A program made the translations under genes and the position numbers. This document shows positions 1 to 48,751 of a stretch of 48,751 nt of DNA, in pieces; the first letter of the stretch is position 1; each line of letters starts with the position of its first letter. Source of the stretch: an uncultured Thermodesulfobacteriota bacterium (GTDB lineage: Bacteria; Desulfobacterota; GWC2-55-46; JADFVP01); contig CAZEBZ010000005.1 of NCBI GenBank assembly GCA_964510775.1, positions 8,267 to 57,017 on the forward strand, in the 5' to 3' direction. The notes under the pieces were generated by a model. It ran no database searches. It saw nothing but the letters and a program-made list of their open reading frames with translations, and had not been told where the DNA came from.

Positions 1-149
1 AAGAAAAAAGAGCGCCTCAAGACCTCACCCCAACCCCACATTGGTTTTCTTTGTCCTGCTTTCTTTTTTCCAAATCTGCAAGAAAAAAGAGCGCCTCAAG
101 ACCTCACCCCAACCCCACATTGGTTTTCTTTGTCTTACTTTCTTTTTTC
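1..149. repeat. Tandem direct repeat, 79-bp period, about 1.9 copies (may continue left of the window)
   Basis: AAGAAAAAAGAGCGCCTCAAGACCTCACCCCAACCCCACATTGGTTTTCTTTGTC starts at both 1 and 80; the copies diverge only in the T-rich end. Confidence 0.9.
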
Positions 150-163
150 TAAAAGAAAGTAAG
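119..163. repeat. Dispersed 45-bp palindromic element, copy 1
   Basis: Exact reverse complement of 30081-30125; internal inverted repeat CTTACTTTCT...AGAAAGTAAG. Confidence 0.9.
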
Positions 164-258
164 TTAATAGCCAAACTCCCTCAGGGTCTTTCGACCCTCT
201 TACTGCTATTTACTACCTCAGCTTTCTTTGAAAATTTTTATAACCTAACAGGCCGCCT

Positions 259-1134
259 CTAATAGCCAAACTCCCTTAGACTTCGCTCGTTTCCTGTCCA
301 GTCTTTTTTTACGCGCACAAAGAGCTCCAAAAAGACCTTGGCCCCTAAGAATCTCTCTATCTCACCCCTTGCCAGCGTGCCTATTTTTTTAAGCATGGCC
401 CCTTTTTTACCTATTATAATACCCTTCTGCGAGTCTCTCTCAACATTTATAACGGCCCTTATGGAAATTACTTTTGCCCCCTCGCGAAACTCCTCTACCA
501 CTACGGCAGTTGAGTAGGGTATCTCCTGATGAGTAAGCCTGAAGACTTTTTCGCGCACCATCTCAGCGGCCATAAAACGCTCTGGCTGGTCTGTAACCAT
601 ATCGGCGGGAAAGTAGGGCGGCCCCTCGGGGAGCAGGCCTTTAAGGGTCTCTACCAAGGGGCCCATAGCATGGCCCCTTAAGGCAGATATGGGAATTATC
701 TCGTGAAAGGCATAAAGGGGTTTATATGCCTCAATTACAGGAAAAATATCATCGCGGCTGATAGTATCCACCTTGTTGATGCAGAGTATTACAGGGCAAG
801 TCGTACTCTTTAGGGCCTTTAATATGGCGAGGTCGCCCCCAACAGGGGGAGCAGCCTCAACAAGCAGTACAAGGACATCTACGTCCTTAAGGGAACCCAT
901 AGCCTCTCTCATCATAAAGCTCGAGAGCGCCCCCCTGCCCTTGTGTATGCCAGGGGTATCGAGAAAGACAATCTGTCCGTCCTCTAAATTAAGCACACCC
1001 TTGATGACATTTCTCGTAGTCTGCGCTTTTTTTGAGACAATAGAAATCTTCTCACCCAGCAATTTATTTAGAAGAGTGGATTTTCCCGTATTAGGCCGTC
1101 CGATTATGGAGACAAAACCCGATGTAAAGGTCAT
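259..1134 (-). CDS. era: GTPase Era
   Basis: GRPNTGKS, QTTR, DTPG and NKVD G-motifs; C-terminal KH domain (EIPYS, GIIIGKKG). Confidence 0.97.
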   Translation of the reverse strand: MTFTSGFVSIIGRPNTGKSTLLNKLLGEKISIVSKKAQTTRNVIKGVLNLEDGQIVFLDTPGIHKGRGALSSFMMREAMGSLKDVDVLVLLVEAAPPVGGDLAILKALKSTTCPVILCINKVDTISRDDIFPVIEAYKPLYAFHEIIPISALRGHAMGPLVETLKGLLPEGPPYFPADMVTDQPERFMAAEMVREKVFRLTHQEIPYSTAVVVEEFREGAKVISIRAVINVERDSQKGIIIGKKGAMLKKIGTLARGEIERFLGAKVFLELFVRVKKDWTGNERSLREFGY

Positions 1135-1175
1135 TATTATTCCTTTATATTAATCTATATTAATAAGTAATTTTT

Positions 1176-2651
1176 TTAAAGGATACCATCAGGCTCGGCC
1201 CCTGTCAAAGGCGGCGAAGGTGCAGGGTCAGGGATATTATTCAGACCCCTTGCAGTAGAATCGGGCCAGATAGAGGCGAGCACAAGGGCCGCGGTGAAGT
1301 ATATAATAGGTAGATAAGTAAGGGTATTTCTGTGTATACCCGTACGCTGCGTTACGGCCGTGACCTCAAGGGTAAGGTATGTAAATAAAAACATTGACAC
1401 TATAAGGATTATTATCAGAAAAAGATACTTTAATTCAGTTCTTAAGACCTTTTTTATGGCAAAAAGACTTGATATTACCCAGAGCGGAAAGATTAGGTTG
1501 TAATTGGCAGTAAAGAGTAATTCTCCAAGACCAACTCGCAGCACCTCCCAGTGAACGCCCGTCTTTGGGGCTGATGGGTCAAGTGGGTTGCTGCTGAACC
1601 ACTGAAAGCCCGAAGAAGCGCCGCTATGACCAAAACCAATGCCGTAGTGAGACTTAAAGATCAGCCATGGGCCTACAATAATAATCATGGGAATGATAAA
1701 GGCCGCAAGAGAGGTAAAACAAGACCTCTTCCTCGTAAATAAATACAGAACAAGTGCAGAGCCGCCGGAGAGGGCAAAGAACAGTCCCTCGTTCTTCACA
1801 AATATAGCGGCGCCGAAAAATATCCCTGATAAGGTGAGGTATGCGTAAGGCCCGCCCTTAAAAAACCTCCAGAGGGCTACCGTGCCTGAGAGTGCAAAGA
1901 AGGAGAGCGGGAGATCAGAGTATGCGTCCTGACCGTGCACTGAAAAAATCGGGACGCTCGCCATGAAAAACAGGGTTATAAGGGCGTAAAAAGTCCCCGC
2001 CTCTCTTTTTACGCCATAATAAAGCACGCCCAGAACCCCGATAAAATAAAGAAAGCCCGGGGCCTTTATATAGACCTCGTGAAATTTGCCGAGTACAAGG
2101 GCAATCCATGTCTGCAGCAGGGGCAGATGCAACGGATGACCGATAAAGGCCCTGTAGCCGCGCCCGAAAAAATGCTCATTATATGAATCAAGAAAAAGGC
2201 CTGCCTTGTAGAAAAAAAACTTCCCCGATACGGCCCAGTTAGTATAAATATCATAAGAGTAGACAGGTCGCGTAAGCGACTCGTAAGTCACAAAGCCCGT
2301 CTTTAGAGCTATCCACGAGGCCAAAATAATTGTAAGATAAAGACGCCAGCCTCGCAGCAGCGGCCTCTTTAAAGATTGTACGGCAGGAGATTTTCCTCCG
2401 GAGCGGGAGATAAAGAAGAAGATAATAGTAAAGACAATCAGCGGCAGCGAAACTACGGCGCGGCTAAAGGGAACTCTCGTAAGACCTATAATAAACATCT
2501 CCAAAACAAGAAGAGCAAAACCCAGACCAATACCAAAGCAAAGGGCCTCTACCCACGCCAACTCATCATCACCACGAAGCAGGCAGCGAATACAAAAAGT
2601 TCCGCCCGCAAGAGGCAGTATCATGGATAGAATAAGGTAGAATAAGTCCAT
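1176..2651 (-). CDS. Polytopic membrane protein, GT-C (ArnT/PMT-like) glycosyltransferase
   Basis: 491 aa, more than 10 hydrophobic segments; YDIYTNW loop, YSDLP and KNEG motifs. Confidence 0.65.
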   Translation of the reverse strand: MDLFYLILSMILPLAGGTFCIRCLLRGDDELAWVEALCFGIGLGFALLVLEMFIIGLTRVPFSRAVVSLPLIVFTIIFFFISRSGGKSPAVQSLKRPLLRGWRLYLTIILASWIALKTGFVTYESLTRPVYSYDIYTNWAVSGKFFFYKAGLFLDSYNEHFFGRGYRAFIGHPLHLPLLQTWIALVLGKFHEVYIKAPGFLYFIGVLGVLYYGVKREAGTFYALITLFFMASVPIFSVHGQDAYSDLPLSFFALSGTVALWRFFKGGPYAYLTLSGIFFGAAIFVKNEGLFFALSGGSALVLYLFTRKRSCFTSLAAFIIPMIIIVGPWLIFKSHYGIGFGHSGASSGFQWFSSNPLDPSAPKTGVHWEVLRVGLGELLFTANYNLIFPLWVISSLFAIKKVLRTELKYLFLIIILIVSMFLFTYLTLEVTAVTQRTGIHRNTLTYLPIIYFTAALVLASIWPDSTARGLNNIPDPAPSPPLTGAEPDGIL

Positions 2652-2655
2652 AGTA

Positions 2656-3789
2656 TTATTTAATCACCTTGTAGATAGCGGCGTTGTCGTCGTACCTCGC
2701 GAAAAGCCTCACCTTTGGAGCAAGTATTTTCCCGTCAATATCAAAAAGCGCACCGGTCAGAGGGTTTACTTGAAGCGCCTCACCATAAGACCATAAAAAA
2801 TCCGCCTCAACGGAGGCCTCAAAAGGTAGCAGATAATACCTCGCGAAAACAGCGAGAGGCGTATTTAAACCGGCGACAGCAGGGCTTATCGTACTGCCGG
2901 AAGGTAGTCTTTTTTTGATATAATCGACAAAGTCAAAGATACTGCCCGGAGATTTGTGATTCAGTATGCGTACCCTCTGTCCTACATCTACAGGGGAGAG
3001 GGTCTTCACATCATCCACAAAGACGCTCAGCCAGTTGTAATCCATCCTAAGGGTAAAAAAAGTGCCTGCGATAAGAGATATGATACAGAAAATTCCCAAT
3101 GCCTTACGAGGGGAAAGCCTACGCCCTCTCACCTTACAGACCACAAGGGCTGTAATAAAGGCAAGACCGATAAAAATATATAGCATAGAGAGAAAACCCA
3201 GACCACCTGCCTCTGGCGTAGCCACAAAACCCACTGTCGCTCCGGAGATAAAGTCAGGGCGCCAGAACTCCTCCCAGTACAAAGGAATAAGCCCAAGTGC
3301 GCCGGGATCATAAAAACGAAGGCCGTCAAGGCGCACATCTATCTTCTCTGTACCAAAAAAAGAAATCCCAAAATTATCAATATCTACTGTATCATCCGTA
3401 GCAGCGGCCCTGCCAAGATAGAGCCGTAGAACTGTAACCTGCGAAGCGCCCTTAACCTTAATTGACTTAGCCGCCTGCCATCCACCTGCTGAGCGCACGA
3501 TAATATTACAGTAAAGACTCTTTAAGGTCTTAAATCGAATCTCAACGGCCACTCGGCGAAGCGGCACAGTAAGACTATTTACAGGACCTATGAGGAGGTA
3601 TTTATCGCCTCTTAATAATAATCCGCCCTCTGTGATACGAGCCTCCCTTACATGCTTTAAGCGCAGCTTTGAGGCCATATCAGCGCCCTTATAAAGAACG
3701 CCGCCCTCTGCCCCGCGAGCCGTCGGCGCGCCAAGAGAGAAGCTGAACAGAACAAAAAAAAGCAGAGCTATGGGAGATAGTGACTTCAT
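2656..3789 (-). CDS. Hypothetical exported/membrane protein
   Basis: 377 aa; signal peptide, soluble domain, then two TM helices; ends 4 bp before the GT-C gene start. Confidence 0.75.
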   Translation of the reverse strand: MKSLSPIALLFFVLFSFSLGAPTARGAEGGVLYKGADMASKLRLKHVREARITEGGLLLRGDKYLLIGPVNSLTVPLRRVAVEIRFKTLKSLYCNIIVRSAGGWQAAKSIKVKGASQVTVLRLYLGRAAATDDTVDIDNFGISFFGTEKIDVRLDGLRFYDPGALGLIPLYWEEFWRPDFISGATVGFVATPEAGGLGFLSMLYIFIGLAFITALVVCKVRGRRLSPRKALGIFCIISLIAGTFFTLRMDYNWLSVFVDDVKTLSPVDVGQRVRILNHKSPGSIFDFVDYIKKRLPSGSTISPAVAGLNTPLAVFARYYLLPFEASVEADFLWSYGEALQVNPLTGALFDIDGKILAPKVRLFARYDDNAAIYKVIK

Positions 3790-4001
3790 ATACCTTTTAA
3801 GGGAATCCTATTAAGAAATACTCAAGAGCATAACGCGTTAAAGTCACGCGGCTCCAATAAGTCCAAGAGGATAAGTATCTTTAAAGTACCTCTGTAACGA
3901 TAAGATAGAATTAATCAAGCGCCGCTTTACAGTCTTAGACCTCACCATCGGTAAATTAGTTAGCATCTACTGCCGCAGATACCACTCCAGAGAGAGGCAG
4001 A

Positions 4002-4289
4002 TCAAGAGAAGGGGAGAGCATCTAACCTCTTGCACATAAAGCCCGCCGAAGGTGTAGCTGCGCCTGAGAGGGGCACAGGGGACATGGAGTCCTCACTATT
4101 CTTATTAAGATAAAGATAGCTGAAGTAATCTGTGGGGATAAAGAGAATAAAGGTAAGGATACACAGTAAATCTCTGTAAAGGGCCTTACCTGAGATGGCA
4201 GCACGAAAAATCCCTGCCGCCACAGTAAATGAGAGGGCGAAGACAAAGTTACACAGTACTGTATTATTGTAAGAGAGTGTTTTTTTCAT
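4002..4289 (-). CDS. Small hypothetical membrane protein, possibly a truncated gene
   Basis: ATG at 4289 follows GGGGGAGG; two hydrophobic segments; TTGACA-N18-TAAGAT upstream (4351-4322). Confidence 0.4.
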   Translation of the reverse strand: MKKTLSYNNTVLCNFVFALSFTVAAGIFRAAISGKALYRDLLCILTFILFIPTDYFSYLYLNKNSEDSMSPVPLSGAATPSAGFMCKRLDALPFS

Positions 4290-4424
4290 GCCTCCCCCTG
4301 ACCTCAGATATCTAAACATGTATCTTAAGTCATAAGAAGGCGGCCTGTCAACTACAAGGCAGACCTCAGGATAGAGGGCAGATGCGATCAAATATCACAC
4401 AAGTTTTGAGGGAGGACTAGCGCC

Positions 4425-5675
4425 TTATTTACTCATTGAGAGGAAGAATTCTTTGTTGCTCTCAGTGTTCTTTATCTTGTTAAGGAGAAACTCCATGCTG
4501 TCAATGGGGTTAAGGGGCTGCAAGACTTTTCTAAGTATCCAGATCCTGTTAAGCTCGGCCTTGGAGAGAAGCAGGTCTTCTTTTCTTGTACCGGACTTGT
4601 TAATATCAATGGCCGGGAAGATCCTTCTCTCGGCAAGTTTTCTGTCAAGGACTATTTCCATGTTGCCCGTACCTTTGAATTCTTCAAAGATAACCTCGTC
4701 CATACGCGAGCCCGTGTCCACAAGTGCCGTGGCTATGATCGTAAGGCTGCCGCCCTCCTCGATGTTTCTCGCCGCTCCAAAGAACCTCTTTGGCTTATGA
4801 AGGGCGTTTGAGTCCACACCGCCGGAGAGCACCTTGCCGCTGGGCGGGACAACGGTATTATATGCGCGGGCGAGACGTGTAATGGAGTCAAGGAGTATGA
4901 CAACGTCTTTTTGATGCTCCACGAGCCTCTTTGCCTTCTCGATGACCATCTCCGAGACCTGCACATGGCGCTGCGCCGGCTCGTCAAAGGTACTGCTGAT
5001 TACCTCTCCATTTACGGAACGCTCCATGTCAGTAACCTCCTCGGGACGCTCGTCTATAAGGAGAACCAGAAGAATGACATCAGGGTGATTTGCTGTAATG
5101 GAGTTGGCTACTTTCTGCAAAAACATAGTCTTACCTGCCCTCGGAGGCGAGACGATAAGGGCCCTCTGGCCCTTCCCAAGGGGGGTGAATATGTCCATTA
5201 TTCTCATTGAGAGGTCGGGGTCTTTCTTTGTCTCAAGGTGAAGCTTTTCTTCGGGGTAGAGCGGGGTGAGGTTGTCAAAGAGTATCTTCTCTCTGGCAAT
5301 CTCGGGGTCTTCATAGTTTACCTTCTCTACTTTAAGGAGGGCAAAGTATCTCTCGCCCTCTTTTGGGGGCCGTATCTGCCCCGAGACGATATCGCCTGTG
5401 CGCAGATTAAACCTTCTTATCTGCGATGGCGAGACGTATATGTCGTCAGGGCCTGGAAGGTAATTATAATCCGGGGCCCGCAGGAATCCGAAACCATCGG
5501 GCAGGGTCTCAAGTACGCCCTCGCCGAATATCAGACCGTTCTTCTCGGACTGATTCTGGAGAAGGGCGAAGATCAGATCCTGTTTCCTCATACTTGACGC
5601 GCCCTCAATCTTGTATTTTCTGGCAAGGGAGGTCAATTCGTTTATCTTCTTATCCTTTAAATCTCTTAAATGCAT
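4425..5675 (-). CDS. rho: Transcription termination factor Rho
   Basis: [46 protein letters not shown]. Confidence 0.99.
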
Positions 5676-5883
5676 AAACTACTCCTGTAAATATGGCATA
5701 GAAACAGATACATGACCGCAATAGGGCATGGCTAATAGCTTCTAAAGCTAATGTGTTGTCTGAGTGATGTCCTTAAGACTTAATTCCTCTGGGTTTAATA
5801 ACTGGATTTGAACCTGTGCATAGGGTATGAAAACTTATGCAGGTTGAAAGGTATTTTGACTTTAGCACGGTTAAAAAACCATG

Positions 5884-6498
5884 TCAACTCTTTTCTAAGA
5901 GAAGTCTCTTGTAAATAACGCGCGCCTCTGTAAGGCTCTCCTCGCGCGGGCCGTTATTATCAATAAGACAATCCGCCCTCTTTATCTTCTCACTTAGAGG
6001 CATCTGCGATTTCATTATCCTCTTTGCCGCCGCCTCATTAATACCATCACGGCGCATAAGCCTCTTTAGCTGCACGTCCTCGTCAGTATAGACGACAATG
6101 ACCTTGTCCATATCTCTATCAAGGCCGGCCTCAAAGAGCAGCGGCGCGTCAAGTGCAATAACCACACCATCTGCCGCCTCCTTAAGTGCGGCAAGACGCT
6201 CCCTTATAACAGCGATGATAACAGGGCGTGTAATCGCCGTAAGCTCTGCAAGGCGGCTGTAATCAGAGAAGACAATGGCTCCGAGGGCCTTTCTGTCTAT
6301 CTCTCCATCGGCCCTCACGATAGAGGGGCCAAAGGCGCGCACCGTGGCAGCAAAGGCCGGAAGGCCCGGTCTCAGCACCTCTCTTGCGATAACATCGGCG
6401 TCTACAAGAGCCGCGCCAAGAGAGCGAAACTCCGCGGATATGAGGCTTTTTCCCGTTGCCGGCCCGCCTGTTATGCCTACTATTACACTCCTGCCCAT
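5884..6498 (-). CDS. coaE: Dephospho-CoA kinase
   Basis: GITGGPATGKS, DADVIAR, IDRKALGAIVF, PLLFE. Confidence 0.95.
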   Translation of the reverse strand: MGRSVIVGITGGPATGKSLISAEFRSLGAALVDADVIAREVLRPGLPAFAATVRAFGPSIVRADGEIDRKALGAIVFSDYSRLAELTAITRPVIIAVIRERLAALKEAADGVVIALDAPLLFEAGLDRDMDKVIVVYTDEDVQLKRLMRRDGINEAAAKRIMKSQMPLSEKIKRADCLIDNNGPREESLTEARVIYKRLLLEKS

Positions 6499-6554
6499 AA
6501 ACTAACTCTCCCGCAATACTACTAACGCCCCTACCGCCATACCCAAAGAACACT

Positions 6555-7367
6555 TTACCTCTTCATAATAAAACTCAGTTGCCTGCCCGTAACCCCATCT
6601 CTTCTGTATGAGTAGTACAAGGCTCTATTACAGGCCGTACATGGCCCGGGCGGGCTGATATTCTTAGCAGGCACTCCCAGTGAGGCAAGAACATCAGCAG
6701 CGGCGGCGCCAAGGTCAAGCCTTAGCCCGCTCTCATCTCTTATAAAGTATCGCCCCCTCTCAAGACCGGCGTCCTTAAAACTACTTACAAGGTCATCAGA
6801 GACTTCATAACAGCAGGGGCCGATATGAGGGCCTATAGCCGCCAGAATATTTCTTGAACTTACAGCATAATTACTACTAAGAACCGCCAGGGTTTCCTGC
6901 AAGACACCTGCAGTAAGACCGCGCCATCCGGCGTGCGCCGCCGCTACTGTCTTGCTTGCAGGGTCATAGAGCAGTACCGGGACACAATCCGCCGTAAGTA
7001 TGCCTATGGGCACATTTGCCTCTGCCGTGATAATCGCATCGGCGCTGGGACGGGTAGCGTAGGGAAAACCTCTGTCTTTAATGACAAAAACATCACTGCC
7101 GTGAACCTGCTTTACAGTAAATACTCCCTCAGATGGCAGGGTGAAGGCGCGGCCCAGCAGCTCCTTATTGGCCCTCACATTATCAGCACCGTCATCACCG
7201 CCAAAATTCAGGCTATTAAAGGGCGCGGGGCTTACACCTCCCGCTCGCCCCATAAAGGCGTGCTCAAGGCCCGGGATAGCGCCCAAGTGGGGGGCCCTTA
7301 AAAAACTCAGCCCATTACTCTCTACAAGTTCAAGGGGTAGGGCTCTCACTCTCGTCATAGACTTCAT
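6555..7367 (-). CDS. pgeF: PgeF/YfiH family peptidoglycan editing factor (laccase-domain protein)
   Basis: QVHG, TADCVPV, HAGWRG, GPHIGPCCYEV, SYRRD. Confidence 0.93.
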   Translation of the reverse strand: MKSMTRVRALPLELVESNGLSFLRAPHLGAIPGLEHAFMGRAGGVSPAPFNSLNFGGDDGADNVRANKELLGRAFTLPSEGVFTVKQVHGSDVFVIKDRGFPYATRPSADAIITAEANVPIGILTADCVPVLLYDPASKTVAAAHAGWRGLTAGVLQETLAVLSSNYAVSSRNILAAIGPHIGPCCYEVSDDLVSSFKDAGLERGRYFIRDESGLRLDLGAAAADVLASLGVPAKNISPPGPCTACNRALYYSYRRDGVTGRQLSFIMKR

Positions 7368-8310
7368 TCAGGGCCTCTATAATCTCGGCCATGTCCTTTG
7401 GGGGCGGCGCCGTAAACTCCATTAACTCCCCTGTAGAGGGGTGCGAAAAAGCGAGGTAAGCGGCATGAAGACACTGTCGCGGAGCCTTTTTAAGTAAATT
7501 TGCGGGGCGGGGCGGCAAGTTCACCGGCGTATCACGCTGCCCGACCCAGCCGTAGAGGGTATCCCCTACAACAGGTCTGCCTATAGATGATAGATGAACA
7601 CGTATCTGATGCGTACGGCCCGTCTCAGGGCGCAGCTCAAGAAGTGTAATGCCGCCGTAACGCGCCAGAACGCTAAAACGCGTCAGGGCCTTTCTTTTTT
7701 TTCTCGCCCGTGTTGATATCTTTTTCCTGTCCGCAGGGCTCCTGCCAAGGGGTTTATCTATCTCGCCCTCATCTTCTTTCATGGGGCCCCGTACAAGGGC
7801 GATGTATTTTCTTGCCGTAGAGTGTACCTTGAACTGCTCTGAGAGGTCTCTGTGGCTCCTGTCATTCTTTGCTACTACCATAACGCCTGATGTATCCATA
7901 TCAAGGCGGTGCACGATGCCGGGCCGAAGGGAATCGCCGCCAGTGGATAGCTCAGTGGTATGATTTAATAGAGCATTCACAAGGGTACCGCTGCTTCTGC
8001 CCGCCCCGGGGTGAACGGCGAGGCCGGGCTGTTTGTTAATAACAAGAATATCATCGTCCTCAAAGAGTATCGTAAGAGGTATGGCCTCAGGACGAAGAGT
8101 AAGAGGCTGCGGCGCGGGCAGCGTAACATCTACACTGTCACCTCTACGGAGCCTGCACGAGGCCTTCACCTTCTTACCGTTTACAAGGACAAGGCCTCCG
8201 AGTATAGCCTTCTGAACAGCCGCCCTTGTAGAGTCCTGAAGGCTCTCGCTCAAGAAGCGGTCCACCCTCTCGCCCTCTGCAAGGCTTGACAATATCACTC
8301 TCTCTTCCAT
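7330..8310 (-). CDS. rluD: RluA-family pseudouridine synthase (RluD); alternative start at 8349
   Basis: S4 domain; RPGIVHRLDMDTSG and TGRTHQIRVH; adjacent to pgeF as usual. Confidence 0.92.
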   Translation of the reverse strand: MEERVILSSLAEGERVDRFLSESLQDSTRAAVQKAILGGLVLVNGKKVKASCRLRRGDSVDVTLPAPQPLTLRPEAIPLTILFEDDDILVINKQPGLAVHPGAGRSSGTLVNALLNHTTELSTGGDSLRPGIVHRLDMDTSGVMVVAKNDRSHRDLSEQFKVHSTARKYIALVRGPMKEDEGEIDKPLGRSPADRKKISTRARKKRKALTRFSVLARYGGITLLELRPETGRTHQIRVHLSSIGRPVVGDTLYGWVGQRDTPVNLPPRPANLLKKAPRQCLHAAYLAFSHPSTGELMEFTAPPPKDMAEIIEALNEVYDESESPTP

Positions 8311-8492
8311 ATCAACACTCTTGCCTTCTTCCCTGCAGACAAAAGACATAACCGCAAGAGAGAATCAATTATAAAAATTATAAAAATCTGAAAAAATCTT
8401 ATCTGAAAATAAGACGTAGAGGAAGTTTTTTTTAATGAGAAGGCGAAGCGGCAGATTCATAAGAGCCTCGCAGGCCCAGTGCCCGCGATATA

Positions 8493-9185
8493 TTAGGGTT
8501 TACCGGCTTTTTCCTTAAGTATCTCATCTACAAGCACGTCTCGGCCCTTCTCTGCATTGGCGCGCACAAGGGTCTCCACAAGCTCGGCCTCGGAGTTCTT
8601 AAAGGCCTCGATAATATCACGATGCTGCGAGAGCGACTCTCTCATACGGCCGGGAAGGCTCAGGGCCGTAACCCTGAAACGCTCGAACTGCTGCACAAGG
8701 CTATGGACAAGGGCATAGAGTTTCTCATTACCGCTGCCCTTTAGAAAGGTATCGTGAAAATCATTATCAAGGACGAAAAAACCCTTCACGTCCCCCTTCT
8801 CGGCGCACTTTTCCATTGCCCCGTTCAAGGTCTCAAGCCTCTTTATATCACGGGAGGTAAATCCCGCCGTTGCCGTCCTCGCCGCATACCCCTCAAGCAA
8901 GCTCTTTATGGCATAGAACTCCACGACGTCCTTATCGGTAATAGGGCTTACTACGGCGCCCTTTCTCGGTATAAGGGAGATGAACCCCTCGGACTCGAGC
9001 TGCCTGAAGGCCTCTCTTATAGGCGTGCGGCTGATGCCGAAGTTGGCGGCTATCTCTTGTTCGGGAACGCGCTCGCCAGATTTGAGCCTGCCGCTGATGA
9101 CGGCATCCTTAATGAATTCGACTATCCTCTCCCTGAGGGTAAGGGGTTTGTCCACGGGATAATCAAGCAATTTTCTCTTCTCCAT
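8493..9185 (-). CDS. GntR-family (FCD domain) transcriptional regulator
   Basis: HTH FGISRTPIREAFRQLESEG; FCD motifs NDFH and QHRDII. Confidence 0.93.
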   Translation of the reverse strand: MEKRKLLDYPVDKPLTLRERIVEFIKDAVISGRLKSGERVPEQEIAANFGISRTPIREAFRQLESEGFISLIPRKGAVVSPITDKDVVEFYAIKSLLEGYAARTATAGFTSRDIKRLETLNGAMEKCAEKGDVKGFFVLDNDFHDTFLKGSGNEKLYALVHSLVQQFERFRVTALSLPGRMRESLSQHRDIIEAFKNSEAELVETLVRANAEKGRDVLVDEILKEKAGKP

Positions 9186-9313
9186 AGGAATTTTGAGTCT
9201 ACTTAAGACTCTGTAAGCTAATAAATTATATATTTATACGTGAGTGCGTCTGACATAAATTAGCGGGGAAAGCAGCGATAAGACGTGAATTTAGCTCATA
9301 AAGGCATACCTTT

Positions 9314-9342
9314 TGTATACAGTATACAGTCAGCAAAGTCAA
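9314..9342 (-). promoter_or_regulatory. Putative sigma70 promoter of the GntR gene, overlapped by a TGTATACA-type operator
   Basis: TTGACT-N17-TATACA on the minus strand; TGTATACAGTATACAG at 9314-9329. Confidence 0.6.
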
Positions 9343-9486
9343 GACCTTTCTACCCCTCCATGCCTCGCCCTCTATGGCTTAACCATAACCGTAGATGGGG
9401 TAAACAGGGGCCATGAGGCGGAATAAATAAAAAAAATCTTGCCAGAGCAGAGAGCATCTGCCTTTAATAATACTGGAGGAACTGTA

Positions 9487-10275
9487 ATGAAAGAAAGAGA
9501 CGAAGAAATAATACAGGTACATGTACCCTACCCTATTCTAAGGGAGAGACTTCACGAGGCCATAGACCTTGGCATTAACCCCGAGGTATACATTGACGGC
9601 GAGGATCTTGATACCATAGATGAGGACTTTCTTCGCCGCGCAGGCGAGGAATTATCCGCCCGCGGGCTGAGGGTTACGCAGCACGGCCCTTATATCCATG
9701 TAAACCCGGGAAGCGCTGATAAAGAGACTATAACCTCTACCGTAAAGAGGTACAGAGCGGCCTTCAGAGCGGCGCGGCTACTTGGGACAAAGGTCATCGT
9801 GCTTCATGCCTGCTACAGCGAGAAGAGGTTTAAGGGAGATATAGGGCGGTGGATAGAGAGCAGTATGAAGACATGGCCGGAATTTGTGCAGATGGCAGAA
9901 GATAATGAGATTATCATAGCCGCCGAGAATATTTTCGAGACTGAACCCACTCCGTTAAAGAGGCTTGTTGAGGAGATAAACTCGCCAAACTTCAGGCTCT
10001 GCATTGATTCAGGACACCTGAACGTCTTCTCAAAGGCAGGTTTTGAGGAGTGGTTCCGGGCCCTTGGCCCCTATATAGCCGAGCTGCACCTGCATGACAA
10101 CAGGGGCGGCTCAGACGAGCACCTCTGCCTCGGCGAGGGTTCTATTGATTTTCACGAGTATTTTCGACTGCTGAGAAAGTACGAAGTGGCCCCTGTATAT
10201 ACCATAGAGCCTCATGGAGAGCAGGTCTTCGAGCGGGCGCTACTGGCGGCAAGAAAATTTATTAATGCAATATAG
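9487..10275 (+). CDS. Sugar phosphate isomerase/epimerase (AP endonuclease 2-type TIM barrel)
   Basis: AENIFE, CIDSGH, LHLHDN, DEHL and TIE metal-binding motifs; GGAGGA before the ATG at 9487. Confidence 0.88.
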   Translation: MKERDEEIIQVHVPYPILRERLHEAIDLGINPEVYIDGEDLDTIDEDFLRRAGEELSARGLRVTQHGPYIHVNPGSADKETITSTVKRYRAAFRAARLLGTKVIVLHACYSEKRFKGDIGRWIESSMKTWPEFVQMAEDNEIIIAAENIFETEPTPLKRLVEEINSPNFRLCIDSGHLNVFSKAGFEEWFRALGPYIAELHLHDNRGGSDEHLCLGEGSIDFHEYFRLLRKYEVAPVYTIEPHGEQVFERALLAARKFINAI

Positions 10276-10277
10276 AC

Positions 10278-10622
10278 TTAATCACCATCACTACCGCAGT
10301 TATATGCGACTACCTCTATCTTCTCTCGCGTAATAAGCCCCTTGTGGTTCATCTCTCTGATAGTGGGGATAAATTTTTCTATACGCTCCGAGGTATCTAC
10401 TATCTCAACTACCATTGGCAGGTCCTCGCTGAGCATTAAGACCTTCGCCTTATGGAGCTTGCAGTGCGCACCGTAGCCGAGTACGCCGCGAAGCACTGTT
10501 GCGCCCAGAAGCCCGGCGTCTCTTGCCGCCTCAACTACGGCCTCATACACAGGTCGACCCTCAAACTGCTGCACCTCTCCAACAAAGACTCGGAGCAGAT
10601 CCATCTTGCAAGGTACTCTCAT
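10278..10622 (-). CDS. DUF190 family protein (CrcB-associated)
   Basis: GATVLRGVLGYG and SEDLPMVVEIVD; downstream of crcB. Confidence 0.9.
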   Translation of the reverse strand: MRVPCKMDLLRVFVGEVQQFEGRPVYEAVVEAARDAGLLGATVLRGVLGYGAHCKLHKAKVLMLSEDLPMVVEIVDTSERIEKFIPTIREMNHKGLITREKIEVVAYNCGSDGD

Positions 10623-10820
10623 CAGACCCCCTTACTTAACAATAACAGGACGTACTTCCCAAAAGGCCGCTTACGGGCCGCGGCCCGCGCCTTATTTAAT
10701 AGTAATATAAGGACATCATCTTAACAATCCTCGAGCCGCCTCGCCCATATCTGAGGCTGAGGCCGGAGTTTTTTTCATACTAAGGCCCCCATTAACAAGG
10801 GAATACTCAAGCATAAACGC

Positions 10821-11192
10821 CTAAAAGAGACGCCCCGCGGCAAAGCCAAGAAAGAGCACTAATATGCCGGAGACAATCTGAAGCATAATATTACCGGCGG
10901 CAAGGGCCCACTGTGCGTCTCTCATAAACTGGCCCGTCTCGAACATAAAGGTAGAGAAAGTAGTAAAGGCACCCATGAAACCTCCGAGTACGATAAGCCT
11001 CGTATGACCGCTGATAAGGAACCGCTCCTCAGAGAGGCTCCAGACGAGGCCGAAGAGAAAGGCCCCGGCTATATTAACGGTAAAGGTACCCCAGGGGAAT
11101 CCGCCGCCGTATATTCTCTGCACAAAACCTGCGATAAGATACCTTGATACAGTACCTCCGGCGCCTGCGAGACAGAGCAGAAGTAAATCCAT
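10821..11192 (-). CDS. crcB: Fluoride channel Fluc/CrcB
   Basis: FPWGTFTVN and GFMGAFTTFSTF signatures; GGAG before the ATG at 11192. Confidence 0.95.
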   Translation of the reverse strand: MDLLLLCLAGAGGTVSRYLIAGFVQRIYGGGFPWGTFTVNIAGAFLFGLVWSLSEERFLISGHTRLIVLGGFMGAFTTFSTFMFETGQFMRDAQWALAAGNIMLQIVSGILVLFLGFAAGRLF

Positions 11193-11383
11193 AGGGTCTC
11201 CATTTAAATACATTAGAACTAATGACTGAGTAGGTTTTATAATATAACAGATAGCACCTTGAAAGCAAAAATTTTTTAAGGCCGTCGCGTTGACTTAGCA
11301 AGACTTATCATGTTATATAAAGGAGATATATCAGTTCATCAATTAATCACTCCAAGAACGTCCAATAGGAGGGTATCAGTAAA

Positions 11384-12079
11384 TTGAACGCAACGGCGCT
11401 AAGCTCCCAATTAGGGCTCTGGGGCATGATCGCACATGCCGGCCCCTTAGTAAAAATAGTACTCCTCGTCCTCCTTGCCTTCTCTGTAGTCTCATGGGCA
11501 ATTATCATCTACAAGCTTATGCTTCTTAAGAAGATAGAAAAAGAGACAGGGCTTTTTTACGAGATTTTCTGGGAAAAAAGACAATTTTCCCATATATCCT
11601 CCATAACGGGCTCCTACAGATACACGCCCCTTGTGCCTCTTTTCACCGCTGTCTACAATGAGCTCTCAAATATCATGAAGAATTCAGAAGAGGATAAGTC
11701 TTCGCTTGGACACGATAATATTGACCGCATCGAGCGCATATTAAAGAAAACAGGCTCCGTAGAGCACACAAAGATGGAACACACAGTGAGCTTTCTTGCC
11801 ACCGCAGGCAACACGGCCCCCTTTATCGGGCTCTTCGGCACGGTCTGGGGCATAATGACCTCATTTCAGGACATAGGGGCGAGCGGCGCCGCGAACCTCG
11901 CCGTAGTAGCCCCGGGTATCTCAGAGGCCCTTGTGGCAACGGCCATGGGGCTTATCGTGGCCATTCCCGCCGTAGTGGGTTACAACCACATTACATCAAA
12001 GATTAACCGCGTGGTAACGGAGATGGATAACTTTTCCTCAGACCTGCTGAACATAGTAGAAAAACAGCTCTCCCGCTAA
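11384..12079 (+). CDS. tolQ: TolQ (MotA/TolQ/ExbB family)
   Basis: APFIGLFGTVWGIM, VAPGISEALVATA; first gene of the tol-pal set; TTG start after GGAGG. Confidence 0.93.
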   Translation: MNATALSSQLGLWGMIAHAGPLVKIVLLVLLAFSVVSWAIIIYKLMLLKKIEKETGLFYEIFWEKRQFSHISSITGSYRYTPLVPLFTAVYNELSNIMKNSEEDKSSLGHDNIDRIERILKKTGSVEHTKMEHTVSFLATAGNTAPFIGLFGTVWGIMTSFQDIGASGAANLAVVAPGISEALVATAMGLIVAIPAVVGYNHITSKINRVVTEMDNFSSDLLNIVEKQLSR

Positions 12080-12438
12080 AGGAGGCAGGCGCAATACGTC
12101 AGTCTCAACCCTTAAGGGAGAGTACTTATATCCCCCGTAAAGAGAGAGGGCCAGGCTAAGAAATGTAGAAAAACTCCATATATTACTGCGGCAAAGAGGT
12201 GTGTCGTCATTTTAACAGACTCACAGTTGTTGCATAAGCAGGAATAACCACTTGACAGTAATAACAAAAAACCTTGTATCTAAACTCACAGATATTACAG
12301 CAAGAGGGCGATATCTTATAGGTGTACTTTTACAACTTACTCGGCCTTGCCGCAATGCGTCTGCAGAGGACACTCATAAAAGTCTCAAGAGGGGCTCCGG
12401 CAAAGAGACGAGGCCACTCTTAACTAAAAGGTTTTTTC

Positions 12439-12855
12439 ATGGCCATTAACAGCTCTCGCGACAAGCAGCTAATGTCGCAGATAAACGTAACTCCCTTTGT
12501 AGACGTTATGCTCGTTCTGCTCATAATCTTCATGGTAACTGCCCCCATGATGCAGTCAGGCATTGACGTGAACCTGCCAAAAGTCAAGGCCAGCGCCGTT
12601 AATAGCAAATCCGACCCCCTTATAGTCAGCATTGACAGCAGACAGCGCACTTATCTTGGAGACAAGCGCTTCAGCACCGCGAGGCTCGGCAAGAAACTAA
12701 CTGCCATAAACAAGATGAAGCCCGGCAGCATGGTTCTTCTAAAGGCCGATAAAAAAGTGCCCTACGGATATGTCGTAACGGTCATCTCAGAGATTCGCAG
12801 GTCAGGCATTACAAAAATAGGCATGCTTACAGAATCAAACTCAAAAAAAAGATGA
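12439..12855 (+). CDS. tolR: TolR
   Basis: INVTPFVDVMLVLLIIFMVTAP; KADKKVPYG. Confidence 0.95.
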   Translation: MAINSSRDKQLMSQINVTPFVDVMLVLLIIFMVTAPMMQSGIDVNLPKVKASAVNSKSDPLIVSIDSRQRTYLGDKRFSTARLGKKLTAINKMKPGSMVLLKADKKVPYGYVVTVISEIRRSGITKIGMLTESNSKKR

Positions 12856-12936
12856 AGGTCTTCCGGCACTTGACACATAAAGCTGGCAACACAAAAGAAC
12901 CTTTCCTTCACCCCGTCCCTGGTCTTTAAAGAAAAG

Positions 12937-13773
12937 ATGGAGAATTTTTTCGGTAACTTCCCAAAGATCTTCAAAAAAATACTTTATATCTCTCTGGCGG
13001 CGCATATTATCGTACTTGTCGCCCTTGGCCTGTTCATGGGCAGCTCCAGGAAGGTCTTCTTCACCCCTGTGAGCACAGTAAGCCTTGTAGAGCCTGCAAG
13101 GCGGCATATTAAAAAAAGAACGAAGAAGGTTCGCCGCCGCAGGGTCAAAAAGAAGAAAAAAGCCGTTGTTAAGAGAAAGGCCTCAAACAAGGCCCTCGCG
13201 GCCAGGAAAAAAGCCCTCGCGGCAAAAAAAAGGGCGAAAAGAACCGCTAAACTACATGAAAAAGAGCTATCTACGGCCTTAAGCAAGATAAAAGAGAAGG
13301 TTCGTCTTAATGAGGAGCGAAGGCTTTTAGCCTCTAAGATAGAGGCCATTAAGGAAAGAGAAGCGGCAGAAGAGCGGGCAAGACGCCTCGCGAAGATACG
13401 CGGCGCCATAAAGGCCGCGCCTGCTGAAAAAACAACGCCTTCCCCCCCTGCCGCCACATCAACAGGGGCGAAGTCAACGGACATGAACATAAGATACAAG
13501 GCCTACTTCTCGCTCATAAGAGACCATGTACAGAACAACTGGATAGTGCCCGAGAGTTTTGATGATGAAAAAGTCTCAGTAATCGTATCCATACGTATCG
13601 ACAGAGGCGGCGAGCTTATCAAGAGCTGGGTAGAGAAAGGCTCGGGAAGCAGGCAGTTTGACAACTCTCTGCTAAAGGCCGTGCAGAAGGCATCGCCCTT
13701 TCCGCCTCTACCTGCGGATTTTACTGAAGACATACTGGAGACAGGCCTGAGGTTCTGCCCTCGCTGTGATTAA
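12937..13773 (+). CDS. tolA: TolA/TonB-family protein
   Basis: N-terminal TM with SLAAH, Lys/Ala-rich helical middle, TonB_C-like end (KASPFPPLP); lies between tolR and tolB. Confidence 0.85.
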   Translation: MENFFGNFPKIFKKILYISLAAHIIVLVALGLFMGSSRKVFFTPVSTVSLVEPARRHIKKRTKKVRRRRVKKKKKAVVKRKASNKALAARKKALAAKKRAKRTAKLHEKELSTALSKIKEKVRLNEERRLLASKIEAIKEREAAEERARRLAKIRGAIKAAPAEKTTPSPPAATSTGAKSTDMNIRYKAYFSLIRDHVQNNWIVPESFDDEKVSVIVSIRIDRGGELIKSWVEKGSGSRQFDNSLLKAVQKASPFPPLPADFTEDILETGLRFCPRCD

Positions 13774-13776
13774 GAT

Positions 13777-15102
13777 ATGATTCTTTTAACATACCTCTTA
13801 TTGATATTTTCCATCTGCCTCTCTTCGCGGCCAGCTGAGGCAAAGGTATATATTGACCTCACGGCACCATCGATCCGCAGGCTGCCCCTTGCCATTCAGG
13901 AGTTTCACTACCTCGGCGCCGACCCATACAGCATTAAAGAGAGAGACAGAGTAAAGTCTATAAGTGCGAGTATACTCAATACGCTAAAAAGAGACATGGA
14001 GTTCTCCGGAGTCTTTAAGACCCTTGATAACGAGGCATTTATCGAAGAGCCCGATGAAGCGGGCTTTGATATTAATGATATAAATTTTAAGGACTGGCGC
14101 ATGATAGGCGCTGATGCCCTTGTAGAGGGCAGGTTTCGCCTAATAGAAAAGAGGCTTATCGTAGAGGCACGGCTCTTTGACAGCGTACGCCAGACCATGA
14201 TAATGAGCAAGAGGTTCATAGGCAATCCCAATCACCCCGAGCGGCTGGCCCATTTTATCTCAGAGAGGCTCTACGAGGAGATAACGGGAAGAAAGGGTAT
14301 CTTTACGACAAAACTGCTCTTTGTCTCAAAAAAAGGCGGTAATAAAGAGATATACATCTCAGATTACGACGGCAGACACAGGGTTCCAATTACTTACAAC
14401 AGGTCTATCAACCTCTCTCCAAAATGGTCTCCCGACGGCAAGAAGATGATATACACTTCTTACAAGCGCGGTTATCCCTACCTCTATCTCTTTGACCTCA
14501 ATACTGGCCATGACGAGGTCATCTCAAGCAAAAAGGGCATTAACATAGGCGGCAGATTTAGCCCTGACGGGAAATCCATAGCCCTCACGCTCAGCACCAA
14601 GACGAGCCCCGACCTATTCCTCTTAAGATTGGGCGGAGGGGGCTACGAGCGCCTTACAACCAATTACGGCATTGACGTATCTCCCACCTGGTCTCCTGAT
14701 GGGAGAAAATTGGCATTTGTATCAGATAGAAGTGGAAATCCCCATATATTTGTGTTAGACTTGCGAACCAACAAGACTAAACGCCTCAGTTACGGCGGCA
14801 CATATAACGCCAGCCCGGCATGGTCCCCTGAGGGCAATCTCATAGCCTACGCGCGCGCCGACAGCGGCAAGTTCAATATATGGGTCTTAGACGCAAATGG
14901 CGGCAGACAGCACCAGCTTACATTTGACGGCAACAATAAATCCCCTTCCTGGTCGCCTGACGGCAGGTTCATCATCTTCAACAAAACCTCTAAGGGTGAG
15001 AGTTCCCTTTACGTCATGCAGGCAGATGGAACGGCAAGTCGAAAAATCCCAACAGGGACAGGTTATGCCAGTACACCGGCATGGTCGCCATTTCTTAATT
15101 AA
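13777..15102 (+). CDS. tolB: TolB beta-propeller protein
   Basis: Signal peptide, TolB_N domain, six PD40 repeats (SPxWSPDG type). Confidence 0.96.
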   Translation: MILLTYLLLIFSICLSSRPAEAKVYIDLTAPSIRRLPLAIQEFHYLGADPYSIKERDRVKSISASILNTLKRDMEFSGVFKTLDNEAFIEEPDEAGFDINDINFKDWRMIGADALVEGRFRLIEKRLIVEARLFDSVRQTMIMSKRFIGNPNHPERLAHFISERLYEEITGRKGIFTTKLLFVSKKGGNKEIYISDYDGRHRVPITYNRSINLSPKWSPDGKKMIYTSYKRGYPYLYLFDLNTGHDEVISSKKGINIGGRFSPDGKSIALTLSTKTSPDLFLLRLGGGGYERLTTNYGIDVSPTWSPDGRKLAFVSDRSGNPHIFVLDLRTNKTKRLSYGGTYNASPAWSPEGNLIAYARADSGKFNIWVLDANGGRQHQLTFDGNNKSPSWSPDGRFIIFNKTSKGESSLYVMQADGTASRKIPTGTGYASTPAWSPFLN

Positions 15103-15157
15103 TTTTCGACACTTGATGAAAAACACCATATTATAGCCGCAACTTAAGGAGGCCTCA

Positions 15158-15745
15158 ATGAAAAGATTTTTGAAATTTATGCCGCTTGTAATTATTTGCC
15201 TCTCCCTTGCCGCATGCGCGGGAAAGACCACGATAAAAGAAGATTCATCTACTGCCCTTGATAATAAAGATACAACCGTAGTACCTGAAGATGGCAGTGG
15301 TAAAGGTCTTGACGAGAATGGTATCTCGGAATCGGATATGCCGGGAGATAAATTCCGCGAGGCCTTTGTCTCTCCTGAAGACAGGGCGGCGGCAACAGCA
15401 GCGGCGTTAAAGGCCGGGCTTAAGATCGTACACTTTGATTTTGACAGATACAGCATACGAGACAGTGATGTCGAGCTGTTGCGAGCAGATGCCCAGTGGC
15501 TAAAAGAGCACCCGGGCACCTATGTCCGCATAGAAGGCCATGCCGACGAACGCGGCGAGACAGAGTACAACATGGCCCTCGGCGAAAAAAGAGCCATGAG
15601 CGTAAAGCGCTACTTTGAGTCCCTCGGAGTATCCGGCAAGAGGCTGTCCATCATCAGCTACGGCGAAGAGTCCCCTGTAGACGCCGGACACGATGAAGCG
15701 GCCTGGGCAAAGAACAGAAGAGTTGAGTTTGAGAAACTCAGATAA
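15158..15745 (+). CDS. pal: Peptidoglycan-associated lipoprotein Pal
   Basis: Lipobox LAAC; EGHADERG, YNMALGEKRA, NRRVEF. Confidence 0.96.
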   Translation: MKRFLKFMPLVIICLSLAACAGKTTIKEDSSTALDNKDTTVVPEDGSGKGLDENGISESDMPGDKFREAFVSPEDRAAATAAALKAGLKIVHFDFDRYSIRDSDVELLRADAQWLKEHPGTYVRIEGHADERGETEYNMALGEKRAMSVKRYFESLGVSGKRLSIISYGEESPVDAGHDEAAWAKNRRVEFEKLR

Positions 15746-15774
15746 CTGTCAAGATTTCGTAAAAGGTATTATCT

Positions 15775-16812
15775 ATGAAGATATTAAGAGAGACGGCGAG
15801 CCTTATTAGCAGGCGGGGCCTTCTGGCTCTACCCGTACTCGCGCTGCTCATATACGGGTGCGGCCCCGGTTTTCCCATTGTAACTGAGGAGCAGCAGGAC
15901 TTCATGGATAAGGCGGACAGGGCCTCCAAGGAGACTATCTCCCTCAATCAACGTCTCACAACACTTGAGAGCCGCGGCGCAGATAAAGAGGGCGTCGAGG
16001 CACTAAGGCAGAGCCTCGCCGAGACAACAAAGACAGTAGAAGACCTTGGCAGAGAGTTCTCATTTGCCCGCGGCAGCATGGAAGAGGCCGGCAACGCACA
16101 GGCACAGGCCAATAGCGAGATAGCCGACCTTGAGGACTCTGTGCGCGTGCTAAACGACAGAATTCATTCACTTGAGAGCGCAAAAGCCGCTAACCTCGAA
16201 GAGGTATCAAAATTAAGAGAAGACCTTGGGGTCTCAAGAAAAAAGATAACGGCCCTTGAGGCTGAGTTAGCCCTATTAACTCACAACCTGCTTGCGCCAA
16301 CAGATACCGCCGCAGCGGCAAAGCCAACGGCCGCGCCTGCTACTGAGGCCGAGACAAAAACAACCGTGGCAGCCAAAGAGGTGAAAAAACCCGCTGTAAC
16401 AGCCAAGGCAACAGAAAAAAAAGCAGACAAAAAAAATGATCCTGAGGCCCTTTATTTCAAGGGATTTACCCTTACAAAAGACAAAGAATTCGAGAAGGCC
16501 ACTGCTGTCTTCAAGTCTTTTCTCAGCCTATATCCACGAAGCAAACTCGCCGATCATGCCAGATACTGGCTCGGAGAGATTTACTACTCCAGCGGCAACT
16601 GGGAGAGAGCCATACTGGAGTTCGATAGAGTTATCAAAGAGTATCCCGGCGGAGACAAAGTGCCTGCGGCAATACTAAAAGAGGGGTTTGCCTTTGACAG
16701 ACTGGGATCTCAAAAAGAGGCCCGACTCCTTCTTGAGAGGCTGATTAAGAAGTACCCCGACAGCCCTGAGGCAAAGATGGCAAAAGAACGCCTCAATAAA
16801 ATAAAAAAATAA
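15775..16812 (+). CDS. cpoB: Tol-Pal protein CpoB/YbgF
   Basis: Lipobox IYGC, coiled coil, C-terminal TPRs (ARYWLGE, KVPAAILK); follows pal. Confidence 0.9.
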   Translation: MKILRETASLISRRGLLALPVLALLIYGCGPGFPIVTEEQQDFMDKADRASKETISLNQRLTTLESRGADKEGVEALRQSLAETTKTVEDLGREFSFARGSMEEAGNAQAQANSEIADLEDSVRVLNDRIHSLESAKAANLEEVSKLREDLGVSRKKITALEAELALLTHNLLAPTDTAAAAKPTAAPATEAETKTTVAAKEVKKPAVTAKATEKKADKKNDPEALYFKGFTLTKDKEFEKATAVFKSFLSLYPRSKLADHARYWLGEIYYSSGNWERAILEFDRVIKEYPGGDKVPAAILKEGFAFDRLGSQKEARLLLERLIKKYPDSPEAKMAKERLNKIKK

Positions 16813-16912
16813 AAGACATCACCCCATAACGAGTCCGCCTTAGCCCCCCCCTACCAATTTCAAGGCGGGGGTTTTATTTTCTCCAAGCAGCGCCCCGATT
16901 ACCACCGCCTGC

Positions 16913-16949
16913 AAAGGGCCGCTGCGAAGCCCAGCCGCAGCGGCCCTTT
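16913..16949. terminator. Perfect 14-bp hairpin after the tol-pal genes, probable terminator
   Basis: AAAGGGCCGCTGCG-N9-CGCAGCGGCCCTTT. Confidence 0.6.
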
Positions 16950-17062
16950 AAAAACAACTGCAAAGCGGTAAAAATAAAGAAAAACACCTAATAGGGACAA
17001 AAGTCATGGCCTCTTAACAGGGCTTTTAATGTATAATAAAGATTATTAGTTGAGCTATTTTT

Positions 17063-18199
17063 ATGATTAACTCCATTTCTCTTAAGAGATGCTCAGGTTA
17101 CGACCCTGAAGAGGTATACGAGAAGGTTGCAGAGGCAGTAGACCTCCTTGGCGGTATGAGCTGCTTTGCACGTAATGGCGAGTCTATACTCATTAAGCCT
17201 AACCTTCTAACTGCCAAGGCAGTTGATGCCGCCGTTACAACACACCCCTCTGTTGTACGCGCTATTATCAGACTGGTAAAAGAAGCCGGCGCCACGCCCT
17301 TTGTAGGCGACAGCCCCGCTATAGGCTCTCCGGAGAAGGTAGCGCAAAAATGCGAGATACTTAATGTCTGCGAGAGCGAGGGCGTAGAATTTGTCGGTTT
17401 TACCGATGCCGTCGAGGTAGACAACCCCGAAGGATATATCTTTAAGCGTCTTGAAGTAGCTCGCGCGGCCATAGAGGCCGACGGCATCATCAACGTGCCT
17501 AAGTTAAAGACTCATGCGCAGATGAATCTTACCATGGGGGTAAAAAACATCTTCGGCTGCGTACCGGGCAAGAGGAAACCGCAGTGGCACTTAAGCGCCG
17601 GTGTAGATACGGCGCATTTTGCCAACATGATACTCGATCTATATCAATTCATAAGGCCGCGCCTCACAGTAATGGACGCCGTTGTCGCCATGGAGGGCAA
17701 TGGGCCGGCAAGCGGAGACCCGAGGAGCGTTGGCCTTATCACCGCCGCCAAAGAGGCGCTTACCATTGATGCTCTATGCGCGCAGATACTCGGCGTCAAG
17801 GCGGAAGATGTGCCGATTCTCGCCGCCGCGCTTGATAGAGACCTCAGAGGCGCCGATATAAAGACAGCAGAGCTGCTTGGCGACGACGCCGAGAGCTTTC
17901 ACGTAAAGGGCTTTAAGCTGCCGCCGCTGGTTCACACAAGATTTACCGAGGGACTGCCTTATTTCTTAGGCTCACGCCTTAGAAAATCCCTTACTGTAAG
18001 GCCCCATATAATCAACTCCAAGTGCACGCTCTGCAACCACTGCGTAAACGTGTGCCCTGCGCGCATAATGAGCAGCGATAACCGTATAAAGATAGACTAC
18101 GATAAGTGTATTCGATGCTTTTGCTGTCAGGAGATGTGCCCCAATGAGGCCATTACATCAAAGGCCGGCTGGCTTAAGAAAATAATCCCCGGGCTGTAG
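17063..18199 (+). CDS. DUF362 domain protein with C-terminal 2x[4Fe-4S] ferredoxin domain
   Basis: LIKPN, PKLKTH, GVKN; CTLCNHCVNVCP and CIRCFCCQEMCP. Confidence 0.92.
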   Translation: MINSISLKRCSGYDPEEVYEKVAEAVDLLGGMSCFARNGESILIKPNLLTAKAVDAAVTTHPSVVRAIIRLVKEAGATPFVGDSPAIGSPEKVAQKCEILNVCESEGVEFVGFTDAVEVDNPEGYIFKRLEVARAAIEADGIINVPKLKTHAQMNLTMGVKNIFGCVPGKRKPQWHLSAGVDTAHFANMILDLYQFIRPRLTVMDAVVAMEGNGPASGDPRSVGLITAAKEALTIDALCAQILGVKAEDVPILAAALDRDLRGADIKTAELLGDDAESFHVKGFKLPPLVHTRFTEGLPYFLGSRLRKSLTVRPHIINSKCTLCNHCVNVCPARIMSSDNRIKIDYDKCIRCFCCQEMCPNEAITSKAGWLKKIIPGL

Positions 18200-18255
18200 A
18201 AGCCCCCTGAAGAAAACCCTTCAAGACGTCACTTAAACTACGCGCAGAGGATAAC

Positions 18256-21200
18256 GTGTCCTTTCTAAGACCAAGAAAAAAAACCCTCTTACGAGCCCTT
18301 ATCATCTGCCTGCTTATTATAGCAGGAGGCGGTTTTTTTCTCTGGCGCACCCCCTTTGACATAAGCCAATACCATGACCGTATTACCGCTGCCTGCGAGG
18401 ACATTACAGGGGCCAATATCACCACGGGCACAGTAACGCTCCGAGTCCTTCCCGCACCCTATATTGAGGTTCACGATGTCCGTATGACAATGGAGCCCGA
18501 GGGCGAGCTCATGAGAGCCAAACTCATGAAGTTCCGCGTCTCCATACTCCCCTTCTTTCTTAAAAAAGTCGTGCTTCGCAAGATGGCAATTGAGGGCTGG
18601 AGCCTGAATTTCAGAAGAAAGAGCAACGGCACAATGGCATTTGTCGAGATGTATGAGCGGATAATAAAAAGAAAACACATTATAAGCGTAAGCGACATCA
18701 GTCTCCTTAGAGGCAGGCTCTTTATTGAGGATAAGGCCGGCGGCAGAGACCTTTCTATCAGAGCAGACCTGAATAACGGAGAGGCCAGATTAAGCGGCAG
18801 CGGCCTTGCCTTTCAGGCAGACCTGGGCCTCTCTGACGGCACTAACCTTTACACGCGCGGTAAAGCCGTAAAAAAAAATGGCCTGGTAGCACTCACCGGA
18901 CAGGCAATGATAGAGGGCCTTACCATGGATACCCTCTCCTCCTATGTAAAGACAAGGGCACTAAAGGGGTCTCTCTCCGGGGATCTTACCTACAGCATAG
19001 ATAAGGACTTAATAAGACTTAGCGGCCCCGTAAACTACAAAGACCTTACTCTGAACGCTGCCTCTATCTCCAAGACTCCCCTGCACTCACCCTCGGGAAA
19101 AGCCATTATAAAACTTACTATAGCCGATGATAATCTGGATATGAAGATAAGAGAAGCAGAGTTTGCACTGCGGGGCTCTTTTCTAAGCGGCTCCTTGAAT
19201 ATTAGCGGCAACCCCGCAGAGTATGAGAATATGGGCCTTACGCTTAAAATGCAGGCCACACCCATAGCATTAAAAGACGTTAAGAGCCTTGTACTGGACA
19301 GAGCATTAACACATGACCTCTCCTGGATAAACAACTTCACACCCACGGGCGGTGCCATATCCGTTGAGGGACTTGACCTTAAGGGAAAAATAAAGGAAAT
19401 ACTCGACGGCAGCGCCTTCTCACGCCCCGAGGCTATGCGCCTTGAGGCACGCTTTATAGGACTGGGGTTACGCCATCCAATAGTCGGGGAGGAGATCTCC
19501 GCCCTCGACGGCAAGGTCACACTCACAGATAACTCCATAAACTTATACGATATATCCTCACGTCTCGGCAGCGGTTTCGTAGAGAAACTCTCCTACAGCA
19601 TGAACGACCTTCACAGCACAAAAAAGACGCCAACCTACGACCTATCCATCCTTGGCCACATGGACGCCGGCAGGGCAATCGCCATGACTATAAGGTGTTT
19701 TAGAGATAGCGGTAAAGCGGCAAAGGCGCAGCTCCGCCGCATATCAGCTACCGGCGATACGCGTATAAAATTCAAGCTCAAGGGACGCATCGATGTAAAG
19801 GACAGTGCGTGGTTTTCCACAAACCTCGGCCTTAAGGGCGCGACCTTCCGCTATAGGGATTTGCCTCTCTCCTTTAGCTCCGTTGACGGCAATATTGATA
19901 TTGACAGTCGCAGGTTTACCTTCACAGACGTAACATTAAAAGACAGCGCCAACTCGACATTCAAGATTGAAGGTTATGTGCGGGACTACAGCGGCGGCAA
20001 TCCCTACTCTAACCTCAAGGTAAGAGGCAGCATATTTGACGGCACACTGGCGTCCCTTACAAGAAAAACAGCCCTTGAGGGCCTTGTAATAGATGAGACC
20101 CTTTCTTTCGCCTCTACTATGAGAGGATTTAAAAAAACACTGAAGATAGAGGCTGAGGCAGACCTTGGCGCAACAGGGCTGGAGTATCAAAATATCATAA
20201 AAAAACCACAGGGCATTCCCCTTGCCATGAAGGCTAATCTGGAGCTGCAAGATAAGACCGTAAAGATTGTAAAGGCCTCACTCTCCACTGAAGGCACAAC
20301 TCTTGGCCTCAAAGGCGACTTCAACAGCGCCAAAGGCTCCTACAGCCTCTTTGTCAATAGCAAAGAAGCCCGCCTCTATGATCTTGCCAATATAACACCG
20401 CTTATTATAAGGGCCCCCGATACGGCGGGAACGCTAAAGATAATACTTCAGACCTCAAAAAAATCAGGCGTAAAGTCATCGCAATACAAGGGACTTATCT
20501 CCTTAAAAAAAGGGGCCTTTACCACCTCGCTCTTAAAAGAACGGGTAAAGGCGCTTGACGTGACTCTACGTCTTGAGGGCGATACCGCTAATCTCCAGGT
20601 GGAGGATTTTAAGTTCGGGGGCAGTGATCTCTACGGCTCTCTCAATCTAAAGTCCATATCAAAAGAAGACATTACATTCAACGTCATCTCCAACAGACTT
20701 GATACTGAGGACATCTGGGGTAATGGAGAAGAAGGGAAGAAAGAGTGGTTCGAAGATATACGCACACTGGCCGTAACTCACAAGGCGAGGATTAACAAAA
20801 CTCGCCTTAGCGGCTCCGGTAAAATTAGTATTAGTGAGGGCCGCATCCTTGGTGAAGATATTCTGAACTTCAAGGCCGAAGCCCTCTTTCGCCCAAAGAC
20901 CATAAGCCTCGACCCCATCATATTTATAACAGAGGGCGGTACAATAGAGGGTAAGGCGGTTTTTTACAAAGGCCACAAGAGCCCTCATGTCTTCGAGGCA
21001 ACGGCCTCGCTTACAGGCATTCACATTAAAGATGCCCTGAGCCATCTTGGGGCAAAAAAAGACCTGCTCACAGGCACCATTTACGGTAATATAGAGTTAC
21101 GATGCCGCCGAGGCGCTACGCCCTTCGCAAGATGCCTTAACGGCAGCGGATCTTTAAAGGCCGAACACGGACGCATGTGGAAGTTCCCTGTAATCAGCAA

Positions 21201-21672
21201 GATATTCTCCATAATAAATATTATCTCCATAGATGAGCTCTTCAAAAAAGGACTTCCATACAAGTCCCTCAGCGGTGATGTGAAGATTAGAGAAGGTATC
21301 TACACAACTGATAATTTACTCTTCGAGAGCGACTCAATGAAGATGAGCGCCGTTATGGACATAGACAGCTCGAAGAGTACAGTAGACGCAACACTGGGCG
21401 TACACCCATTTGTCACCATAGACAAGGTAGTAACGAGCATTCCCCTTGTAGGGTGGATAATAGGCGGGAAGGAGAAAAGTTCCGTCAGCCTCTATTACAC
21501 GATTAAGGGCCCGTTGAAAAAACCTGTCGTAGCGCCTGCGATAATAAGAAACATTCAAAAGGGCATTATCAGCAAGATGGAGCGACTTATTACCTCTCCA
21601 ATAAAGATAATCAAGGAGAGCAAAGATATGATCAAACACAAGGATAAGGGAGGTAAAGGCAATGGCAAATGA
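18256..21672 (+). CDS. AsmA/YhdP-like large periplasmic protein
   Basis: 1138 aa; N-terminal anchor, beta-rich body, AsmA_2-type C-terminus (IPLVGWIIGG, IKGPLKKP). Confidence 0.85.
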   Translation: MSFLRPRKKTLLRALIICLLIIAGGGFFLWRTPFDISQYHDRITAACEDITGANITTGTVTLRVLPAPYIEVHDVRMTMEPEGELMRAKLMKFRVSILPFFLKKVVLRKMAIEGWSLNFRRKSNGTMAFVEMYERIIKRKHIISVSDISLLRGRLFIEDKAGGRDLSIRADLNNGEARLSGSGLAFQADLGLSDGTNLYTRGKAVKKNGLVALTGQAMIEGLTMDTLSSYVKTRALKGSLSGDLTYSIDKDLIRLSGPVNYKDLTLNAASISKTPLHSPSGKAIIKLTIADDNLDMKIREAEFALRGSFLSGSLNISGNPAEYENMGLTLKMQATPIALKDVKSLVLDRALTHDLSWINNFTPTGGAISVEGLDLKGKIKEILDGSAFSRPEAMRLEARFIGLGLRHPIVGEEISALDGKVTLTDNSINLYDISSRLGSGFVEKLSYSMNDLHSTKKTPTYDLSILGHMDAGRAIAMTIRCFRDSGKAAKAQLRRISATGDTRIKFKLKGRIDVKDSAWFSTNLGLKGATFRYRDLPLSFSSVDGNIDIDSRRFTFTDVTLKDSANSTFKIEGYVRDYSGGNPYSNLKVRGSIFDGTLASLTRKTALEGLVIDETLSFASTMRGFKKTLKIEAEADLGATGLEYQNIIKKPQGIPLAMKANLELQDKTVKIVKASLSTEGTTLGLKGDFNSAKGSYSLFVNSKEARLYDLANITPLIIRAPDTAGTLKIILQTSKKSGVKSSQYKGLISLKKGAFTTSLLKERVKALDVTLRLEGDTANLQVEDFKFGGSDLYGSLNLKSISKEDITFNVISNRLDTEDIWGNGEEGKKEWFEDIRTLAVTHKARINKTRLSGSGKISISEGRILGEDILNFKAEALFRPKTISLDPIIFITEGGTIEGKAVFYKGHKSPHVFEATASLTGIHIKDALSHLGAKKDLLTGTIYGNIELRCRRGATPFARCLNGSGSLKAEHGRMWKFPVISKIFSIINIISIDELFKKGLPYKSLSGDVKIREGIYTTDNLLFESDSMKMSAVMDIDSSKSTVDATLGVHPFVTIDKVVTSIPLVGWIIGGKEKSSVSLYYTIKGPLKKPVVAPAIIRNIQKGIISKMERLITSPIKIIKESKDMIKHKDKGGKGNGK

Positions 21673-22444
21673 AGGAGCGGATACCTTCCACGACAGACCG
21701 GGTTTCTGGAATAAACTCAAGGCCAAGTGGTATAAAGAGGGGCTCGCGGCCTCTACCTTTCCCTCTACTGTAGTCCCCTATATCCTCTCTCATGCAGCTG
21801 GGGCCGAGACATTCCTCGACGTAGGCGCGGGCTGCGGCAGCCTTGCGCTGCCTCTTGCGAGGGCCGGTAAGACCGTGACAGCCCTTGAGCCCGCCGCCGC
21901 CATGATGGCACTCCTTGATGAAGATATACAGAGCGAGGGACTAAAGAATATTACGACTATTACATCACCGTGGAAGGAGGGGTTATGTGAGACGCAAGAC
22001 GCAATAATCTGCGCCAATGTTCCTGGGTTATTAAAGGGCTCAACTGACTTTATTAAAGAAGCCAATGAGGCGGCAAAAAAATACGTCTTTATCATAGAGA
22101 GCGCCGACCCTGCGGCAGACAAATTCTATTACAAAGAGCTCTACCCCCTTATCTTCAACAGGCAATTTGGGCCAAAAAAGGACTACATCGCCACCTACAA
22201 CGCCCTTCACTCCCTGGGCATCTTCGCCAATGTACGCATTGTAGAGTATGACTTTGACCAACCCTTTGCCTCCATAGGCGATGCCCTTGAGTTCTGGAAA
22301 GAGCACATGTGCATCGTTACCGGTGAGTTTGATGAGACCCTTAAAAATTTTCTAAGTAAAAAACTCGTAAAAAAAGACGGCCTTCTTGTATCGAAGATCC
22401 ACAAAAGATCTGCTATAATCTGGTGGCCCACAGGCAGGTCTTGA
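21662..22444 (+). CDS. Class I SAM-dependent methyltransferase
   Basis: LDVGAGCG motif I and VTALEP; overlaps the AsmA-like gene by 11 bp. Confidence 0.9.
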   Translation: MANEGADTFHDRPGFWNKLKAKWYKEGLAASTFPSTVVPYILSHAAGAETFLDVGAGCGSLALPLARAGKTVTALEPAAAMMALLDEDIQSEGLKNITTITSPWKEGLCETQDAIICANVPGLLKGSTDFIKEANEAAKKYVFIIESADPAADKFYYKELYPLIFNRQFGPKKDYIATYNALHSLGIFANVRIVEYDFDQPFASIGDALEFWKEHMCIVTGEFDETLKNFLSKKLVKKDGLLVSKIHKRSAIIWWPTGRS

Positions 22445-22546
22445 GGAGTTAATATCACAAAAGCTTCTGATTAAAAAAAAACACCTCAATTTAGTATATT
22501 GACAGTAATTTAAAAAAATTCACAAAAAACTCTTGGAGGATACTTA

Positions 22547-22945
22547 ATGAGACTCATGAAAAAAACATTTTTAGCTTTTTTACTTCTCACCTTCTGTCTC
22601 ACAGCCTCAAAGGCCAGCGCCGATGATTCTCTTGCCCATACCATTAAGAGCGCCCTTTACGGAGGGGCGCTCGGCGGAATAGTCGCAGGCGCCGTAGTGC
22701 TGCTAAGCAGCGATACGAGCGGCAATCTCGGCTATATACCCACCGGCATAGGCGCAGGCGTTCTCATAGGCACGGCCTACGGCATTGCCACAAGCGAGGC
22801 CGTGCAGGACAGGGCCTTTGGCGAGATTAAGAACGGCAAATTCACCATGAACGTCCCCACGGTAAAGAGCACCTCAACCTTTGATGAAAAGTTACAGACC
22901 TACGAGACAGTAGAATCAATGGATCTGCTGAAAGTGCGGTTTTAG
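22547..22945 (+). CDS. Hypothetical exported protein with glycine-zipper helices
   Basis: GGAGG RBS, signal peptide ending ASA, GxxxG runs, terminal Phe. Confidence 0.8.
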   Translation: MRLMKKTFLAFLLLTFCLTASKASADDSLAHTIKSALYGGALGGIVAGAVVLLSSDTSGNLGYIPTGIGAGVLIGTAYGIATSEAVQDRAFGEIKNGKFTMNVPTVKSTSTFDEKLQTYETVESMDLLKVRF

Positions 22946-22965
22946 GCTTTAAAAAAACTTCCAAT

Positions 22966-22991
22966 AAAAAAGGGCGGGCAAAGCCCGCCCT
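22966..22991. terminator. Intrinsic terminator-like hairpin (U-tract on the minus strand)
   Basis: A-run then AGGGCGGGC-AAA-GCCCGCCCT. Confidence 0.65.
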
Positions 22992-23075
22992 AACGAAGTT
23001 AATATTTATGAGTTACACCTCGCTCCCATCTTACACACTAAGAACAAAAACTGAGGTAAAAAAGGAAATTTTACC

Positions 23076-23447
23076 ATGAGTAATCAAGGCCTGGAGATCG
23101 AAGAAAAAGTAAAACAAATACTACAGAAAGAATTCGGTAGACTCACAAAACAAAAGCTACCTATAGGAAAGAATAAAAAAGAATTTGACTTAGTTACAGA
23201 TGATGGCCAAGTGGTTATTGAAGTAAAAAGTTATAAACTTGGCAACGAAACTACCAAGAAGGCCGGATATTCTACGACTCGTAAACAAAGACTTGTCACC
23301 GCATGTGTGTATCTTGATAATATAAATGCCAAGAGGAAAATATTGGCATTAACAAACAAAGAGCTTCATGAACAATTCAGGCATGATATGACAGGAGATG
23401 GTTTATTCACTTCTGTTGAGATATTATATGTCCCTATAGATAACTAA
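23076..23447 (+). CDS. Small PD-(D/E)XK nuclease-like protein (AT-rich)
   Basis: Acidic N-terminal helix (LEIEEKV), then EFDLV...VIEVKS matching D-xn-E-x-K. Confidence 0.7.
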   Translation: MSNQGLEIEEKVKQILQKEFGRLTKQKLPIGKNKKEFDLVTDDGQVVIEVKSYKLGNETTKKAGYSTTRKQRLVTACVYLDNINAKRKILALTNKELHEQFRHDMTGDGLFTSVEILYVPIDN

Positions 23448-23448
23448 A

Positions 23449-23514
23449 ATTTTACCTGCCTTGTAGGTCAGGTAGAGCTAAGCTATAGACAACCTAAATA
23501 AACAACAAAAGGTT
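23449..23514 (+). repeat. Degenerate GTAG-type REP-like element, copy 1
   Basis: GCCTTGTAGGTCAGGTAGAGCTAAGC...GACAACCT aligns with 23829-23869. Confidence 0.8.
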
Positions 23515-23530
23515 TTTTTGAGGTATCAAT

Positions 23531-23812
23531 ATGTCCCGCCCTAAAGAACACAACTTATATAAAGTTCTAATATATTCTCAATTTTCATTCATCAAGAGAG
23601 GCATTAAAACTATAGATGAAATCTATAGTTCTGTTAAAGATCAGAATCCATCCCTTTGTGATGACTCATATTATTGTTCTAAAAACTGCCTCTCTGGCAA
23701 CGATCAAGCAGAATGGAAGCACACTGTTAGAAATGCTCTTCAGCGTCTTAAATCAAACAATGGCCCCATAGTATATACAGGCCGTAGGGGATTTTGGCAA
23801 TTTCTTCCCTAA
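23531..23812 (+). CDS. Small hypothetical protein, winged-helix-like (AT-rich)
   Basis: GAGG RBS; IDEIYSSVK...EWKHTVRNALQRLK...GRRGFW resembles a wHTH recognition helix plus wing. Confidence 0.65.
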   Translation: MSRPKEHNLYKVLIYSQFSFIKRGIKTIDEIYSSVKDQNPSLCDDSYYCSKNCLSGNDQAEWKHTVRNALQRLKSNNGPIVYTGRRGFWQFLP

Positions 23813-23820
23813 CACAGTAT

Positions 23821-23912
23821 ATTTTATAGCCTTGTAGGTCGGGTAGAGCAAAGCGAAACCCGACAACCTCATCGACAAAAAACGTTGCATTAATACAACT
23901 AACCCAACCTGC
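23821..23912 (+). repeat. GTAG-type REP-like element, copy 2, with an inverted partial partner (REPIN-like)
   Basis: GTAG followed by hairpin GTCGGGT-AGAGCAAAGCGAA-ACCCGAC; AACCCAACCTGC at 23901-23912 is a degenerate inverted arm. Confidence 0.8.
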
Positions 23913-23959
23913 GAAAAAATTCGACGGCCCTTACGTCTTCTTGACTTTAAGCCCCCCCC

Positions 23960-24748
23960 TTAAAACATATGACTACTCTTCATAAGCAGGCTAACGCCTA
24001 AGTAGGTAAATAAGAGCAGGCCAAAGCCGATTACCGTGGCTACGCAGAGGCCTCTTCCGCGCCACTTTCTTATATACCAGGCGTGCATAGCCCCAGCGTA
24101 ATAGAACCAGAGGATAAAACTCCAGATGCTCTTTGGCTCCCAGAGCCAGTAGGCCCCCCAGGCAAGGTACCCCCAGACAGCCCCTGATATCATGGCCCCG
24201 GAAAAAAGCAGAAAACCCCATAGCACGCCCTTACGGGCTATCTCCTCATATTTTTTCTGCCTATCGCCGCCCTTGCCTTCTCCCCTAAGGGAATAATAAA
24301 GATAAAGCACCGCGCCGGCAAAGGCCAGTGTAAATAGAGCATAAGCGGCAAAGGACAGCGTCACATGAGACTCGAACCAGCGCGTGCGAAGTATGAGGTT
24401 AAGGGGACGGCCCGCCTCATAGCGCGAGAGGGCAAAGATAATGGCGAGGATAGATACGGGCAGCGTAATCAGACCCGGGGCCCGCTCCCTGTAGCGAAGG
24501 ATTACGATAATCGTTACAAGAGCTACGCACCATGAGTAAAAGACAAGTGTCTCGAACATGGCCGCCATTGGGGCGTGACCGGTGGCAGAGATCCTTAAGA
24601 TAAGGGCTATTGAGTGGGAGATAAAACCAGCGAAGATAAGCCCCGTTGAGATACGCCCCGTAAGTCGGCATTTTCCTGAGCGCCCGGTGAGAATAACCAA
24701 GACGTCAAGAAAATAAAATACGGCCGCGGAGTAAAAGAGTAACCTCAC
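23960..24748 (-). CDS. ccsA: Cytochrome c biogenesis protein CcsA-like
   Basis: WWD domain WGYLAWGAYWLWEPK; His residues in TM segments; GTG start overlaps the queE stop. Confidence 0.85.
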   Translation of the reverse strand: MRLLFYSAAVFYFLDVLVILTGRSGKCRLTGRISTGLIFAGFISHSIALILRISATGHAPMAAMFETLVFYSWCVALVTIIVILRYRERAPGLITLPVSILAIIFALSRYEAGRPLNLILRTRWFESHVTLSFAAYALFTLAFAGAVLYLYYSLRGEGKGGDRQKKYEEIARKGVLWGFLLFSGAMISGAVWGYLAWGAYWLWEPKSIWSFILWFYYAGAMHAWYIRKWRGRGLCVATVIGFGLLLFTYLGVSLLMKSSHMF

Positions 24749-25386
24749 CGTCCCTTCTCACCTGGCCAGATAACGGTATGGAGCTGCAGCTGAAATCGAA
24801 GAGAAAGGCCGTCAGATAAAACCCACTCTGCAAGAGTCTTAGGTAAGAGATTACCATTTACGGGAGAGAAAAGAATCTTATCAGGTTTAACAACATCTCC
24901 TATTGTAGAGATAAACTCCTTGGCAAACTCATAATCCCCTCTATCACCAATGACGAACTTCAACTCATCGTCAGGAGTTAAGGCCTTCAGGTTCTCTACC
25001 TTAAAACTATCGAGGACTCCGCTTGAGGGACACTTTACATCTACAACTCTTATGACCCCCTCGGGGACAACGCTTATATCAAGGCTCCCGTTAGTCTCAA
25101 GGAGTACAGTATCAAAACTGCTTAGCAACCTCTCTGAGAGGGCCGTCGTCTCTTGTTGCAGCAGAGGTTCGCCTCCGGAGATTTCAATAAGCCCACGTGG
25201 AAATTTTTCAACTTTCCCAAGAACCTCGTCAATACTAAACTCAGAGGCCCCATCCTCACTTCGGGCGTATCTCGTATCACACCACGAACAATCGAGGTTG
25301 CATCCTGCGAGCCTTACAAAGACGCATGGAAGGCCTGTAAAAGTAGACTCGCCCTGAAGGCTGAAAAATATCTCGTTAATCTGCAT
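24745..25386 (-). CDS. queE: Radical SAM protein, 7-carboxy-7-deazaguanine synthase QueE-like
   Basis: EIFFSLQGES, CNLDCSWCDT, GGEP, ETNG, QLQLH. Confidence 0.88.
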   Translation of the reverse strand: MQINEIFFSLQGESTFTGLPCVFVRLAGCNLDCSWCDTRYARSEDGASEFSIDEVLGKVEKFPRGLIEISGGEPLLQQETTALSERLLSSFDTVLLETNGSLDISVVPEGVIRVVDVKCPSSGVLDSFKVENLKALTPDDELKFVIGDRGDYEFAKEFISTIGDVVKPDKILFSPVNGNLLPKTLAEWVLSDGLSLRFQLQLHTVIWPGEKGR

Positions 25387-25407
25387 ATTCAATATAAAGG
25401 ATTAAGT

Positions 25408-27879
25408 TCAATCCTTCTTCTTTTCTTCCTTATTATTACCGTTCCCGTTATCATTCTCAGGTTTTGCTTTTTTCCTGGCGGCCTTTGGCCGGCCAAAGGC
25501 CTTGTAGCCCTTGGCAAGGTCACGGAGCCTGTCCTCTACCTTTCGGTTTACTGTGCCGGCGGGGTACTTTCCGTCCTTACCACGTACTCCGGCGGTCTCG
25601 CCCGTCAATATCTCAATACCGTCATTAACGTCATTTATAGAGTAGATGGCGAATTTACCTTCTTCTACGGCATCGCGTACTTCTTTTTTAAGCATAAGGT
25701 TACGCACATTACGCCCCGGTATTACCACACCCTGATCCCCAGTAAGCCCCTTTGCCAGACAGACGTCATAAAAACCCTCTATCTTCTCATTCACACCGCC
25801 TATGGGCTGAACCTCGCCTCTCTGATTCATAGAGCCTGTAATGGCAAGGCCCTGCTTGATGGGAATTTCCGAGAGACTTGAGAGCAGGGCGTAGACCTCG
25901 GCGCAGGTGGCGCTGTCACCCTCAATGCCCTCGTATAACTGCTCAAAACACACAGAGGCCGAGAGCGTAAGGGGAAAGCCGTTGGCAAAACGGGCGCCGA
26001 GAAAACTCTTGAGTATGAGATGGGCCTTGTTATGGATACGCCCGCTCATCTTTGCCTCGCGCTCTATATTCACCACGCCGCTGTCGCCCATATATGTACG
26101 CGCCGTTATGCGCGAGGGTTTACCAAACATGTAGTCACCGAGACTAAGTACGGCAAGGCCGTTAATCTGGCCCACCGCAGAGCCCTCGGTCTGCACCATG
26201 ATGGTATCTTCTTCAATATACTCGCGAAGTCTGTCCTCTATACGGGAATGCCTGTAGACCTTTTCTTTCAAGGCCCGCTCCACATACTCCCTTGTAACGA
26301 GTTTCGCCCCGTCGCTCTCTGCCCAGTAGCTTGCCTCTTCCACAAGGTTCTGTATGTCGTTAAAACGAGTGCTAAGCTTGTTTTTTTCTCCCGCAAGGCG
26401 CGAGCCGTACTCCACAACACGTGCTACACCTGAGCGGTCAAAGGGCTGCAACGAATCCCTGCCGCAGCAGGCCGAGATGAAATAAGCGTACTTCTCGGCA
26501 TTATCCTTGTCTCGAACCATGGAGCTCTCAAAATCAGCCTTTACCTTAAATAATTTTCTGTACTCCCTGTCCTGACTGTAAAGGAGGTAATAGAGAAATG
26601 GATCGCCAATAAGAACAAACTTTATATTAACGGGAATGGCCTCGGGCTTAAGGGTAGAGGTAGAGACAACCTTATACTGCTCCCAGACATCCTCTATCTT
26701 AACCTCGCGGTTCTTTATCATGCGTTTTATAGAGTCGTAGACAAAGATATTTTTCAGCACGTCAAGGGCGTTGACAACAAGATAACCGCCGTTGGCCTTG
26801 TGTATGGAGCCTCCCTTTATCATGGTAAAATCCGTTGAGGCCACGCCAAGCTGCACCCTGTACTCAATACGGCCAAAGAGGTTGTAGTACGTTGGGTTTG
26901 TCTCAAAGACTACGGGCGCCCCCTCTGTCTCGCCGTTATTAACGATAAGGTTTACCCTGTATCTCTCATAGGGCGGCTCTTGCTTCTGCCCAAGGTTAAG
27001 GCCGCCAATGGGAAGGGGCATAGGCTCGCTTGGTTTAAAGTCGTCAAGGTTGGCGAAGATATGGGCCTTCACATTGGTAATGTAATCAATAACCTTCTCA
27101 AAACCATCGAATTTCTCAAGCAGCTCGCTGATGATAGGATTTACAACATACTGCACCATCTCCCTGTCAAGGTCGGCTATCCTCTCTCTTGTATCCTTCT
27201 CAATCTTCCTTGCCTCGCGTATAGCAGCGGAGAGCTTATCTTGCAGAAGCTTTAAATCGGCCTCAAGCTTAGACCGCTCTTCAGCGGGAAGCTTATCATA
27301 GTCCTCCTGCTTCATGGGTTTGCCGTCTTTAGCGGGAACCATGGCAAGGCCCGAGGAGCTTTTTCGCAGCATAAGCCCGTGTTCAATAGCTGTTTTTTCA
27401 AGGCGTGAGAATATTGCCTTCGTGCTCTCCTGCTGACCGTCGAGTATCTCGTCGCGATGGCTCTCATAATCCTTTGTCTCAAAGACACGCGGTATATCAC
27501 GCTTCAGCGAGGCTATAAGGCCGTCCATCTCCTGCACAAAGACACTGCCCTTGCCCTGTGGCAGAGTAATGGCCATGGGAGTATCAGGAGAGACGAAATT
27601 ATGGACATAACACCAGTCATCAGGACAACACTCCTTGGCGGCCTTCTTTTTTATAAAGTCCATGACAGTGGTGTGCTTACCCGTGCCACCCTCGCCGAGG
27701 ACAAATATATTATAAGAATTGTTACGTATTCCGAGACCGAACTCAATGGAACGGATTGCCCTCTCCTGGCCTATTATCTCATGAAGAGAGGGCAGGCCCT
27801 CTGTCGTCTCAAAAGAAAAATCCGAGACATCAAAAAGCTCGGTGAGTTCTGAAGTTTGAAGTTTCTCCGGTCCTGCCAT
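25408..27879 (-). CDS. Lon-like AAA protease (LonC/YcbZ type, AAA plus Lon_C)
   Basis: IGQERA, GEGGTGK, HKANGG, catalytic Ser in EGDSA and Lys in GGVNEK; AGGAGG before the ATG at 27879. Confidence 0.9.
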   Translation of the reverse strand: MAGPEKLQTSELTELFDVSDFSFETTEGLPSLHEIIGQERAIRSIEFGLGIRNNSYNIFVLGEGGTGKHTTVMDFIKKKAAKECCPDDWCYVHNFVSPDTPMAITLPQGKGSVFVQEMDGLIASLKRDIPRVFETKDYESHRDEILDGQQESTKAIFSRLEKTAIEHGLMLRKSSSGLAMVPAKDGKPMKQEDYDKLPAEERSKLEADLKLLQDKLSAAIREARKIEKDTRERIADLDREMVQYVVNPIISELLEKFDGFEKVIDYITNVKAHIFANLDDFKPSEPMPLPIGGLNLGQKQEPPYERYRVNLIVNNGETEGAPVVFETNPTYYNLFGRIEYRVQLGVASTDFTMIKGGSIHKANGGYLVVNALDVLKNIFVYDSIKRMIKNREVKIEDVWEQYKVVSTSTLKPEAIPVNIKFVLIGDPFLYYLLYSQDREYRKLFKVKADFESSMVRDKDNAEKYAYFISACCGRDSLQPFDRSGVARVVEYGSRLAGEKNKLSTRFNDIQNLVEEASYWAESDGAKLVTREYVERALKEKVYRHSRIEDRLREYIEEDTIMVQTEGSAVGQINGLAVLSLGDYMFGKPSRITARTYMGDSGVVNIEREAKMSGRIHNKAHLILKSFLGARFANGFPLTLSASVCFEQLYEGIEGDSATCAEVYALLSSLSEIPIKQGLAITGSMNQRGEVQPIGGVNEKIEGFYDVCLAKGLTGDQGVVIPGRNVRNLMLKKEVRDAVEEGKFAIYSINDVNDGIEILTGETAGVRGKDGKYPAGTVNRKVEDRLRDLAKGYKAFGRPKAARKKAKPENDNGNGNNKEEKKKD

Positions 27880-28008
27880 AGAGTGAGCCCTCCTGAAGAT
27901 TTTTTCCAACCTTCTCTGTGCGCTTTATGTCAAAAGCCGCAGTTACGCTCTCTTGACTGTTTGTACAAAAAACACCTGGTTAATTTTCGCCCTGCCAGCA
28001 GGATTTAA

Positions 28009-28968
28009 TCAGTGCAGATGACCGTGGCCATGCTCACGGCCCCTGTGCGATACGCTGCCAAAGAGCCCCTGACTCGTACAGCCAATGCACTCCGCCTGTA
28101 AGGTAGTATAAAAGATATGGTGGTCACGGGCAAGATTTTCATTCAACTCCTTGTATATCTCACCCATACGCCACCTCTCATTCTTTATTATATCTATATG
28201 CGCGCTCATGGCAAATACGTTGTGACAGATACTCCAAATATGAAGGTCATGGACAGACTCCACGCCCTGCGTACTCGTCATATCCCGCACTACCGCCGTT
28301 ATATCCACCTCAGGCGGCACGCCCTCAAGTAAAATATTAGAAGAATCCCTGAGTATACGCGCTACGCCGTAGAGCAGTACCACACAGATGGAGATACTGA
28401 TAAGAGGATCAACTGTAGTCCAGCCCGTGTAGTATATTATAAGGGCGGCGAGTATAACACCTACAGAGGCGGCGGCGTCGCCGGCTACGTGTAAAAAAGC
28501 GCTCTTTATATTAAGATCAGTTGTTGAGAGAGGCGCGAGCCATACAGCTACGAGAAGGTTCACGCCCAGACCAACTACGGCTACGATAAACATGCCAAGG
28601 CCCTCGACCTCTCGCGGGGCGAGGATTCTCTTGTAGGCGCTGTAAAAGACAAAGAGTGTTACGATTAAAAGGGTAATGCTGTTGATAAAGGAGACAAAAA
28701 CCTCTACCCTGTGAAGTCCGTATGTCCTTTTTTCCGTAGGCGCAAGCTCGGAGATATGTATGGCAAAGAGTGTGAGGCCAAGGGCGAATACATCAAGAAA
28801 GACATGGGCGGCGTCAGTCATAAGGGCGAGGCTGTTCGTGAGGTATCCGCCAACAAGCTCTACAAAGAAAATAATCCCCGTAAGGACTATGGCGAAGGCG
28901 AGCTTACTCTTAAGCCTCCTCTCGTCAGGGTTGCTACCGCTCACTCTCACACTCTTATCCTTTGTCAT
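28009..28968 (-). CDS. Cation diffusion facilitator (CzcD/ZitB-like Co/Zn/Cd exporter)
   Basis: SLALMTDAAHVFLD, AFLHVAGD, VHDLHIW; His-rich tail. Confidence 0.93.
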   Translation of the reverse strand: MTKDKSVRVSGSNPDERRLKSKLAFAIVLTGIIFFVELVGGYLTNSLALMTDAAHVFLDVFALGLTLFAIHISELAPTEKRTYGLHRVEVFVSFINSITLLIVTLFVFYSAYKRILAPREVEGLGMFIVAVVGLGVNLLVAVWLAPLSTTDLNIKSAFLHVAGDAAASVGVILAALIIYYTGWTTVDPLISISICVVLLYGVARILRDSSNILLEGVPPEVDITAVVRDMTSTQGVESVHDLHIWSICHNVFAMSAHIDIIKNERWRMGEIYKELNENLARDHHIFYTTLQAECIGCTSQGLFGSVSHRGREHGHGHLH

Positions 28969-28978
28969 ACTCCCGCCT

Positions 28979-30070
28979 TCAAGGTATTATCCAGAGACTC
29001 TCCTTCTTTAATAATAAACTGATATCATGGCCCTCGGCAAGGTCTAAATCCCTCATGACAAAGTTCGGAAGCTCTACCTTGAGCTGGCATCTGCCCGTAT
29101 CTACAAATAGACTGTGCGTAGTGCCGCGGCCCGTAAGAGAGACAATGCGTCCCTCCATTAGATTGGCCTCAGTGCCATGGCCCATGCCCCGACCCTTTCG
29201 AACTACTGGTATCTCCTCGGGCCTTATGCAAAAAGAAACCTTTTGTCCCTCTCTCAGGCTGGCGCCAACTGCCGCCGTACTGCCTGCAACAAGCCTGCCC
29301 GTAGCCTCGCTCTTTAGCTCAATGCCTTTTTCTGACTGCGAGACAATTGTACCGGTAAAAATATTTCTTGTACCCACAAAACGCGCTACGTTTCGTGTCG
29401 CCGGCCTGTAAAAGACATCTTCACCGGGGCCGAACTGCTCGACAGCACCGTTATTTATAACGGCGATAGAGCTGCCCATCATGAAGGCCTCCTCAAGGTC
29501 GTGCGTTACCATTATAATGGTAATTGGATAACGTTCATGTATAACCTTGAGGTCTCCACGAAGCTTTTCGCGCACCTGATAATCAAGGGCTGAGAAAGGC
29601 TCGTCAAGGAGCAGTATACGAGGTGAAGTTGCGAGAGTGCGCGCAAGAGCGACGCGCTGTCTCTGCCCGCCAGATAGTTCATGGGGAAACCTCTTCTCAA
29701 GCCCCTTTAGACGCATTATTTCCAGAAGCTCCCCCACCAGAGCACCTCGCACCGCCTTATCCCCCGCCGCGCCATAGGCAATATTATCAGAGACACTCAT
29801 GTGGGGAAATACTGCGTAGTCCTGAAAGAGATAACCAACGTGCCTCTTTCTTACTGGCACGTTGACTCCAGTGGAGCTGTTAAAGACGTGTTTACCGCCT
29901 ATCTCCAAAAAACCCTCATCAGGGATCTCGATGCCGGAGATGAGTTTCAGAATAAGGCTCTTACCGGCTCCTGACGGGCCAAAGAGAACGTTCAGATCCT
30001 CTCCCATAGAGAAAGAAACATCAAGAGAAAAACCCTTGAAAGATTTTTTCAGTCTTAACTTAAGACTCAT
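28979..30070 (-). CDS. modC: Molybdate/tungstate ABC transporter ATPase
   Basis: GPSGAGKS, LSGGQRQR, LLLDEP, C-terminal TOBE-like region; follows modB. Confidence 0.88.
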   Translation of the reverse strand: MSLKLRLKKSFKGFSLDVSFSMGEDLNVLFGPSGAGKSLILKLISGIEIPDEGFLEIGGKHVFNSSTGVNVPVRKRHVGYLFQDYAVFPHMSVSDNIAYGAAGDKAVRGALVGELLEIMRLKGLEKRFPHELSGGQRQRVALARTLATSPRILLLDEPFSALDYQVREKLRGDLKVIHERYPITIIMVTHDLEEAFMMGSSIAVINNGAVEQFGPGEDVFYRPATRNVARFVGTRNIFTGTIVSQSEKGIELKSEATGRLVAGSTAAVGASLREGQKVSFCIRPEEIPVVRKGRGMGHGTEANLMEGRIVSLTGRGTTHSLFVDTGRCQLKVELPNFVMRDLDLAEGHDISLLLKKESLWIIP

Positions 30071-30080
30071 ACCCCACCCC

Positions 30081-30238
30081 CTTACTTTCTTTTAGAAAAA
30101 AGAAAGTAAGACAAAGAAAACCAATATCCAGCGTGAAACAAAAAATCAAAAAAAATTATCAAACTCTAATGCTCTTTTAGAAAAAAAGTAAGATAAAGAA
30201 AACCAAAGGCCCGCGCGAAACAAAAAAATAAAAAATAT
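30081..30238. repeat. Dispersed palindromic element, copy 2 (30081-30125), plus a degenerate tandem copy from about 30173
   Basis: 45/45 match to 119-163 in reverse; TCTTTTAGAAAAAA...AGTAAGA.AAAGAAAACCAA...GCG.GAAACAAAAAA occurs twice, about 85 bp apart. Confidence 0.85.
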
Positions 30239-30277
30239 AACCGCTAACTACTAATTCAAAAAATCAATAAAAAAACT

Positions 30278-30934
30278 TTAAAATCTGCCCTTTGTAAAGA
30301 TACCGGCTATATAAAGCACAACAAAAGAAAAGAGCGTAACAATAAGGACAAGGATATTAGCCATGTGGTTATCACCCATCTGCACGGCATCGTATATGGC
30401 AAGGGGCATTGTTCGAGTAAGGCCGGGAATATTACCGGCCACCATAAGTGTGGCGCCAAACTCCCCTGTGGCGCGGGCAAAGGCCATGACCGTACCTGCG
30501 GCAAGACCCCTCCAGGCAAGGGGCAGTGTTATGGTGCGAAAGACCTGAGTCTCTGTCTTACCAAGTATTCTCGCAGCGTCCTCATACTCTCTGCTTACAC
30601 CCTCAAAGGCCGCTCTTGCGGGCTTAACAAATAGAGGCAGCGCAGAAATCACCGCCGCAAGCACTGCGCCCTTCCATGTAAAAACAAGCTCAACTCCAAG
30701 TCGATTTGATAAAAAAGCCCCAATAAAAGAAGAGCGGCCAAGGAGCGTGAGGAGATAATAACCAAGCACAGTAGGGGGCAGGACAAGAGGCTGCATGATA
30801 AGGATATCAAGGACGTTCTTGCCGAAAAAATCCCTCTTAGCGAGAAGCACGGCAAGACAGAGCCCTATGACGGCAACTATTACAGTCGCTGTTATAGAGA
30901 CTTTTATTGTGAGATAAAGGGGAAAGAGATTCAT
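30278..30934 (-). CDS. modB: Molybdate ABC transporter permease
   Basis: PLVLPPTVLGYYLL, EDAARILG, FARATGEFGATLMVAGNIPG. Confidence 0.95.
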   Translation of the reverse strand: MNLFPLYLTIKVSITATVIVAVIGLCLAVLLAKRDFFGKNVLDILIMQPLVLPPTVLGYYLLTLLGRSSFIGAFLSNRLGVELVFTWKGAVLAAVISALPLFVKPARAAFEGVSREYEDAARILGKTETQVFRTITLPLAWRGLAAGTVMAFARATGEFGATLMVAGNIPGLTRTMPLAIYDAVQMGDNHMANILVLIVTLFSFVVLYIAGIFTKGRF

Positions 30935-30961
30935 AAAATAAAGACCTTGCCAAAGGCGTTT

Positions 30962-31729
30962 TTACGGTCTCGAAAAACCGTATTTTTCAAGCGTGCCACG
31001 AGCCGCCTCGCCTGTTAGGTAAGAGATAAACTTTTTAGCCGCCACTTTTTGCTGAGAAGAACTTACAATGGCCACACTCTGCCTTATAGGGCCGTAGAGG
31101 GCCTCCTTTACAGGTACAATCTTTATGCCCTTACGCCTTGCAACAGAGAGAGCTACTACTGCGGCCTCAACATTACCGCTCTCTACAAACTGCATCGTCT
31201 GCCTTACATTCTCACCGTAAACAATTTTTTTTCTTATCTCTTCCCATATACCAAGACTCTTCAGGGCCTCCTCTGCTCCCCTTCCATAGGGCGCGTGACG
31301 AGGGTTGGCGATAGCGATTCTCTTAATATCACCGTGAGATAAATCTGTGAGACCACTCACCTTTACTCGCGATGCCACCGGCAGGGCAATTACAATTGAA
31401 CCTCTTGCAAAAGAACTCATCGAAGCTCTCTCTACGGCGCCTCGCTTTGCGAGGTTCTCCATAAAAGCACTGTTAGCCGAGATAAAAATATCAAATGGCG
31501 CGCCGCGCTCAATTTGCCTCGCGAGCAGACCTGAAGAGCCGAAGACAAGCCTTACAGGAACATGAGCTGAGGCGGAAAAATCCTCGGTAATTTCAGTGAG
31601 GGCGAAGGAAAAACTGCTCGCCGCTGCGACGGTAATAGAATCCTCAGGAGCGGCAAGCAGTGGCGGCTCTGTAAGAAGAGAGATTAAAAGTGCAAGGATA
31701 AAAAAGAGCGGAAAATATTTTTTAATCAT
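30962..31729 (-). CDS. modA: Molybdate ABC transporter substrate-binding protein
   Basis: VAAASS, GSSGLLARQI, IANPRHAPYG, GENVRQ. Confidence 0.94.
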   Translation of the reverse strand: MIKKYFPLFFILALLISLLTEPPLLAAPEDSITVAAASSFSFALTEITEDFSASAHVPVRLVFGSSGLLARQIERGAPFDIFISANSAFMENLAKRGAVERASMSSFARGSIVIALPVASRVKVSGLTDLSHGDIKRIAIANPRHAPYGRGAEEALKSLGIWEEIRKKIVYGENVRQTMQFVESGNVEAAVVALSVARRKGIKIVPVKEALYGPIRQSVAIVSSSQQKVAAKKFISYLTGEAARGTLEKYGFSRP

Positions 31730-31831
31730 AATTTTTAAAAACCTGCCTGTGGAAGTTAAAAAAGCAGCGAGAGTAAATCATAAAAAAACTCTACATAGGC
31801 GGCGAGTATAATACTCGCAAAACTCTCCCAC

Positions 31832-31860
31832 AAAAAAAACCGGCCACGGAAAGGCCGGTT
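31832..31860 (-). terminator. Intrinsic terminator forming the riboswitch expression platform
   Basis: Minus strand AACCGGCC-TTTCCGT-GGCCGGTT running into T8. Confidence 0.88.
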
Positions 31861-31867
31861 AAAGCAG

Positions 31868-31968
31868 GCTCTCCTTTCCAAGTGGGGAGGCATGTCCGTT
31901 TCCCGGCATACCCTGAACGGCCCAGCCTCCTTAGCCAAGATGGCCTTAGGAGTGAGAGGCTCGGAGAT
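31868..31968 (-). ncRNA. Moco/Tuco RNA motif (molybdenum/tungsten cofactor riboswitch class)
   Basis: Minus strand CTCCGAG...CCTAAG...CAGGGT...GGAAAC...GCCTCCC...TTGGAAAGGAG in the modA leader. Confidence 0.9.
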
Positions 31969-31992
31969 AAATACTATTTAAATTTCTATATG

Positions 31993-32021
31993 ATTTTAAG
32001 GTATTTTTTTACGCCTGTCAA
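31993..32021 (-). promoter_or_regulatory. Sigma70 promoter of modABC
   Basis: TTGACA-N17-TAAAAT just upstream of the riboswitch. Confidence 0.8.
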
Positions 32022-32032
32022 GTGAAAGCCCT

Positions 32033-33214
32033 TTACTGCCTTATCAACGATAAAAATGAGCGGCCCGGGGCAAGACGCCCAAGTCCGAAGGCATCTGCAA
32101 TCGTAGCGCCAAGGTCGGCAAAGGTCTCTCGTGTACCAAGGTCTACTCCGGCTCTTTGTGCGGCGCCGTATACCAGAAGCGGCACGTACTCACGGGAGTG
32201 GTCAGTAGAGGGCGTAGTAGGGTCGCAGCCGTGATCCCCTGTTATAAAGAGCAAATCCTCTGCGCCGAGAAGCTCCATTAACTCCGGCAGTTTCTTGTCT
32301 ATGGCCTGTAAGGTACGAGCGCAGCCCGCTGCATCACGCCTGTGACCAAAGCGCATATCAAGGTCTACGAGATTTGTAAATACAAGGGCGCGCCGCGAGT
32401 CGGAACATGATTTCTTAAAGGCCTCTATGGTCTTATCCATCCCCTCCATATCTCCCGCAGTATGACTCTCATCCCTTAGTCCCCTGTGGGCGAAGATGTC
32501 TCCTATCTTACCAATGCCAATGACATTGACATTAGCCTCAATAAGTTTATCAAGAAGAGTAATTGGCGGCAAGATAGAAAAATCCTTTCTATCATAAGTG
32601 CGTCTAAAGGCCCCGGGTTTACCGATAAATGGCCTCGCGATGACTCTCTGGATTTTATAGATATCAAGAAAGGCTCGAACTTTCTCGCAGACGCTGTAGA
32701 GTTCTTTAGCGGGCAGCACATCTTCATGCGCCGCTATCTGAAAGACGCTGTCAGCTGAGGTATAGACAATAAGTTTTCCAGTAGCGAGATGCAGTTCACC
32801 GAGCCTCTCGATAATTTCCATACCAGAGGCGGCCTTTCCGCAGAGCCAGCCAAAACCCGTGACCTCTTCGAACTTATCTAACATCTCACGGGGAAAACCA
32901 TGTGGAAAAGTAGCAAAGGGAGAAGGCTCTATAATACCTGCCATCTCCCAGTGCCCGGTAATAGTGTCTTTACCTGCAGAGACCTCTGCCATACGGCCAT
33001 AAGCTCCAAGAGGCGACGCGGCCCTCTCCACCTCATGCACGCCCTCGATGCGTCCAAGGCCCAGTGCGGCGAGGTTTGGCAGCCGCAGCCCCCCAAAGGC
33101 CCTCGCCGTATTATCAAGAGTATGACTCCCGCCGTCTCCATACTCCTCTGCGTCAGGCAGCTCGCCTACGCCAAGGCCGTCGATGACGATAATAATAACT
33201 CTTTTTATCTTCAC
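32033..33214 (-). CDS. deoB: Phosphopentomutase
   Basis: GKDTITGHWE, YTSADSVFQIAAHE, RVIARPF, DHGCDPT, DHSREYVP. Confidence 0.96.
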   Translation of the reverse strand: MKIKRVIIIVIDGLGVGELPDAEEYGDGGSHTLDNTARAFGGLRLPNLAALGLGRIEGVHEVERAASPLGAYGRMAEVSAGKDTITGHWEMAGIIEPSPFATFPHGFPREMLDKFEEVTGFGWLCGKAASGMEIIERLGELHLATGKLIVYTSADSVFQIAAHEDVLPAKELYSVCEKVRAFLDIYKIQRVIARPFIGKPGAFRRTYDRKDFSILPPITLLDKLIEANVNVIGIGKIGDIFAHRGLRDESHTAGDMEGMDKTIEAFKKSCSDSRRALVFTNLVDLDMRFGHRRDAAGCARTLQAIDKKLPELMELLGAEDLLFITGDHGCDPTTPSTDHSREYVPLLVYGAAQRAGVDLGTRETFADLGATIADAFGLGRLAPGRSFLSLIRQ

Positions 33215-33229
33215 AAAGGCCTCATTTTT

Positions 33230-33310
33230 TTTTGGTGGGCAGTGCCCACCCTACAAGACTTTATTTTTGCGGGCAGTCTATATTTTGGTGGGCAATGCCC
33301 ACCCTACAAG
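33230..33310 (-). repeat. Two direct copies of a second GTAG-type REP-like palindrome, 53-bp period
   Basis: Minus strand CTTGTAGGGTGGGCA(C/T)TGCCCACCAAAA at 33230-33257 and 33283-33310. Confidence 0.88.
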
Positions 33311-33364
33311 TCCACATAACAACTCATAAAAAATTCCAAAAGAAAGTGAGGGGGAGGGACAACA

Positions 33365-34165
33365 TCAGATTCCTTTATACCCCCTTGGCGTAATCAAGAG
33401 GCCCTCTTTTTGAGATGTACTCTTGTTGCCGATAATAATTATAGTAAGCATATCTATCTGCTCGTAGAACTCGTGAATTTGACCAAGAGTCGTAATCCTA
33501 ACCTCTTCTCCCTCTCGCGATGCATTTCGCACTATACCAACGGGAGTTGAGGGCGACTTTACCTCGAGCATCTCCTTAACGGCCTTAACGAGGCCCTCTT
33601 TACGCTTGGAGCTTCTGGGGTTATAAAGGGCGATGACAAAGTCGGCGGCAGCGGCGGCCCTGACCCTCTTTTCTATTACATCCCAGGGCGTAAGAATATC
33701 AGAGAGTGAGATGGAGGCAAAATCGTGCATAAGGGGCGCGCCGAGGATTGATGCGGCGCTTACAAAGGCCGGCACCCCGGGGATGACCTCTACTGCGATA
33801 TCATTAAGGGAATAGGCGCTCTTCTTGGAAGTTAGTATCTCAAGGACAAGGCCAGCCATGCCGTATATACCTGCGTCACCTGATGAGACAATGGCCGTCG
33901 TGCGGCCCTCGGCGCATAACTCTATGGCTTTCTCGCATCTAGCCACCTCACCTGTCATGGCCGTGGAGTATATCTCCTTACCCTCTGTTAGAGAGGATAT
34001 TAGCTCCACGTATCTTGTGTACCCCACAATGCAATCAACGCTTCGTATAATTTCAGTAGCGCGCACCGTAATCTCTTCCATGGCTCCCGGGCCAATGCCT
34101 ACGATGTAAAGGATACCCTTGCCGCCGCTACTGTTACTCTCGCGCTCTTTTGTTTCTTTAACCAT
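33365..34165 (-). CDS. cbiH: Cobalt-precorrin-3 C17-methyltransferase
   Basis: VGIGPG, SSGDAGIYGMAG, GAPLMHDF, SLSD.LTPW, LYNPRS, TPRGY. Confidence 0.95.
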   Translation of the reverse strand: MVKETKERESNSSGGKGILYIVGIGPGAMEEITVRATEIIRSVDCIVGYTRYVELISSLTEGKEIYSTAMTGEVARCEKAIELCAEGRTTAIVSSGDAGIYGMAGLVLEILTSKKSAYSLNDIAVEVIPGVPAFVSAASILGAPLMHDFASISLSDILTPWDVIEKRVRAAAAADFVIALYNPRSSKRKEGLVKAVKEMLEVKSPSTPVGIVRNASREGEEVRITTLGQIHEFYEQIDMLTIIIIGNKSTSQKEGLLITPRGYKGI

Positions 34166-35163
34166 AACCTCTTTGCTCCTGATGATATAAGGGCCGCTGG
34201 CTCTGCGACTGCGCGAGCCCCTGTTGCGGCGAGCACAAATTCAGAGCCCTTGCCTGCCCTCTCGTTTAACTCCTCTGCCGTAAATAACTCAAGCCCATGA
34301 CCCCTCGATTTTGCGAACTCAAGAAGGCCGACCTCGTTGCCCTTAATGTCAATAGTTGCGAGATTTCTTATACAGAGAGGCGATACGCCGCGCCCCTTAA
34401 AGGCGTTATCAACGCTCTTCTTAATATCCCGCGCGCTTGTGCCTCGCCTGCAGCCAATACCAGCGACAAATTCTCTTGGACGAAGTATTAAAGGAGGGCT
34501 TTCAAGGCCCTTTGGGGCCGAGACCTTCAGGGTGCTTGAGATAATTGCCGCAGTCTTACACCCCTTAGGCAAAGCAGTGCCAAAGGCAAAGACTCCGCTG
34601 GTCTCTTTATTTAAAAATTCTCTTATGGCAGAGAGGCGTTTTCTATTATTATCCATAATAAAAACAGGCCCGCCGCCGAGTATAGCGGTATTAAGGGCCT
34701 TAATGGCAGAGACGTTCTCTATGGCAAGATTAAAGCGAAGGGCCACGTCCTCTATGCAGGGTAGGCCGTGAACATCCGTAGCCGTAGTAATCACAGGTGT
34801 GGCCTTCAAAAGCTCGGCTATCTCCTCAGTAAGGCGATTAGCTCCGCCAAGATGACCTGAGACAAGGCTGATGACAAACCTCCCCATCTCGTCAATGACA
34901 ATAACAGCGGGGTCTAGGGCCTTACCCTTAAGGAGCTGAGCTATGGAGCGGACGGCTATGCCTGATGCTCCGATAAAGACAAGTGAGGTTGAGGATAAAA
35001 AAGCCTCTTTTACAAGGCCTCGAAGCCTGCCGCGGCGAAGCTCTGCCGGCTCGTAAATATTTACCTCACCCCCAAGTTTTTTTAGGGTAAGGGCGAGGGC
35101 ATATCCGCGCTCTGTAATGGGAAAGACTGTGCAAATATTTTTTATGCGCGCCTTTTTTTTCAT
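34099..35163 (-). CDS. cbiG: Cobalt-precorrin-5A hydrolase
   Basis: GIAVRSIA, DPAV, SGHLGGAN, ITTATD, GIGCRRG, VAEPAA. Confidence 0.94.
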   Translation of the reverse strand: MKKKARIKNICTVFPITERGYALALTLKKLGGEVNIYEPAELRRGRLRGLVKEAFLSSTSLVFIGASGIAVRSIAQLLKGKALDPAVIVIDEMGRFVISLVSGHLGGANRLTEEIAELLKATPVITTATDVHGLPCIEDVALRFNLAIENVSAIKALNTAILGGGPVFIMDNNRKRLSAIREFLNKETSGVFAFGTALPKGCKTAAIISSTLKVSAPKGLESPPLILRPREFVAGIGCRRGTSARDIKKSVDNAFKGRGVSPLCIRNLATIDIKGNEVGLLEFAKSRGHGLELFTAEELNERAGKGSEFVLAATGARAVAEPAALISSGAKRLWLKKQKSARVTVAAARVSFTS

Positions 35164-35178
35164 AAATTTAAAGGAAGT

Positions 35179-35898
35179 TTAAAAACCTCTTTTTTCCATC
35201 TTATCAAGTATCTCAAGGACTTTTTTCACCATAACCTCAAAGAGCTCGCGCCCCTTCTCTGCCGTAGCCTTTCCAGGGTCGCCCCAGACCGCGCCGGGCC
35301 ACTCGCTCACTTTATCGGCTATAATAAGGGGCTTTGTAAAGGAGGGATACTCCTCTGCTGAGCGCCCCTTCACAAGCTCCGGAGCAAGGTGCAAAATGAT
35401 CGAGGTCTCCATCTCCCCTGCGTGAGAATCGTTCTCAGTCTCGGCAAGACGTGTAAGGTCGTCCCATATGACATCGTAAATAGATAAGGCCGCTATGGTA
35501 AGGTCAGGTAGAGTTGCGGCCAAGACCTCGGCGGCCTCTTTCATCGCCGCAACATGGGCGCCGCCGCCGTGCCCTGAGATGAGCAGTACAGAGCGAAGCC
35601 CCCTACCGTATGCGTCATTAACTATATCGGCAGTAATTCTTCTTAGAGTCGGCGGAGTAATGCCGATACTTCCCGGGTGCTGCCCCGTAGATGTACATAC
35701 ACCGTAATGCACAGGAGGTGCGATAAAGAACTCTCTCTTTTTTACCGCCTCTTCCAGCACACGGCACATAGTAAGGGTATCTGTATTAAGGGGAAGGTGA
35801 GTGCCGTGGGCCTCTAACGTTCCGTAAGGCACAGCGAGAGTCTTTGTTCTATGGAGCCCCGCCGTAAACTCCTCCATAGTCATCTCTTCAAGTATCAT
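35179..35898 (-). CDS. Creatininase-family amidohydrolase
   Basis: GTLEAHGTHLPLNTD, GHGG, HAGEMETS. Confidence 0.92.
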   Translation of the reverse strand: MILEEMTMEEFTAGLHRTKTLAVPYGTLEAHGTHLPLNTDTLTMCRVLEEAVKKREFFIAPPVHYGVCTSTGQHPGSIGITPPTLRRITADIVNDAYGRGLRSVLLISGHGGGAHVAAMKEAAEVLAATLPDLTIAALSIYDVIWDDLTRLAETENDSHAGEMETSIILHLAPELVKGRSAEEYPSFTKPLIIADKVSEWPGAVWGDPGKATAEKGRELFEVMVKKVLEILDKMEKRGF

Positions 35899-35916
35899 GG
35901 CAGCTCCTTATATTTC

Positions 35917-36276
35917 TTAAGTACGTCTGTAAAAAAAAGCATAGCAAAAAACCCCGACGCCCGCGCCAAGACCATTTGCAGCGGCGTCAAAGAAAGAGGC
36001 CTCTCTCACGGGCACAAAACTCTGGGCTAACTCTATAAAAAGACCGTAAAAAAAAGTAAGAACAAGGGCTTTTAAGAAGACTCTCTTAGGCCTCGTCCCA
36101 AATCTTCTTCGCCTCTGCCCCTTAAAGACCCTTACCCACAAGAGGGCCATAATAAAGTAGAGGACAAAGTGTACGAGCTTATCAAAATGATTAAAGGGCG
36201 CCATGCCGCCGGGGGGTTTAATGACGGAGACGATAAAGACAAAGACCATGTATAAAATAGTTATTAAAAGGTTCAT
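35917..36276 (-). CDS. VanZ-family membrane protein
   Basis: DKLVHF, IELAQ...R, DAAANGLG; start overlaps the cbiF stop. Confidence 0.85.
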   Translation of the reverse strand: MNLLITILYMVFVFIVSVIKPPGGMAPFNHFDKLVHFVLYFIMALLWVRVFKGQRRRRFGTRPKRVFLKALVLTFFYGLFIELAQSFVPVREASFFDAAANGLGAGVGVFCYAFFYRRT

Positions 36277-37055
36277 TTACCCCTGTACTCGTGGCTAAAA
36301 CCAGCGTCATATAAGAGAGACTGCTCTCCGTCTCCTATGCCCCCCGTGGCCTTACCAACTAAAACCATAGCGTGTTTTGTAATCCCCGCGGCATGCACCT
36401 TTTCCCCTATATCAGCGAGGGTTCCCTTTATCTTCACCTCATCAGGCCACGTCGCCCTGTAGACAACGGCAACAGGAGTATGAGGCGCGTAACCGCCTCT
36501 CTCAAGCTCGGGTACTACCTTGTCTATCATGGCTACGCTTAAAAAGAGACACATCGTGGCCTGATGTGAGGCAAGGAGATGAAGGGCCTCTTTATCAGGC
36601 ACAGGGGTGCGCCCGGCAAGGCGAGTAAATATTACGGTCTGCGTCTCCCCGGGTACAGTCAATTCTCTACCGATACTCGCCGCCGCCCCTGAGGCTGAAC
36701 TTACTCCCGGTACTACTGAGTAGGCCAGATCCGAGGCCTCAAGAATAGCCGCCTGCTCACGCATGGCGCTGTAAAAGGCCGTATCCCCCGTATGAAGCCT
36801 TACGACAAGCTTACAGGCTCTTGCGCCCTCTATCATAACCTCTGTAATTTCACCGAGGTTCATAGAGGCGCTGTTATATATCTTAACCCCCTCGGCGCAG
36901 TAAGTGAGCAGTTTATCAGCAACAAGAGAGCCGGCGTATACGACGATATCGGCATCTTGAAGCAGCCTCTTACCCTTAACTGTAAGAAGCTCAGGGTCGC
37001 CGGGGCCGGCGCCTACAAAGTATATCCAGACCTGCTCTGACACCTTAATCACCAT
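36273..37055 (-). CDS. cbiF: Cobalt-precorrin-4 C11-methyltransferase
   Basis: GAGPGDPELLT, YAGSLV, RLHTGD, QTVIFTR, ATWPDE, LYDAGFSHEYR. Confidence 0.95.
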   Translation of the reverse strand: MVIKVSEQVWIYFVGAGPGDPELLTVKGKRLLQDADIVVYAGSLVADKLLTYCAEGVKIYNSASMNLGEITEVMIEGARACKLVVRLHTGDTAFYSAMREQAAILEASDLAYSVVPGVSSASGAAASIGRELTVPGETQTVIFTRLAGRTPVPDKEALHLLASHQATMCLFLSVAMIDKVVPELERGGYAPHTPVAVVYRATWPDEVKIKGTLADIGEKVHAAGITKHAMVLVGKATGGIGDGEQSLLYDAGFSHEYRGK

Positions 37056-37138
37056 ATCTTAAAATAAAATTTCTCATCTTCCATCTCACTCACCTTATTA
37101 TAATAAGAGGCAGCAGGTGTGCCTAAAAAAACCCTTCT

Positions 37139-37888
37139 TTAAATGTCACCTTTTTTTAAGATAACCATAGATAAGTACCCCGCGCCCCTCTCTAGGTCAA
37201 GGTCTCTTAAGTCTTTTATGACCTCCAGTCCCTGCCAGCCCGCACGCTCGACAAAGAGGGCGCTCACTCTGCTATCCTGTACCTTATCACGAGCCAATAA
37301 AAACCCCTTAAGCTCAGCGAGTCTGCTCTTTACCTTCATCAGCACTACTGTATCAAAGTCCTCCACCCACTCGTCAATATCCTGCAGGGTATAAAAGGCC
37401 GGAGCAATAAGGAGTTTTTCCTCGGCCTGCACAAGGGGCGCGCCAACCCTCGCCGCAGCGGCAGAGACTGATGTCACGCCAGGCACTACAGCAACCTCTA
37501 CCCCTGGAAGAATTGCCCCTACAAGGGGTATGAGAAAAGCAAAGGTGGAGTAGAGCATGGGGTCGCCGAGGGTTAAGAATGCTACATCCCTACCCTCTTC
37601 AAGGCGCCTCGCCACCTCTGCCGCGGCCTCTTGGCGCGACTCTAAGAGGACAGCCTTATCCTTAGTCATGGGAAAGGAAAGCCTGAGTATCTCCTTATCC
37701 TCAAAGTCAGGCACGGCCCTCTTAATTATCTCAAGAGCGATAGTCCCCTCGCCGCCCTCCCCCATTCTGCTCTTTGATACAGGAACGGCAATAACAGGGC
37801 ACTGCCCTACGACTCGAAGGGCCTTTAAGGTAATAAGCTCAGGGTCGCCGGGGCCGACGCCTACGCCGTACAGATTTCCTCTACTCAA
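37139..37888 (-). CDS. cbiL: Cobalt-precorrin-2 C20-methyltransferase
   Basis: GVGVGPGDPELITLKA, FPMT, TLGDPMLYST, VVLMKV, YLS. Confidence 0.93.
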   Translation of the reverse strand: MSRGNLYGVGVGPGDPELITLKALRVVGQCPVIAVPVSKSRMGEGGEGTIALEIIKRAVPDFEDKEILRLSFPMTKDKAVLLESRQEAAAEVARRLEEGRDVAFLTLGDPMLYSTFAFLIPLVGAILPGVEVAVVPGVTSVSAAAARVGAPLVQAEEKLLIAPAFYTLQDIDEWVEDFDTVVLMKVKSRLAELKGFLLARDKVQDSRVSALFVERAGWQGLEVIKDLRDLDLERGAGYLSMVILKKGDI

Positions 37889-39123
37889 CCCTTTATCCCC
37901 TTTAAGATAAATACAGGGTTACTCGCCGAGAGAATACTAAGCCCTGATATCTCTTTACCGCGCGTTAGATTCAGCTGAACTATCTCGCGCTTCAGCCCCT
38001 TCTTCTTAAAAAATTCAAGAGTAGCGGCAGCCGTCTCCAGAGTGACTGCGTTTACTACGATAACGCCGCCTGCCTTTAGCCTCTTATATACATAAGTCAG
38101 TATCTTTCCAATTCCCGCTCCGCCGCCGCCGATAAAGACGGCATCAGGCGCGGGCAATCCCTTTAGGCACTGCGGAGCCTCGCCGCTTACGATAGAGACG
38201 TTTGTTGCCGTAAAGCGCTTTACGTTCTCCTCAATATCCTTAAGACGGCTCTTATTTTTCTCAACAGCAAAGACCCTGCCCTTACTTGCAAGGCGAGAGG
38301 CCTCAATGGCAACAGAGCCCGTGCAGGAGCCAACGTCCCAGATAATATCGCCGCGAGCCGGGGCGAGTTTAGAGAGTGCGACAACGCGTATCTCAGCCTT
38401 GGTAATCATATTAGCAGAATGCGCAAAGAGAGCATCGTCAAGACCAATGGATACGTCGTTCTCACCACTTACGACCTCATCTTCCGCTATAAATATCATT
38501 ACACTAAGGGCGTGGTATTTTTTTCCCTCTGCGGTTCTCTTAAGGGAGCCGCAGCGAACTCTTTCTTCCTTATATCCAAGGGCCTCGCAGACATAGACCT
38601 TTACGCCAGTTAGACCTGCCTCAAGAAGGCCCCGCGCGACTTTGTCCGGGGTATTGTGAGTATCTGTAAAGAGAGCCAGCGTGCCGTTAGAGGATATCTC
38701 ATGTGAGAGGGCTGAAAAATCCGCCTTTCTCCCGTGAAGGCTAAGTATTTTTAGCCCCTTTGAGCTCTCTTTAATGCGGGCGAAGGCCTCGTGAACAATA
38801 CTGACGGCGGGAATAACCCTTACGTTCTTTTTACCAAAAGTTCGGATTATATAATTACCTATGCCGTAAAGAAGGGGGTCTCCTGTAGCAAGAACTGTAA
38901 CAGTAGCGCGGTTATTTTTGCTGATATAATCTCTAATAGACTTTACAAGTCCAGGGAGATCTGAGGTAACGGGAATCCTCTCGCCCTTAATCTCTGATAA
39001 ATCATCAAGGCCCTCAAGGTGGCGCGTCCCGCCGGCTATAAGCCCCGAGCGCCTCAGAGCGGAGAGCGCCTCGCTGCCAAGGCCGCCCACGCCCTCAAGA
39101 CCTAAGCCGATAACATATATCAT
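37885..39123 (-). CDS. cbiET: Bifunctional CbiE/CbiT C5,C15-methyltransferase
   Basis: ATGDPLLYGIG, SLHGR; ITKAEIR, WDVGSCTGSV, DAVFIGG, NAVTLE. Confidence 0.93.
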   Translation of the reverse strand: MIYVIGLGLEGVGGLGSEALSALRRSGLIAGGTRHLEGLDDLSEIKGERIPVTSDLPGLVKSIRDYISKNNRATVTVLATGDPLLYGIGNYIIRTFGKKNVRVIPAVSIVHEAFARIKESSKGLKILSLHGRKADFSALSHEISSNGTLALFTDTHNTPDKVARGLLEAGLTGVKVYVCEALGYKEERVRCGSLKRTAEGKKYHALSVMIFIAEDEVVSGENDVSIGLDDALFAHSANMITKAEIRVVALSKLAPARGDIIWDVGSCTGSVAIEASRLASKGRVFAVEKNKSRLKDIEENVKRFTATNVSIVSGEAPQCLKGLPAPDAVFIGGGGAGIGKILTYVYKRLKAGGVIVVNAVTLETAAATLEFFKKKGLKREIVQLNLTRGKEISGLSILSASNPVFILKGIKG

Positions 39124-39155
39124 GGGAAAAGACCTCTCTTGTTGGTTAAAGAATA

Positions 39156-40277
39156 CTACTTCGGATAACCGCAGACCACATCGGCCTCATACCCTATAAG
39201 CACAGCTCTCACGGCCTTGGCGCCGCCAGCCATCGTGGCGCAGTTCTTGGCAACCATCTTCGTAATGGACTTAAATACCCTCACATCACCCAAGTCTTTT
39301 AGTATAAAAAAAATCTCTCTTGCCGTATTAGCTCCGCGCATCTGTTGGATAATATCACCGCCAAAGCCCTCTTTTTCCGCAACCATGGCGATAAAGTCAT
39401 TATTTACAGAAGAGCGTGAGCAATGAGTATCACCCCAGCCGGCGGCGAGTTTTGTGAATTTTCCAAACTGACCCGCTACGATAATATTTCTAATCTCATC
39501 TTTCGCCGCGGCGCAGCTCATGGCAAAACCCATGTGGTCGCCTGTGGTAATAAATGCCTGAGGAAGAAGATCGAGGCCACGGGCCGCAACTTTCTCGCTG
39601 CTCCTGCCTGTAGAGAATACAACGTCAAGACACTCTGAGGCCACGGCAACATCTACTGCGCAGGATATTGAGTCTTTGTAGGCCGCAAGGGACATGGGCT
39701 CCACTATACCTGAAGTGCCAAGAATTGAGATACCGCCCATAATACCCAGTCGGGCGTTCATAGTCTTCTTTGCCAGCTCCTCGCCGCGCGGTACGCTTAC
39801 AGTAACTGAGACAGCAGGCACGACTCCGGCCTCTAAGGCGGCCTCAGAGACGGCCGTCCTTATCATAGCGGCAGGTACGGGATTTACAGCGGGCTCACCA
39901 ACGGGGACTTTTAGCCCGGGCCGTGTAACAAGTCCCACACCAGTGCCGCCTCTTATCTTAATTACGGGAGTAGAAGTGGAGAAAGTATCAGTATTATCAA
40001 GGAGCTCTACAGTAGTAACTATCTCGGCCTTATTAGTAACATCAGGGTCGTCACCGGCGTCTTTAATAACAGTAGCCGAGGCCGCTGAACCGCTAATGGA
40101 GAGCTTTAAGACATTTATAAAAATCTCTCCGCCATCAGGCAGGCTCACAGCGACCTTTCCCCGGGCCTTGCCCTTAAATGGAGATAGGCCAAAAAGCTCA
40201 AGCGCCGCCGCCTTTGCTCCGGCGGCGGCGCTTGTCCCGGTGGTAAAACCTCTTCTAAGCCTTTTCTTAGCCTTCAA
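39156..40277 (-). CDS. cbiD: Cobalt-precorrin-5B C1-methyltransferase
   Basis: LRRGFTTGT, KDAGDDPDVT, GGISILGTSGIV.PMS. Confidence 0.97.
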   Translation of the reverse strand: MKAKKRLRRGFTTGTSAAAGAKAAALELFGLSPFKGKARGKVAVSLPDGGEIFINVLKLSISGSAASATVIKDAGDDPDVTNKAEIVTTVELLDNTDTFSTSTPVIKIRGGTGVGLVTRPGLKVPVGEPAVNPVPAAMIRTAVSEAALEAGVVPAVSVTVSVPRGEELAKKTMNARLGIMGGISILGTSGIVEPMSLAAYKDSISCAVDVAVASECLDVVFSTGRSSEKVAARGLDLLPQAFITTGDHMGFAMSCAAAKDEIRNIIVAGQFGKFTKLAAGWGDTHCSRSSVNNDFIAMVAEKEGFGGDIIQQMRGANTAREIFFILKDLGDVRVFKSITKMVAKNCATMAGGAKAVRAVLIGYEADVVCGYPK

Positions 40278-40449
40278 AAATTAACCCTGATAAGAAAAAC
40301 CAGCTCCGCCTTAGCAAATGTCTCCAAGAACGCAAAAAAAAAATATAATAAAAAAGTCTGTGAGATTGCAGCGCCTACGCCTCCCCCCTACTCCCCCTCC
40401 ACTACCCTTGCCCGCGATAACGCCTCATGCCGCAACGCCTACGAGGCCC

Positions 40450-40884
40450 TCAGGCCTCAACTTCCTTCTCTGAGGCCTTAAGCCCCATCTTCCAGAATGA
40501 GCCGAGGATAAGACCGAGTACAGCGGCGAGAAAGAGTCCCTGAAGAGTCTGCCCAAGCTCAAAATGATACCTGATGGGTCTTAATAAACTCAGCACAATA
40601 CCCGCACCGCTAAGAGCGAACCATATAACAAGAGATATGGCTACGGCTTTTTTCGTAAGGCCCCATCCCGGCAAAAATCCCTGTGCTACGCTTAAGATAC
40701 CGCCTGTAACAAGGCCAAATAACGCGCCGCCGAGGGCAAAGGTTACAAGGTCGTGTACAACTCCCGCCTCAAGGACAAAGGCCCCCGTAAAGGTATTAAA
40801 GAGAAGGGATATAAGACCCCAGAGAGCGCCAGAGAGCATGCAGAGGAAGAGGCCGTCCTTCCATGACTTAAAACCTGAGTTCAT
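40450..40884 (-). CDS. Hypothetical 4-TM membrane protein downstream of cbtB
   Basis: AAGGAG RBS; 144 aa with four Gly-rich hydrophobic helices; His in two loops (VHD, YHF). Confidence 0.8.
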   Translation of the reverse strand: MNSGFKSWKDGLFLCMLSGALWGLISLLFNTFTGAFVLEAGVVHDLVTFALGGALFGLVTGGILSVAQGFLPGWGLTKKAVAISLVIWFALSGAGIVLSLLRPIRYHFELGQTLQGLFLAAVLGLILGSFWKMGLKASEKEVEA

Positions 40885-40948
40885 CTTAATCTCCTTGAAA
40901 ATAAATCTAACAAAATAATTTCTTCACGAAATCAACTTAGGGCCCCCA

Positions 40949-41122
40949 TCAGTGACAGGGCATGCCTATGGTATGCCTGAAGTCGTGGAACATATCATGC
41001 ACGCCGCTTACTACGTTCTCCATGCCAAATACTACGACAACCATGGCAAAGGCCACGGCCATGAGTACAACGGCGGGAAGCAGTGTATTCATTACAAAAT
41101 CTCTCTCAAAAAACCTCTCCAT
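40949..41122 (-). CDS. cbtB: CbtB-type cobalt transporter small subunit, 57 aa (not in the ORF track)
   Basis: Hand translation MERFFERDFVMNTLLPAVVLMAVAFAMVVVVFGMENVVSGVHDMFHDFRHTIGMPCH; GAGGAGGT RBS; HDxxHDxRHxxGxPCH signature. Confidence 0.92.
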   Translation of the reverse strand: MERFFERDFVMNTLLPAVVLMAVAFAMVVVVFGMENVVSGVHDMFHDFRHTIGMPCH

Positions 41123-41199
41123 CTCAAGTTACCTCCTCTTTTATTGTTAGCTCTCTATTCCAGGTGCGTTAGAGAAGTATCCCTGCCCTATCGCCCTTG

Positions 41200-42507
41200 T
41201 TAAAAATCCGCCTGAAGCCTCAACCCGTAGATAAAGGCATTTTTCGTACTTCTATCACCTCCGCGGTTGATAATGTACTGAACGTCCGGGGCTACGTGAA
41301 AGCCCATGCCCGCCGTGCCGCCGAGGAAGACATCGTAATAGGCCTCAAGGTAGTGCTCGTTACCTGCGCTAAAACCACCTGCGCCATTACGCTTAAAGTC
41401 TTTATAATCCCTGCCTATGAAACTTACTCCGTAGCCGAGACCCATAGTATCATGCTCTCTGCTTAAAAACCATGGCGAAGAGCTGAGCCCCGCGGCAAAG
41501 ACTGCCTTCATCTGCGATAGAGTCTCTCTCTGCAGACCCGCCCTTAACCAGAGCCCTATATTATCAGTTACGTACTGATCAAGACTTAGACCTACGCCCT
41601 GATTAAAGGCCCTCAGCAGGGTCGTATTTGTGTCATCTGCCAGGAACTCAAGGTTTACCGCCGGCCTCGATGGCCTTAACCAGTAATATATCCTGTACGT
41701 ACCCTCTTTTCCAGATAATGTAAGATGAAAATCCGCCTCGGCCATTACAAAGGGGTCGTCAAAGGCCCGTGCGTAATCACCATCACCCTCAAAGACACCT
41801 ACTGTTATATCAAGTATCTTCGCCGGAGAAAAGGCTAACGTAAGGCCCGGCGAATAAAAATTATCAGAGCCTCCAAACTCAATAGAGGAGTTATTTACGA
41901 AGATATTAGCCATAAACTGCGCCGTCTCATCATTGGCGAAGTTATTGGCGTCAAAGTACCCCGTAATATCAAGCTGACCTACGGCGAGGTTCAGGCGGCC
42001 TCCAAAGAGATGATGCTCGTAATAGAGCTGCGTAACCTTTACGCCAGTATCGTTAAAAGACTCTACGTCTGCGTTAATGCCCGTTGGGTTACCGTTAGGG
42101 GCGGTTAGAAGATTAAGGCCCTCTACGCCAACTCCGCGCTGAACATCCAAGACAATAACGGCCATGCCGTCTCTTCCGATTGGCCCCTCAACGGCGAGGT
42201 CTCCGGAGATTGACACCTCACTCCTATTCTGACCGGGAAGGTTTGCTATGCCGTGGGCTACAAGAGTAACGCCCCCTGTTATCTCAAGGCCAAACTCGCT
42301 GTGCACGGGGTGCAGCCTGTGAGAGCGCTCCACGCTCACAGAGTCGCTGCTGTCCCTGTCCTCAAGTATTTTAATCCTCTTCTCAAGGTCATTAACCCTA
42401 TCTGCATCACCGGAGGCTAGGGCGAAAGCCGGAGCTGCCCCAAAGAGAACCAAGAATAAAAGAACGGCAATACCCCTACAAAAACCATAATCTCTTCTCA
42501 TCATCAT
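41200..42507 (-). CDS. Outer-membrane porin, OprB/carbohydrate-porin-like
   Basis: AGGAGG RBS, signal peptide, short coiled coil, GQLDITGYFDANNFANDET.QF, EAYY, PDVQYIIN, terminal YGLRLQADF. Confidence 0.85.
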   Translation of the reverse strand: MMMRRDYGFCRGIAVLLFLVLFGAAPAFALASGDADRVNDLEKRIKILEDRDSSDSVSVERSHRLHPVHSEFGLEITGGVTLVAHGIANLPGQNRSEVSISGDLAVEGPIGRDGMAVIVLDVQRGVGVEGLNLLTAPNGNPTGINADVESFNDTGVKVTQLYYEHHLFGGRLNLAVGQLDITGYFDANNFANDETAQFMANIFVNNSSIEFGGSDNFYSPGLTLAFSPAKILDITVGVFEGDGDYARAFDDPFVMAEADFHLTLSGKEGTYRIYYWLRPSRPAVNLEFLADDTNTTLLRAFNQGVGLSLDQYVTDNIGLWLRAGLQRETLSQMKAVFAAGLSSSPWFLSREHDTMGLGYGVSFIGRDYKDFKRNGAGGFSAGNEHYLEAYYDVFLGGTAGMGFHVAPDVQYIINRGGDRSTKNAFIYGLRLQADF

Positions 42508-42846
42508 TCCTCCTGAAATTTTACATCCAGTGTTCGTCATGAGATGCCTAAGGACTATGGTGAGCTATGAACAACTGTACCGTGCCAATGCGCCTATTCT
42601 TCTATGAGGTTTACCTCTAAAAAAGCGATTGAGCTTATAAATATCGCCAGACCTACAGGAGGCCTCAGCCTCTTAAAGCGGGGCGCGCAGATGACGTCTC
42701 AGAGAGCCTCCGCCTTGCCCAAAGGAGAGCCGCCCCTCCTTTTATAATAAAGACCTCTTCGGCGGTATTTACCTTAAACTAAAGCATCTCTTACAAAAAC
42801 ACAGAGGGACGAGAAGATAATAGGAGCCGCTTCGTGAAGATTTAAT

Positions 42847-42883
42847 AAAAAAATCCCCAAACCTAAACTATAGGTTCGGGGAT
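42847..42883 (-). terminator. Intrinsic terminator downstream of the cobalamin riboswitch
   Basis: Minus strand ATCCCCGAACCTA-TAGTT-TAGGTTTGGGGAT plus T-run. Confidence 0.85.
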
Positions 42884-42949
42884 GCCGTTTTTCATCCGCA
42901 AATCTGCTTACTCCCATACCACAGGGTTTAAGCATTGATAAATATTTTA

Positions 42950-43108
42950 TATTGGCAGGTCTTCTGGCTCCCGGATTCTCCTACTCACCGCGCCTTCCCA
43001 TCCTTACGGACAGTGACATCTTGCGGTTTTCGTCCCCGGTTACAGCGGCGGGTCCGCGACGGATTTGCACCGTCTTCCCTTTTAAGCCCTCTCAGGCTAC
43101 CATTATTT
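42950..43108 (-). ncRNA. Cobalamin riboswitch
   Basis: Minus strand AAAAGGGAA-GACGGTGCAAATCCGTC-GCGG-CCCGCCGCTGT...TCACTG...GGGAAGG...B12 box GAGCCAGAAGACCTGCC. Confidence 0.97.
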
Positions 43109-43115
43109 AAATGCG

Positions 43116-43144
43116 AGTATAAAGCATACAAAGGTCTCCGTCAA
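43116..43144 (-). promoter_or_regulatory. Sigma70 promoter of the riboswitch-porin-cbi transcript
   Basis: TTGACG-N17-TATACT immediately 5' of the riboswitch. Confidence 0.75.
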
Positions 43145-43159
43145 GCCCTTTATCGGACT

Positions 43160-43750
43160 TCAGGCAAAAACCAGATAGACCCCTGCGGCGGCTATTGCCG
43201 CCCCTGAGTAGCGAATAAGCAAGGCGCCGAGCCTCTTATTGAAAAAAGCACCGCTTACAATACCACTCGTATGAAGCAAGGCCGTAGCCACCGCAAAACC
43301 CGCGCCGTAGGAAAGGCCCGAGACAGAAAAGGGCATCTCAGTGCCATGAGCATGACCGTGAAAGAGAGCGAAAACAGCCACAATAGCCATGCCTGCCGCC
43401 AGCGGCAGACGCGCCGCCGCGGCGATAAGTAAGCCAAGAACCAATAGAGAGGTTATGATGCCTCCCTCAACAAAGGGAATATAAAGACCCATTATACCCA
43501 GAAAACACCCTAAGAGCATTACAGTAACAAAAGCAGCCGGTACGGCCCAGAGGGCCTTACCGCCAATCTGATAGGCCCAGAGTCCAACTGCAAACATAAC
43601 CAGGACATGCTCAAGCCCGCCAAGGGGGTGGACAAAACCATTTAAAAAACCGGCGCCGCGGCCTATTACAGGATGAGCATAAGCAGAAGCAGGCAAGAGA
43701 ACGATTAAGCTCGACAAAACCAGCAAACCATAAAATTTTATAAACTTCAT
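43160..43750 (-). CDS. HupE/UreJ-family Ni/Co transporter
   Basis: Signal peptide ending AYA-H, HPLGGLEH, FHGHAHG.E, multiple TMs. Confidence 0.93.
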   Translation of the reverse strand: MKFIKFYGLLVLSSLIVLLPASAYAHPVIGRGAGFLNGFVHPLGGLEHVLVMFAVGLWAYQIGGKALWAVPAAFVTVMLLGCFLGIMGLYIPFVEGGIITSLLVLGLLIAAAARLPLAAGMAIVAVFALFHGHAHGTEMPFSVSGLSYGAGFAVATALLHTSGIVSGAFFNKRLGALLIRYSGAAIAAAGVYLVFA

Positions 43751-43795
43751 ATCCCTCTCCTTCCAATCTCGGCGGAGCTGTCTCCTGCCGCATTA

Positions 43796-44842
43796 CTACG
43801 CAGGAGTTAGTCTCTTTGCCGCCTCTATTATAAGGGCATTTACAATGGATACGGCTACGGAACTGCCGCCTTTTCTGCCCTTTGCCGCTATATACTCAAT
43901 GCCTGATGCGATAAGGGCGTCCTTTGAGGCCTCGGCCCCTACAAAACCAACGGGTACGCCTACGACAAGCGCCGGGCGCGCCTTGCCGGCTTCGACAAGC
44001 CTCAGCAGCTCCGTAAGCGCCGTCGGAGCGTTGCCTATGGCGACAATAGCGCCGTCCATAAATGAAGCCGCCGCTGCCATGGCAGCAGCCGTTCGTGTAG
44101 AGCCTGTTTTTTTTGCCTCCTCAGCTACAGCCGGGTCAGAAGAAAAACAGCGGACTTTAGTGCCAAAGGGACGAAGACGGCCCATTGAGATGCCGGACTG
44201 CACCATCTTCACATCTGTTATTATATCCTTACCGCTCTGCAGGGCCGCCATACCCGCCGCAACGGCGCCGGGGCTAAAGCGCAGAATGTCCTTAAACTCA
44301 AAGTCGGCTGTAGCGTGAATAACACGCTTTACCACCTCTTTACTCACAGCGTCAAAGTTATCAAGGTTAGTCTCGGACTCGATTATGCTGAAACTCTCTC
44401 TCTCAATAGGGTGCTGGCCAACAACAAGACCTGGCTCAGACTCCGGGGCCAGGGCCTCAGTAAGCCTCTCTACGACTATATCAACGAGTTTACCGTGGAC
44501 GCCGAGGTTTTTTGTAATCCTCATCTTTAGGTCAGGGTACTTGCTGCGCGCAAGATCCATCTCGCCGGGGATATCCTTTACCACATGTGCGCCGCAGTAG
44601 AGGAAATAAGGCATTACTGTAATATCCCTGAAACCTCGCTTTAGAAGGCCCTCAAGGGCCTGATGAAAGTCGGGTTCTTCAAGCTGCAAAAACGCGGGCT
44701 CCACTACGCCGAACTTCTTTAGATTATGAAGGGCCGCTGCCATCTCACGAAGGATATCATTGGCCTCTCCTCTCTTGCTGCCATGACCGAGCATAAGCAC
44801 GGCGTGATCCGCCGGCATTCCATCTTCAAACTCAATACTCAT
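43796..44842 (-). CDS. cbiC: Fused CbiX-type cobaltochelatase and CbiC precorrin-8 methylmutase
   Basis: N-terminal GHGS, AFLQ, PYFLYCGAH...DIP; C-terminal IERESF, RVIHATAD, IGNAPTAL, PVGFVGA, GRKGGS. Confidence 0.92.
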   Translation of the reverse strand: MSIEFEDGMPADHAVLMLGHGSKRGEANDILREMAAALHNLKKFGVVEPAFLQLEEPDFHQALEGLLKRGFRDITVMPYFLYCGAHVVKDIPGEMDLARSKYPDLKMRITKNLGVHGKLVDIVVERLTEALAPESEPGLVVGQHPIERESFSIIESETNLDNFDAVSKEVVKRVIHATADFEFKDILRFSPGAVAAGMAALQSGKDIITDVKMVQSGISMGRLRPFGTKVRCFSSDPAVAEEAKKTGSTRTAAAMAAAASFMDGAIVAIGNAPTALTELLRLVEAGKARPALVVGVPVGFVGAEASKDALIASGIEYIAAKGRKGGSSVAVSIVNALIIEAAKRLTPA

Positions 44843-45141
44843 CTCACTTACCTCATGGTAAAATGTTTAAGTTTATTTACCTGCCTGAAAGATCTCTTAA
44901 GCAGCGAGTACGGCCTGCTGTAGAGACTTCGCAACTCCTTACAACGGCGTGGCTGCTCACGATTCAGCGCGTCGCAAACAAAGCACGCCCCCCCCTCTAT
45001 TCTCTCTGAGGGAGCTTGAAATAGGCGTTAATTTCTATTAAAACTATTACATGGCGAGGGTCAGGATGTCAACTAAAACCCCCTTCTTTACAGCCCCCCG
45101 CCCGCCCTCTCGCCACTTCGCTAAGACGCTAAAAAAGAGCT

Positions 45142-45906
45142 TTAGCGGTTTAACCTTAGCAGTATCTGAGAAAAAATCCCCCGCAGCATGGCAACCTCCT
45201 TTTCCATCAAAGAAGTCCTGCCAAAGAGTACTCGAAAATTCCTTATAATGGCGCGAAGGAGGAATTCCCGTTTATCATCGCCGTAATCAACGGCGCGAAG
45301 CATCTCTTCCATATGGCCGTACATCAGCTCCCGCTCTTCTCTTGGGGCGGCTTTTATCTCAGAGAGGGGCGAAGATGTTACGGAATCCATATAGATATAA
45401 TGGCAAAGCAAAAACACGGCGTGAGAGAGGTTAAGTGAGGGATAACCCTCGTGGGCGGGCAGCTCCACAAGGGCGTCGCAGAGGGCCAGCTCAGTGTTGA
45501 TGAGGCCTCGATCCTCGCGGCCAAATAATATGGCAACGTCGTTATTTTGGCTCATGCTCTTTATCATTGATACTGCCCCTGAGATATCCGTAAGGGGTTC
45601 GCGCAGCTTACCTGTTCTGCGGGTAGTGCCCATAATAAAACCGAAGTCAGCGACGCATTCAGTAAGCGTAGGATAGAGCCGTGCCTTAAGAACCACCTCG
45701 CCTGCGTTACAGGCCCTGCCAAAGCACTCGTCATTATCGTACTCGCAGGGATTTACAAGGACGAGGTCATGTAGGCCGCAGTTCTCCATTGCCCTCGCCG
45801 CAGCGCCGATATTAGCGGGCCCTCGTGGCTCAACAAGGACAATGGATATGTTCTTTAGAGGTACAGATTCCAGCGCCCTTTTTTTCTCTCTCATCTTCAC
45901 CGCCAT
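45142..45906 (-). CDS. trmJ: TrmJ-type SPOUT RNA methyltransferase
   Basis: NIGAAARAMENCG, FGREDRGL, YPSLNLSHAV, LRGI. Confidence 0.88.
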   Translation of the reverse strand: MAVKMREKKRALESVPLKNISIVLVEPRGPANIGAAARAMENCGLHDLVLVNPCEYDNDECFGRACNAGEVVLKARLYPTLTECVADFGFIMGTTRRTGKLREPLTDISGAVSMIKSMSQNNDVAILFGREDRGLINTELALCDALVELPAHEGYPSLNLSHAVFLLCHYIYMDSVTSSPLSEIKAAPREERELMYGHMEEMLRAVDYGDDKREFLLRAIIRNFRVLFGRTSLMEKEVAMLRGIFSQILLRLNR

Positions 45907-46054
45907 AGATAGTAGAATTCAAATAAACTTCAAATAATAAAAAAAATCAAGGAAGAGATTATAACAGAAAGAAGAAGTCTCTGAAATACCGGTAATGTAA
46001 AGTCGTGACTTTTTCTTACGAAAATACCGATGAAGGTAGACATAGACTTAAGAG

Positions 46055-46089
46055 AAAGAAACCCCCCTGCCCAAAAAGGCAGAGGGGTT
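46055..46089 (-). terminator. Intrinsic terminator after the sigma factor gene
   Basis: Minus strand AACCCCTCTGCC-TTTTTG-GGCAGGGGGGTT-TCTTT. Confidence 0.75.
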
Positions 46090-46152
46090 ATATGTGAAGT
46101 GAGGTTATTGGTAGGTGTGTGTATTGAAGTCTAATCTATACTAATCTAGCCG

Positions 46153-47160
46153 TTACAGAACATCACTTAAAGTCATATTGTGATCCGTGATAATCTGCTT
46201 TAATTTTCCAAGGGCCTTTACCTCAATTTGTCTTACCCTCTCGCGTGTAACACCGAGGCGCAGCCCTATCTTCTCAAGGGTCTCTGTCTCAGTTCCGTCT
46301 ATACCAAAACGGAATTTTATTATCTCCGCCTCGTTGTTCTCAAGAAGTGTAAGCCAAGCCTTTACGTTCTTTACCCTCTTCTCGCCGTCAATAACATCCA
46401 TTGGCGTAGGCGATGTCGTGTCCTCAAGTCTCTCAAGGAGAGGCTGCTCAAACTCGCCCGGTATGGTAGCCTCAAGAGAAGTAGTCTTTCGTACTATTGA
46501 ATCGAGTTTCTTGACGTACTTTTCCTTAAAACCCGTCTTCTCCGAGACCTCTTCCGTCTCAGGTTCTCTACGAAGCTCTTCTCTTAGAAGACGGCGCGCA
46601 CGCGTAACCTTTGCGAGATCATTAGTGACATGTATGGGCAGCCGCACTGTATTGGCCTGATTTGCGATGGCCCTGTCAACGGATTGCCTTATCCAGTACG
46701 TGGCATAAGTAGAGAACCTGCATCCCTTTATAGACCTGAAACGCTCAACGGCCTTTATTAGCCCGATGTTGCCCTCTTCTATAAGGTCAGGCAGCGGCAG
46801 GCCCCTGCCTGTATAACGCTTGGCGATGTTGATAACGAGGCGCAGATTCGACTCTATCATCTTTCTGCGCGCATCGCTGTCTCCTGCCTCTATCTTCAGG
46901 GCAAGTTTTTTTTCTTCTACGGCGCTTAAGAGCCCAAGGCCTTTGATGCTCTCAAAGTACTGACTAATCGCATCTCTGCCTGATACTCCGGCGACCTTTA
47001 TAGGTGATACCTTCTTACCTCGTCTACCGGAGGAGCGGCGCCTCTTAATAGGCCTCGCAAGGGACGGTACAACTGAGGCCGCAGGCCCGGGTAAGAGGCA
47101 AAAGGCTGCATCCATCTGCTCAAAGTCCTTTATCTCTACTTCTGCATTAAGAACTCTCAT
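46153..47160 (-). CDS. rpoS: Group 2 sigma70 factor, RpoS-like
   Basis: NLRLVINIAKRY, DLIEEGNIGL, RFSTYATYWIRQ, RLPIHV, VTRERVRQIE; no region 1.1; gene symbol is tentative. Confidence 0.75.
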   Translation of the reverse strand: MRVLNAEVEIKDFEQMDAAFCLLPGPAASVVPSLARPIKRRRSSGRRGKKVSPIKVAGVSGRDAISQYFESIKGLGLLSAVEEKKLALKIEAGDSDARRKMIESNLRLVINIAKRYTGRGLPLPDLIEEGNIGLIKAVERFRSIKGCRFSTYATYWIRQSVDRAIANQANTVRLPIHVTNDLAKVTRARRLLREELRREPETEEVSEKTGFKEKYVKKLDSIVRKTTSLEATIPGEFEQPLLERLEDTTSPTPMDVIDGEKRVKNVKAWLTLLENNEAEIIKFRFGIDGTETETLEKIGLRLGVTRERVRQIEVKALGKLKQIITDHNMTLSDVL

Positions 47161-47195
47161 CTCCTACCCCCTTTCATTGATGTAACGGGCAGGAC

Positions 47196-47303
47196 CTATT
47201 CCTCGGCCTTCTCGAACTCTTTACCCTCACACTGTGGGCATGATTTCGGTCTGCATCTTGTCTCTTTTGAGTAACTGCATTTAGTACACTTCCAAAGGGC
47301 CAT
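47196..47303 (-). CDS. 35-aa rubredoxin-like protein, RCKP-type (not in the ORF track)
   Basis: Hand translation MALWKCTKCSYSKETRCRPKSCPQCEGKEFEKAEE; AGGAGG RBS; CxxC...RCRP..CPxC. Confidence 0.88.
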   Translation of the reverse strand: MALWKCTKCSYSKETRCRPKSCPQCEGKEFEKAEE

Positions 47304-47360
47304 CTTAAAGCCTCCTGATTTTTTTATTTTTAACTCGTTAACTTTGCCCCCCCCCTTTTC

Positions 47361-47954
47361 TTAGAGGTGAGCCTTCGCGTACTCCTCAAGACCCTCCTGA
47401 GTGGGTTTCATGGAGTCGTCGCCTTTTTTCCAGTTAGCGGGGCAGACCTCGCCGTGCTTCTCAGTAAACTCAATGGCGTCAATAACTCTTAGCACCTCGT
47501 CTACGTTTCTTCCGATTGGCAGATCGTTTACTGTGTAGCTGCGAAGCTTTCCTGCCTTATCAATAATAAAGACACCTCGAAGGGCTACACCTGCGCACTC
47601 AAGTAAAACTCCGTATTTAGCGCTTATGCATTTATTGAGATCCGCTACGAGGGGGTATCCAATGGGGCCGATGCCGCCCTCTTTTCTATCGGTACCGCGC
47701 CACTTTGCATGGGAGAACTGGCTGTCTACGGAGATACCGAGAACCTGTGCGTCTCTTGACTTAAATTCCTCAATCCTGTCGCTAAGGGCAGTTATCTCAG
47801 TAGGACAGACAAAGGTGAAGTCCAGAGGATAGAAGAAGAGTACGGTATACTTTCCCCTGTAATCGGAGAGACTTAACTCTTTTATTGAACCATCCTCAAA
47901 AACCGCCTGTGCCGTAAAATCCGGTGCGTCTTGCTGAACAAATGCCTCTGACAT
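47361..47954 (-). CDS. ahpC: Typical 2-Cys peroxiredoxin
   Basis: [13 protein letters not shown] and GEVCPANW. Confidence 0.96.
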
Positions 47955-47981
47955 CTTTTTTCTCCTTTTAAGTTAGTTTTA

Positions 47982-48389
47982 TTATCTGCAGTTATCGCAT
48001 AATCCGAAAAAATCAACGTGATTAGCCTGTACATCAAAACTCTCTAATATATCGTCTGGCAGCTCGAGACTCGCGGAGTAATCGACTAATATGTCCTCTA
48101 TTCGGCCGCAAGACGTACACCTTATATGATGATGAATACTGCCGTCGGGGTCAAAATGACGGCGCTCAGGGTCTATATTAAGCTCAGAGAGCTCGCCCAT
48201 GGCAACAAGGGCCTGAACTGTATTGTAGACAGTTGCAAAGGACAGTGTTGGGTTTGTCTCTTTTAAGTCTGTATAAATATCCTCGGCACTGGGGTGGCTC
48301 TTGTTGTCCTCGAGATAATCAAGGATGGCGAGCCTCTGCGGCGTCATCTTGAAGCCCTTACCCCTGTATTTTTTTATTATCTTATCCAT
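47982..48389 (-). CDS. perR: Fur-family regulator, PerR-like
   Basis: TPQR, HPSAE, SFATVYN, HHHIRCTSC...D, C-terminal CDNC; directly upstream of ahpC. Confidence 0.85.
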   Translation of the reverse strand: MDKIIKKYRGKGFKMTPQRLAILDYLEDNKSHPSAEDIYTDLKETNPTLSFATVYNTVQALVAMGELSELNIDPERRHFDPDGSIHHHIRCTSCGRIEDILVDYSASLELPDDILESFDVQANHVDFFGLCDNCR

Positions 48390-48419
48390 AGTCCCGACTC
48401 ATCCATGTAACTCAAGGGC

Positions 48420-48751
48420 CTCACAGCCCGCCCCTTCTTACCCTCTCACCACTTATCCCTACTCTCGCCCCCTAATACTCAACTTACGCCATCCTGCTCA
48501 CTAATCCCCACTCGACCCCTTGCCCCCTCTCGACATAAGCACCTATCTTACACCCCCTTGCTTGCCCCACTGCCCCTCGCGCCACTTACGCCCCTCACCT
48601 GCCCCTTCTTACCCTCTCACCCCTTCTCACCCATCCCGCCCCGTTGCCCCGTTGCCCCGCTACCCCCTTGCCCCGCTTCCCCTCTTCCCTCCTTCCCCCT
48701 TTCCCCTGTTCCCAGTTTCTTCCCTCTCTCTTTTTTCTTCTATTCTTCTTT
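48420..48751. repeat. Pyrimidine-rich low-complexity tract with internal direct repeats
   Basis: Plus strand strongly C/T-dominated; GCCCCTTCTTACCCTCTCACC at 48430-48450 and 48601-48621. Confidence 0.75.

Follow-up and report, generated by a model that had tools for sequence, protein, structure and literature searches.

The window analysed here, a 48,751-nucleotide stretch from an uncultured Thermodesulfobacteriota bacterium (genome G000, a 2.09-Mb draft assembly that is 94.6% complete), contains two open reading frames on the + strand, ORF1 (positions 23076..23447, 123 aa) and ORF2 (positions 23531..23812, 93 aa), each followed by one copy of a GTAG-headed hairpin repeat. The GC content of ORF1 is 0.34 and that of ORF2 is 0.37, whereas the gene mean of G000 is 0.486 (sd 0.044) and a value below 0.40 is found in 4.2% of its called ORFs. 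In 200-nt windows, GC content is 0.315–0.39 over positions 23000–23799 and 0.45–0.60 on both sides. The two ORFs occupy a variable spacer with conserved flanks, namely a lipoprotein-like gene on the left (an ORF at positions 22547..22945, + strand) and a ccsA-like cytochrome c assembly gene on the right (positions 23960..24748, - strand; PF01578, 126 bits). Counterparts of ccsA within the genus are 76–87% identical, and counterparts of the lipoprotein gene that are 59–77% identical lie beside ccsA in genomes G008, G005, G004, G003 and G006.

The two repeat copies are identical at 24 of the 26 positions of a common core (23458–23483 and 23829–23854), with a spacing of 371 nt. Together with the ORF calls and the GC windows, this confirms the first-pass annotation of the region, which had described two low-GC ORFs on the same strand with a repeat copy after each. 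A 21-mer pattern of the repeat occurs twice in the window, compared with no occurrence in 100 shuffles, and, allowing up to 3 mismatches, these two sites are its only occurrences in the whole 2.09-Mb assembly (control count 0). The downstream copy, REP2 (positions 23828..23866, + strand), is an intact unit with GTAGG at 23834–23838, a 7-bp stem and a 13-nt loop. The upstream copy, REP1 (positions 23457..23492, + strand; GTAGG at 23463–23467), aligns with 31 matches across a 36-nt unit and carries a 3-nt deletion in the 3' arm of its hairpin as well as further changes, in agreement with the earlier description of one intact and one damaged hairpin. Judged by the definition of a REP as a GTAG head adjoining a G+C-rich stem-loop, 20–40 nt in all, REP2 is complete and REP1 is a head with a broken 3' arm.

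The repeat had been proposed to span approximately 65 bp. It is a real repeat, but its unit measures only about 39 nt (23828–23866), the limits being set there because other metagenome contigs diverge at these points, and the likeness past the unit is weak (shuffle p of 0.14 for local alignment; p of 0.007 for an anchored global alignment chosen post hoc). A local duplication of 65–80 nt bracketing ORF2 was considered and set aside, the flanks past the 39-nt unit being unconvincing and amounting to a hint. REP1 and REP2 have in common a TC variant and an AACCT tail, and other copies of the subfamily are without both, which hints at a duplication tied to the insertion of ORF2. The two copies are direct, not inverted, and the sole short direct repeat is a 10-nt word, AAATTTTACC, placed around ORF1: it lies immediately 5' of the start codon (23066..23075, + strand) and recurs as an exact copy between the ORF1 stop codon and REP1 (23447..23456, + strand). 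Chance may account for this repetition.

Other identities for the repeats were also considered. Neither a transposase of its own nor bracketing terminal inverted repeats, as in an IS200/IS605-type transposon or a MITE, are present at the locus. A known RNA or a tRNA remnant was rejected, as Rfam gave no qualifying match and ARAGORN no tRNA in the window; an Rfam scan by E-value over 22900–24000 returned 19 weak matches, none of which overlapped either repeat and none of which attained its gathering score. Exceptional folding was likewise discarded, the DNA folds of the two copies being unremarkable (z of -1.86 and -0.92, + strand). A promoter scan returned just consensus-level matches, 7 versus 3.3 expected.

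ORF1 probably encodes a small PD-(D/E)xK-like nuclease, as judged from its homologues and a predicted model. Residues E49, V50, K51 and S52 are invariant among 11 homologues. The model (pLDDT 83) has the predicted order H-E-E-E-H-E-H-E, which in combination with the invariant E49-V-K51 is compatible with the alpha-beta-beta-beta-alpha-beta core of PD-(D/E)xK nucleases. Its Foldseek matches, at best E 5e-3 with a TM of about 0.5, are weak, and most are to nucleases of this fold. Among Pfam models, NERD scored 18.3 (cut-off 22.1) and UPF0102 was also under its cut-off. ORF1 is present in three of the 77 genomes of the order, G000, G053 (59% identity) and G002 (a weak match, 28%), and it found no match in the plasmid or phage collections. 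Its relatives either continue into longer, fused C-terminal parts or adjoin an HTH_73 protein.

ORF2 is probably a small winged-helix DNA-binding protein with a conserved Cys/His cluster, related to the domain found at the N-terminus of HNH restriction-like endonucleases, as suggested by eight homologues of about 92 aa and a predicted model (pLDDT 84). The best fold matches of this model are the DpnI winged-helix domain, which ranks first and is weak, followed by MukE and forkhead domains (E 0.012–0.1). By tblastn, ORF2 matches ORFs of five haloarchaeal plasmids over their N-terminal part at 33–43% identity, three of these ORFs carrying the annotation 'HNH endonuclease'. Within the order ORF2 is confined to G000 (1/77 genomes); its relatives are found in Geobacteraceae, Syntrophales, Acetobacteraceae, Blastocatellia, Streptomycetaceae and others, and the phage collection held no match. 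Searches of the PDB with either ORF gave chance-level matches only, and PADLOC and NCBIfam gave nothing. These are first descriptions of a stand-alone PD-(D/E)xK-like protein and of a stand-alone winged-helix domain that is otherwise HNH-fused.

It is conceivable, if somewhat doubtful, that the two proteins act jointly as a split restriction-like nuclease with its DNA reader. This possibility arises because the haloarchaeal plasmids encode the ORF2 domain as a fusion with HNH nucleases and ORF2 relatives adjoin HNH or Mrr_cat genes (loci L032, L036 and L041), and because of the C-terminal extensions and HTH_73 neighbours of ORF1 relatives. Relatives of ORF1 and ORF2 occur together at none of 18 other loci, which speaks against an obligate pair. 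Comparison of ORF2 with the C-terminal extensions that fused ORF1 relatives carry (hhalign) and with an HNH protein encoded on contig C1 of G000 (BLASTP) yielded nothing. The arrangement resembles Mrr and other type IV restriction enzymes in that a nuclease-fold protein stands beside a winged-helix protein whose domain is HNH-fused in haloarchaea; it differs in being split between two small genes, of which the nuclease gene comes first, and in that no family model scores at cut-off, any activity being a prediction.

Both ORFs are foreign, as had been claimed, because of their low GC content, their patchy presence in the order and their relatives in distant phyla. Neither is found in the other eight genomes of the genus, except for the weak ORF1 match in G002, which lies on another contig. 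The ORF2 family, and possibly that of ORF1, recurs in integron arrays and hotspots.

The repeat itself belongs to a RAYT-associated family of GTAG-headed REPs, family A, which corroborates the earlier identification: copies of this family flank the RAYT genes of G004, G003 and G001. In G004 the RAYT gene (L044, 1973–2515) lies between A(+) at 1917 and A(-) at 2518, and the arrangement is similar in G003 and G001. Exact family-A cores number 25 in G004, 16 in G001, 10 in G003 and 1 in G000, with none in the controls. The REPs of G000 are dispersed genome-wide and comprise 37 copies of family G, 9 of family B and, with a looser pattern, 3 of family A, that is, 49 copies against 0 in a reversed-genome control; all later counts for this genome refer to 50 REPs, these 49 pattern copies plus the decayed REP1. 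The first-pass annotation had reported no transposase. This holds for the locus, where no Y1 or other transposase ORF was found at 22900–24000, but not for the genome, as a RAYT gene lies on contig C63 (1879–2415; NCBIfam REP_Tyr_transpos NF047646, 186.2 bits, cut-off 80), with the motifs PDHLHTIW and YIHYNPV visible by eye; Pfam Y1_Tnp alone gave 21.2, under its cut-off of 23. The genome-wide search suggested for the repeat and its enzyme yields this RAYT, which is flanked by inverted family-G REPs and not by family A. A RAYT of the type flanked by family A was not found in the G000 assembly, and family A is a relic in this genome.

REP2 is orthologous to the REP beside the 3' end of ccsA in G008, G003, G004 and G001, where it forms part of an inverted A(+)/C(-) doublet. 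The partner has decayed in G000. An inverted partial arm after the second copy had been noted, and it is indeed present (23883..23913, - strand); alignment to the relatives leads us to reread it as the remains of a family-C REP that was paired with REP2, heads outward, in a doublet still intact in sister genomes. Its intact counterpart in the alignment is the CGTTGGGTTGA..AACCAACCCAACCTACG element of the same four genomes, its own head having changed from CCTAC to CCTGC. Repeated doublets are also found on contig C48 of G004. On the other side of the spacer, positions 23006..23040 (- strand) hold the relic of a family-B REP, which aligns with an intact B(-) REP after the lipoprotein gene in G008 and G005. 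We consider it likely that the repeats at the locus are one intact and one decayed family-A REP drawn from the REP/RAYT repertoire of the genus.

These elements can be compared with GTAG-tagged REPs and BIME-REPINs with their RAYTs as outlined in Nunvar 2010 (PMC2817692), Bertels & Rainey 2011 (PMC3116915), Ton-Hoang 2012 (PMC3333891) and Di Nocera 2013 (PMC3733652). The likeness lies in the GTAG head by a G+C-rich hairpin in a unit of about 39 nt, in the extragenic position, often just 3' of stop codons, in the inverted doublets, in the single RAYT gene between its own REPs, and in the abundance of REP families, which in G000 and G004 tracks the family that flanks the RAYT. The differences are the relic state in G000 of the family found at the locus and a low copy number, the three families adding up to about 50 REPs in a 2.1-Mb draft genome.

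A REP right after a stop codon is generic in G000: 14 of its 50 REPs lie within 30 nt downstream of one, 12 of these 14 are co-oriented with the gene, and the genes concerned include housekeeping ones such as hisA. The order of ORF then REP, which had been taken as a sign of cassettes, thus fails as such a sign. REPs at large are also described as commonly sitting just after stop codons (PMC3733652), and the regular alternation of genes and repeats is for the most part a side effect of this normal placement.

The lipoprotein-ccsA spacer was then compared among sister species, in which both the empty and the differently filled sites proposed for inspection were found. It holds only REPs over 229–455 bp in G005, G006, G004 and G008, a methyltransferase gene and three REPs over 1068 bp in G003, and an acyltransferase gene over 2926 bp in G002. 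The spacer is therefore rather likely a variable insertion hotspot, left empty or occupied by a methyltransferase or an acyltransferase in other species. Because sister species that are without the ORFs carry REPs there, the REPs at the locus are resident and not cassette-borne; furthermore, no GTAG REP lies within 600 nt at 17 of the 18 other loci with ORF1 or ORF2 relatives. The proposal that the REPs are recombination sites carried by the cassettes is not supported by these results.

Overall, the explanation that we favour, with reasonable though not high confidence, is that foreign genes lie in an old resident REP cluster and that the periodic pattern stems from normal REP placement. The ORF1-REP-ORF2-REP locus would then be the probable product of an ordinary REP/RAYT system and a variable insertion hotspot. 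An old cluster of B(-), A(+) and C(-) REPs would have filled the convergent lipoprotein-ccsA spacer, its B(-) and C(-) members now being relics here, and two foreign low-GC genes would then have come to lie inside it in the G000 species alone, presumably entering by recombination into a permissive, break-prone spacer. Either a duplication of REP2, the resident copy, or a REP transposition event during the active period of family A may have given rise to REP1. The REP a few bases past each stop codon would be at its normal resting place, transcribed as a 3' hairpin, and not a cassette recombination site.

One alternative is that the REPs arrived with the genes, a donor block of ORF-REP units having been swapped in by homologous recombination via the flanking core genes. 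The wholly different spacer content between species with conserved flanks would suit such a swap, and so would the occurrence of family-A REPs, TCGGG variant included, in several congeners and the plentiful REP core in the same community (summed depth 1107 versus 27). We regard it as improbable, given that REP2, its C(-) partner and the 3' flank line up collinearly with the doublet at the orthologous place in G008, G003, G004 and G001, and given the near absence of the ORFs from the other genomes of the genus.

A degenerate integron cassette array without its integrase, the repeats being attC sites, would also consist of short same-strand ORFs with a structured repeat after each. Such a site is an imperfect palindrome enclosed by an R'' core (RYYYAAC) and an R' core (GTTRRRY). 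Relatives of ORF2 do reside in a real attC array, with three attC sites of 86 nt upstream (L036), one adjoins a tyrosine recombinase with a Phage_int_SAM_4 domain (L034), and an attC-like site lies 5' of an ORF1 relative (L025). At the locus, however, a crude scan for R''...R' cores plus complementarity, based on consensus motifs, gave 0 attC sites in the window and 3 in L036. The integron integrase model TIGR02249, with a cut-off of 265 bits, found nothing better than a 78-bit match in the 94.6%-complete assembly, which does encode two ordinary tyrosine recombinases, on contigs C83 and C7. In relatives, the repeat of the locus is found on either side of RAYT genes and downstream of housekeeping genes. 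A degenerate integron is extremely improbable. The locus resembles integron cassettes in its compact same-strand small ORFs with a folded repeat after each, and relatives of ORF2, possibly also of ORF1, are true cassettes elsewhere. It differs in that attC cores and an integron integrase are lacking and in that the repeat is a RAYT-associated REP and forms part of the host spacer rather than of the gene.

The first-pass annotation had favoured capture at the REPs themselves: nicks or strand exchange by a RAYT at REP hairpins would admit single foreign genes, building an integron-like array with the enzyme acting in trans. In keeping with this, ORFs of GC below 0.40 lie beside 11 of 33 REP-bearing spacers of G000 versus 61 of 1203 other spacers (Fisher p 8e-7), and beside 9 of 31 (p 2.7e-5) when the ORF1/ORF2 locus is left out, which is more than a pure bystander role of the REPs predicts. 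These counts rest on crude gene calls (longest ORF) and on MAG assemblies, which break at REP clusters; 45 of the 50 REPs of G000 were placed in spacers between called ORFs, after removal of REP-overlapping ORFs shorter than 200 aa. The enrichment anticipated earlier is accordingly seen in G000, but it replicates weakly in the sister genome G001, where the comparison gave 3 of 45 versus 15 of 809 overall (p 0.064), 0 of 22 on the ten largest contigs, and 5 of 45 versus 74 of 809 with a genome-specific GC threshold (p 0.6).

Individual loci also offer some support for such capture. Other REP-bracketed low-GC genes of defence type in G000 are a WH-HNH gene (C1), a GmrSD_N gene (C41) and an ORF beside the RAYT (C63). 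The C1 hotspot is unoccupied in G004 and has different contents in G003 and G001, and a small HNH gene occupies different REP-bearing spacers in G000 and G004, each genome having a REP-holding empty site at the other's position. In an Acetobacteraceae MAG, an ORF2 relative lies between the host's own inverted REPs, right beside its RAYT. The direct REP copies that bracket ORF2 and the separate occurrence of the two ORF families elsewhere point in the same direction. Against this stand the resident and ancestral state of the REPs at the locus, the scarcity of REPs near relatives of the ORFs, the 22 of 33 REP spacers of G000 that have ordinary genes on both sides, the poor replication in G001, and the failure to find in G000 a RAYT of the family-A type for what is there a relic family. 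In public runs, surveyed as assembled contigs, at which level rare variants are invisible, no joint skipping ORF1 or ORF2 and no excision or empty-site form appeared; one run, which may be the source sample, contains a contig identical over 22400–24035. Integron-like, RAYT-driven gene capture is therefore unlikely. The same low probability attaches to the broader proposal that REP doublets, above all those nearest the RAYT, are break-prone landing pads that acquire foreign defence genes one at a time and pass them from one REP-bearing spacer to another. If it were true, REP/RAYT would double as a low-throughput gene-capture platform without an integrase, and the array, the REP-bracketed HNH and GmrSD-like genes and the Acetobacteraceae ORF2 relative would be products of REP capture. 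A special REP(-)[cargo]REP(+) architecture (C1, C24, C41 and C63 of G000; L035) is not claimed, because REPs are generally co-oriented with the upstream gene and form doublets, which confounds the pattern.

Gene-turnover hotspots between core genes are known, such as the 'minimal mobile elements' of Neisseria and the hotspots of defence islands. The present spacer is like them in its conserved flanks, its species-specific small cargo (often nucleases or defence genes), its empty sites and the lack of a mobility gene; unlike them, the hotspots here carry REPs. Insertion sequences are described as targeting REPs (Tobes & Pareja 2006, PMC1525189), and here too foreign DNA lies at or within REP clusters, although the inserted DNA is without a transposase and without terminal repeats of its own. 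In Pseudomonas, REP deserts are reported to be the places where mobile elements and strain-specific genes are found (PMC3390384), an observation that also argues against capture at REPs and from which G000 departs in that a minority of its REP spacers hold foreign defence-type genes. A literature search on REPs or REPINs with defence hotspots or cargo, with a scope that left most subscription journals outside, gave nothing relevant beyond that study.

The case serves mainly as a caution: a gene-repeat-gene-repeat order arises wherever REPs settle past stop codons, and reading such arrays as cassettes calls for junction-level or biochemical evidence. The purpose of REPs and of their domesticated transposases is a long-standing puzzle. 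If REP clusters favour the uptake of small foreign genes, REP/RAYT would gain a role in gene flow, and the clusters would offer an inexpensive way to spot new defence genes by sequence in uncultured bacteria. As a minor observation, a G+C-rich hairpin lies 3' of the lipoprotein gene (positions 22971..22991, terminator-like on the - strand), and its stem (GGGCGGGC...GCCCGCC) looks by eye like the stem of family-G REP variants in G001.

ORF1 (23076–23447, + strand, 123 aa) and ORF2 (23531–23812, + strand, 93 aa) lie between a lipoprotein-like gene (22547–22945, + strand) and a ccsA-like gene (23960–24748, − strand; PF01578, 126 bits), and the GC content over 23000–23799 is 0.315–0.39 versus 0.45–0.60 on either side. 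As the first-pass annotation had described, each of these compact, AT-rich, same-strand ORFs is trailed by a copy of one repeat (REP1 after ORF1 and REP2 after ORF2), with 24 of 26 core positions identical and a spacing of 371. The 21-mer pattern of this repeat occurs twice in the window and never in 100 shuffles, and no further site was found in the 2.09-Mb, 176-contig assembly when up to three mismatches were allowed. The hairpin is intact in REP2 (GTAG, 7-bp stem and 13-nt loop) and partly lost in REP1, which lacks 3 nt of the 3' arm, again as proposed. The element itself is shorter than the roughly 65 bp initially suggested: microbial-mat metagenome contigs match only 23828–23866 and then diverge, delimiting a 39-nt unit outside which REP1 and REP2 are only weakly alike (local p 0.14, anchored p 0.007). 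An exact 10-nt word, AAATTTTACC, is located at 23066–23075, immediately 5' of the ORF1 start codon, and at 23447–23456, from the last base of the ORF1 stop codon; the pair could represent a target duplication or chance, and an ATTTTA resembling it also precedes REP2.

Many sequences matching the REP2 core at 85–97% occur both in congeneric genomes and in other families of the order. Exact-pattern copies of this family-A core number 25 in G004, 16 in G001, 10 in G003, 2 each in G006, G007 and G008, 1 in G002 and none in G005 (all congeners), and 1 in the window's own genome (G000), with 0 in reversed-pattern controls. In G004, a 180-aa ORF scoring 200.8 bits on the NCBIfam model REP_Tyr_transpos (cut-off 80) is situated between A(+) and A(−) copies, and the same arrangement recurs in G003 and G001. 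Such an arrangement is what defines a REP and its REP-associated tyrosine transposase (RAYT), and it bears out the suggested RAYT association of the GTAG-headed repeat. A search of G000 likewise revealed one RAYT gene (contig C63, 1879–2418; 186 bits on the same model, HUH and Tyr motifs visible), 51% identical to that of G004 but bordered by family-G (GTAGGGTGGGCNNTGCCCACC) copies in inverted orientation and not by family A. A pattern census of G000 yielded 37 G, 9 B and 3 A copies, all with the head (A)GCCTTGTAGG, against 0 in the reversed genome; between 0 and 68 family-G copies were counted per genome in the genus. Since the family flanking the RAYT is the abundant one in both G000 (G 34, A 1) and G004 (A 25, G 3), family A is a minor, decaying subfamily of a genome-wide REP superfamily in G000. 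Two further family-G REPs are present in the window at 33234–33254 and 33287–33307 (−; GTAGGGTGGGCA.TGCCCACC), downstream of a − strand gene and beside normal-GC genes. Additionally, two instances of a family-A/C' doublet, identical also in their flanks, lie 810 bp apart in G004 (C48, 13624–14690; L043, 2125–3191), followed by a third A copy.

Comparison with sister species revealed a variable spacer between the stop codons of the lipoprotein and ccsA genes. It contains only REPs in G005 (229 bp), G006 (337 bp), G004 (372 bp) and G008 (455 bp), a SAM-methyltransferase gene and three REPs in G003 (1068 bp), an Acyl_transf_3 gene, a methyltransferase fragment and a 142-aa ORF in G002 (2926 bp; no REP by our finder), and ORF1 and ORF2 in G000 (1014 bp); the flanking genes of G001 and G007 are on separate contigs. 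REP2 and its 3' flank are collinear with the ccsA-adjacent REP of G008, G003, G004 and G001, which in these genomes is paired with a family-C REP as a heads-outward doublet. The decayed family-C partner survives in G000 at 23883–23913 and corresponds to the inverted partial arm noted after copy 2. On the other side, 23006–23040, 5' of ORF1, aligns with the intact B(−) REP that G008 and G005 have after their lipoprotein gene. Because the B relic, REP2 and the C relic all align with REPs of the relatives, the ancestral spacer had the order B(−)...A(+)-C(−), inside which the ORF1-REP1-ORF2 segment lies in G000. The REPs are thus residents of the site and not passengers of the two genes.

This residency bears on the initial proposal that genes were captured one at a time at REPs by a RAYT acting in trans, which would be interesting if true. 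We consider this minority reading unlikely, as the REPs were already at the site and the G000 assembly (94.6% complete) yielded no RAYT of the type that family A flanks. Instead, ORF1 and ORF2 may have entered by recombination into a permissive convergent spacer, and REP1 would have arisen by duplication of REP2 or by insertion of a family-A copy while that family was active. REP1 and REP2 have in common a TC variant and an AACCT tail; other subfamily copies lack the tail, but the orthologous REPs of G004 and G001 have a similar one, AACCCCCT. At this locus the REP hairpins may serve as transcript ends.

ORF1 has 11 relatives in a large protein collection, with E49, V50, K51 and S52 invariant. 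Its Pfam matches, NERD and UPF0102, are both below cut-offs, and the confidently predicted structure (pLDDT 83) has weak neighbours, mostly PD-(D/E)xK nucleases. Among 77 genomes of the order it is present in three: G000, G053 (59% identity) and G002 (a weak 28% match). The G053 relative is the N-terminal part of a 325-aa ORF adjoining a WYL-like gene (by eye), and ORF1 relatives are fused to longer C-terminal parts or adjoin an HTH_73 protein. ORF2, found in none of the other genomes among those 77, has eight relatives of 90–94 aa with a conserved Cys/His cluster; its own predicted structure (pLDDT 84) is a winged helix, with the DpnI winged-helix domain as best, though weak, match. Five haloarchaeal plasmids carry ORFs whose first 90 residues match ORF2 at 33–43% identity; three of these ORFs are annotated as HNH endonuclease, and the one examined has 393 aa. 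Twelve loci with ORF2 relatives come from Geobacteraceae, Syntrophales, Gammaproteobacteria, Acetobacteraceae, Blastocatellia, Entotheonellaceae, Streptomycetaceae, Burkholderiales, Bacteroidales and others. This rarity within the order (3/77 and 1/77), together with relatives in distant groups, establishes both genes as foreign, as had been claimed, and they are independently distributed, relatives of the two sharing a locus in 0 of 18 cases. Nuclease genes adjoin several ORF2 relatives (HNH in L032, Mrr_cat plus a methyltransferase in L036, HNH_2 in L041); because of these neighbours and the fusions and HTH_73 adjacency, a nuclease-plus-reader partnership is plausible, and ORF1 and ORF2 may act as a split restriction-like enzyme.

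The contexts of these relatives point to cassettes. In L036, a Blastocatellia MAG contig, three near-identical 86-nt attC sites (GCCTAAC...GTTARGC; 197–282, 1296–1381 and 1850–1935) precede the ORF2 relative, and the methyltransferase and Mrr_cat genes follow it, so this is an integron cassette array with restriction-type genes. An ORF2 relative is near a tyrosine recombinase with a Phage_int_SAM_4 domain in L034 and flanked by attC-like cores in L040, and an attC-like site lies upstream of an ORF1 relative in L025; both families are therefore cassette-type genes elsewhere. In the window itself, a crude scan that does detect the L036 sites found no attC, and no integron integrase match reaches the cut-off in the G000 assembly. 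Thus, the integron analogy fits the lifestyle of the gene families elsewhere, but not the repeats at this locus, which are resident REPs. Nor does the gene-REP-gene-REP order constitute a special array: for 14 of 50 REPs in G000, a called ORF ends at most 30 nt upstream, 12 of these 14 REPs being co-oriented with that gene, and normal-GC genes such as hisA are among those so followed. Taken with a general account reporting that most REPs are <20 bp from 3' ends (PMC3733652), this makes the rhythm of stop codon and REP generic.

Other low-GC genes bracketed by REPs offer the capture reading some support. On G000 C1 (62944–64036; L063), family-G REPs enclose a 198-aa WH-HNH gene of type IV restriction-like character (GC 0.33; PADLOC mREase_IV, 9e-10) and a 66-aa ORF; G004 has an empty site here (a 394-bp gap with a REP doublet), and the site is filled differently in G003 (HEPN and GmrSD_N genes, four REPs) and G001 (a different ORF, GC 0.36). 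The G004 copy of this HNH gene (74% amino-acid identity) is at another REP-associated site, downstream of hisA beside REP relics, and the G000 hisA-hisF spacer has two REPs and no such gene. An Acetobacteraceae MAG carries an ORF2 relative (GC 0.43 vs 0.64 for the locus) between the host's own inverted REPs, directly upstream of the host RAYT (199 bits). On G000 C41 (10739–12682; L065, 2243–4182), tRNA-Ser(tga) is followed by a family-G REP, a 554-aa GmrSD_N/DUF262-type gene (GC 0.33; PADLOC PDC-M55C and HEC-05) and G and B REPs; in G001 this tRNA is trailed by only 299 bp of hairpin relics. On C63 (1700–3060; L066), family-G REPs lie on both sides of the RAYT and a family-B REP upstream; directly after the RAYT comes a 149-aa membrane-like ORF (GC 0.36) of no known family, between G(−) and two G(+) REPs.

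The suggested enrichment of REPs beside foreign ORFs was assessed by scoring spacers with a flanking ORF of GC <0.40, using crude gene calls (longest non-overlapping ORFs of at least 70 aa, REP-overlapping ORFs <200 aa removed). In G000, where 45 of 50 REPs could be placed in spacers and the other 5 were at contig ends, such neighbours occur at 11/33 REP-bearing versus 61/1203 other spacers (Fisher p 8e-7), at 9/31 versus 61/1203 without this locus (p 2.7e-5), and at 9/31 versus 40/770 when the null is further limited to spacers of at least 80 bp (p 4e-5). About seven loci underlie this signal (C1, C41, C63, C72, C23, C38 and this one). Against capture, ordinary neighbours are found at 22 of the 33 REP spacers, and a replicate on G001, covering 70 of its 90 contigs (1.43 Mb out of roughly 2.2 Mb), supported the enrichment only weakly: 3/45 versus 15/809 overall (p 0.064), 0/22 versus 7/411 on the ten largest contigs (no test), 3/23 versus 8/398 on 60 smaller ones (p 0.018), and 5/45 versus 74/809 with the GC threshold at the mean minus 2 sd (p 0.6). 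Among REP-hit loci from five congeners, 15 of 19 have a REP by our patterns, three of these 15 with a neighbour of GC <0.40. In Pseudomonas, one study is reported to place mobile elements and strain-specific genes in REP deserts (PMC3390384). The association of REPs with low-GC genes is therefore real in G000 and weak in its sister G001. Overall, the locus is an ordinary REP/RAYT system of an uncultured lineage together with a variable hotspot that has taken up two cassette-type genes.

Counts of REP spacers are biased in draft assemblies because REP clusters often sit at contig ends, which 7 of 20 fetched REP regions reach; many draft-genome REP hits lie <2 kb from such ends, and REP clusters seem to break these assemblies. 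Finally, two hairpin-finder hits in G000 recur on both C29 (6570–8069) and C109 (1580–3079), identical in sequence, flanks and spacing but opposite in orientation, which suggests a duplicated stretch in the assembly.

Follow-up and report, generated by a model that had tools for sequence, protein, structure and literature searches.

A cobalamin riboswitch precedes genes for an OprB-family porin, CbtB and a four-helix membrane protein of an unnamed family in a cbi operon: a candidate B12-repressed cobalt acquisition segment

The window analyzed here is a stretch of 48,751 nucleotides from an uncultured Thermodesulfobacteriota bacterium, and the features of the locus are collected in Table 1. 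The earlier note had placed a riboswitch, a terminator, the genes for a porin, CbtB and a 144-aa protein, and cbiD in this order on one strand, and all of them were found so on the minus strand. That reading omitted two genes lying directly upstream on the same strand, which encode a HupE/UreJ-family permease and a CbiX–CbiC fusion protein. The sequence around the start of the CbiX–CbiC gene (44700–45300) gave no riboswitch match at E ≤ 1. The permease carries the sequence HPLGGLEH, in which E replaces the D of HPXXGXDH, the signature of helix 1 in HupE/UreJ proteins (PMC7689651).

Table 1. Coordinates of the genes and regulatory elements of the locus within the window.
Feature	Position	Strand	Details
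CbiX (cobaltochelatase)–CbiC fusion	43796..44842	−	PF01903 + PF02570; first gene of the cluster
HupE/UreJ-family permease	43160..43750	−	PF04955, E 2.2e-55, 187.4 bits; directly upstream of the riboswitch
Sigma-70-like promoter candidate, TTGACG-17-TATACT	43116..43144	−	10/12 consensus matches; directly after the hupE stop
Cobalamin riboswitch aptamer	42937..43119	−	RF00174, 126.6 bits (gathering score 31.5); model positions 1–189 of 189
Expression-platform terminator, hairpin + T run	42843..42883	−	13 pairs, 6 G-C; hairpin proper 42883–42853
Long leader, terminator to porin gene	42541..42842	−	Conserved blocks in two congeners
OprB-family outer-membrane porin	41200..42540	−	PF04966, E 3.5e-24
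HRLHPVH motif of the porin	42301..42321	−	Residues 74–80 of the 446-aa ORF
CbtB, 57 aa	40949..41122	−	PF09489, 35.4 bits (cut-off 27)
Four-helix membrane protein, 144 aa, unnamed family	40450..40884	−	ORF; neighbour of cbtB
cbiD (cobalt-precorrin-5B C1-methyltransferase)	39156..40277	−	PF01888, E 3e-83; TIGR00312, 355 bits
cbiE–cbiT fusion	37885..39123	−	TIGR02467 + TIGR02469, both above cut-offs

A promoter had also been proposed ahead of the riboswitch. A consensus-like site does lie there, but such sites are no commoner in the region than expected (7 found against 5.4), so the candidate draws its support solely from its position. The terminator hairpin forms in the fold of minimum free energy, which was computed at −40.6 kcal/mol with a z of −3.99. 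The leader of about 300 nt that follows shows a mean identity of 73% over three sequences and has no Rfam match at the gathering score. A sigma-54 promoter or a second RNA element was sought in this leader by eye and with Rfam at the gathering score, and nothing convincing was seen. The only other cobalamin riboswitch of the genome heads cobO-cobU-cobT-cobS-cobC-cobQ.

The gene order was examined in 20 genome loci chosen from eight families of the order, and in metagenomes. The gene for the four-helix (4-TM) protein directly follows cbtB in all 20 genome loci. A CbtB-led metagenome search returned 62 strong loci, with the 4-TM gene next to cbtB in 59 and a contig edge at that place in the other three. 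Among 13 weak metagenome CbtB loci, four had CbtA and none had the 4-TM gene. The CbtB and 4-TM profiles matched the same six of the 251 genomes of the phylum, plus one marginal match for the 4-TM profile. In the loci examined, the 4-TM protein is thus the constant companion of CbtB of this subtype. Two congeners of 96–99% completeness gave no 4-TM match. Members of the 4-TM family also occur in Nitrospinota and Nitrospiria, and a metagenome scan with the Nitrospinota-type subgroup found nothing. Translational coupling of the two genes was considered but is not supported, the median gap being 57.5 nt in 54 pairs, of which only three overlap.

Seventeen of the 20 genome loci have a cobalamin riboswitch ahead of the genes on the same strand, and at least one such riboswitch was present in 16 of the 20 metagenome loci scanned. 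In L029 and L035 it stands directly before a bare cbtB/4-TM pair, and in L148 and L149 the pair and the porin gene have separate riboswitches and the gene order is reversed. An OprB-type porin gene is directly upstream of cbtB in seven of the 20 genome loci and, among the 40 metagenome pairs whose upstream sequence measures at least 1600 nt, in 17. Non-homologous barrels occupy the porin slot in some loci (Porin_O_P/Porin_4 in L019, L028, and L119; Phenol_MetA_deg in L139), and one relative (G057) has the porin with cbiMQO in the absence of cbtB and the 4-TM gene. As the porin is missing from 13 of the 20 cbtB/4-TM loci and is present without them in G057, the three genes need not occur together, and the porin is a facultative third component of the module.

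The assignment of the porin to the OprB family was borne out by the PF04966 match (86.3 bits against a curated cut-off of 22.9, profile positions 57–372), and it is the sole OprB match in the genome. The protein consists of a signal peptide, a short coiled coil, a histidine motif, and the barrel. The ATG at 42540 is not kept in two congeners, and translation probably begins near 42507, at an ATG run just after AGGAGG. A PDB sequence search with the porin gave no match at E ≤ 1. The HRLHPVH motif, reported earlier between the coiled coil and the barrel, is indeed there and extends to the whole subfamily. The pattern H-[KR]-x-H-P-x-H was found in 13 of 13 porins linked to cbi or cbiMQO genes and in none of 12 paralogues from other contexts, which adjoin iron, nickel/cobalt or BtuCDF-type genes. 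The cbi-linked porins, including that of the locus, form one clade (support 100/99), and the association of porin homologues with cobalamin riboswitches and cbi genes was found well outside this genus. All 13 cbi-linked porins belong to a single class, and the motif may therefore reflect lineage history and not function. Porin paralogues adjoin genes for FeoB, the P19 Fe2+ protein, Fur, CbiM-type ECF components, and DUF4198, and these gene contexts of the relatives point to metal cations rather than carbohydrate as the cargo. General porins normally let small ions through, so that the need for a pore dedicated to Co2+ is an assumption.

CbtB has one predicted transmembrane helix (one hydrophobic segment) and a C-terminal tail of the form HD-x2-HD-x-RH-x5-CH. 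It scores below the cut-off of NCBIfam TIGR02459 (24.7 against 64.4 bits). A tblastn search against plasmids gave no match at E ≤ 1; at E ≤ 10 it returned nine records, matched by the C-terminal motif alone, and four of these served to retrieve CbtA sequences. Residues H42, H46, R49, H50, G53, C56, and H57 are invariant, also in comparison with four CbtA-paired plasmid CbtBs, and the conserved tail resembles a metal-binding peptide.

The 144-aa protein was modeled as a four-helix bundle with a pLDDT of 95.4 when 37 family sequences were supplied, while 12 close sequences gave only 52.5. The modeled helices span residues 8–33, 42–67, 76–101, and 110–143. Of the histidines noted earlier in two of the loops, His107 is kept in 29 of the 37 members, but His44 falls below 60% conservation. 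Searches of Pfam and NCBIfam with the protein returned no family at E ≤ 1. DUF6789 (PF20587) did not match it either; among its relatives sub-threshold DUF6789 matches recur, the best being 26.1 against 27.1 bits in the most distant member. In the ESM Atlas the closest clusters are unnamed, and one cluster at a score of 0.84, 13% with DUF6789, serves as a lead only. A sequence search of the PDB with the 4-TM profile returned only chance-level matches. With the model as query, Foldseek found nothing in the PDB at E ≤ 0.001, and the best hit of VIA-align wide (WbaP, Z 7.3) lies within the stated noise for helical bundles; no fold relationship was concluded from these searches.

When CbtB was co-folded with the 4-TM protein, the ipSAE was 0.36 (0.35–0.38 between runs), compared with 0.00 for the best of three controls. 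The runs had at least 95% of contacts in common, and the pLDDT of the partners was at least 67. Of 80 solved complexes, 58 likewise attain the co-fold mark that this result reaches, as do two of 110 mismatched pairs. The value belongs, however, to the weak class (ipSAE ≤ 0.60 at the mark), which contains seven of the 80 solved complexes and both passing mismatches, and in which most passes are false unless the two proteins were already likely partners. The model thus weakly suggests a CbtB/4-TM complex.

We consider the locus to be a segment for B12-repressed Co2+ acquisition within an operon of the anaerobic (cbi) cobalamin pathway, with a probability of roughly 60%. When adenosylcobalamin is scarce, the riboswitch would permit transcription past the terminator through the three genes and further into cbiD. 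The OprB-type porin would admit or concentrate Co2+ in the periplasm without TonB, and CbtB, a single helix with a His/Asp/Cys-rich tail, would bind the metal. The four-helix, glycine-zipper-rich protein would take the place of CbtA as the partner of CbtB. Together the two, likely oligomeric, would probably form a small inner-membrane device for the entry or hand-over of Co2+, which would act beside the HupE encoded upstream and feed the CbiX chelatase. Cobalt is favored over a corrinoid as the putative cargo, since the genome (94.6% complete) has no detected TonB-dependent receptor barrel (PF00593) or FecCD/BtuC permease (PF01032), porin paralogues are linked to Fe2+ and Ni/Co genes, and the metal motif of CbtB is intact; PF01891 was likewise not found in the genome. 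The earlier note had proposed a three-part Co2+ route feeding chelation. Its choice of cobalt is retained as the favored one, but the route is not self-contained, as the porin is optional and HupE or CbiMQO stands alongside. A bolder version, in which the porin subfamily is a dedicated B12-repressed, TonB-independent entry for Co2+ and CbtB with the 4-TM protein is a new two-component inner-membrane cobalt importer, is put forward tentatively, with doubt slightly outweighing belief.

An established type of cobalt permease is encoded in the same operons, namely HupE here and CbiM-CbiQ-CbiO in relatives, and CbtB and the 4-TM protein may thus be accessory and not a permease. They could be a membrane-anchored metallochaperone or gate, periplasmic or cytoplasmic, which would exchange Co2+ with the actual permease in either direction or deliver it to the CbiX chelatase. 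The pair adjoins cbiM-cbiQ-cbiO or hupE in many loci, the position of hupE being taken by CbiM/CbiQ/ABC genes in L016, L022, L027, and L030. The resemblance of the CbtB tail to a metal-binding peptide would suit such a role, as would the size of the pair, which totals only five helices. On the other hand, many organisms with candidates of the CbtAB type lack other known cobalt transporters according to the available part of PMC2667541. In addition, bare riboswitch-cbtB-4TM units occur without a neighboring permease gene (L029, L035, and L119–L126), and overall we regard an accessory role as rather unlikely.

The 4-TM protein could also be an extremely diverged or truncated CbtA, which would make the module an ordinary CbtAB with a porin. 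Its position and orientation after cbtB are identical to those of CbtA, and a faint local similarity is seen in the region of the first helix (hhalign score 22.6 over 25 columns). CbtA has five helices and about 230–260 residues, and the CbtA sequences retrieved here measured 232–255 aa, against 144 aa and four helices for the locus protein. PF09490 (CbtA) did not match the latter at E ≤ 1 and gave one match, at E 0.52, among 37 members of its family. Comparison of the 37 sequences with 33 CbtA sequences by hhalign gave probabilities of 4.4% (local) and 0.25% (global), and cross-HMM scores were at most 11.3 bits. CbtA was not found in this genome, and none of the 251 genomes of the phylum had it above the cut-off. 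The earlier statement that the protein is not recognizable as CbtA therefore holds in the profile, hhalign, and cross-HMM comparisons alike, and we consider descent from CbtA improbable.

B12 riboswitches classically precede btuB and btuFCD. Another OprB-type clade behind B12 riboswitches adjoins BtuCDF-type genes (FecCD, ABC, and periplasmic-binding; L075 and L079), so corrinoid-related porins are possible in general, but import of cobinamide or B12 instead of cobalt ions by the present module is very improbable, given that neither a FecCD permease nor a TonB-dependent receptor was found in the genome, that the genes of the module belong to a de novo cbi operon and adjoin the chelatase gene, that the His/Cys motif of CbtB is of the metal-ion type, and that the porins linked to BtuCDF-type genes are without the His motif and branch in the opposite half of the tree. 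Corrinoids, at 1 kDa or more, are also larger than porins usually admit.

CbtAB was reportedly first predicted in 2003, as a B12-regulated cobalt transporter. It is listed among the candidate cobalt transporters (PF09490 + PF09489) in the available part of PMC2667541. In the extracts available of two other papers, a canonical CbtAB is repressed 43-fold by coenzyme B12 (PMC8123684), and growth at 1 µM CoCl2 was better under CRISPRi of cbtB (PMC13108547). No mechanistic characterization of CbtAB was found in the literature searched. The present pair shares with CbtAB the order of cbtB first and a polytopic membrane partner directly after it, the control by a cobalamin riboswitch, the proximity of B12 synthesis genes, and an identical C-terminal CbtB motif, H-x3-H-x2-R-H-x2-G-x2-C-H. 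It differs in that the partner has no detectable homology to CbtA, in that CbtB is under the NCBIfam cut-off, in that no CbtA scored above its cut-off in 251 genomes of the phylum, and in that the pair often stands alongside CbiMQO or HupE and a porin.

The available portion of PMC545781 describes two predicted Fe2+ porins, a FUR-regulated OprB-family porin upstream of feoAB in Geobacter sulfurreducens and the psp porin. Judged from that portion, the likeness lies in an OprB-family (or Porin_O_P-like) porin co-encoded and co-regulated with an inner-membrane importer of transition metals in the former delta-proteobacteria. Paralogues of the locus porin likewise adjoin feoB, fur, and P19. Here, in contrast, the regulator is a cobalamin riboswitch, the partners are cobalt genes, and the porin has its own H-[KR]-x-H-P-x-H motif, which is missing in the iron-context paralogues. 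HupE/UreJ and CbiMNQO are described as cobalt permeases under B12 riboswitches in the accessible sections of PMC7689651, and the module shares with them the operon, the regulatory logic, and the presumed substrate. Unlike these inner-membrane permeases of known families, it adds an outer-membrane pore and the CbtB pair. The same sections treat riboswitch-controlled TonB-dependent receptors, namely BtuB for B12 and a predicted cobalt receptor of Novosphingobium encoded beside a NiCoT gene (PMC7689651). Set beside the receptors described there, the locus also has an outer-membrane protein gene predicted to be repressed through a cobalamin riboswitch, but its product is a plug-less porin in a genome without a detected TonB-dependent barrel.

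In the main texts of CC-licensed PMC articles and bioRxiv preprints, we found no description of a B12-riboswitch-controlled non-TonB porin or of CbtB with a four-helix partner. A cobalt-specific outer-membrane receptor had not yet been confirmed according to the part available of a 2021 review (PMC7689651). For the crossing of the outer membrane by cobalt, the riboswitch-wired clade of three-histidine porins offers a concrete and testable candidate. With 57 and 144 residues and a partner modeled at a pLDDT of 95, the CbtB/4-TM pair is a minimal system in which the role of CbtB can be addressed. Annotation gains as well, since all examined records of 4-TM family members are called hypothetical protein. 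If the bolder version were true, CbtB would be a portable metal-capturing subunit that serves several unrelated membrane partners, and the porin subfamily and the CbtB/4-TM pair would be two undescribed parts of bacterial cobalt supply.

All elements listed in the earlier note, from the promoter-like site and the cobalamin riboswitch through the terminator, the porin, CbtB and the 144-aa ORF to the cbi genes, were present on the minus strand, while hupE and a cbiX-cbiC fusion had been missed. Folding places the terminator hairpin in the structure of minimum free energy (-40.6 kcal/mol, z -4.0). The position of the ATG at 42540, previously taken as the porin start, is not kept in two congeners, so the start is probably a run of ATG codons behind AGGAGG near 42507. 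The leader preceding the porin has no Rfam match at gathering score; two blocks of it, e.g., around 42545-42600, are near-identical in two congeners, which may mean that the sequences have diverged little or that a further control element lies here. As no riboswitch was found 5' of cbiX-cbiC in the window's genome (44843-45140, E ≤ 1), cbiX-cbiC-hupE seem to be free of B12 control, and any transcript reading on from them would run into the internal riboswitch. In a congener (locus L003, 1538-1746), an additional cobalamin riboswitch (66.7 bits) lies ahead of cbiX-cbiC. Elsewhere in the window, at 48520-48750, plus-strand open frames are rich in Pro, Leu, Ser, and Phe and the minus-strand frame in Lys, Arg, Gly, and Glu; these biased compositions on both strands suggest a low-complexity or repeat region.

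Features of the locus and of the surrounding window (window coordinates)
Feature	Position	Strand	Match
cbiX-cbiC fusion	43796-44842	-	
hupE/ureJ	43160-43750	-	
Promoter-like site	43144-43116	-	
Cobalamin riboswitch	43119-42937	-	126.6 bits vs gathering score 31.5
Terminator: 13-pair hairpin and T run	42883-42843	-	
Leader of ~300 nt between terminator and porin start	42541-42842	-	
OprB-family porin	41200-42540	-	PF04966, E 3.5e-24
CbtB, 57 aa	40949-41122	-	PF09489, 35.4 bits vs cut-off 27
144-aa ORF (4-TM)	40450-40884	-	Pfam/NCBIfam: nothing at E ≤ 1
cbiD, then cbiE/T	3' of 144-aa ORF	-	
Moco (molybdenum/tungsten cofactor) riboswitch	31855-31978	-	RF01055, 70.4 bits vs gathering score 36

The 144-aa four-helix (4-TM) protein is the constant partner of the window's type of CbtB. 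Its profile matched 55 of the 77 genomes of the order (36 of the 50 high-quality ones). At 20 loci, chosen by hand and not at random to span eight families of the order, cbtB was always directly 5' of the 4-TM gene on the same strand; cbiD followed in 17. The retrieved DNA held a same-strand cobalamin riboswitch 5' of the genes at 17 loci as well. Of the three loci lacking it, two (L025, L033) have a contig end close to the cluster and one (L032) gave no match in the ~1 kb 5' of cbtB. At L029 and L035, the riboswitch stands directly before cbtB and the 4-TM gene, and unrelated or opposite-strand genes follow. In the reverse search, a CbtB motif scan of metagenome contigs yielded 75 loci (62 strong, 13 weak). 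The 4-TM gene came next in 59 of the strong loci, the remaining three ending ~100 nt or less from the contig edge, and in none of the weak ones, four of which were followed by CbtA; as related samples contributed several nearly identical loci, the counts do not represent independent events. Among the 251 sampled phylum genomes, the CbtB and 4-TM profiles picked out an identical set of six, with the two matches next to each other, and one further marginal 4-TM match (E 7.7e-4) lay inside a 576-residue frame. Translational coupling of the two genes is not indicated, as the median gap is 57.5 nt.

Judged by its sequence, the CbtB is genuine: an alignment including four CbtA-paired CbtBs shows no variation at H42, H46, R49, H50, G53, C56, and H57. 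Co-folding of CbtB and the 4-TM protein from two alignments gave an ipSAE of 0.36 (runs 0.35-0.38; best of three controls 0.00), with at least 95% of contacts in common between runs and a partner pLDDT of at least 67. Of 80 solved complexes, 58 reach the mark applied, as do 2 of 110 mismatched pairs, and scores of at most 0.60 comprise only 7 of the 80 solved complexes and both passing mismatches; since the adjacency of the genes is invariant, the predicted contact is read as weak, mildly positive support. The pair might instead have an accessory or chaperone role, which we consider rather unlikely. Two loci (L148 1921-7429, L149 4586-10093) carry cbtB/4-TM and the porin in tandem, each behind its own cobalamin riboswitch, followed by genes for a YNCE-like beta-propeller and a heavy-metal-binding-domain protein (PF19335). 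At two others (L144 4074-4931, L147 4321-4932), the cobalamin riboswitch and cbtB flank a nitroreductase-family gene; as BluB-type dimethylbenzimidazole synthases share the nitroreductase fold, it may be bluB. L147 has two more riboswitches and a Phenol_MetA_deg barrel after the pair.

For the 144-aa protein, word-indexed searching gave 12 close relatives; when its profile was run against 1.84 billion cluster representatives, just 46 clusters reached E ≤ 0.001. Named records are hypothetical proteins from Thermodesulfobacteriota, a record labelled Deltaproteobacteria, and Nitrospinota, with more distant ones from Nitrospiria MAGs. None of 37 family members passed a Pfam cut-off; CbtA was matched once (E 0.52), and DUF6789 recurred below threshold. 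For reference, four annotated CbtA genes adjoining cbtB on plasmids were retrieved, CbtA homologues were collected and 33 of them aligned, and their profile was compared with that of the 37 members. The hhalign probability was 4.4% (greedy repeat 4.4%, global repeat 0.25%), no cross-HMM score exceeded 11.3 bits, and CbtA was over its cut-off in none of the 251 sampled phylum genomes, nor in the window's genome. The product is thus not recognisably CbtA, as first proposed, and although it occupies the place beside cbtB, a very diverged CbtA is improbable.

With the 37-sequence alignment, AlphaFold2 predicted a four-helix bundle (helices 8-33, 42-67, 76-101, and 110-143; pLDDT 95.4, pTM 0.87), and with the 12 close sequences only, pLDDT was 52.5. 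Lys and Arg residues occupy the N-terminus, loop 2, and the C-terminal tail, which, by the positive-inside rule, suggests that both termini are cytoplasmic. The conserved polar residues Glu39 (31/37), Arg105 (34/37), Tyr106 (31/37), and His107 (29/37) lie in loops 1 and 3, on the opposite membrane side from the termini. Of the histidines noted earlier in two loops, His107 is thus largely kept, whereas His44 is below 60% conservation. Helix 2 forms a glycine zipper (GGALFGLVTGG).

The porin is the sole OprB-family match in the window's genome. A homologue lies directly before cbtB at 7 of the 20 loci, and unrelated porins occupy this slot at L019 (Porin_O_P-like) and L028 (Porin_4-like); metagenome loci L119 (Porin_4/Porin_O_P) and L139 (Phenol_MetA_deg) carry other barrels there. 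An OprB-type porin immediately precedes 17 of the 40 metagenome pairs for which 1600 nt or more of 5' sequence was available. Homologues at E ≤ 1e-10 occur in 40 of the 251 phylum genomes, and at 6 of 29 foreign porin loci (1.5 kb flanks) a same-strand cobalamin riboswitch precedes the gene. At 14 hand-picked foreign loci extended for neighbours, these included CbiM-type ECF genes (L076, L080, L083, L085, L086), DUF4198 (L086, L087), FeoB (L078, L081, L084), the P19 Fe2+ protein (L084, L088), and Fur (L084), so the family, judged by its neighbours, travels with transition-metal importers. This association matches that of the FUR-regulated OprB-type and psp porins predicted for Fe2+ in Geobacter and Desulfuromonas in passages of a 2004 paper (PMC545781).

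The HRLHPVH motif of the window's porin proved to be a clade signature: all 13 porins linked to cbi or cbiMQO genes have H-[KR]-x-H-P-x-H, and none of 12 others does. In a maximum-likelihood tree, the 13 form one side of a branch (support 100/99) with a CbiM-linked porin as sister (98/95), and the BtuCDF-linked riboswitch porins fall in the other half. As all 13 come from one class, common descent might by itself account for the motif. Porins at L075 (6998-8425) and L079 (2275-3708) form a separate OprB-type clade with a long coiled coil and without the His motif; they stand behind cobalamin riboswitches (those of L061 and L069), with FecCD/ABC genes and the gene for an SLH-domain periplasmic binding protein after them, and may be corrinoid-linked porins, which would be unusual.

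The usual order in relatives is riboswitch, cbiX-cbiC, cbiM (with PDGLE domain), cbiQ, cbiO, the porin where present, cbtB, and the 4-TM gene, then cbiD, cbiET, two methylases, VanZ-like, creatininase-like, cbiG, and a methylase. The VanZ-like membrane protein and creatininase-family genes are kept between the methylases and cbiG (L022 11240-12351) and persist beside the porin in the relative without cbtB/4-TM (L080 5731-6977). In the window's genus, hupE takes the cbiMQO place and is separated from the porin by the riboswitch. One relative's genome (G057, 100% complete) has cbiMQO and a motif-bearing porin and no cbtB or 4-TM match; therefore, the three genes are freely combining modules and not an indivisible unit. 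Of the three-part module proposed earlier, the existence of the parts, how well they are conserved, and the linkage between them stand, and the fixed unit does not, given G057 and the seven porin-bearing loci.

In the window's genome (94.6% complete), there was no match to a TonB-dependent receptor barrel, FecCD, or CbiM, and the first two profiles revealed no uptake gene for B12 itself. The only other cobalamin riboswitch (L044, contig C68 of the same genome, 1691-1879, plus strand) heads cobO-cobU-cobT-cobS, a histidine-phosphatase (cobC-like) gene, and cobQ, and both halves of B12 synthesis are thus under switch control. These profile negatives, the riboswitch on the cob genes, the metal-type porin neighbours, and the CbtB motif favour Co2+ as the likely substrate; corrinoid uptake by the module, despite its riboswitch, is very improbable. 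Passages of two papers indirectly support CbtAB as a cobalt route: cbtBA was repressed 43-fold by coenzyme B12 (PMC8123684), and CRISPRi of cbtB gave better growth at 1 µM CoCl2 (PMC13108547).

Our main reading, with a probability of about 0.6, is B12-repressed Co2+ acquisition by the porin, CbtB, and the 4-TM protein beside HupE, feeding CbiX. We infer the substrate, its direction, the CbtB/4-TM complex, and read-through as follows. Low B12 would permit RNA polymerase to pass the riboswitch, and the porin would raise outer-membrane permeability to Co2+, its His triad being a putative binding or funnelling site. The His/Asp/Cys tail of CbtB would capture Co2+. Working next to HupE and probably in an oligomer with CbtB, the four-helix protein would carry the ion over or along the inner membrane to CbiX.

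We found no description of a riboswitch-controlled non-TonB porin or of a four-helix, non-CbtA partner of CbtB in CC-licensed PMC and bioRxiv texts. According to passages of PMC7689651, no cobalt-specific outer-membrane receptor is confirmed; the words CbtA and CbtB are absent from this paper, as is the word porin from PMC2667541. CbtB-based cobalt uptake and metal-porin pairing were known before, and the window's locus would be a variant of both, a CbtB/4-TM/porin variant that is well supported by comparative genomics.
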